IMG/VR virus record: IMGVR_UViG_3300016464_000279
Coordinates: 1 to 30,333 of that record
Direction: 5' to 3' (one strand)
Length of the DNA: 30,333 nucleotides
Source of the DNA: a virus
Lineage: Duplodnaviria; Caudoviricetes
Position 1 is the first letter of the stretch. Every line of letters begins with the position of its first letter. Shown in pieces: positions 1 through 30,333 of this stretch. The notes under the pieces were generated by a model. That model was not told the DNA's origin. It did no database searches and saw nothing but the letters and a program-made list of their open reading frames with translations. A program made the translations under genes and the position numbers.

Positions 1-79
1 CTCGCAGCGGTAGGCATTACCTTTCAAAAAGTGCAATGTTGCGTTGAGCAGCCACGATTCACTCGCCAGTGAAACTACA

Positions 80-289
80 ATGCCCGACTGTATCCTAACC
101 GACCTTGAAGCCCTGCGCGAGTCCTTCGCCAAGGAAGCTCGCATCTACACGAAACAGGGCCAAGTGCCAGATGGCGCACGACCGCATCAGGTCACGCCTT
201 GGCAGCTTGCCTGCGGCTACATGGCTGGAACCTACCGCGTAGCTGCGCATGAGGTTGGGAAGGTCATCAAGAAGCACAAGCGCAAATGA
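80..289 (+). CDS. Hypothetical protein (69 aa)
   Basis: ATG at 80 within ORF 44..289; stop overlaps next ATG (ATGA at 286-289). Confidence 0.7.
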   Translation: MPDCILTDLEALRESFAKEARIYTKQGQVPDGARPHQVTPWQLACGYMAGTYRVAAHEVGKVIKKHKRK

Positions 290-456
290 AGCCCGTCACC
301 AGCCTCTACCGCTGCAAACACTGCGGCAAGACCGTCGAACGTGAAGGCACAAAGCAGTGGCGCAAGTCATTCTGCGAGGCCACCGGAAAGAATGCGCGAA
401 TCATGTTGGTAAAATCGCTTGAAACCAAGCTGGAAAACGCTTCATTGAAGTTATGA
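286..456 (+). CDS. Small Cys-containing (zinc-ribbon-like) protein, 56 aa
   Basis: Read manually: MKPVTSLYRCKHCGKTVEREGTKQWRKSFCEATGKNARIML...; ATGA overlaps at both ends; below ORF-track size cutoff. Confidence 0.7.
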   Translation: MKPVTSLYRCKHCGKTVEREGTKQWRKSFCEATGKNARIMLVKSLETKLENASLKL

Positions 457-620
457 GATGGGATGAACCACCTGAAATGCCGGAACCGCCAGAGTGCTGC
501 GGTGATTTTATGGACATCATGGACGATGGCACTGCCGTCTGTCCTGAGTGCAGTCGCAAGGTTGAGCCGGTGCCGGATATTGAGCCGATTGAATGCCCTA
601 CGGACTCCCAGGAGCAATGA
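453..620 (+). CDS. Small acidic zinc-ribbon-like protein, 55 aa
   Basis: Read manually: MRWDEPPEMPEPPECCGDFMDIMDDGTAVCPECSRKVEP...; CC and CxxC; ATGA overlaps at both ends. Confidence 0.7.
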   Translation: MRWDEPPEMPEPPECCGDFMDIMDDGTAVCPECSRKVEPVPDIEPIECPTDSQEQ

Positions 621-811
621 AGCTGCGTCACCCGGTCGCCGCGGTGACTTGGGACGCTCAACGCCCCCTTCTGCTGCAATCTGGTGCCGTTTTGGAGCCT
701 TTGCACCCTGGCGCTGACCAAGACGGCTGGAATGGCGAATGGTGCGTCAGACTGCACAAGACGGACGACAAGGTTGCGGTTGACGGTGATGAGCTTCGCA
801 GGCACCTTTAG
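617..811 (+). CDS. Hypothetical protein (64 aa)
   Basis: Start at ATGA overlap (617) inside ORF 593..811. Confidence 0.65.
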   Translation: MKLRHPVAAVTWDAQRPLLLQSGAVLEPLHPGADQDGWNGEWCVRLHKTDDKVAVDGDELRRHL

Positions 812-813
812 CC

Positions 814-924
814 ATGGAAATCCTGCTAAACATCTTCTGTTTCTGGGTCATCTGGGTCTGTGTCATGGATGCAGACAAGAACGCCGCTAGACGGCGACAA
901 GAGCGAGAAGACGAGGTGCAGTAG
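814..924 (+). CDS. Small single-pass membrane protein, 36 aa
   Basis: Read manually: MEILLNIFCFWVIWVCVMDADKNAARRRQEREDEVQ; starts 2 nt after previous stop. Confidence 0.55.
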   Translation: MEILLNIFCFWVIWVCVMDADKNAARRRQEREDEVQ

Positions 925-1303
925 CTGTGCTTCCGGTAGGCTTGAGGGCTGTTTCAGAGCATAGCAATCCCTTTGCAGGAAACTGCCATGCTCCAAGCTC
1001 CACTTCCGTATAGGAATCGGGAGTCCCGTCGCAAGTCTCACTGCCTTCCCGGTCGGCTGGCTCAGTAAAGCCGGGTCAAATGGCAGGGAGCGCAACCCAT
1101 CTTTGCAGATGCGCCTTTTGCACGACTGATTCGCTGGTCCATCGTGCGCCGAATCCTCCGCCAGCCCGCGTTGCCCGCTCAGGGACGCTACTGACTTCTG
1201 CTGGGCGAGGAATACCCAAACAAAGAGGCCGGCGCTGTGATGGAAACGCCGGCCTCTGAGCAGTTTGCTGAGGGCAGATTACGCCCATCACGACGCAAAC
1301 CTT
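925..1303 (-). ncRNA. Candidate structured non-coding RNA (unknown family)
   Basis: Largest gene-free gap; many stems; two loops read GCAA (GNRA) on the minus strand (973-976, 1103-1106); a + strand A.C mismatch becomes G.U on minus (957-966/984-993); minus-strand promoter upstream. Confidence 0.55.
1224..1257 (-). terminator. 11-bp GC-rich hairpin, terminator/attenuator-like on the minus strand
   Basis: AGAGGCCGGCG (1224-1234) / CGCCGGCCTCT (1247-1257), followed on the minus strand by TTGTTTG. Confidence 0.55.
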
Positions 1304-1309
1304 ATTGTT

Positions 1310-1338
1310 GCCTTACCATGCTCCCTCTTGCTCGTCAA
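1310..1338 (-). promoter_or_regulatory. Putative sigma70-type promoter firing leftwards
   Basis: Minus strand TTGACG (1338-1333), 17 nt, TAAGGC (1315-1310) preceded by TGn; -10 is imperfect. Confidence 0.5.
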
Positions 1339-1364
1339 GCAAGGATGAATATGTTTTTTCACCG

Positions 1365-1541
1365 ATGAAAGCGAATGACCTGAACCGCCTGACCGCCGAG
1401 GAACTGGAATGCCTGTCCACGTTCCTGGACGACAACTTCCCGCTGTTCGTTGACCACCTGAGCGACTTCGGCAAGGCTGACGACTTCGCTGAAGCCTTGA
1501 TTGACAAACTTTCCGCTTCTTGTTTCCAGCGTGAAGACTGA
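1365..1541 (+). CDS. Small acidic helical hypothetical protein (58 aa)
   Basis: ATG at 1365 in ORF 1305..1541: MKANDLNRLTAEELECLSTFLDDNFPLF... Confidence 0.65.
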   Translation: MKANDLNRLTAEELECLSTFLDDNFPLFVDHLSDFGKADDFAEALIDKLSASCFQRED

Positions 1542-1839
1542 CCCCCGCCTCGCCAGGGTCGGTGTGACCGGCTACAACAAGCCGAAGCGCACGCCGAGCC
1601 ATCCCACCAAAAGCCATGTCGTCGTTGCCAAGCAGGGCGATAAGGTGAAGACCATCCGTTTCGGGCAGCAAGGTGTTTCCGGCTCTCCCTACAAGAAGGG
1701 CGAAAGCGAGGCGGACAAGAATCGCCGTGAGTCCTTCAAAGCTCGCCATTCCGAGAATATCAAGAAAGGCAAAATGTCGGCTGCCTATTGGGCCGATAAG
1801 ACTAAATGGGCTGTTGCGCTTTTGTTTTACTTGGCTTAA
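1531..1839 (+). CDS. Small basic phage protein (DUF5754-like)
   Basis: GTG start at 1531; motifs KSHVV..K.GDKVKTIRFGQQG, RRESFKARH and SAAYWA typical of this widespread viral family. Confidence 0.75.
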   Translation: MKTDPRLARVGVTGYNKPKRTPSHPTKSHVVVAKQGDKVKTIRFGQQGVSGSPYKKGESEADKNRRESFKARHSENIKKGKMSAAYWADKTKWAVALLFYLA

Positions 1840-1860
1840 GGATTGAGGTCTTAAACCTCC

Positions 1861-3510
1861 ATGTTCCAGCTTGAAGTAACCAAGGAGAACCTTGGGCAGT
1901 ATCGCCCGACTCCGCACCCTATCCTAGTTGCTCCTTCACCGGAGACGATTGCCGCACTCGTCAAAAAGGTTGGCATGGATGAGGTCGTCCGCCGCCTGCA
2001 ACTGCGCGAAGACAAGATTCTAGCCGAGCGGATGGACCCTTATCGGCACGGCTATGAGCCTGACCACTGGAAGACCGCCGACAACCTGCTTTCTGACCCC
2101 GAGGTCAATGAACTGGTCATCCTAGGGGGCAACCGAGCGGGCAAGTCTGAATACGCTGCAAAGCGTGTCGCCCAGGTGTTGAGCCGGAATCCCGATAAAC
2201 GGGTCTGGTGTGTCCACACTACGAACATGAGCAGCGTTCAGATGCAGCAACCGCTTGTTTACAAGTATCTGCCTGCCGAGTTCAAGACCGCCAAGAAGAC
2301 CAAAATCACCAACGTCAGCTTCACGCAGAAGAACGGCTTTAGCGAAAACACCTTCGTTCTGCCCAACCGCAGCCAGTGCTGGTTCCTCAACCAATCGCAG
2401 GACATCAAGGTCATCGAAGGTGGTGAGATCGACTTCCTCTGGATCGACGAAGAAGTGAACAACGACTGGCTAAAGACGCTCCGATACCGTCTGGCAAGCC
2501 GACGAGGTAAGATGGTGCTGACCTTCACGCCGATTTCAGGCTATACGAGCGTGGTCAAGGAATACATGGCAGGGGCGTCCATCACCGATTGGAAGCCTGC
2601 GAGCCTACTTGCCGACCATATCAACGTCCCTGGCGGCGACAAAGGCGCCATGCCGCACGTTGCCAGGTGCCACAAGCCCAACGGCAGGGTGATGTGGTTC
2701 CATTCGGAGCTTAATCAATACTCGCCATTCACCGAAATCCAGCGAGCACTGCACGGAAGAACGGGCTACGAGGTCAAAATTCGTGCTTACGGCTATGCTG
2801 AAAGCCTTGCCGGGTCACAATTCCCGCGTTTCGGTGACTGGAACGTGATTCCACACGACAAAATCCCCGAAAACGGCACGAATTACATGGCGGTTGACCC
2901 TGCCGGAGCAAGAAACTGGTTCATGCTGTGGCTCAGGGTGGACGAATACGGCAGAAGGTTCATTTACCGCGAATGGCCTGACATTTCCTACGGTGAATGG
3001 GCGATTCCCAGCGATAAATCGGACGGAAAAGCAGGCACAGCGCAGCGAAACGGCGCAGGCCGAGGCATTGCCGACTACAAAGCCCTGATTCGGGAGCTAG
3101 AAGGCCGCGAAACCATCGCAGAAAGGTTTATTGACCCCCGAGCCGGTGGCACTCAGGCTATCGGAAGGGACGGCGGCACCTCTCTCATTGACCTTTTGCA
3201 GGAAGACCCCGACCCGATGTGGTTCACGCCTGCTGCCGGTCTGCGGGTTGAGGAAGGAATCAGCATTATCAACGACTGGCTGGCCTGGGACAAGGACCAA
3301 CCCTTGCTTGCCCTCCATAATGAGCCTAAACTTTACATCAGTGAGAACTGCCGCAACCTCATTTACTCTCTGCGCGAATGGACAGGCGCAGACGGCGACA
3401 AGGGCGCAACCAAAGACCCGGTTGACGTTCTCCGCTACCTTGCCGTGATGAACCCGGCAGACGAAACGATCACCAGTTACCAACCTCAAGGCCAAATCGG
3501 GAGCTACTAA
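1861..3510 (+). CDS. terL: Terminase large subunit
   Basis: Walker A GGNRAGKS, Walker B LWIDEE, motif III LTFTP, RNase H-like MAVDP and C-terminal KDPVDVLRY. Confidence 0.95.
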   Translation: MFQLEVTKENLGQYRPTPHPILVAPSPETIAALVKKVGMDEVVRRLQLREDKILAERMDPYRHGYEPDHWKTADNLLSDPEVNELVILGGNRAGKSEYAAKRVAQVLSRNPDKRVWCVHTTNMSSVQMQQPLVYKYLPAEFKTAKKTKITNVSFTQKNGFSENTFVLPNRSQCWFLNQSQDIKVIEGGEIDFLWIDEEVNNDWLKTLRYRLASRRGKMVLTFTPISGYTSVVKEYMAGASITDWKPASLLADHINVPGGDKGAMPHVARCHKPNGRVMWFHSELNQYSPFTEIQRALHGRTGYEVKIRAYGYAESLAGSQFPRFGDWNVIPHDKIPENGTNYMAVDPAGARNWFMLWLRVDEYGRRFIYREWPDISYGEWAIPSDKSDGKAGTAQRNGAGRGIADYKALIRELEGRETIAERFIDPRAGGTQAIGRDGGTSLIDLLQEDPDPMWFTPAAGLRVEEGISIINDWLAWDKDQPLLALHNEPKLYISENCRNLIYSLREWTGADGDKGATKDPVDVLRYLAVMNPADETITSYQPQGQIGSY

Positions 3511-5633
3511 TGGACTACAAGAACAACACGAACGGCGACAAGCTGACTTTCTACTCTGAAACGCCAGACGTTAATGAGCTTTCCAGCGAGCTTACCCGGT
3601 GCCTTTACACCACGGCAGACCTTGAACGGCTTTCCAACTCTGATGATATTCGCTTTTGCCGCTGGTCGGGGCAGTCCGATGATGGTAAAAAGCACTCAGA
3701 GAACCTGCCGAACAACCGCCAGGCTTTCCCGTTTGAAGGTGCTTCTGACGTTCGCAACCGTCTGGTTGATGCCACCATCAACGAGCTTTCATGCCTACTG
3801 ACGACCAGTTTTGAGCGCAGTCAGTTGAATGTCTCACCTACCGACTTCAACGACATGGCGGCGGCTTCCGGTGCCAATACGCTAATGAACTGGATTACCC
3901 AGCAGAAGCTGCGTGCTGACATTGCCCGTGAGGCCGAGCTTGGCGCACAGTATGGCCTGCACTACGGCTGGACGGTTTACCATGTCGGCTGGGACCAGCA
4001 ACTTGGCACCCGCTTCCAGTCCATCACCATGGACGAGGTTGCCGCTATTGCCCAGCAGATGCCGGATTCCTCGCTTGCAGACCTGCCGAATCTCATTGCC
4101 AACAAGGAGAGTGCAGACCTTGCAGCGCAGCTTATCACCGCCGCAATTCCGCAGTATAGCGTCAAGGATGCTAAAAAGCTCGTCAACGAACTGCGCGAAA
4201 CTGGCGTTGGCAAGATTGAAGAAACCTACGTTCGCCGCAACCTGCCGATGGTGACGGCACTGAAGCCCTTCGATGAGGTTGCCTTCCCGCCTGAGACGAT
4301 TGACCTGCAAAACGCCCGCGTCATATTCCGCCGCGTTTACATGAACGAGGTTGAGCTTCGGTCGCACGTTAAGGACGACGGCTGGGACGAGGCTTTTGTT
4401 GACCAAGCTGCAAACACGGCTGGCAAGCAGTCTTGGTATTCCGACCCGATGGACACCATCACCACCCTTGGCGCCGCTCCTATCGTTCGCCAAGACAACC
4501 TGATTGAGATTGTCTATGCCTACGCCCGCCAGATTGGCCCTGACGGCGTTGCTGGCATCTACTGCACGGTGTTCAGTCCTCTGGTTGAGGAAGGGCTTTA
4601 CGCCAAGCACGAACTGCTCGACTACGCTCACGGCGACTACCCGTTTGTGGAGTTCCGCCGCGAGGTCGTCCGCCGCCCCATCACCGAAAGCCGTGGCATC
4701 CCTGAGATTGCCATGACCGACCAGGACGAAATCAAGGCGCAGCATGACAGCATCCGCGACCGGACGGCTTTCGAGACGCTGCCGCCCATGAAGGTCGTGA
4801 AGCGCATTGGCCAAATCAACAAGATTGGCCCAGGTGTTCAGCTTCCCGTCACCCGTCCAGATGACTACTCATGGCTGGAAGCCCCAGGACGGGCACCAAC
4901 GACCGCTTTCAATCTCATTGAGCGGGTTGAAAACAATCACGCCAACTACTTTGGCCTGAACCGGGCAACGGTGGTGCCTATCAAGTCGCAGTTGATGCAG
5001 CAGCAGCTTGTGAACCGCTGGCTTGCTACCTGGGGCCGCATCTACTCGCAGATGTTCAGCCTGTGCCTGCAATACATGCCGCAGGAGGAGATTGTCCGCG
5101 TAACAGGCGTTCCGCTAAACCAGAACGTCACCGACATTGCCGGAAACTTCGACTTCCTTATCCGCTTCAACATCCAGACCCTCGACAACGACCTTGTTGC
5201 CAAGAAGCTGCAAGCCATCTCGCAGTTCGTGGTGCCGCTCGATGCCGGTGGCGTGTTGAACCGGAACAAGCTCATCCAGATGATTATCGAAGCGGTTGCG
5301 CCGGAGTCTGCGCGTGACCTCATCGTTGACCAGTCTGCCGCATCGGAAAAGATGTTCCGTGAGGTGCAAACCGACATCGGCATGATGATGCTGGGCAATG
5401 AACCGCTTTACCGTGAGAACGACCCAACCGCTCAGGCCCGACTGCAATATGCCCAGGACGTTCTGAGCAAGAACCCGAAGGCGCAGCAGGCCGCACAGGG
5501 CGACCCGGTGTTCCAGACGTTGCTTCAGAACTACGTCCAGAACCTTCAAATGAGCATCCAGCAACAGCAGAACGCCACCATTGGACGGCTTGGCGTTACC
5601 CCGGTTAGCGAACAGATGACCCCGCAGGCATGA
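3510..5633 (+). CDS. Portal protein
   Basis: 707 aa directly after terL; helical with Q-rich C-terminus; FPFEGASD and YPFVEF segments typical of P22/SU10-like portals. Confidence 0.85.
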   Translation: MDYKNNTNGDKLTFYSETPDVNELSSELTRCLYTTADLERLSNSDDIRFCRWSGQSDDGKKHSENLPNNRQAFPFEGASDVRNRLVDATINELSCLLTTSFERSQLNVSPTDFNDMAAASGANTLMNWITQQKLRADIAREAELGAQYGLHYGWTVYHVGWDQQLGTRFQSITMDEVAAIAQQMPDSSLADLPNLIANKESADLAAQLITAAIPQYSVKDAKKLVNELRETGVGKIEETYVRRNLPMVTALKPFDEVAFPPETIDLQNARVIFRRVYMNEVELRSHVKDDGWDEAFVDQAANTAGKQSWYSDPMDTITTLGAAPIVRQDNLIEIVYAYARQIGPDGVAGIYCTVFSPLVEEGLYAKHELLDYAHGDYPFVEFRREVVRRPITESRGIPEIAMTDQDEIKAQHDSIRDRTAFETLPPMKVVKRIGQINKIGPGVQLPVTRPDDYSWLEAPGRAPTTAFNLIERVENNHANYFGLNRATVVPIKSQLMQQQLVNRWLATWGRIYSQMFSLCLQYMPQEEIVRVTGVPLNQNVTDIAGNFDFLIRFNIQTLDNDLVAKKLQAISQFVVPLDAGGVLNRNKLIQMIIEAVAPESARDLIVDQSAASEKMFREVQTDIGMMMLGNEPLYRENDPTAQARLQYAQDVLSKNPKAQQAAQGDPVFQTLLQNYVQNLQMSIQQQQNATIGRLGVTPVSEQMTPQA

Positions 5634-5872
5634 ACGAAAAAGACGTAATCGAAGCATTCACCTTCGCCAAAGGTCCACAAGCCTTCTGGGAAGCCCTGAA
5701 CGCCGTCATCCAGAGCGAACACAACAACGCCCTAGCCAACCTGCTGGATATTGCCAGCACTGGCGAAACCCGAGCGCATTACGCTGGACAGGTCGCCGCA
5801 CTCATTGACCTGCGTGCAGTGATTCAGGAGTATTCCGAACGGGCTGGCAATGAAGCCAAGTTTAACCCTTGA
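5630..5872 (+). CDS. Small head-assembly-region protein
   Basis: 80 aa helical ORF between portal and scaffold, ATGA-coupled. Confidence 0.75.
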   Translation: MNEKDVIEAFTFAKGPQAFWEALNAVIQSEHNNALANLLDIASTGETRAHYAGQVAALIDLRAVIQEYSERAGNEAKFNP

Positions 5873-5896
5873 CCGAGTTAACCGAGCCGTTAGCAT
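5869..5896 (+). promoter_or_regulatory. Putative promoter for scaffold-capsid genes
   Basis: TTGACC, 16 nt, TAGCAT in the 91-nt gap before the scaffold gene. Confidence 0.4.
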
Positions 5897-5963
5897 TCTT
5901 TAGTTTCTTGGTTTCACAAACCATGCCCCTTGACCTCTGAACGGTCTTTAAACCTTCTGACCC

Positions 5964-6986
5964 ATGCCCGAAAATACCCCAACGGTTAGTGAACCTTCCA
6001 AAATCACGATGCCCACCAAGCCGATTGACACTGAACAGTTGACCGGGCTTTTGCGCCAGTCCCTTTTCGCTGATGAAGAAAAGCAGCCAACTCAGGCTGA
6101 GACTGAGACAGAAACCGAAACCGAGGAAGAAAGCGAAGCGGAAGACGCCGAGCAGGAAGCCGAGGATACGGAATCTGAAACCGAATCTGAAACCGAAACC
6201 GAGGAAGCTGAAGAAGCGGACGAGGAAAAGGAGACGGATGAGGAAGCCGAGCAGAGTTCCAAAGGTCTGCCCAAAGGCGTCCAGAAGCGCATTGACAAGC
6301 TAATTGCCAAACGCAAGGAAGCCGAACAGCAGATTGATGAGCTTACTGAACGACTGAAAGAGCTTGAAACGGCTGGACCGGCTGAAAAGCAGGTGGTTCC
6401 GGTCGGCAAAGACCTCAACCCGTATTTCCAACTCCAATCGGACAAGGAAATTCAGGATGAAATCAAGAACGCTCGACAAGTCCGCAGGTGGGCCGAGGAA
6501 AACGCTGACGGTGCTGTTATCAGGGGCAACGATGGTCAGGAGGTTGAGTATTCCGCCGAAGAAGTGCGGAAGATTCGTCTGAACGCTATTGATGCCCTGG
6601 AAGAATACCTTCCCGCCCAACTTCAGTACGTTGCAGTTCGCAAGCAGTTTGATGCCGAAGCGGAAAAGACCTATCCCTTCTGGAAACAGCGGCAAAGTCC
6701 TGAATACCAGTTTGCAAACGAACTAGTCCGAGCATTCCCAGAGATTCAAAAGTTCCCTGACTTCAAACTCTCCATTGGAGACATGATTGAAGGGCGCAAG
6801 ATTCGGGAAAGCAAGGGCAAGAAACCGGCGCAACCTGTGAAGAAGGCACCTGCGACACCGAAAAGCACTTCTGCACCCGCTTCCGTTACCTCCAAAACTG
6901 CCAAATCCAAATTCGTGGACGAAAGTTTCCGAAAACGACCCAATGAATCGAACCTCAAGGCGCTGATTGCCGAGAAGTTCATTTAA
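5964..6986 (+). CDS. Capsid scaffolding protein
   Basis: Very acidic N-terminus, GVQKRIDKLIAKRKEAE coiled coil, basic Pro-rich C-terminus; position before capsid gene. Confidence 0.85.
   Translation: MPENTPTVSEPSKITMPTKPIDTEQLTGLLRQSLFADEEKQPTQAETETETETEEESEAEDAEQEAEDTESETESETETEEAEEADEEKETDEEAEQSSKGLPKGVQKRIDKLIAKRKEAEQQIDELTERLKELETAGPAEKQVVPVGKDLNPYFQLQSDKEIQDEIKNARQVRRWAEENADGAVIRGNDGQEVEYSAEEVRKIRLNAIDALEEYLPAQLQYVAVRKQFDAEAEKTYPFWKQRQSPEYQFANELVRAFPEIQKFPDFKLSIGDMIEGRKIRESKGKKPAQPVKKAPATPKSTSAPASVTSKTAKSKFVDESFRKRPNESNLKALIAEKFI
6097..6250 (+). repeat. Low-complexity GAAACC/GAGACT-type repeats encoding ETETET/acidic tract
   Basis: AETETETETEEESE...TESETESETETEE in the scaffold protein. 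Confidence 0.7.
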
Positions 6987-7017
6987 CCAATCCCAAACAA
7001 AGAAAGACTAAACTACC

Positions 7018-8034
7018 ATGCCTGCACTTTTTGAACGCAACCAGGTTGGCAAGCGCGAAGACCTTGCCGATTACATCTCGCTCGTTGATGCAAAGGATAC
7101 CCCTATTGCCTCGATGATTCCCAAGGGCAACAAGCCCGGCAACACCCTGCTTCAGTGGCAGGCCGACAACATGCCTGCTGCTCAGTCCACTGGCGCGGTT
7201 GATGGTGTTGATATTTCGGCTTATTCCAACCTGAATGAAGGTCGTGCCGTCATCCAGAACTACATCCAGGTTTTCCAGCGTGCTATCCGCGTTTCGCCTC
7301 TTTCGGTGGACGTTTCGGTGGTTGCTGGTCTGCGCGATGAACTGGCAGGCATGGTCGCCAAGGGTATCAAGGTGACAAAAAGGGATATTGAGCTGACCAT
7401 CAGTTCTGACAATGATGCTCAAGCCCAGACTTCCGGCACTTCTCCGACTGTTGGTTACCTCACCCGTGGTCTTGGCGAGTGGATTAAAAACGGAGCGCAG
7501 AGCGTTCTTCCGGTTGATTCCAACTACCGCACCCCAACCGGTAGCATCAACACCACGGCTACCGCTTCCTTCACTGAAAGCGATGTCCAGGGGGTTCTGA
7601 CCTCGATTTATGGTCAGACTGGTTCCTTCAAGGAATATGACTGCGTTGTCGGCACGACCCTCAAGCGTGCTTTCAGTAACCTGCTGTTCACCACCAGTCT
7701 TTCGACCACCTCGTCTAGCTCCAGCACTCTTGTTGCTGGCGCGACTGCCATCCGCACCTTCAACCGCGATGCCAACAGTGACGCTTATGTTGCCAGTGTT
7801 GACATCTTTGAAGGTGACTTTGGCCGCCTGAAGCTGCATCCGAGCCTTTTCACACCGAACGCCTTCCGTGGCTATGTCCTCGACATGGAGCTTCTGGAAC
7901 TCCGTTACACCAGTCTGCCTGAGGTGATGGAACTTCCCGACGCTGGTGGCGGTCCTGCCCGTCTCGTGCGATGCGTCGCGGGGTTGGTCTGCAAAAATCC
8001 GCTTGGACTTGGTAAGTTCGCCGCCGCGTCCTAA
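7018..8034 (+). CDS. Major capsid protein (DUF5309/SU10-like, HK97 fold)
   Basis: N-terminal GKREDLADYI...DTP, W..D, NY.Q.F, KRDIE and D.FEGDFG motifs; position after scaffold. Confidence 0.9.
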   Translation: MPALFERNQVGKREDLADYISLVDAKDTPIASMIPKGNKPGNTLLQWQADNMPAAQSTGAVDGVDISAYSNLNEGRAVIQNYIQVFQRAIRVSPLSVDVSVVAGLRDELAGMVAKGIKVTKRDIELTISSDNDAQAQTSGTSPTVGYLTRGLGEWIKNGAQSVLPVDSNYRTPTGSINTTATASFTESDVQGVLTSIYGQTGSFKEYDCVVGTTLKRAFSNLLFTTSLSTTSSSSSTLVAGATAIRTFNRDANSDAYVASVDIFEGDFGRLKLHPSLFTPNAFRGYVLDMELLELRYTSLPEVMELPDAGGGPARLVRCVAGLVCKNPLGLGKFAAAS

Positions 8035-8085
8035 CCGCTAGCGGCTTAGCGCCGCAGCACTGCAACACCCCTCTGCCATTACTCT

Positions 8086-8445
8086 ATGATTGAAAACATT
8101 CCCGAAGAACTTCACAGCGACTTGTTGAAGGAGTTCAAGACTGGATGGAACTTTCAGAAAGTAATGGCAGAGGCGCAGTCGCAGCAGGTTGGCAAGGTCA
8201 ACCAACTTGAACACCGCAGCCTCGACGGCATTGGTCGTCTGCGGATGCGTGTGGATGCCGATTCCTACCATTACTGGGGCCAGCGTCTTGGCTATGGCTG
8301 CTGGAAGGACAAGGGCTTCCTTGACCAATACGAAAAGGCCAACCCTTACTGCAAGGTGAACTCTAAAGGGACCAAGATGCAGTTTGGATTTACCTCAGAA
8401 CCGTCCTCGACTCGCAACGTAAAGTATCGTAAAGTCTTCGCGTGA
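8086..8445 (+). CDS. Hypothetical protein following capsid gene
   Basis: 119 aa; YHYWGQRLGYGCWKDKGF segment; GTGA-coupled to next gene. Confidence 0.8.
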   Translation: MIENIPEELHSDLLKEFKTGWNFQKVMAEAQSQQVGKVNQLEHRSLDGIGRLRMRVDADSYHYWGQRLGYGCWKDKGFLDQYEKANPYCKVNSKGTKMQFGFTSEPSSTRNVKYRKVFA

Positions 8446-9206
8446 GAACCATCAACTTCAGTGACATTCTCTATCGCGCAGTGACGCTTTGCGGTCTTGA
8501 CCGCAGCGCAATTCAGGACAGCACGTTCCGTATGGTCCGTGACTTCGCTTCGCAGCGCATTGCCCATATCTGGGAACAGGAACCCTGGCCGGATATTGTG
8601 CGGGTTGCTGAGATGACACCGGCGACCGACGCTGAAGGTGTGGACTACATCAACCTGACGAGCAGCATGGGTGACATTCTGCAAGTCTATTCGCTCAATC
8701 CAAAAGTGACCGCTCGCGCCGTTCCGGTCGCTTACTATCTGGACGACGACGGCACGAATCGCCGCATCATTGTGATGGACGGCACAACGCCGGTCTGGGT
8801 GGAATATCGCCAGCCCAAGCCAGACCTCTTTGGTGAGCCTTACAGTGCAACCGCGACCTATGGAGTCGGGGCACAAATCTACTTCGACACTGGCACCGGC
8901 ACTGGCAGCTATCTGCCGTCCACCACTGCCGCTTCTGCTGGCAACTTCTACACCTGCACCACGACGACGACTCAGGGACAGTCGCCAAGCTCAACGCCTG
9001 GCAGTTGGTCCATCGTCAAGATTCCGTATTTCTGCGGTGACTACGTGACCAAGGCGGTGTTTTCTGACTACCTCCGCACGGAAGGACAGATTGACAATGC
9101 CGCCATGGCTGAAGCCGAGGCTGAAAACGTCAAGATGCTGCAAATTGACCGGGTTCTTCGTGCTGAAGGGCAGGTTCGCCGCATGAACATGATTAACACC
9201 TATTAA
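8442..9206 (+). CDS. Head-tail adaptor / tail tubular protein A-like
   Basis: 254 aa; position; helical N-terminus ending in WEQEPWPD, with an inserted small beta module (YSATATYGVG...W). Confidence 0.65.
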   Translation: MRTINFSDILYRAVTLCGLDRSAIQDSTFRMVRDFASQRIAHIWEQEPWPDIVRVAEMTPATDAEGVDYINLTSSMGDILQVYSLNPKVTARAVPVAYYLDDDGTNRRIIVMDGTTPVWVEYRQPKPDLFGEPYSATATYGVGAQIYFDTGTGTGSYLPSTTAASAGNFYTCTTTTTQGQSPSSTPGSWSIVKIPYFCGDYVTKAVFSDYLRTEGQIDNAAMAEAEAENVKMLQIDRVLRAEGQVRRMNMINTY

Positions 9207-9209
9207 CCA

Positions 9210-9473
9210 ATGAATCAAAACGTCCAAATCTCAGGTCATACCGGTGCCGCTCTTGGTGTCGTCGTCGAAACCGGAAACACTGCCGTCACTGGCAAGTTCT
9301 ACGCCATCCAGGTGCTTGAAGCTGCGACCTTCTCCACATTCACGGAAAACGGTGCTTCTGGCGACGCTATGACCAGTTTTTCCATTCCCGCTGGCACCAT
9401 CCTTTACAATGGTCTTGGCATCACTGCCTTCACTCTGTCCTCTGGCAGGGTGCGTGCATACAAAATGCGATGA
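9210..9473 (+). CDS. Small beta-rich virion protein
   Basis: 87 aa; FYAIQVL, IPAGTILY, TAFTLSSGRVRAY. Confidence 0.7.
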   Translation: MNQNVQISGHTGAALGVVVETGNTAVTGKFYAIQVLEAATFSTFTENGASGDAMTSFSIPAGTILYNGLGITAFTLSSGRVRAYKMR

Positions 9474-9832
9474 ACGATCTGTTCATATCTTTGGTGTTGG
9501 GTAGCATAATACAAGGCGGCGGTTTGCTGCCTGGTCTTATGCCGCCTACTTCGTTCGCTTATTCAGACTCATATCTGAATCCAGACTACCTGGTGACATT
9601 TACATGGGATGCACCATCGTCCGGCCCTGAGCCTGATAACTATTACATGGTTTTGGTCGGCGCGAACTCTGGAACATTGACGTTCAACATTCCCTTTGGT
9701 GTTATTAGTCAAGGCGTTCAACTTCCGCCAGATGAAGCATGGACTTGCTCGATCAAGTCGCGTAAAGCAGGATATGCTGACTCGACAGAAGAACTCCTGA
9801 GTGGAACCACACCAAGCGCACCTTACCCATGA
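9470..9832 (+). CDS. Fibronectin type III-like virion/decoration protein
   Basis: PPTSF...VTFTWDAP...Y...WTCSIKS pattern of an FN3 sandwich. Confidence 0.6.
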   Translation: MNDLFISLVLGSIIQGGGLLPGLMPPTSFAYSDSYLNPDYLVTFTWDAPSSGPEPDNYYMVLVGANSGTLTFNIPFGVISQGVQLPPDEAWTCSIKSRKAGYADSTEELLSGTTPSAPYP

Positions 9833-10065
9833 TCCTGAACCCGCCCATCAAGAAAGGGAACCTGACCTTTAAGGAAGTGTTTCCTGTCTACTTCGACAAT
9901 ACGCAAAGCAAGCGTCTGTTTGCTATCTTCCCGCCGCTCACCGGCAAGGGTTTTGTCCTTGGTGAAGGTGCTACCTACAACGAGGACTGGACGACTGAGG
10001 AAGCTGAAGCGATCATTCAGGCCAAGATCGACTCTGGAGAGTTTGCTGAACTTCTTGCGCAATGA
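9829..10065 (+). CDS. Hypothetical protein (78 aa)
   Basis: ATGA-coupled on both sides. Confidence 0.7.
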   Translation: MILNPPIKKGNLTFKEVFPVYFDNTQSKRLFAIFPPLTGKGFVLGEGATYNEDWTTEEAEAIIQAKIDSGEFAELLAQ

Positions 10066-10220
10066 ACCTGTTCTCTCTGGCTCTTGCACCTGGCTTTGGA
10101 GCGGATTACATTGCCGCTGAAGAACCTCCACCACCTCCTGGAGCTTCCACTTTCTACCGCCCTGACGGAACATCGCTTTTCCTGCGTCCTGATGGCACTT
10201 CCAGCTACTTCCGACCGTAA
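10062..10220 (+). CDS. Small protein with RPDGTS repeats (52 aa)
   Basis: Read manually: MNLFSLALAPGFGADYIAAEEPPPPPGASTFYRPDGTSLFLRPDGTSSYFRP; exactly fills the gap with ATGA and TAATG overlaps. Confidence 0.75.
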   Translation: MNLFSLALAPGFGADYIAAEEPPPPPGASTFYRPDGTSLFLRPDGTSSYFRP

Positions 10221-10975
10221 TGCCTGACCTTACCGTTTCATCTGCTGTTGATACCATGATGCAGGCCAGCGACCAAGCTGACTTGCGTTCTGCTCTTGCT
10301 CTTGGCGACTCTGCAACGCTCAACACCGGCACAACGGCTGGAACGGTTGCAACCGGCGACCATACCCACGACGCAAGCGCAATCACTGCTGGCACCCTTG
10401 ATGCTGCCAGATTGCCTGCACCTGGCACCACAACACTGGGTGGCGTAAAGCGCAATGCCGGAAGCGCAGGGCAGTTTGTTAATGGAATCAACAGCAGTGG
10501 CGATTTGACCTATGCTACGCCAAGCGGCGGTTCTGGTGCGAGTGCCGTAGAACTTTCGAGCGATTGGACGACGACCAACAACAGCACCCTCCAGGACATT
10601 ACCGGACTCTCGTTTTCGATGGCTGCGAATACGTCGTATCTGATTGAGTGTTTCATTGTTTACACGACGACAGCGACGGCAACCGGAATGGATATTGGCA
10701 CATCTGGTCCAGCATCCCCGACCCGTGTTAACCTTCAAGGTTTCTCTGCAAACACAGCTTCCGCCGAGAGCAATGGTGTTGCCACCGCTTTTGGTAGCAT
10801 TGTGGTCAATGCAAGCGGAAGCACATCAGACCGTCCTGCGCGTGTCGCTGGCGTTGTCAGGAATGGTTCAAACGCAGGAACATTCCAACTTCAAGGCAAG
10901 GTTGAAACAGGCATTTCAGGAACACTAACCAACAAGACTGGAAGCGTTCTCACATACTCAACACTCACCATCTAA
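10220..10975 (+). CDS. Tail/head fibre protein
   Basis: G/T/S/A-rich; LGDSAT.N.GTTAGTVA.GDHTH fibre repeat with HxH; C-terminal beta-sandwich. Confidence 0.75.
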   Translation: MPDLTVSSAVDTMMQASDQADLRSALALGDSATLNTGTTAGTVATGDHTHDASAITAGTLDAARLPAPGTTTLGGVKRNAGSAGQFVNGINSSGDLTYATPSGGSGASAVELSSDWTTTNNSTLQDITGLSFSMAANTSYLIECFIVYTTTATATGMDIGTSGPASPTRVNLQGFSANTASAESNGVATAFGSIVVNASGSTSDRPARVAGVVRNGSNAGTFQLQGKVETGISGTLTNKTGSVLTYSTLTI

Positions 10976-10990
10976 CGCCAGCCTAATTCA

Positions 10991-11224
10991 ATGAGCAACC
11001 TTGTTAAGTTCAACAGCGCTTGGCTTTCTGTGGTCGTTTCTTCAGTTGGTACTGCCGGTTACATCACCTGGCTTGCCAGCGCAAAAGCGTCTGCCATTGA
11101 GACTGCACAGCGAGAAATTGTTGAACTAAAGGACTCAGACAAACAGCAAAGCGTGGTCCTGAGTAGGCTGGATGAAAGAACAGCCATGATCTTAGAGGCT
11201 CTGCGCGGTATGGTTAAAAAATAA
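10991..11224 (+). CDS. Membrane-anchored coiled-coil protein (lysis cassette)
   Basis: N-terminal hydrophobic helix, then coiled coil with LSRLDERT. Confidence 0.6.
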   Translation: MSNLVKFNSAWLSVVVSSVGTAGYITWLASAKASAIETAQREIVELKDSDKQQSVVLSRLDERTAMILEALRGMVKK

Positions 11225-11255
11225 GCCATCAAGTAAGAATCCGCATTCTATCTCC

Positions 11256-11450
11256 ATGAAAAACGTCTCCATGCTTTTTGCCGTCCTGTGTCTGACTTCC
11301 TGCGCCTCTACTGACAAGTGGCTGCTGGAAAAGACTGGACTCGACACCGCCGCCGTCATCACCCTTGGCCTTTCCGCCAAGCTCAAAGGCGAGCAATTGA
11401 AGCAGGAATACGAAGTACTGAAGGCTGTTGAAGTCACCGCTCAGAAGTGA
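11256..11450 (+). CDS. Small lipoprotein (possible spanin component)
   Basis: Signal peptide with lipobox LTSC. Confidence 0.6.
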   Translation: MKNVSMLFAVLCLTSCASTDKWLLEKTGLDTAAVITLGLSAKLKGEQLKQEYEVLKAVEVTAQK

Positions 11451-11491
11451 AGCGACCGAACTACTACCCGCTGTTCCGACCATCCAAACGT

Positions 11492-11659
11492 ATGAAACTC
11501 ATCCTCTCCAAACTCCGTGAGAAGTCCACCTGGTTTGGCATTGCCACCATCCTCACTGCTTTTGGTGTTCCGCTGCCTCCAGAGGTCGCCAGCGTGGTCG
11601 GTGAACTCGTTCAGGCTGCTGCCGGTGTTGCCCTTGTCGTTATCACTCCGAAGAAGTGA
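11492..11659 (+). CDS. Putative holin
   Basis: MKLILSKLREKSTWFGIATILTAFGV...; two hydrophobic segments, basic C-terminus, directly before endolysin; alternative start at 11447. Confidence 0.7.
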   Translation: MKLILSKLREKSTWFGIATILTAFGVPLPPEVASVVGELVQAAAGVALVVITPKK

Positions 11660-12216
11660 CGCAATACGGCATCAAGCGCATTCAGGAACGCATTGGCACC
11701 GAGCCTGACGGGTTCTGGGGTCCGAAGTCCATTGCCGCTTGCCAGCGTCATTTGCGAGCACTGATGCCCAAGCCGAACCCATGGCCGAAGACCGACCAGA
11801 AAAGCCTCACCGCATTCTACGGTGCTGCCGGTGACGAGTCGCAACTGGTCAAACTGCCCGTCTTTGGCCTGGGATTGCGCTACGACGGCGCGCCTGTGTC
11901 GCATATCCGTTGCCATGGCAAGGTTGCCGAAAGCCTCCGCAGGGTGCTGGAAGAAGTCGCAAAGACCAATCCCGAGGTGTTGAAAGAATACGCCGGAGTT
12001 TTCAACAACCGGACGATGCGAGGTGGTTCCCTGCCCAGCCTGCACGCCAGAGGTGCCGCCATTGACCTGATGCCAGGAACGAACGGGAATCACACCGCTT
12101 GGCCGGTTAAAGCAACGATGCCGCTGGAAGTCATGGAAGCCTTTGCCAAGGAGGGCTGGCTTGCTGCCGGTGCTTTTTGGGGTCGTGACGCTATGCACTT
12201 CCAAGCCACCGCTTGA
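11656..12216 (+). CDS. Endolysin, peptidase M15 family with N-terminal peptidoglycan-binding motif
   Basis: DGFWGPKS PG-binding motif; R...SLHARGAAID and DAMHFQ zinc-peptidase motifs. Confidence 0.9.
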   Translation: MTQYGIKRIQERIGTEPDGFWGPKSIAACQRHLRALMPKPNPWPKTDQKSLTAFYGAAGDESQLVKLPVFGLGLRYDGAPVSHIRCHGKVAESLRRVLEEVAKTNPEVLKEYAGVFNNRTMRGGSLPSLHARGAAIDLMPGTNGNHTAWPVKATMPLEVMEAFAKEGWLAAGAFWGRDAMHFQATA

Positions 12217-12245
12217 TTGCCCTTGGAAAGGTGGAACCTTAGCCT

Positions 12246-14144
12246 ATGCCGAACACGCCTTACCAGACGGACGGTGACTCTGGCTTTGTCGGTATGGCAA
12301 GCCGGGATAACCCTGTCAACATTCAGCCTGGCTTTGTCCAGTTTGCCAAGAATATCCGCATGGATAGGGGCAACGCTGCCGTTCGTTCTGGCTGCAAGGA
12401 TTTGACGTTGCCAAGCCTTGTGACGAACAGCGTTGATTTCCGCACTAGCTGCACGTTTCTCGACACTGCTGGGACAGAATACCTTGTTCTTGTTGCTGCT
12501 GACGGTCTTTACACCTACAACACCAGCACGGGCAACACCTCGTCCAAATACGCATTTCCGAGCGAGACAATCAGCGCAACGACCTATGTGCGCGACATTG
12601 ACGCTGGCGACCCTTGTGACGCTTTTCAGGCTGCTGACAAGGTTTACATTCTGCGCGGTTACAGTCGCAATGCCTCAATCACCGTTACTCATGGCAGCGC
12701 AGTAAGCAGGACTGGAACAACGGTGACGCTTGACTTCCAGGGAACTGCCCACGGTTACAGCGTTGGTGACGAGATTATTGTTTACGTGCCAGGTCACGAC
12801 GACCTCTCTGGAAGCTATTTTGTTCAAACTGTTCCAGCTTCTGATGAGCTAACGTACACAACCACCGCTTCAGCAAACAAGAGTCACACGACTTTTACGG
12901 TCATTGAAGCCAAGGCACCGCTGGTCTGGGACGGCAGCACCGTTAGCGTGGTTCCTCAGGCTACTGCAACGCAGTATCCTTACCTTGAAGGCGGTGACGA
13001 CGTTTGTATGCCGCCTGCTGACTTTGGGATGTATTTCCAAGGTCGCATTGTCCTTTGCGTTGGCAGGGACGAAATTGCAGCGTCCAACTACTACGAACCG
13101 AACGTCTTTGATGTAACGCTTGACCAGTTCCGCATCAACACTGGTGCGAACGATTACATCGTTGGCTTTACGCCGTTCCAGGAAGACAAGTTCCTGATTT
13201 TCCAGCGCAATAGCATTTACTATGCTTACATTCCTCCTCCCGCTATTGCTGCTTCTATTGATAGGGGGATTGATTCGAATAGCTTCATTCAGACTCTAAC
13301 CGCTCAGTTTGGCTGCTCTGCTCGTCGCTCGATTCAGCTTGCCGGCCAACAGGTGTTCTTCCTGTCAGACCGTGGCGTCTATCAGCTTTCGCACACCCTG
13401 GACCTGAAGCTGATTGGCGACCAGCGACCGCTTTCTGAACCGATTTCCGACTTGGTGAACCGCATCAATGCCAATACTTCCAGCGGTTCCTGCGGCTTGT
13501 TCTGGAATAACCGCTACTACTTGGCGGTGCCGATGGACGGTGCCACTGGCAACAACGCCATTCTGGTCTATTCGTTGCTCAATCAGGCTTGGGAGTCCAT
13601 GGACACCTATCCGACCCAGATGCAGCCCAAGAACCTGATGCAGGCACTGTATCAGAACAGCAAGCGCATGTATGCGGTCGCTCTGAACAACTACTTCCTA
13701 CTAGAGGAAGAAGACATTGATGCTATTAACGATGGCACCGGAACGCCTGTCCTTGGAACTGCACAGCTTGGTTCAACGACGCCCGCAACCTCTGCCGTGT
13801 TCACGGAAGGCACTTCTAGCGCACCGATGGACGGGCAGATTCTTAGCCGCCGCTACAACTTCAAAACGTTCGATGAAAAGCGGTTCAGTGGCTTGCAGTC
13901 GGACTTTGTACTGAACCAGGGCGACGACGTTACCATTTCTGCCGTGATGACCAACCCTGATGCCGCGGTTGAGCTTATCCGCTTTGCTTCTCAGGCAGAT
14001 GAAGACAAGACGGTGCGCACCCGTATCGGACGCCGAGGTTATGCCATGGACGTTCTCATTCAAAGCAACGCAGGAAGGCCGGTCTTGCGTTCCTACTCTC
14101 TTGACGCTACTGTTTCCGGCAGAAACCTCACTTCCGTAGAATAA
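12246..14144 (+). CDS. Tail nozzle / tail tubular protein B-like
   Basis: 632 aa beta-propeller-like; GCSARRSI, VFFLSDRGVY, PLSEPI and NRYYLAVP segments seen in podoviral nozzle proteins. Confidence 0.8.
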   Translation: MPNTPYQTDGDSGFVGMASRDNPVNIQPGFVQFAKNIRMDRGNAAVRSGCKDLTLPSLVTNSVDFRTSCTFLDTAGTEYLVLVAADGLYTYNTSTGNTSSKYAFPSETISATTYVRDIDAGDPCDAFQAADKVYILRGYSRNASITVTHGSAVSRTGTTVTLDFQGTAHGYSVGDEIIVYVPGHDDLSGSYFVQTVPASDELTYTTTASANKSHTTFTVIEAKAPLVWDGSTVSVVPQATATQYPYLEGGDDVCMPPADFGMYFQGRIVLCVGRDEIAASNYYEPNVFDVTLDQFRINTGANDYIVGFTPFQEDKFLIFQRNSIYYAYIPPPAIAASIDRGIDSNSFIQTLTAQFGCSARRSIQLAGQQVFFLSDRGVYQLSHTLDLKLIGDQRPLSEPISDLVNRINANTSSGSCGLFWNNRYYLAVPMDGATGNNAILVYSLLNQAWESMDTYPTQMQPKNLMQALYQNSKRMYAVALNNYFLLEEEDIDAINDGTGTPVLGTAQLGSTTPATSAVFTEGTSSAPMDGQILSRRYNFKTFDEKRFSGLQSDFVLNQGDDVTISAVMTNPDAAVELIRFASQADEDKTVRTRIGRRGYAMDVLIQSNAGRPVLRSYSLDATVSGRNLTSVE

Positions 14145-14146
14145 CC

Positions 14147-15274
14147 ATGGCTAGACTTCAATCAGGCGTTTCGCCCTTCACCACTGGACAGACGCTTACC
14201 GCTTCTGACCTCAACAACCATGTCACTGGAGCTTCGCCGCTGCCGGATTTCATCGGCCTGCAAACGGCTTTGACGACTCCGGTCACTGGTGACGAGTTCC
14301 TTGTCAATGACATTGATGGCGGTGCTGTTAAGAAGGTGACTCTTGCCAATATCGCCAGCAACATGCCCGACACCACGGTTGCCTCACTGACGGTGACGAC
14401 CAATGCCACGGTGACTGGCAACGCTACCGTGGACGGAAACACGACGATTGGAAGCAACTCTAGTGACACCCTGACCGTCAATGCTACTCCTTCCTTCGGT
14501 GCTGCTGCCACGTTCAATGGCAACGTGACTGCCAATGCCAACGTGACCCTTGGAAGCGACAACGCCGATACGGTGACGCTGAACGGCACCCTTGCTGGCA
14601 CTATTCAAGGCACTCCGACTGTTTCGCTGACCTCCGTTTCCGATGCCTATGGCGACAAGGTTCTGATTCAGGACGCTTCCGACTCCAACAAGCTCAAGGT
14701 CGTTGCCGCCTGCCTGCCAAAAGCCTGGGCTTGCATCTCGACGAAGACTGCCGACACCACCACGGTTGCAGCGACTGTTTCCCGCACTGGAGGCAGCACG
14801 ACCGCAACCGTTACCAAGTCTAGCCATGGCTTGAAGGTTGGAGATGTGATTTATCTCGACAACGGTGTTGCGGATGGCTGGTATGACATCAAAGCTGTTC
14901 CTGATGCTAATACGTTCAATGTCCAGACGGTTGCCACGACTGCGCTTTCTAGTGTTGCAACGCAGTGGTATGCCCTGACCGTCAACGGCTTTGGCATCTC
15001 ATCTGCTTTCAAGGAGTCCGCTGGCAGCAACATCGTCAACGTCAACTTCTCGGTGCCGTTTACGAGCGTGAACTACGCTCCGCAGATTGGCTTTATCAAC
15101 CAAGCCGCTTCGACTGCTGGCACCTACGTTTGCGTTGCTGGCATTATTAACGATACTGGACTTGGTTCGCTCAACAAGACTGTCAACAACTTCGGCGTCA
15201 AAATCACTCCGGCTTACACTAACGGAGCCGAAAACGAAGGGCAGTTGACGCTTTCGGTCTTCGGCAACATCTAA
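14147..15274 (+). CDS. Tail fibre protein
   Basis: N-terminal FTTGQTLTASDLN anchor; GNTTIGSNSSDTLTVN / ANVTLGSDNADTVTLN repeats; KAWA motif before the C-terminal domain. Confidence 0.75.
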   Translation: MARLQSGVSPFTTGQTLTASDLNNHVTGASPLPDFIGLQTALTTPVTGDEFLVNDIDGGAVKKVTLANIASNMPDTTVASLTVTTNATVTGNATVDGNTTIGSNSSDTLTVNATPSFGAAATFNGNVTANANVTLGSDNADTVTLNGTLAGTIQGTPTVSLTSVSDAYGDKVLIQDASDSNKLKVVAACLPKAWACISTKTADTTTVAATVSRTGGSTTATVTKSSHGLKVGDVIYLDNGVADGWYDIKAVPDANTFNVQTVATTALSSVATQWYALTVNGFGISSAFKESAGSNIVNVNFSVPFTSVNYAPQIGFINQAASTAGTYVCVAGIINDTGLGSLNKTVNNFGVKITPAYTNGAENEGQLTLSVFGNI

Positions 15275-15276
15275 CC

Positions 15277-15621
15277 ATGCTTCCCTGGCAAAAAGCTGCA
15301 AAGTGGTTCTCTAGGTTCTCCGATGGGGCAACCTTTGAGGAACTTCTTGCCAATTACGTCAAGGAAGGTTTTGTCTGGTCGTCGCCGCTTTCGTTCCTGC
15401 TGTTCCGCCCTGTGTTCTGGGATGGTAAAGACATCTTCACCGAAACAGACACCTGGAACGCTTGGTTCATTCACCTTGCTGCCGGTGACATGGCAGACTT
15501 CCACAAGCGGTTTCCATTTCCTCTTGAGCACGTAGTATTCCAGCGCCATGGTAAGCAGCAATTCCATGCGTATCCATCCAAACTCCTAGCCTCCAAAATC
15601 CATGGGTTCATCCACTCCTGA
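15277..15621 (+). CDS. Putative GNAT-fold protein (T7 gp13-like position)
   Basis: 114 aa between tail and ejection genes; FLLFRPV...AWFIHLAAGD...VVFQR; fold call is inference. Confidence 0.5.
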   Translation: MLPWQKAAKWFSRFSDGATFEELLANYVKEGFVWSSPLSFLLFRPVFWDGKDIFTETDTWNAWFIHLAAGDMADFHKRFPFPLEHVVFQRHGKQQFHAYPSKLLASKIHGFIHS

Positions 15622-16426
15622 CGCTCCAAAAGTCCCTTCCTACGGCGCACAAATGCAGTCCGCTCTGCGGGCACAAGAACGCATTGCACCGCGTCTTCTG
15701 TCTCTTGAGCGACAATATCAACCGCAGTTCACTGCCCTGAACCTGCAACAGCTTGGTGGCGCTCTTTTCGGCGCCGAGGGGCAACCTGGCTATCTTGGCA
15801 TCCTGCAACAGCTTGCGCCTGAATATCGCCAGCTTGAAGCCCAGGATACTGCCGCCCTGCGCGCCGAGGAAACCCGCCAACTTGGACAGTTTGCACCGCA
15901 ATACGTCCAGACCTATCGCCAAGCCGCAGGCACTCAGGGCTTGCTTTCTGGCTTGCAGCAGCAGGCCGAGCAGGAACTTGCTGCCGGTGCTTCCCTGACT
16001 CCCGAGGAACAGCGCCAATCGCAGCAGGCAACCCGAGCCGCTTTCGCTGGTCGTGGTCTTGGCCTGACCAACCGGGCGATTGGTTCCGAAATCCTGAACC
16101 AGTATGGGCTTGGGCAGGAACGGTTGCAGCAGCGTCGCCAGTTTGCTGGACAGACTGCCGCGCAACTTGAGTCTTCTGGAATGCCGCAGTATTACAACAC
16201 CATGATGGGCGGCGGAAGCCTGCAAAATCTGATGGGTCTTGCCGGTGGCGCTCAGGGATTGACCTCTGGACGCTTCTTCAACCCAGAAAGTCAGATGGCA
16301 ATGGATATTTCCGGCCAGCGTAGCCAAAGCCAAGCGGCTTCTAGCGCAGCAGGTGCCGCCAACCGTAGTGCCATGATTGGTGCCGGTGCTGGCGCGGTTG
16401 GTTTGGTTGGTGCCGCCCTTATCTGA
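15602..16426 (+). CDS. Internal virion (ejection) protein
   Basis: Q/A/G-rich; MGSSTPDAP N-terminus; Gly/Ala hydrophobic C-terminus. Confidence 0.7.
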   Translation: MGSSTPDAPKVPSYGAQMQSALRAQERIAPRLLSLERQYQPQFTALNLQQLGGALFGAEGQPGYLGILQQLAPEYRQLEAQDTAALRAEETRQLGQFAPQYVQTYRQAAGTQGLLSGLQQQAEQELAAGASLTPEEQRQSQQATRAAFAGRGLGLTNRAIGSEILNQYGLGQERLQQRRQFAGQTAAQLESSGMPQYYNTMMGGGSLQNLMGLAGGAQGLTSGRFFNPESQMAMDISGQRSQSQAASSAAGAANRSAMIGAGAGAVGLVGAALI

Positions 16427-17229
16427 TGACCAAGCTCGAAAAGACCCGACAGCTAATCGCTGACGGCTTCAAGCACTTTCCGAACGGACTAGTTTGCTGG
16501 TCTGGCGGAAAAGACAGCATGGCGTTGCTGCACATCATGCGTAGCATGGGCATCAACCTGCCTGTCATCTTCTTCCGCGAACCTTGGCAACCTTGGAAGT
16601 ACGAGTTCCATGACCGCATCATTCGTGAATGGAAGCTACTCGTCCACACATGGCATCCGCAGGAGTCCGCTTTTCAGCAGACCGACAACGAGTTTGAGGT
16701 GCAGAACGTCTACCAGGTGAACGGCACCAAGTTAACCTGTCCGACAGGCATTGTTGAACCTGCTGCAAACGCTCCTTGGGTCTGCGCTCTGGACATTCTC
16801 AACCGGCCAAAGCAAGCGTTGCTGGAAATGCCGCAATTCCAAGCACTCTGGATCGGTCACAAAGGTTGCGACTCTGACCCGATCCTTGGAGGTGATGCCG
16901 GGACTCGCATCGAGGCTAGGATCGTTCCTGGTCAAGGCACCATGCTGTTCCCCCTGCGAGACTGGACTCATTCCGAGATATGGGACTATCTTGAGGGCAA
17001 CAACGTCCCCTATGACGAGGGACGTTACGAGAAGGTCGAAACCGGCTGGCAGGAACGCAAAGACAAGCTGCACAACGTGGATTATGTTCATGCCTGCACT
17101 AGGTGCCTTGATAGACGAGAAACTGCGTCTAAATTTGTACCATGCCCAAAGCTAGGCATGACCGTTGAAAACATCGCTCACCTTGTGCCTTGGGCAGCGC
17201 AGGAGAGGCTAACATACATGAAAGACTAA
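16426..17229 (+). CDS. PAPS reductase-fold PP-loop protein
   Basis: WSGGKDS PP-loop; FPLRDWTHSEIWDYL...VPY; CTRC; lacks the C-terminal ECG(L/I)H motif of CysH. Confidence 0.85.
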   Translation: MTKLEKTRQLIADGFKHFPNGLVCWSGGKDSMALLHIMRSMGINLPVIFFREPWQPWKYEFHDRIIREWKLLVHTWHPQESAFQQTDNEFEVQNVYQVNGTKLTCPTGIVEPAANAPWVCALDILNRPKQALLEMPQFQALWIGHKGCDSDPILGGDAGTRIEARIVPGQGTMLFPLRDWTHSEIWDYLEGNNVPYDEGRYEKVETGWQERKDKLHNVDYVHACTRCLDRRETASKFVPCPKLGMTVENIAHLVPWAAQERLTYMKD

Positions 17230-17233
17230 TACT

Positions 17234-17839
17234 ATGCAGTCACCTTTTGGATCATATCGTGGAGGATACAACGCAATGCCTTCTGGTTGGATGGAGCAAG
17301 CTACTGCTCCTGGCCGAAACTATGCTCAAGCCATTCAGTCCGTTGGTGGTGCGATTGCTGGTGGCATCAACAAGTTCTATGAAGGCAAGCAAATGGCACA
17401 GCAAGGCAAAGCCTCTGCGCCTACCATGATGTCTCAATACGAGCAGGTTTCTCAGGCTACCGGACAGCAGATGGATCCGACCTTGGTTGAGCGATACAAG
17501 TCAATCGACACCATGAGTGGGCCACAGGTTCAACAGTTCAACGAGGATGTAATGGCAGCGCAGCAAAACCAGATGGGTCTTTTCAACCTGCAACGTCAGA
17601 AGCAAGCGATGAATCTTGCCGCTCAAAACCTTGCCCTGCAACGTGCGTCTCAAGGTGTTGCCAACATGATCGGGGCTAGAAACCAACCATCCCTTCCTCA
17701 AGCCGCGCCAATGCCAACTTCTCAACCGAGTTACTCCGCGCCAAGTGCCAGCCAGTACTATTTTGGTGGAATGACTGTCCCAGGGGAACTTCTTGGTGGA
17801 CTTGGCAACAATGGAACCATTCAAATGCTGAACCGATAA
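17234..17839 (+). CDS. Internal virion (ejection) protein
   Basis: Q/A/G/M-rich, low complexity; position. Confidence 0.65.
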   Translation: MQSPFGSYRGGYNAMPSGWMEQATAPGRNYAQAIQSVGGAIAGGINKFYEGKQMAQQGKASAPTMMSQYEQVSQATGQQMDPTLVERYKSIDTMSGPQVQQFNEDVMAAQQNQMGLFNLQRQKQAMNLAAQNLALQRASQGVANMIGARNQPSLPQAAPMPTSQPSYSAPSASQYYFGGMTVPGELLGGLGNNGTIQMLNR

Positions 17840-17851
17840 GCAATACACAGT

Positions 17852-18904
17852 ATGGCAGACCTCTTTCCATCACCCCGTCTTGACAGGTACGCTCAAGATT
17901 TGCTTCAGCAGTCATTTGCTGAACAACCGCTCCAGGTTAGTCCAGACATCCTTGCTCAATACAACCCGAATGCCACACAACTTCAAGTGCAGGCACCGGC
18001 ACCACCTCCGCAGGCTATTCAACAGTATCAGGGACTTCAACCCTCACGGGATCGTCAGGAATACTTCAACCTTGTGCAGCAGAGGTTCAACGAGATCGCC
18101 AATATGGTTGGTGGCATGGATGTCCTTGTGAAGACCGGCAACATGGAGAGAGCAAGGCAGGCAGCGATGGAGGACATTGGGAACATCTACGGAGAACCAC
18201 CCGAAATTCAGCAAGACCCTCGCGTCATTGAAATTGACGGCAATCGCATTGCTGCCGGTGGAGTGTTGAAAACACCTGTTATTCTTCCTTCTGAGCCTGA
18301 AAAACAACAACGTCAGCTTGCTGTTAAGAAAGCTGAAATGGAACTCACCCAAGCCGAGAAGGACGCTATGGATAAACAGTTTGAGCGTGTTAGTAAACTT
18401 CAAACCGGATTAAATCAGTTCGATGAAGGTGTTCGCATCATTGACCAACTTCTTGCCGACCCTCGACTAAAAGAAGGTATTGGTGCAAATGCTTACTTTG
18501 CTCTCCTACCTGCAACCGATGCCCGCGCCATTGCTGGCATGATTAACCAGATTAAAGGGCAGAACTTCCTCAACGCTTACGAGTCGCTGCGAGGAGCCTC
18601 CGGTATTTCCAACATTGAAGGGCAAAAAGCCGAACAGGCCATGGGTCGTGTTGACCAATACTTGAAGGAAAAAGACCTCAGGCAGGCACTTCAAGAACTT
18701 CGCAATCGCTACGATTACGCGAGGCACAAAGCACAACTTGGCTTGCAGTATTTTGGCGTATCTGAAGACCAGCAAACGCAACCCTCTGCGCCACAGATGG
18801 CACCAAGTCCAACTGCGCCCGCTGAACCTGAGCGAATCTCAAGCCCAGGTACCACCCGTGTTTTTCGTGACCCGAAAACCAATCGGTTGATTCCCCAGCA
18901 ATAA
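17852..18904 (+). CDS. Internal virion / DNA transfer protein
   Basis: Coiled coil, then FLNAYESLRGASGISNIEGQKAEQA motif reminiscent of P22 gp20-like ejection proteins. Confidence 0.7.
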   Translation: MADLFPSPRLDRYAQDLLQQSFAEQPLQVSPDILAQYNPNATQLQVQAPAPPPQAIQQYQGLQPSRDRQEYFNLVQQRFNEIANMVGGMDVLVKTGNMERARQAAMEDIGNIYGEPPEIQQDPRVIEIDGNRIAAGGVLKTPVILPSEPEKQQRQLAVKKAEMELTQAEKDAMDKQFERVSKLQTGLNQFDEGVRIIDQLLADPRLKEGIGANAYFALLPATDARAIAGMINQIKGQNFLNAYESLRGASGISNIEGQKAEQAMGRVDQYLKEKDLRQALQELRNRYDYARHKAQLGLQYFGVSEDQQTQPSAPQMAPSPTAPAEPERISSPGTTRVFRDPKTNRLIPQQ

Positions 18905-18905
18905 T

Positions 18906-21900
18906 ATGCCTAAACAAGTCTTCATTGAGTCTCGCAATCAAACTCTTGAATTTCCTGATGATGCGACTCAGGAGGAAATCTATGATTTCATTGCAGCAGA
19001 GTTTCCTCGCACAGGTGAGGACGTTGCCTATGATATGTCCAAGATGGGCAGCGTTGCTGACGTTCGTGACTTCATTGCCGCTATCCCTGATGAAGACTAT
19101 GTAAAGCTCAACAACTACCGTGCCGACAAGAAGTTGTCATGGGGTGAGCTTGCTGGCATCTCTGGTGAAGCAATCGGCACCATTGTTGGCGATGTGGTTA
19201 AAGGGGTCAAATCTGCCGTCACTGAAGCCGGTGAAGGCGTTCTTGAGTCCGCTGCCAGAGGCGTTGGTGCCGGAACCGTTGACCTTGTGAACTTGGCTCA
19301 GAAACTGGTCAAGCCTAGCGACCGCATCCCAGAGTTGAGTGAGTTCGTTGGAAAGCCAATCACCAGGCTTGTTGATGCGCCCCAGCAACCCGGTGCGGGT
19401 TTCATGGCTTTTGCGCTTCCCTCCGAAGAAGAAGGGCTGGCCAATGAAAGCGATTACCGCGACCTGATTAACCGTGAAAGACTCAAGGAACTTGAATCCC
19501 TTGACCTCGCAGAAGCGTCAGAAAACCTCATAAAAGGCGCACCCGTTGAGGAAGTTGCCAGAGGTGCTTCATATCTTGATGCACTGACACTTGGTGGTTT
19601 GGCTAAGAACATCGCAAAGAGTGGTGTTAAAACCATCTTCAAGAAGACGGCACAAGCACCAATCTCTACTGCCGCCGGGACGACTCCGAAAGTCATTCCA
19701 GGTGCTGCTGCTACCGCAACCATTGAGAGTGGCGAGTCTGTCATTCCCGCTGCCATGCGCCAGAACGCTGAAGCGTTTGCCGCCAAGGTTGGCGAAGGCG
19801 CAAAGAAAGCCGGTCTGACTGGTGTGCAACTTGGTGCTGGCACTGTAAAGGGTGCCGCAGACCTTGGTAAAGCCGTTATTGATACGGCTGGCAAGTTTGG
19901 TTTGAGCGATGCAGGCGTTCGTGGTGCAATCGGTGCAGCAGTCGGTTACAATGAAGGTGGAACGCAAGGTGCCATTACTGGCGCAGTTGTCGGAAGCGTA
20001 GTTCCCAAGGTCGCCCGTGCTGGCCTTGCAGGCGTTTCCCGCACTGCCGACTTCATCGGTGCCGCCGCGAAGGTTGCCAAGACCGGCCCATCTCGCACAG
20101 GCATCTTTGAGAAGATGGCGCAGGCTACCAACATCAGCCCTGAAGCTCGGAAACTTGCTGAGAAGGTGCTTTTCACGCAACCTTTTGTTCAATACGCTTC
20201 GGAATCTGTTCGACAGGCATCACAGCGTGCATTGATTGGCGCACCAATCGGTGCCGCTATCGGTTACGCAACGGATGGCGAAGAGGGAGCAGCAGCAGGA
20301 TTTGGGGCAGGCATTGGCATCTCTGCCATTGGTGGTGGTTTTGATGCCTCCATTGATGCCGTAAGGGAAATTGCGGGACGTTCCACTGCTCGTTCTCAGC
20401 GCAACGCCATTGGCGACATCAAGAGTTTTGTTAACGACATCACAGACGACAAGGCCAGGGCAGACTATGCCGAGGTCATGGATCAGGCTATCAAGTTGGC
20501 TGGGCCAGAACGTGCTGCCGATATGCTCGATGCTCTACGGTTGGCTGAGTCCATGGGAGCAAACGTGCAGGTCGTTCCGCCATCGCAGCGCAAGAACGTC
20601 TTCAACTCGTTCTCCTATGATGGCACCAACGGTGGAACCATCACCATCAACCCTGACCGGATGACTCAAGGGACGGTTTCCCATGAGGTCTTCCATCAGC
20701 TTTTCAATGTTGGCGTGAAGGCTGAACTGCAAAAAGCTTTGCGTGAGGTCTATCTTCCTACCCGTGACGCAGACGGCAACATCATCAAACCAGGTCTGTA
20801 TGATGACGCTGAGTTTGCAAAGAAGGCAGCAGAACTTGCAGAACGCTACAAGAACAATCCCAAAGGCTACAAAAACGCACTAGAAGTGCAGTCCGTCTTG
20901 GAGAATCCAGCAGGATATAGCGAAGCAGCACTGGATAACGCTAGGTCGTTCGTCATTGACGAGATGACTGCCGAGTATGCTGAAGCGTTTATGGGTCGTT
21001 CTCGTCCCGGCGTGTTCAATCCTGACCGACTTCCACTTTGGCACCGCAAGCTGTTGCAGCAGATTGATGATCGGTTGTTGAACACCATCAACGACAAGTT
21101 GTATGCCAATCGCAACATCAAAGACCCAACGGTTGCATTTACTGACGAGCAGGGCAAGCCTGTTCGTGTTCCGCAACTGGACAATGTTCTGAAGCGTGCT
21201 TTTGCGAACAAGATGGGACGTGAGAAAGGCCAGGTTGCAGGCAAGACTGAGAAGGTGCAGCAAGTTGTCATTCCCAACAAGCCCCGCGAGTTGCTCATCT
21301 TTGCCAATGCTACGTTTGGAGCTACCCGTGACGTTCTTGGAACCGATGAGAATGGCAACCCTCGCATCCTGACACCGCAGGAACAGAAAGCCGTTACTGC
21401 TGCCGACTTCGATGAAGCAAAGGCGTTGTTCCAAACTTTGACGAATGACGAAAGGCAGACCGTCAAGGTGACCAACAAGGTTGGAGAACCTGTCGATGTA
21501 AACCAACCTGGCGCACGCATTCAAATCACCTCGCAAACGCCCGAAAGCGTCTTTGAGAAGTTCCTGGCAGTGGCGAAGAGCAGAGGTATGGGCAACCAGC
21601 AACTTGCCAATATGCGCCAGTTGTTCGCCTCTATGATCGCCAATGAGGGGCCAACCTTCAACACAGTGAACAACCCGGTTTATCAGTTCGACAAGAGAAC
21701 CGGAACAATGAAGGCAAAGGTGCGTCCTCCGACTCGCCAGGAGATTTATCCGACTGCGATCACCGTCAACTCTGCCGGTGGTTTCAACGTCGAATACATT
21801 GACATCAGCAGAGTCAAAGCAAACGCCCAGAAGATCCTTCAGAACCCGAAATACAAGGGAGTCTGGACGGACTTGGATAGCTTCATGAATGACTTTGGGC

Positions 21901-24900
21901 GCAGCATGAGGAACCTTTCGACTGAAAATCCTATTCCAAGTGCCGAATTGCTTGGGAATGGCAATGCCAAGATTGGAGCGATTAAGCGCGACCTGATTGC
22001 AGAGTCGATGAACGTCACCTTGCCAAAGCGACTGGCAGAAAAAGGCTACGTCAATGAACCGGTCATTGACCCCCTTACTCTATTTACTAGCCAAGGCAAA
22101 GAACGCCGAGTTGGTGGCAGTGCCTTCCGCGACTTCCGTATTGAGCGACTGACTGAAGTGAGTCCTACCACGGAACGCTTGAAGATGGTCAAGGAAAACG
22201 CATACGAGAACATTGTGCGCCGTTTCCAACCCGATGCATTCACCCGCGAGACTCTGCCCAACGGTGAGGCAATGACCAACCCTGACGGATACCGCATCCT
22301 CAAGAAGACTGGCAGCAGTCTGTTCCGTGTCTATGACGACAAGGGTGAACTCATCGGCGTTGCCAAGAATGAGCTTGGCGCAATGCGGATGGCACAACGT
22401 AAGTTCATTGACGGATGGCATGGCAGTCCGCACAACTTCATGCGCTTCATGACGCAGAAGATTGGCACTGGTGAAGGAGCGCAGGCTTATGGATATGGGC
22501 TTTACATTGCTGAGGATAAAGGTGTGGCGCGTGGATACCAAGAAACACTTGCGGGAACTCGTTTGCGCCTTGCCGATGGTTCATTTGCTGATGAAAAAGC
22601 GTCTACCCCAGGTGCCAGAAAGATTCTACAGGAAGCACGCGCTACGTGGAACAGCATCGGTGATTTGTCCAAGTTCCGTCAAAATCTCCTGTCTACTCAA
22701 TTACAGGCGCGTGCGTGGGCAAAACAGGGCTATTCTACTGAAAGAAATCTGCAATACGTTGCTGATGTTGACGAGGTTCTTCGGCTCATTTCTGAGTCTA
22801 CACCCGAAAGTACAGGTTCCCTCTACCGAGTCCAACTCAACGTCCTGCCAGAGCAGTTGCTCGACTGGGATAAGCCGTTGAGCGAGCAGAGTGAAAAGGT
22901 GCGCGATGCTTTTCGAAAATGGTTGGGCAATGACACAGAAGCCTTTGATGCGATTCAAACGCAAACTGGGGGTGAATGGTATGGGCAATGGGAAAACCAA
23001 TCTCGTGCAAAATTCAAATCGGAAATGCTCGCTTCCATGGGCATTCCCGGCATCCGTTACCTCGACGGTGGCAGTCGTTTTACTGGCGAAGGCACCCACA
23101 ACTACGTCATCTTCGACGATGGCCTGATTCGCATCCTTGATCGCAACGGCAAGCCCGTTGGCAAGCGTCTATTCCGCGACGTTGCCGAGGAAGGCTACAA
23201 CGTGAGGTTCCAGCCGGAAGCTGAAGATGCCGTGTATCGCAAGATCATGGCGAAGTATGACGGTTGGAAAAGCACCGATGTCCTTGCACCGCAACCGGGT
23301 CAAGTGAACCCAAGACCGTATTCTCCCATCGTCAAAGACCTGTTGATCCGAAAGGACTCTGGAGAGGACATTCCTGACTATGTCATTGCACGTGCAATCG
23401 ACGAACACTTCCAGTCGAAGAAGATTGATCCCAACAACCTCAACCTTCCATCTCAAGAAAAGGTGCTTGAGACGATCAACTCTAGACAACGAACGACGCA
23501 TGAAGAAACCATCCAAATGGGACCACCAGAACCTGGGACTCCCATAACTGCTCGACAGGACGTTCCGTCTTTCAAGATGAAAGGCATCGGAGTCACGACA
23601 ACGGAATTCAAGAAGGGTGGAAAATCCGGCACACTGTATCTACCATCAGTTAGATACACCGACCCTGTGTTCAGCACCACAGAGAAAAAGGAACAATTTG
23701 CGAGAGCAATCGCAAAGCAGGAAAAGGATAAAGGCCCAGCTATCAAAATCGATGGCAAGTGGTCTGGTGATCAAAGCATCCCTGCTGACTTGGAGAACTG
23801 GACGCAGGTTGGATTCAACCCTGACCGTCACTCATACTACTACGAAAAGGGAACCAACAAGCAGGTGTTCTCTGGCGATGAAGCGTTCCAGATTGGCAAC
23901 ACTGTCTTTGTTAAGAATCCAAACTTTGAGCCTCCTGCTGATTTTCAGCCTTCTGAGTTCCGCTTCCAACCCTCTAGCCTAACCTCTAGAGACATCAACA
24001 CCATTGCCAATGAGGTTGGTGGTGGAGAGGTTAAGGGGGGCGCAAAGAAGTTTGGTGCCTTTATGCGCCAGATGCGCGACAAGGGGATTACGCTTCGTGA
24101 TGTTGTGAAGTCTTATGGCATCACCGTGTCGTCTATTAACCGAAAACAAATACCTGCACAAAGCATCAAAAAGGCTTGGCCTGATGCACCGTTCAAGGAT
24201 GGTGAAGATGTTCGTCCAGAAGACGCTTTCGCAACTCTGCTTGGAACCAAAGAAGGACAAGAGTATCTCAACTCTGCTGAGAGGGGAGAATTTAATGAAC
24301 CTGCTGCTGATGCCATGATGCAGAAGTTCAGACCATTTGGGTTGCACAACACCTTGAAGAAGTATTTGAAGAATGCTGCCGAGGAGTTTTTCCCAAAAGC
24401 TCAGTCTATCATTGATGCGGTCAACAATATGCCCACAGAGCAGTTTGCTGACTTTATTCCGAAAAACATCAAGGGTGTTAAACATGGCAAGGTTGGGTTT
24501 TTTGCTGGACACTTGGGAAGGGGCGATCTGCCAACCTTTGACTCCAGAATGGGAAATCTTGTATATGGGGAAAGAGTTAAGGTGACCAAGAAGGTTCTGA
24601 TGGATCAGAGAGATCGTCTGACTCAGCTTGGCATCACTGTCCCCGATGAGTACAAGGACTTCGCGCAAACCCTGTTGCACCATGAGGTTTGGGATCGTCT
24701 GAACCAGACCGACACAGAACACGCGCCAATCAAGCAAGCGATGCTGCTCTTCCAGCCAGACACCGCTTCCCCGTCCATCCTGAACGGCAGCAACGGCACC
24801 AGGATCATCAAGTCACCTTCCGGCAAGTTCCGAGTCTACTCTGTCACCGGAACCCTGCTGGGCATCCGTGACACTGAGCAAGCCGCGAAGAAGCTCGCAA

Positions 24901-24908
24901 CCAAATAA
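18906..24908 (+). CDS. Giant polyvalent ejection protein (zincin metallopeptidase, ART-like and further domains)
   Basis: 2000 aa; N-terminal EFPDDAT; Gly/Ala hydrophobic region; HEVFH at 20682 plus DEMTAE; WHGSPH...GEGAQAYGYGLY...NYVIFD. Confidence 0.85.
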   Translation: MPKQVFIESRNQTLEFPDDATQEEIYDFIAAEFPRTGEDVAYDMSKMGSVADVRDFIAAIPDEDYVKLNNYRADKKLSWGELAGISGEAIGTIVGDVVKGVKSAVTEAGEGVLESAARGVGAGTVDLVNLAQKLVKPSDRIPELSEFVGKPITRLVDAPQQPGAGFMAFALPSEEEGLANESDYRDLINRERLKELESLDLAEASENLIKGAPVEEVARGASYLDALTLGGLAKNIAKSGVKTIFKKTAQAPISTAAGTTPKVIPGAAATATIESGESVIPAAMRQNAEAFAAKVGEGAKKAGLTGVQLGAGTVKGAADLGKAVIDTAGKFGLSDAGVRGAIGAAVGYNEGGTQGAITGAVVGSVVPKVARAGLAGVSRTADFIGAAAKVAKTGPSRTGIFEKMAQATNISPEARKLAEKVLFTQPFVQYASESVRQASQRALIGAPIGAAIGYATDGEEGAAAGFGAGIGISAIGGGFDASIDAVREIAGRSTARSQRNAIGDIKSFVNDITDDKARADYAEVMDQAIKLAGPERAADMLDALRLAESMGANVQVVPPSQRKNVFNSFSYDGTNGGTITINPDRMTQGTVSHEVFHQLFNVGVKAELQKALREVYLPTRDADGNIIKPGLYDDAEFAKKAAELAERYKNNPKGYKNALEVQSVLENPAGYSEAALDNARSFVIDEMTAEYAEAFMGRSRPGVFNPDRLPLWHRKLLQQIDDRLLNTINDKLYANRNIKDPTVAFTDEQGKPVRVPQLDNVLKRAFANKMGREKGQVAGKTEKVQQVVIPNKPRELLIFANATFGATRDVLGTDENGNPRILTPQEQKAVTAADFDEAKALFQTLTNDERQTVKVTNKVGEPVDVNQPGARIQITSQTPESVFEKFLAVAKSRGMGNQQLANMRQLFASMIANEGPTFNTVNNPVYQFDKRTGTMKAKVRPPTRQEIYPTAITVNSAGGFNVEYIDISRVKANAQKILQNPKYKGVWTDLDSFMNDFGRSMRNLSTENPIPSAELLGNGNAKIGAIKRDLIAESMNVTLPKRLAEKGYVNEPVIDPLTLFTSQGKERRVGGSAFRDFRIERLTEVSPTTERLKMVKENAYENIVRRFQPDAFTRETLPNGEAMTNPDGYRILKKTGSSLFRVYDDKGELIGVAKNELGAMRMAQRKFIDGWHGSPHNFMRFMTQKIGTGEGAQAYGYGLYIAEDKGVARGYQETLAGTRLRLADGSFADEKASTPGARKILQEARATWNSIGDLSKFRQNLLSTQLQARAWAKQGYSTERNLQYVADVDEVLRLISESTPESTGSLYRVQLNVLPEQLLDWDKPLSEQSEKVRDAFRKWLGNDTEAFDAIQTQTGGEWYGQWENQSRAKFKSEMLASMGIPGIRYLDGGSRFTGEGTHNYVIFDDGLIRILDRNGKPVGKRLFRDVAEEGYNVRFQPEAEDAVYRKIMAKYDGWKSTDVLAPQPGQVNPRPYSPIVKDLLIRKDSGEDIPDYVIARAIDEHFQSKKIDPNNLNLPSQEKVLETINSRQRTTHEETIQMGPPEPGTPITARQDVPSFKMKGIGVTTTEFKKGGKSGTLYLPSVRYTDPVFSTTEKKEQFARAIAKQEKDKGPAIKIDGKWSGDQSIPADLENWTQVGFNPDRHSYYYEKGTNKQVFSGDEAFQIGNTVFVKNPNFEPPADFQPSEFRFQPSSLTSRDINTIANEVGGGEVKGGAKKFGAFMRQMRDKGITLRDVVKSYGITVSSINRKQIPAQSIKKAWPDAPFKDGEDVRPEDAFATLLGTKEGQEYLNSAERGEFNEPAADAMMQKFRPFGLHNTLKKYLKNAAEEFFPKAQSIIDAVNNMPTEQFADFIPKNIKGVKHGKVGFFAGHLGRGDLPTFDSRMGNLVYGERVKVTKKVLMDQRDRLTQLGITVPDEYKDFAQTLLHHEVWDRLNQTDTEHAPIKQAMLLFQPDTASPSILNGSNGTRIIKSPSGKFRVYSVTGTLLGIRDTEQAAKKLATK

Positions 24909-24919
24909 CCCGCACCGCC

Positions 24920-25063
24920 ATGCCACTAATCAAAGGATACTCCGACAAGTCGTTCTCCAAGAACATCAAGACCGAGATGAAGCGAGGCAAGCCTCAGAAG
25001 CAAGCTATCGCTATCGCTTACGCTACTCAGAAAGCCGCACTGAAGAAAGCCGGGAAAAAGTAA
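24920..25063 (+). CDS. Small basic protein (DUF6496-like), 47 aa
   Basis: Read manually: MPLIKGYSDKSFSKNIKTEMKRGKPQKQAIAIAYATQKAALKKAGKK. Confidence 0.8.
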   Translation: MPLIKGYSDKSFSKNIKTEMKRGKPQKQAIAIAYATQKAALKKAGKK

Positions 25064-25100
25064 CTTGACGATTATTAATCCTGCCTAAATTCCCGCACGA

Positions 25101-25835
25101 ATGAAGAAGTTCATCTTCGCAACTGACTTGCACGGGGATCGGCAGAACGCCGAGGTCGTCCAGGTTCTCAAGGCTTTCACCAAGGAGTTCAAGCCGGACT
25201 ATAAGGTGTTCGGTGGTGACTTGTTCGACCTTCGACCTTTGCGTCGAGGAGCATCTGCCGAGGAGCAATGCGAAACGATGCAGGACGACTGGAATGCTGG
25301 TAATGACTTCCTGCATTCATGGAAGCCGACTCACCTGCTGATGGGTAACCATGACGACCGCTTGTTTGAACTCGCAGAGAACAGCACAGCAGGAGTGAAG
25401 GCAGACTACGCTCGCAAGCTATGCGGTGACTTGGAGAATACACTGCGTAAGTTACACTGTGACTGGCGACCCTATCACAAACGCAAGGGTGTCTTCAGCT
25501 TCGGTCGTCTGAATATGCTGCACGGATACCACCACGGTGTCTACGCTGCACGACAGCACGCTGCGATCTATGGGTCATGCCTGTTTGGTCACATTCATGC
25601 ATTCGATGCGCATACCTTCGGAACTTTTGCAGAACGCAAAACCGCATACTCGTCTGGCGGACTCCTAGACGTTGATCAAGAATACAACAAACGACATACA
25701 TCCTCACTACGACATGAAACCGGATTCCTCTACGGACTGCTCCTGGACAACGGAGATTTCACCGTCCAAGAAGCACGCAAAGTCAACGGTGGCTGGCACC
25801 TCTGCACCAGCTTCCGACGTTTCGAACTGGCTTAA
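25101..25835 (+). CDS. Calcineurin-like metallophosphoesterase
   Basis: DLH, GDLFD, GNHD, HG and GHIH motifs in canonical order. Confidence 0.92.
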   Translation: MKKFIFATDLHGDRQNAEVVQVLKAFTKEFKPDYKVFGGDLFDLRPLRRGASAEEQCETMQDDWNAGNDFLHSWKPTHLLMGNHDDRLFELAENSTAGVKADYARKLCGDLENTLRKLHCDWRPYHKRKGVFSFGRLNMLHGYHHGVYAARQHAAIYGSCLFGHIHAFDAHTFGTFAERKTAYSSGGLLDVDQEYNKRHTSSLRHETGFLYGLLLDNGDFTVQEARKVNGGWHLCTSFRRFELA

Positions 25836-26046
25836 AGCACTCAATGCTCCTGCACCACAGGAGACTCCCGGTGAGGAATGGAAGTCGGTGCATGAGCTTC
25901 AACTCATCCTGGGGCTGAAGCGAGCAGCAACGCAAGCCAGGTTGATCGACGGCATCAAGAAAGGCCGCGTCGAGAAGAAGCTGTTCCGCGTCACCCGCAG
26001 CGACGGTGCTGTCCACCACGTTCCGCACTATCGAGTGATTGCGTGA
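25789..26046 (+). CDS. Small winged-helix-like protein
   Basis: WKSVHELQLILGLKRAATQARL...GRVEKKLFRV...PHYR; start uncertain (GTG 25789 chosen within ORF 25672..26046). Confidence 0.6.
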   Translation: MAGTSAPASDVSNWLKALNAPAPQETPGEEWKSVHELQLILGLKRAATQARLIDGIKKGRVEKKLFRVTRSDGAVHHVPHYRVIA

Positions 26047-26055
26047 AAAAAGTGT

Positions 26056-26085
26056 TTGACGGTCTGAAAAGCCTGCTCTAGAAGT
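26056..26085 (+). promoter_or_regulatory. Putative promoter of recombination operon
   Basis: A-tract, TTGACG, 17 nt, TAGAAG(T); -10 is imperfect. Confidence 0.45.
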
Positions 26086-26112
26086 GCGCTGCCTCACACA
26101 AGGCATCACAAC

Positions 26113-26352
26113 ATGACACGCAAACGCAACACCAAAGTTGGTCGGAACTCCGACCGCATCACCGACAACGTGACGGCATTCCGTCGTGAACTGGAACGTC
26201 GTCAGGACGTTTCGGAAACAATTCCCGCCGACTACGAGCAGGGAGCAAGCAAACTGGCAGCATTCCGCCGCTTCCAAGCGGTCATGGATGCGGTTCTGGC
26301 GCTCATCGTCTTCACCGTCGTTGGCGTCGGTCTGGCCGGATTCTTCATGTAA
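26113..26352 (+). CDS. Small protein with C-terminal transmembrane helix
   Basis: Basic N-terminus; VLALIVFTVVGVGLAGFFM C-terminus. Confidence 0.7.
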   Translation: MTRKRNTKVGRNSDRITDNVTAFRRELERRQDVSETIPADYEQGASKLAAFRRFQAVMDAVLALIVFTVVGVGLAGFFM

Positions 26353-26372
26353 ACCACAACACGCAAAACAAC

Positions 26373-27209
26373 ATGTTCAAGAAAGCAACAAAAAGCCAAG
26401 CTAAGGCTAGGCTTCTATTCTCCGGTGCCAGCGGTTCTGGCAAGACTACTGCGGCTCTGACCGTCGCTGCTCAGTTGGGCAAGCGAATTGCCTTCATTGA
26501 CACTGAGGCTGGCAGCGCATCGCTTTACGCTGACCGCTTCGACTTCGATGTTCTGGAACTGTCGCCACCCTATGCGCCGGAGCGGTTCATTGAAGCCATC
26601 GAAGCCGCAGAGCAGGCCGGTTACGAGGTCATTGTCATTGACTCAATCACCCACGAATGGTCTGGCCCAGGTGGATGCCTCGACATCAAGACCAAGATGG
26701 GCGACCGCTTCCAAGACTGGGCCAAGGTGACGCCAAGGCACGACCGCTTCATTCAAGCCATGATGCGAAGCAAGTCTCACATCATCGCCACTGTCCGTGC
26801 AAAGCAGGGTTACAGCATGGACGAGAAGGGAAAGGTGCAGAAGTCAGGCATGGACCCGCAACAGCGGGACGGCATTGACTTTGAGTTCACCGTCTGCTGG
26901 AACATCAACGCAGCCCATATGGCAGAGGCTCAGAAGGACCGCACCCGCTTGTTTGACGGCAAGCCGGAGGTCATCACCGCAGAAACCGGCGAACGCCTCG
27001 CCAAATGGCTATCCGCTGGCGAAGCTCCGGCACCTGTTGCCGAGGCTGCACCTGTTGACCTCAAGACTGCCATCCGACAGCACAGGCTGGCGAAGAAACT
27101 GGTGCCAAGCCTGCTGGCGAAGCTGAACAAAGTCAATCTCGACGAGTGCGATGATGGTGAACTTAACCGCATCAAGACCTACTTGGAAGCGAAGGAGGTG
27201 GAAGCGTGA
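26373..27209 (+). CDS. Sak4-like ATPase recombinase (AAA_24)
   Basis: Walker A GASGSGKT, IDTE, Walker B VIVIDSITHEW, EF, KDRT. Confidence 0.88.
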   Translation: MFKKATKSQAKARLLFSGASGSGKTTAALTVAAQLGKRIAFIDTEAGSASLYADRFDFDVLELSPPYAPERFIEAIEAAEQAGYEVIVIDSITHEWSGPGGCLDIKTKMGDRFQDWAKVTPRHDRFIQAMMRSKSHIIATVRAKQGYSMDEKGKVQKSGMDPQQRDGIDFEFTVCWNINAAHMAEAQKDRTRLFDGKPEVITAETGERLAKWLSAGEAPAPVAEAAPVDLKTAIRQHRLAKKLVPSLLAKLNKVNLDECDDGELNRIKTYLEAKEVEA

Positions 27210-28024
27210 ACGAACTAATCCCACAGATGGATGCTGCGTCCTATCACAATAGCGCAGGCATCAGTAAGCACGGGCTGGACCTCATCCGCCACGCCCCTGC
27301 GCTTTACCTGCACCGAAAGGACAACCCCGAGGAGCAGTCACCGGCAATGAGGTGGGGCACCTTGGCGCATACCGTCATCCTTGAGCCTGACAAGTTCGAC
27401 GAGGTTTACGTCCTGCCGCCCTGTGACCGTCGCACCAAGGAGGGCAAGGAGACGTATGCACAAGCCATGCGTGAGGCTGCTGGCAGGACTGTCATCACTC
27501 TGGACGAGGCGAAGCAGCTGGAAGGCATGAAGAATGCTTTCTACGGCGACAAGGCTTGCCGCAACACCCTGCGCGACCTTAAGCATATCGAGGCGTCTTG
27601 CTACTGGATTGACAAGACCCAGGACGTTCAATGCCGAGCCAGGCCGGATGCTATCCGAAGGGATGGAGTTGTCATCGATTATAAGACGACGGACAATGCC
27701 AGCCCATCGGCATTCCTGCGGTCAGTGATGAACTTCCGTTACCATGTCCAGGCGGCATATTACCTCGACGGCATCAAGGCTATTACTGGCGACGACGGAA
27801 CCTTCATTTTCATCGCCCAGGAGAAAAAGCCACCTTACCTGACCTGCGTTTACATCGTCGGGCAGGACATGGTTGAGCAGGGTCGCAAGGAATACCAGCA
27901 GGACTTGGCTACCTACAAGACCTGCATGGAAACCGGCGACTGGTCTGGTATCTCAAGTCATCCGTTGGAACTGAATCTTCCACGCTGGATGAGCAAGGCC
28001 GAACCTGAAACGATTGACTTCTAA
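27206..28024 (+). CDS. RecE / exonuclease VIII-like PD-(D/E)xK nuclease (DUF3799)
   Basis: YH...ISK, GTLAH..ILEP, CRARPD, IDYKTT, YHVQAAYY, QEKKPPY. Confidence 0.9.
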   Translation: MNELIPQMDAASYHNSAGISKHGLDLIRHAPALYLHRKDNPEEQSPAMRWGTLAHTVILEPDKFDEVYVLPPCDRRTKEGKETYAQAMREAAGRTVITLDEAKQLEGMKNAFYGDKACRNTLRDLKHIEASCYWIDKTQDVQCRARPDAIRRDGVVIDYKTTDNASPSAFLRSVMNFRYHVQAAYYLDGIKAITGDDGTFIFIAQEKKPPYLTCVYIVGQDMVEQGRKEYQQDLATYKTCMETGDWSGISSHPLELNLPRWMSKAEPETIDF

Positions 28025-28368
28025 TGTCTCAGCCTATCTCAGACTGGTCCTTCTTTGCCGACCCTGAAAAAGGCTTGGAAAACCGTCTGTGCTGGCTATA
28101 CATCGAGGTCATCAAGACGGCGGTGCAAGACGCTGTAAAGGGCATTCACGCTGGAATTGTTGACCCTGTGACGCTAAAGCCTATTTATTCTCCGCTAATG
28201 CGCGAAGAAATGGCGGAATGGCAGAATGGGGCGCAGTTCCTACGTGGCGAATCCTGCGCAGACTTGTGCCGTCATCTAAATCAGTGGTCCGATGGCATCC
28301 TGAAACTAACACCTGAACACTTTGTCCGCGCAGTGAAGCGGTCAATCAAACCGAACAAAACCAAATGA
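28024..28368 (+). CDS. Hypothetical protein (114 aa)
   Basis: Coupled on both sides; VIKTAVQD helical segment. Confidence 0.7.
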   Translation: MSQPISDWSFFADPEKGLENRLCWLYIEVIKTAVQDAVKGIHAGIVDPVTLKPIYSPLMREEMAEWQNGAQFLRGESCADLCRHLNQWSDGILKLTPEHFVRAVKRSIKPNKTK

Positions 28369-28598
28369 GCAAGGAATACGACAATACGAATCGCGGCAGT
28401 CTCTTCGACAACGACAGGAAGGAGAAGGATACGCATCCTGACTTTACCGGCAGCATCAATGTTGACGGCAAGGAATACTGGCTGAGTGCCTGGAAGAAAA
28501 CCAGCAACGGCGGCAAGCGTTTCTTTTCCATGAGCGTCAAGGCCAAGGAGCAGAAGGTCGCTAAGTCATCCGACCCCGAAGACGAAATCCCCTGGTAA
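28365..28598 (+). CDS. Small ssDNA-binding protein-like
   Basis: GSLF.N..K....PDFTG...V.GKEYWLSAW core; acidic-aromatic tail EDEIPW; located in the Sak4/RecE module. Confidence 0.7.
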   Translation: MSKEYDNTNRGSLFDNDRKEKDTHPDFTGSINVDGKEYWLSAWKKTSNGGKRFFSMSVKAKEQKVAKSSDPEDEIPW

Positions 28599-28605
28599 AA
28601 CCTTT

Positions 28606-28702
28606 GGGTGATGCCGCCGGGATTTCCAGCAGGTAGTTGTGCCTTGTGTCCCCGGTGCTAGGCGGGACTGGATAGCTAAGATAGCACTCAGCGGCATCAC
28701 CC
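28606..28702 (+). ncRNA. Candidate small structured RNA (three-way junction)
   Basis: Perfect 12-bp closing stem 28606-28617/28691-28702; inner stems CGGG/CCCG (28618-21/28651-54) and GTGCTA/TAGCAC (28655-60/28682-87); fills the intergenic gap. Confidence 0.6.
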
Positions 28703-28717
28703 TCTACTCTCTACACT

Positions 28718-28885
28718 ATGCAAATCGAAGAACTGAACAAAGCAGCATTCCTGCAACGCATCGAGGAACTGGAACGCGAGGTCCGTGACCTTCGTCACCA
28801 GTTGGACGTTAAGAAGCGGCTGGAGGAACCGCCGCAAAGCAAATGGGACAAGGTTTCTAAAGCACTCTACCAAGCACTGACATGA
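28718..28885 (+). CDS. Small coiled-coil protein, 55 aa
   Basis: Read manually: MQIEELNKAAFLQRIEELEREVRDLRHQL...; ATGA overlap with next gene. Confidence 0.7.
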   Translation: MQIEELNKAAFLQRIEELEREVRDLRHQLDVKKRLEEPPQSKWDKVSKALYQALT

Positions 28886-29091
28886 TTATCAGCTTCCAAC
28901 TCGAAAACCCGCCTTCAACCAAGGTGCAAGTGACCCTGTGCGACAACGCCAATCTGGATGAAGTCGTTGAGGCTTGCCGTAGTGCAGCCTTCGCTATGGG
29001 CTACAACATCGAGAACATTCTCGACAGCTTCCGCACTGGCGATGACCTCATTCCGGTGCCGACGATGAAACCCCTGGAAGAAGACTACTGA
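28882..29091 (+). CDS. Hypothetical protein (69 aa)
   Basis: LDEVVEACRSAAFAMGY; coupled to neighbours. Confidence 0.7.
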   Translation: MIISFQLENPPSTKVQVTLCDNANLDEVVEACRSAAFAMGYNIENILDSFRTGDDLIPVPTMKPLEEDY

Positions 29092-29092
29092 C

Positions 29093-29296
29093 ATGGCAGG
29101 CAAAGGAGATACACCAAGGCCGGTGAACCTGGCCAAGTTTGAAAACAACTACGAAACCATCTTCCGCAAATGCCAATCAACAGTAGAGCAAAAGGCGCAA
29201 GAGGCGAACGAGAATGGCGCGACCAGTTGCGCAACGAAGGCTTCAGCGCACGACGAGGACAACAGTTCTCAGGTGGTGCCGACAGTCCTGACGTAA
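29093..29296 (+). CDS. Small hypothetical protein (GKGD.PRP...F..NY..IF type)
   Basis: N-terminal 26 aa resemble a recurrent tiny phage protein; the rest overlaps the resolvase gene. Confidence 0.55.
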   Translation: MAGKGDTPRPVNLAKFENNYETIFRKCQSTVEQKAQEANENGATSCATKASAHDEDNSSQVVPTVLT

Positions 29297-29589
29297 TCTG
29301 TGAGTCTCTGCCAGGCATCCACTGGGAGGTCAAGCGCGTTGAAGCTGGCAATCCATACGTCTGGATGGAGCAGGCCGAGCGTGACGCAGGATCGGCGAAG
29401 ATGCCCATTGTCGCGCACAAGCGCAACGGCAAGGAATGGCTCTGTGTCCTGCGAGCCTCCGACCTGTTTGCCCTGCTGCGCGAAACCAACCAACCACTCA
29501 CAACACACAATGCAACGAACGAACAAGGAGACAGTGAAAGCCCATCTAAACCTGCTGATGGGGCACCTGCTGGACGACTGGCAGGCTAA
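29170..29589 (+). CDS. Holliday junction resolvase (Hjc-like PD-(D/E)xK)
   Basis: SRAKGARGERE, SPDV, HWEVKR, QAERDA, PIVAHKRN. Confidence 0.88.
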   Translation: MPINSRAKGARGEREWRDQLRNEGFSARRGQQFSGGADSPDVICESLPGIHWEVKRVEAGNPYVWMEQAERDAGSAKMPIVAHKRNGKEWLCVLRASDLFALLRETNQPLTTHNATNEQGDSESPSKPADGAPAGRLAG

Positions 29590-29710
29590 TCGGAAGGTCA
29601 TCAACTCGCTGCAATACGCCCTGCGAGCAGTGGACGCTTACAACCCGAACGGAATCCCGCTGAAGAAGCGGGTTTTTCATCCCCAGGAGCAGGCAGAAGC
29701 GCAGGGCTAG
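29510..29710 (+). CDS. Hypothetical protein (66 aa)
   Basis: ATG at 29510 after an AC-rich leader, within ORF 29300..29710. Confidence 0.6.
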   Translation: MQRTNKETVKAHLNLLMGHLLDDWQANRKVINSLQYALRAVDAYNPNGIPLKKRVFHPQEQAEAQG

Positions 29711-29775
29711 CACTTTTTTGTTTGGTTGAAAATCAACGTGTTGCAGTGTTCATGAACTTTTCATGAAGAATCTTG

Positions 29776-29803
29776 TTGCAGTCCTTGGGCGCTGTGGCAT
29801 GAT
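29776..29803 (+). promoter_or_regulatory. Putative early promoter
   Basis: TTGCAG, 16 nt, CATGAT with TGn extension, in an AT-rich gap. Confidence 0.5.
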
Positions 29804-29828
29804 GGCGTTGTCAGCGGAACACAACACA

Positions 29829-29936
29829 ATGAACACTATTACCACCGACACCCTCGACGAACTCATGGACCTCCACGACGCCGCTTCCGATTACTGTGCA
29901 GAAGAAGGCATCTGCTGGGAAGACCGCGACGCCTAA
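29829..29936 (+). CDS. Tiny acidic protein, 35 aa
   Basis: Read manually: MNTITTDTLDELMDLHDAASDYCAEEGICWEDRDA; AC-rich leader. Confidence 0.55.
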   Translation: MNTITTDTLDELMDLHDAASDYCAEEGICWEDRDA

Positions 29937-29975
29937 TCTCCAAGGGGGCCGCGCATCCTACACGCGGAACACACC

Positions 29976-30065
29976 ATGACCGAAGAACAACTCGACGCCC
30001 TGGAAGCGGCCATTGCTTCCGCCATAGCAGCAGCAGACGCAGCCATAGCCAAAGCCAAGGAATGA
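29976..30065 (+). CDS. Tiny Ala-rich helical protein, 29 aa
   Basis: Read manually: MTEEQLDALEAAIASAIAAADAAIAKAKE; ATGA overlap with next gene. Confidence 0.55.
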   Translation: MTEEQLDALEAAIASAIAAADAAIAKAKE

Positions 30066-30211
30066 AAACACCACTACAACTCTACGTCACCCCAGACCTG
30101 GCGTCCGCCATCAAGCGTGGTGCCACAAAGGCCGGAACCACCATGAGCGAGTTTATTCGCCAAGCTGTGAAGGAGAAGATTGCCAGCAGCAAGAAAGGGG
30201 GTGCGCGATGA
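30062..30211 (+). CDS. Ribbon-helix-helix (CopG/Arc-like) regulator, 49 aa
   Basis: Read manually: MKTPLQLYVTPDLASAIKRGATKAGTTMSEFIRQAVKEKI...; alternating beta strand, helix, G.TMSEFIR.A helix. Confidence 0.8.
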   Translation: MKTPLQLYVTPDLASAIKRGATKAGTTMSEFIRQAVKEKIASSKKGGAR

Positions 30212-30333
30212 GCTTCTTTGACCCACCAAAGTTCCCAGAACCTTTCAAGCCTGAGCCTCTGTGGCAAATGAACACCTGCCCCACCTGCCCTAACGATTTG
30301 GTCTGCCACGACCAAGGCGAGTGCCTGCGCCCG
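30208..30333 (+). CDS. Cys-rich small protein, runs off the window end (may continue at 1..72)
   Basis: MSFFDPPKFPEPFKPEPLWQMNTCPTCPNDLVCHDQGECLRP; ATGA-coupled; no stop before the end. Confidence 0.6.
   Translation, partial: MSFFDPPKFPEPFKPEPLWQMNTCPTCPNDLVCHDQGECLRP

Follow-up and report, generated by a model that had tools for sequence, protein, structure and literature searches.

We identified an accessory structured-RNA cassette on the minus strand of the window, i.e. the whole 30,333-nt stretch of viral DNA that was analysed. The cassette is real and uncatalogued, fixed in strand, dispensable and mobile, and consists of three separable modules (leader A, hairpin L and RNA B), where the original prediction had seen one RNA of ~380 nt. 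It probably represents an optional RNA gene that is directed at the host and carries its own read-through switch, and not the replication origin of the virus. Its assignment as a minus-strand, structured, non-coding element of no catalogued family, driven by a predicted promoter, is supported by covariation, by the asymmetry of G-U over A-C cells and by negative Rfam scans. Leader A and RNA B are very probably functional RNA structures.

The window is a linear virus record with an estimated completeness of 79% and encodes a terminase large subunit, portal, major head protein, endolysin, ssDNA-annealing protein, exonuclease VIII, SSB and a RusA-like protein. The gap that holds the cassette is bounded by small genes ending at position 924 and by an ORF at 1365, a short distance before the terminase gene. 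The right flank (1501..3510, plus strand; context only) contains a small basic protein (phrog_7595) and the terminase large subunit. The phrog_7595 gene (1501-1839, plus strand) has no Pfam match, is weakly similar to a minor head/DNA pilot family and lies directly before terL in most close relatives, while an extra ORF is inserted between the two in L014. A PAPS reductase-like gene (16426-17229, plus strand) within the virion gene block is conserved in G012 and G015. Similarity searches with the gap gave no useful match among phage records or plasmids. No part of the window matched Rfam 15 at the gathering threshold (best E-value in 800-1500, 0.35), the original prediction having likewise assigned the RNA to no family, and the matches below threshold were chance-level terminator matches only. 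A literature search returned no published description of the cassette; alignments of an IMG/VR candidate-RNA survey (PMC10690425) may hold fragments of A, B or the alternative module C, and the available tables of that survey contained none of six motifs and none of six sample numbers. Among four sequencing runs of uncertain type, one 151-nt contig matches 1025-1175 exactly; three other pieces of the window occur in the same run at similar depth, and the contig is therefore uninformative on expression.

Homologues were collected by two routes. A TerL search yielded 78 loci, which matched the gap either over its whole length or at ~1200-1360 only. Scanning viral contigs with a conserved-core pattern gave 59 matches, of which 42 were B copies and 17 were dropped (16 without a profile match, one with the motif only); 25 of the 31 matches in metagenome contigs were B copies and six were dropped. 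None of four matches in GTDB genomes was a B copy, the pattern being an exact one by which divergent copies could be missed. The totals are 46 distinct full-length copies of B and at least 24 of C. Most B copies were found via the pattern, which biases the set toward intact copies; the TerL-derived loci, found without it, carry the full module or none.

RNA B (928..1156, minus strand; 46 distinct full-length homologues) is a ~225-nt pseudoknotted fold, whose structure was derived from an alignment of 41 of the 46 sequences (mean identity 71%, ~21 effective sequences). Mutual information recovered five helices. We named 40 pairs in eight helices for testing: 98.4% of 1640 cells were paired and 24 of the 40 pairs showed two-sided changes, figures that lean high because structure and counts come from the same alignment. 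Slid registers were 28-38% paired, and no shuffle reached the observed pairing. The 5' core (1039..1156) contains helices P1 (1152-1148/1057-1053, one pair with two-sided change), P2 (1147-1141/1126-1120, five pairs), P3 (1115-1113/1061-1059, one pair), P4 with its GNRA loop (1111-1107/1102-1098, five pairs), P5 (1088-1082/1045-1039, six pairs) and P6 (1075-1071/1052-1048, four pairs). By this alignment support is good for P2, P4, P5 and P6; P1 and P3 each depend on a single varying pair, and the change in P3 is a single event on the tree. As P5 and P6 cross P1 and P3, the core is pseudoknotted, and it retains many invariant unpaired bases. The 3' part (928..1038) has two hairpins, one small (1016-1004) and one long (993-957), and closes the cassette with a conserved tail of ~30 nt; helices 7 and 8 are paired in 95% and 91% of cells with one two-sided change each, hence weaker support. 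Model R1 matches 928-1156 with 208.9 bits, by construction. An additional pairing seen by eye between the P2 loop and the strand after P4 was not above control (4.71 versus 4.52).

The comparison gives strong support to the structure proposed for this region and refines the stems on which the proposal was based. All nine stems listed in the original prediction are present, with 8 of 9 positions paired in 1037-1045/1082-1090 and 10 of 12 in 1154-1165/1200-1211. Stem 1054-1058/1069-1073 is not the conserved pairing; instead, 1053-1057 pairs with 1148-1152 and 1071-1075 with 1048-1052. The mismatch cue for the minus strand holds: 957-966/984-993 pairs at 9 of 10 positions on the plus strand and, with its A.C mismatch turned into G.U, at 10 of 10 on the minus strand. 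A GAAA or GCAA loop caps P4 in 27 of 41 sequences. Together with 114 G-U versus 3 A-C cells in the RNA B alignment, these loops fix the strand and favour RNA over a DNA cruciform. Folding energy, which had been suggested as a check, is modest by itself (925-1338, z -1.91 on the minus and -0.51 on the plus strand), and over ten homologous cassettes z averages -3.9 for the RNA strand and -2.0 for its complement. A conserved coding signal had been named as contrary evidence. The minus-strand ORF 1291-1076 is interrupted by in-frame stops in 13 of 17 homologues and changes length by other than a multiple of 3 in three more, and 15 of 17 have stops in the 1095-923 part of the minus-strand ORF 826-1095; judged from these sequences, neither open frame is conserved among homologues.

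Leader A (1217..1305, minus strand) was compared among 56 distinct leaders and coincides with a match of the terminator scan. It contains a 5' stem P1 (1301-1295/1268-1262), an inner hairpin (1286-1272) and a terminator-like hairpin (1257-1224) followed by a U-run (1223-1217), i.e. the GC-rich stem and U-rich run of an intrinsic terminator; at least five U within 8 nt were present in 40 of 43 leader tails. Its 5' bulge (1291-1285) is complementary to the terminator loop (1243-1237). Across the 56 leaders the Watson-Crick run between bulge and loop averaged 7.55 for cognate versus 3.97 for non-cognate combinations, reached at least 7 in 51 and covered at least 70% of the terminator loop in all 56; the loop is 5-8 nt long in 54. 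The variable pairing segment occurs as 34 distinct strings (some differing in length alone), and the bulge/loop pairing thus covaries across the set of compared sequences. Leader A precedes 44 of 45 RNA B copies and, among the matches listed, 15 of 20 module C copies with room upstream. Five of six copies without leader A were examined, and four of them carry a different leader with an 8-9 nt pairing between a 5' segment and the terminator loop. This second leader family, different in sequence and of the same kind of complementarity, was seen upstream of B or C in L083, L194, L230 and L266; L247 has a 17-nt complement in place of leader A, likewise upstream of B or C. A candidate terminator further downstream (882..899, minus strand), inside the small plus-strand ORF 814-924, is at chance level, with three hairpins found by the scan versus 1.5 in shuffles.

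A minus-strand promoter had been proposed from TTGACG-17-TAAGGC at 1338-1310. The motif is present, with a -35 box at 1338-1333 and a weak -10 box at 1315-1310 (minus strand); a consensus scan called no promoter there because the -10 box is poor. The sigma70-like promoter is thus predicted from the sequence and from a recurring -35-like TTG motif. Of 56 distinct upstream regions, 40 carry this motif at a distance of 37-47 nt from the leader, compared with 9, 11, 2 and 2 of 56 in non-overlapping and 15 and 22 in overlapping control windows. We infer a start site near 1305-1302.

Leader A is the best fit for the regulatory RNA that had been offered as an alternative to an origin. Bulge-loop pairing is a feature of the P4 CI RNA, and in the pfl/ZTP riboswitch the junction of a 5' helix-junction-helix pairs with the loop of a 3' hairpin. 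As a short promoter-proximal phage RNA whose variable single-stranded segments complement each other, leader A resembles CI and the P1 C4 RNA family (RF01695; PMC2864571); in contrast to them, it has no Rfam match and no second copy or complement of these segments in the genome. The variable segment, as copy or complement, was neither enriched downstream nor shared elsewhere in ten genomes (downstream matches, cognate versus non-cognate, 5.14 versus 5.11 and 4.86 versus 4.98). The lack of such targets, including the sites elsewhere on the phage that characterize C4/CI, argues against an antisense system of this type. Leader A resembles pfl/ZTP (RF01750), which overlaps a terminator (PMC2864571), in that its junction/bulge pairs with the loop of the 3' terminator hairpin, but differs in that the pairing is free to vary, with no fixed ligand pocket evident, in the lack of purine genes and in the lack of an Rfam match. 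A loop fully paired to the bulge could also stabilise a terminated 85-nt RNA instead of promoting read-through.

Between leader A and RNA B lies hairpin L (1157..1216, minus strand), an exchangeable linker of ~60 nt. L-type hairpins precede RNA B in 27 of 37 distinct linkers, and the other ten have different hairpins or tRNA-like units. Variation in the stems of L is compatible with pairing as judged by eye; pairing of its 5' loop with the 3' tail was not above control (5.8 versus 5.6). The start of RNA B follows a helix at a distance of 1-4 nt, and this helix can be the extended acceptor stem of a tRNA-like unit. In some loci such units, enclosed in long closing stems, are placed between A and B; their occurrence is not tied to A and B, most B copies lack such a neighbour, and the window has no tRNA-like unit. 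Tandem tRNA-like or tRNA-sized units with two recurring 17-18 bp closing stems and very variable bodies were observed in L085, L092, L094, L104, L107, L143, L427, L435, L443, L444, L451 and L461. The L107 unit was called tRNA-Met and was the only Rfam match (tRNA) in 20 related loci. In L457 (900-1062), a natural deletion or a chimeric assembly has joined a tRNA-like unit directly to the 3' half of B, the two meeting at a short motif that they share. In G015, a tRNA-Ala and a tRNA with anticodon TTA (ochre suppressor-like) were predicted by ARAGORN ~1.5 kb from the cassette (L322:8117-8408). Irregular tRNA-like polycistrons have been described (PMC5389517), and in the part of that report available they share with some cassette relatives the tandem irregular units; none of five motifs (A, B, C and the unit stems) occurred in the one supplement searched.

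The slot behind leader A is occupied in relatives by B, by an unrelated fold C or by other sequences, amounting to at least five different payload folds. Module C is likewise an uncatalogued structured RNA, of ~220 nt (L004:3325-3556, minus strand), in the same slot as B, and was also found in L002, L009-L011, L015-L017, L055, L061, L187, L191-L198 and L222-L289. Two-sided changes were seen in 17 of its 42 predicted pairs. The G-rich 3' strand of its last hairpin is near-invariant, with partners varying between C and U only, and presumably recalls the G tract of mitochondrial CSB II. Other payloads were observed in L051, L143, L144, L156, L185 and L408 (300-400 nt after A in the five other than L143); in L051, L144, L156 and L408 the payload closes with a long hairpin and a tail like that of B, followed by an ORF that by eye resembles the HNH type, and L051 and L156 have weak partial similarity to RNA B.

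The cassette is accessory and is gained, lost or swapped as a unit among related viruses. L045 is an exact empty site, whose junction holds 425 bp (B) in L053 and 427 bp (C) in L011, and L050 has no cassette while its nearest TerL neighbour, L049, does; in both L045 and L050 the loss removes the whole cassette. No cassette match was found in G028 (97% complete, TerL 79%). On a TerL tree of 24 loci, B requires seven label changes, five of which are forced by starred branches. Phages that share 0-3 proteins with the window carry the cassette at other sites. Its orientation is counter to the majority strand in each of 13 genomes, where it occupies several different positions, and it is single-copy in the genomes scanned.

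Among known phage elements, GOLLD and ROOL are pseudoknotted phage or prophage non-coding RNAs described, in the accessible part of bioRxiv 10.1101/2024.12.08.627333, as of unknown function and often near tRNA genes, with ROOL non-essential in one strain. The cassette RNA is likewise phage-borne and pseudoknotted, but B is ~225 nt long compared with 659 and >800 nt in that source, has no Rfam match and occupies a slot of exchangeable content that a dedicated terminator leader precedes; it neither exceeds 600 nt nor matches either family model. The PeSLs of T4-type phages combine a mobile sigma70-like promoter with a terminator/attenuator hairpin and shuffle non-essential genes; according to the available portion of PMC2839356 they are short, repeated within a genome and drive ORFs. 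The cassette shares with them mobility, a predicted promoter and a terminator-like hairpin, and differs in being single-copy and counter-oriented with 200-400 nt of conserved RNA structure. By analogy, it appears GOLLD/ROOL-like in context and PeSL-like in mobility, and falls outside every family tested.

Downstream ORFs raise the question whether the cassette acts in cis or in trans. A same-strand ORF starts within ~45 nt of the end of B in 23 of 41 copies compared with 17% by chance, an excess that favours a cis role. The main rival, unlikely though not to be dismissed, takes the whole cassette as a long 5' leader controlling a passenger gene: A would attenuate transcription, B would be a ligand- or protein-sensing translational switch and the window copy would have lost its passenger. 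Nuclease-type passengers need tight control, and the invariant unpaired bases of the B core are aptamer-like, aptamers having many such bases. Against this, the 18 of 41 B copies without a downstream ORF, the window's included, show no decay (0.8 of 40 pairs broken versus 0.5 with an ORF, i.e. both intact). Eight pairs of B copies were chosen for the apparent lack of a credible ORF, and in five of them the two copies are distinguished by two-sided changes, although L119, L120 and L102, used in those pairs, do have an open frame by the rule of the script. A candidate switch pairing between the 5' and 3' ends of B was no better in cognate than in non-cognate combinations (5.15 versus 5.12), loss takes the cassette entire, and the passengers are unrelated to one another. 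Of 20 ORFs scanned behind B or C, 14 had no Pfam match and one more a weak, unrelated match only; HNH (L194, L225) and GIY-YIG-type MUG113 (L230) were confirmed by Pfam, and HSDR_N-like nuclease matches (L003, L355) were weak and under the Pfam cut-off. Nuclease-like ORFs of at least three families lie right behind B or C (L001:1655-1987, L003:2438-2824, L194:1297-1626, L225:920-1255, L230:609-1112), and L052 has one on the opposite strand (L052:1096-1518). These ORFs, the precise presence or absence at the junction and the precedent of SegB spreading the T4 tRNA region (given in the available text of PMC2330249) would suit a selfish passenger spread by associated endonucleases, its folds only restraining the nuclease and bringing the phage no benefit; common and intact nuclease-free copies and the diversity of payload folds in one slot make this highly improbable. 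We tentatively prefer an independent RNA, with passenger genes also making use of its promoter, to a pure cis leader.

RNA B could also be a ribozyme that cuts or matures a polycistron, freeing upstream tRNA-like units or the downstream mRNA, which we regard as improbable. Its core is compact with crossed helices and invariant bases, and P3 is AGAC/GUC with a preceding A, which we take to resemble the G-binding helix of group I introns. However, group I introns have a P3/P7 pseudoknot, a P4-P6 domain and a terminal G, whereas P1 of B encloses the P7-like 3-bp helix without crossing. HDV-like/theta folds are nested double pseudoknots with P3/L3, P1.1 and a J4/2 strand carrying the catalytic C, whereas in B the 3' strand of P1 runs straight into that of P6 and the helix order leaves no P4-J4/2 strand. 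The start of B just after a helix recalls theta ribozymes, which sit beside phage tRNAs (PMC10879173, in the part available), but tRNA-like units are lacking beside most B copies and also occur without B, and no Rfam ribozyme family matched.

That the predicted transcript is a pre-primer for an auxiliary RNA-primed origin (a ColE1-like R-loop), used in a plasmid-like or early phase, is very doubtful, and a ColE1-type origin as the replicon of the phage is not supported. The hypothesis came from the lack of visible replication genes, which reflects the incomplete record of the window: in G015 (TerL 91%) the initiator and DnaB genes fall in the stretch that the window lacks. Of 24 records searched, 21 encode DnaB, the exceptions being the window, a second partial record and an A-only record of 97% completeness; among the 14 carriers that are at least 90% complete, 13 encode it. 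Three of four adjacent initiator candidates tested contained DUF1376. Carriers thus encode their own initiator-type gene and DnaB, and the cassette is dispensable, as seen from empty sites and close relatives without it. Complete genomes G004, G012, G013, G015 and G016 combine a lambda-like initiator/DnaB pair with the lack of a tyrosine integrase. This lack, in five of five complete genomes, would fit an auxiliary origin, as would the sharp end of the conserved sequence with no shared terminator and the near-invariant 3' G residues in the end hairpin of C. A G-rich tract has a role in persistent hybrid formation of the ColE1 replicon; one is present in module C and absent from RNA B. The cassette resembles ColE1 RNA II/RNA I (PMC8683028; NC_001371) in that a promoter precedes a 5' hairpin with a U-rich run after it, in its long folded transcript (here predicted) that lacks a 3' terminator and, by eye, in a few short motifs of similar order. 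It differs in length (~380 versus 550 nt), in lacking a G6 tract in B, in dispensability, in DnaB-encoding carriers and in profile similarity (not significant). A convergent promoter for an antisense RNA I was not called, the scan giving none on either strand in 600-1900; it missed the minus-strand promoter too. The homology of B and C to ColE1 noticed by eye was rejected (pairwise z 0.92 and 0.43; profile test, p 0.44 and 0.58); the best primer-region match of the B covariance model was 1.4 bits. Profile searches of B against ColE1-family origins, including those of Enterobacterales, Aeromonas, Vibrio and Pasteurella named in the accessible part of PMC8683028, gave no match in either direction. 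Leader A versus the ColE1 5' end gave a pairwise z of 2.86, but the reverse complement scored 30.0 versus 32.3, and the profile test gave p 0.16. GC skew, proposed as a further check, has no consistent switch: no extreme lies within 1.5 kb of any of five B cassettes. Two of 12 genomes (G014, G019) have an extreme within 30 nt of the G-rich end of C, which we attribute to the G run acting locally; G015, almost a twin of G014, does not.

The explanation we prefer, while holding it at less than even confidence, is that the cassette is an RNA operon of the host polymerase in which the leader sets read-through and the payload acts in trans. Transcription by host RNA polymerase would begin from the promoter at 1338-1310 and meet an attenuator in leader A, whose 7-nt bulge would pair with the emerging terminator loop and set the level of read-through. 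The read-through product would fold into a stable, pseudoknotted RNA B whose likely role is a trans action on the host; the most plausible target would be a protein of host defence or translation, for which B would serve as binder or decoy. A bolder version, which we think rather unlikely, is an RNA-only accessory operon with one universal kissing-loop attenuator and interchangeable RNA payloads serving as protein-free counter-defence or host-takeover effectors. These unrelated folds, which would replace one another as protein morons do, would comprise B, C, three or more others and tRNA mimics held by clamp stems, and B would be a new ligand-binding or catalytic RNA class.

Large pseudoknotted RNAs of bacteria and phages with conserved cores are rare and have in the past been a source of ribozymes, riboswitches and RNA assemblies. 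This locus yields two well-sampled candidates, B (46 distinct) and C (at least 24 distinct), and a compact leader in which pairing between terminator loop and upstream bulge is found in 56 of 56 cases. All modules are small enough to be probed in vitro, which requires no cultured host, and the empty, B-filled and C-filled natural alleles at one junction make the function of a phage orphan RNA directly testable.
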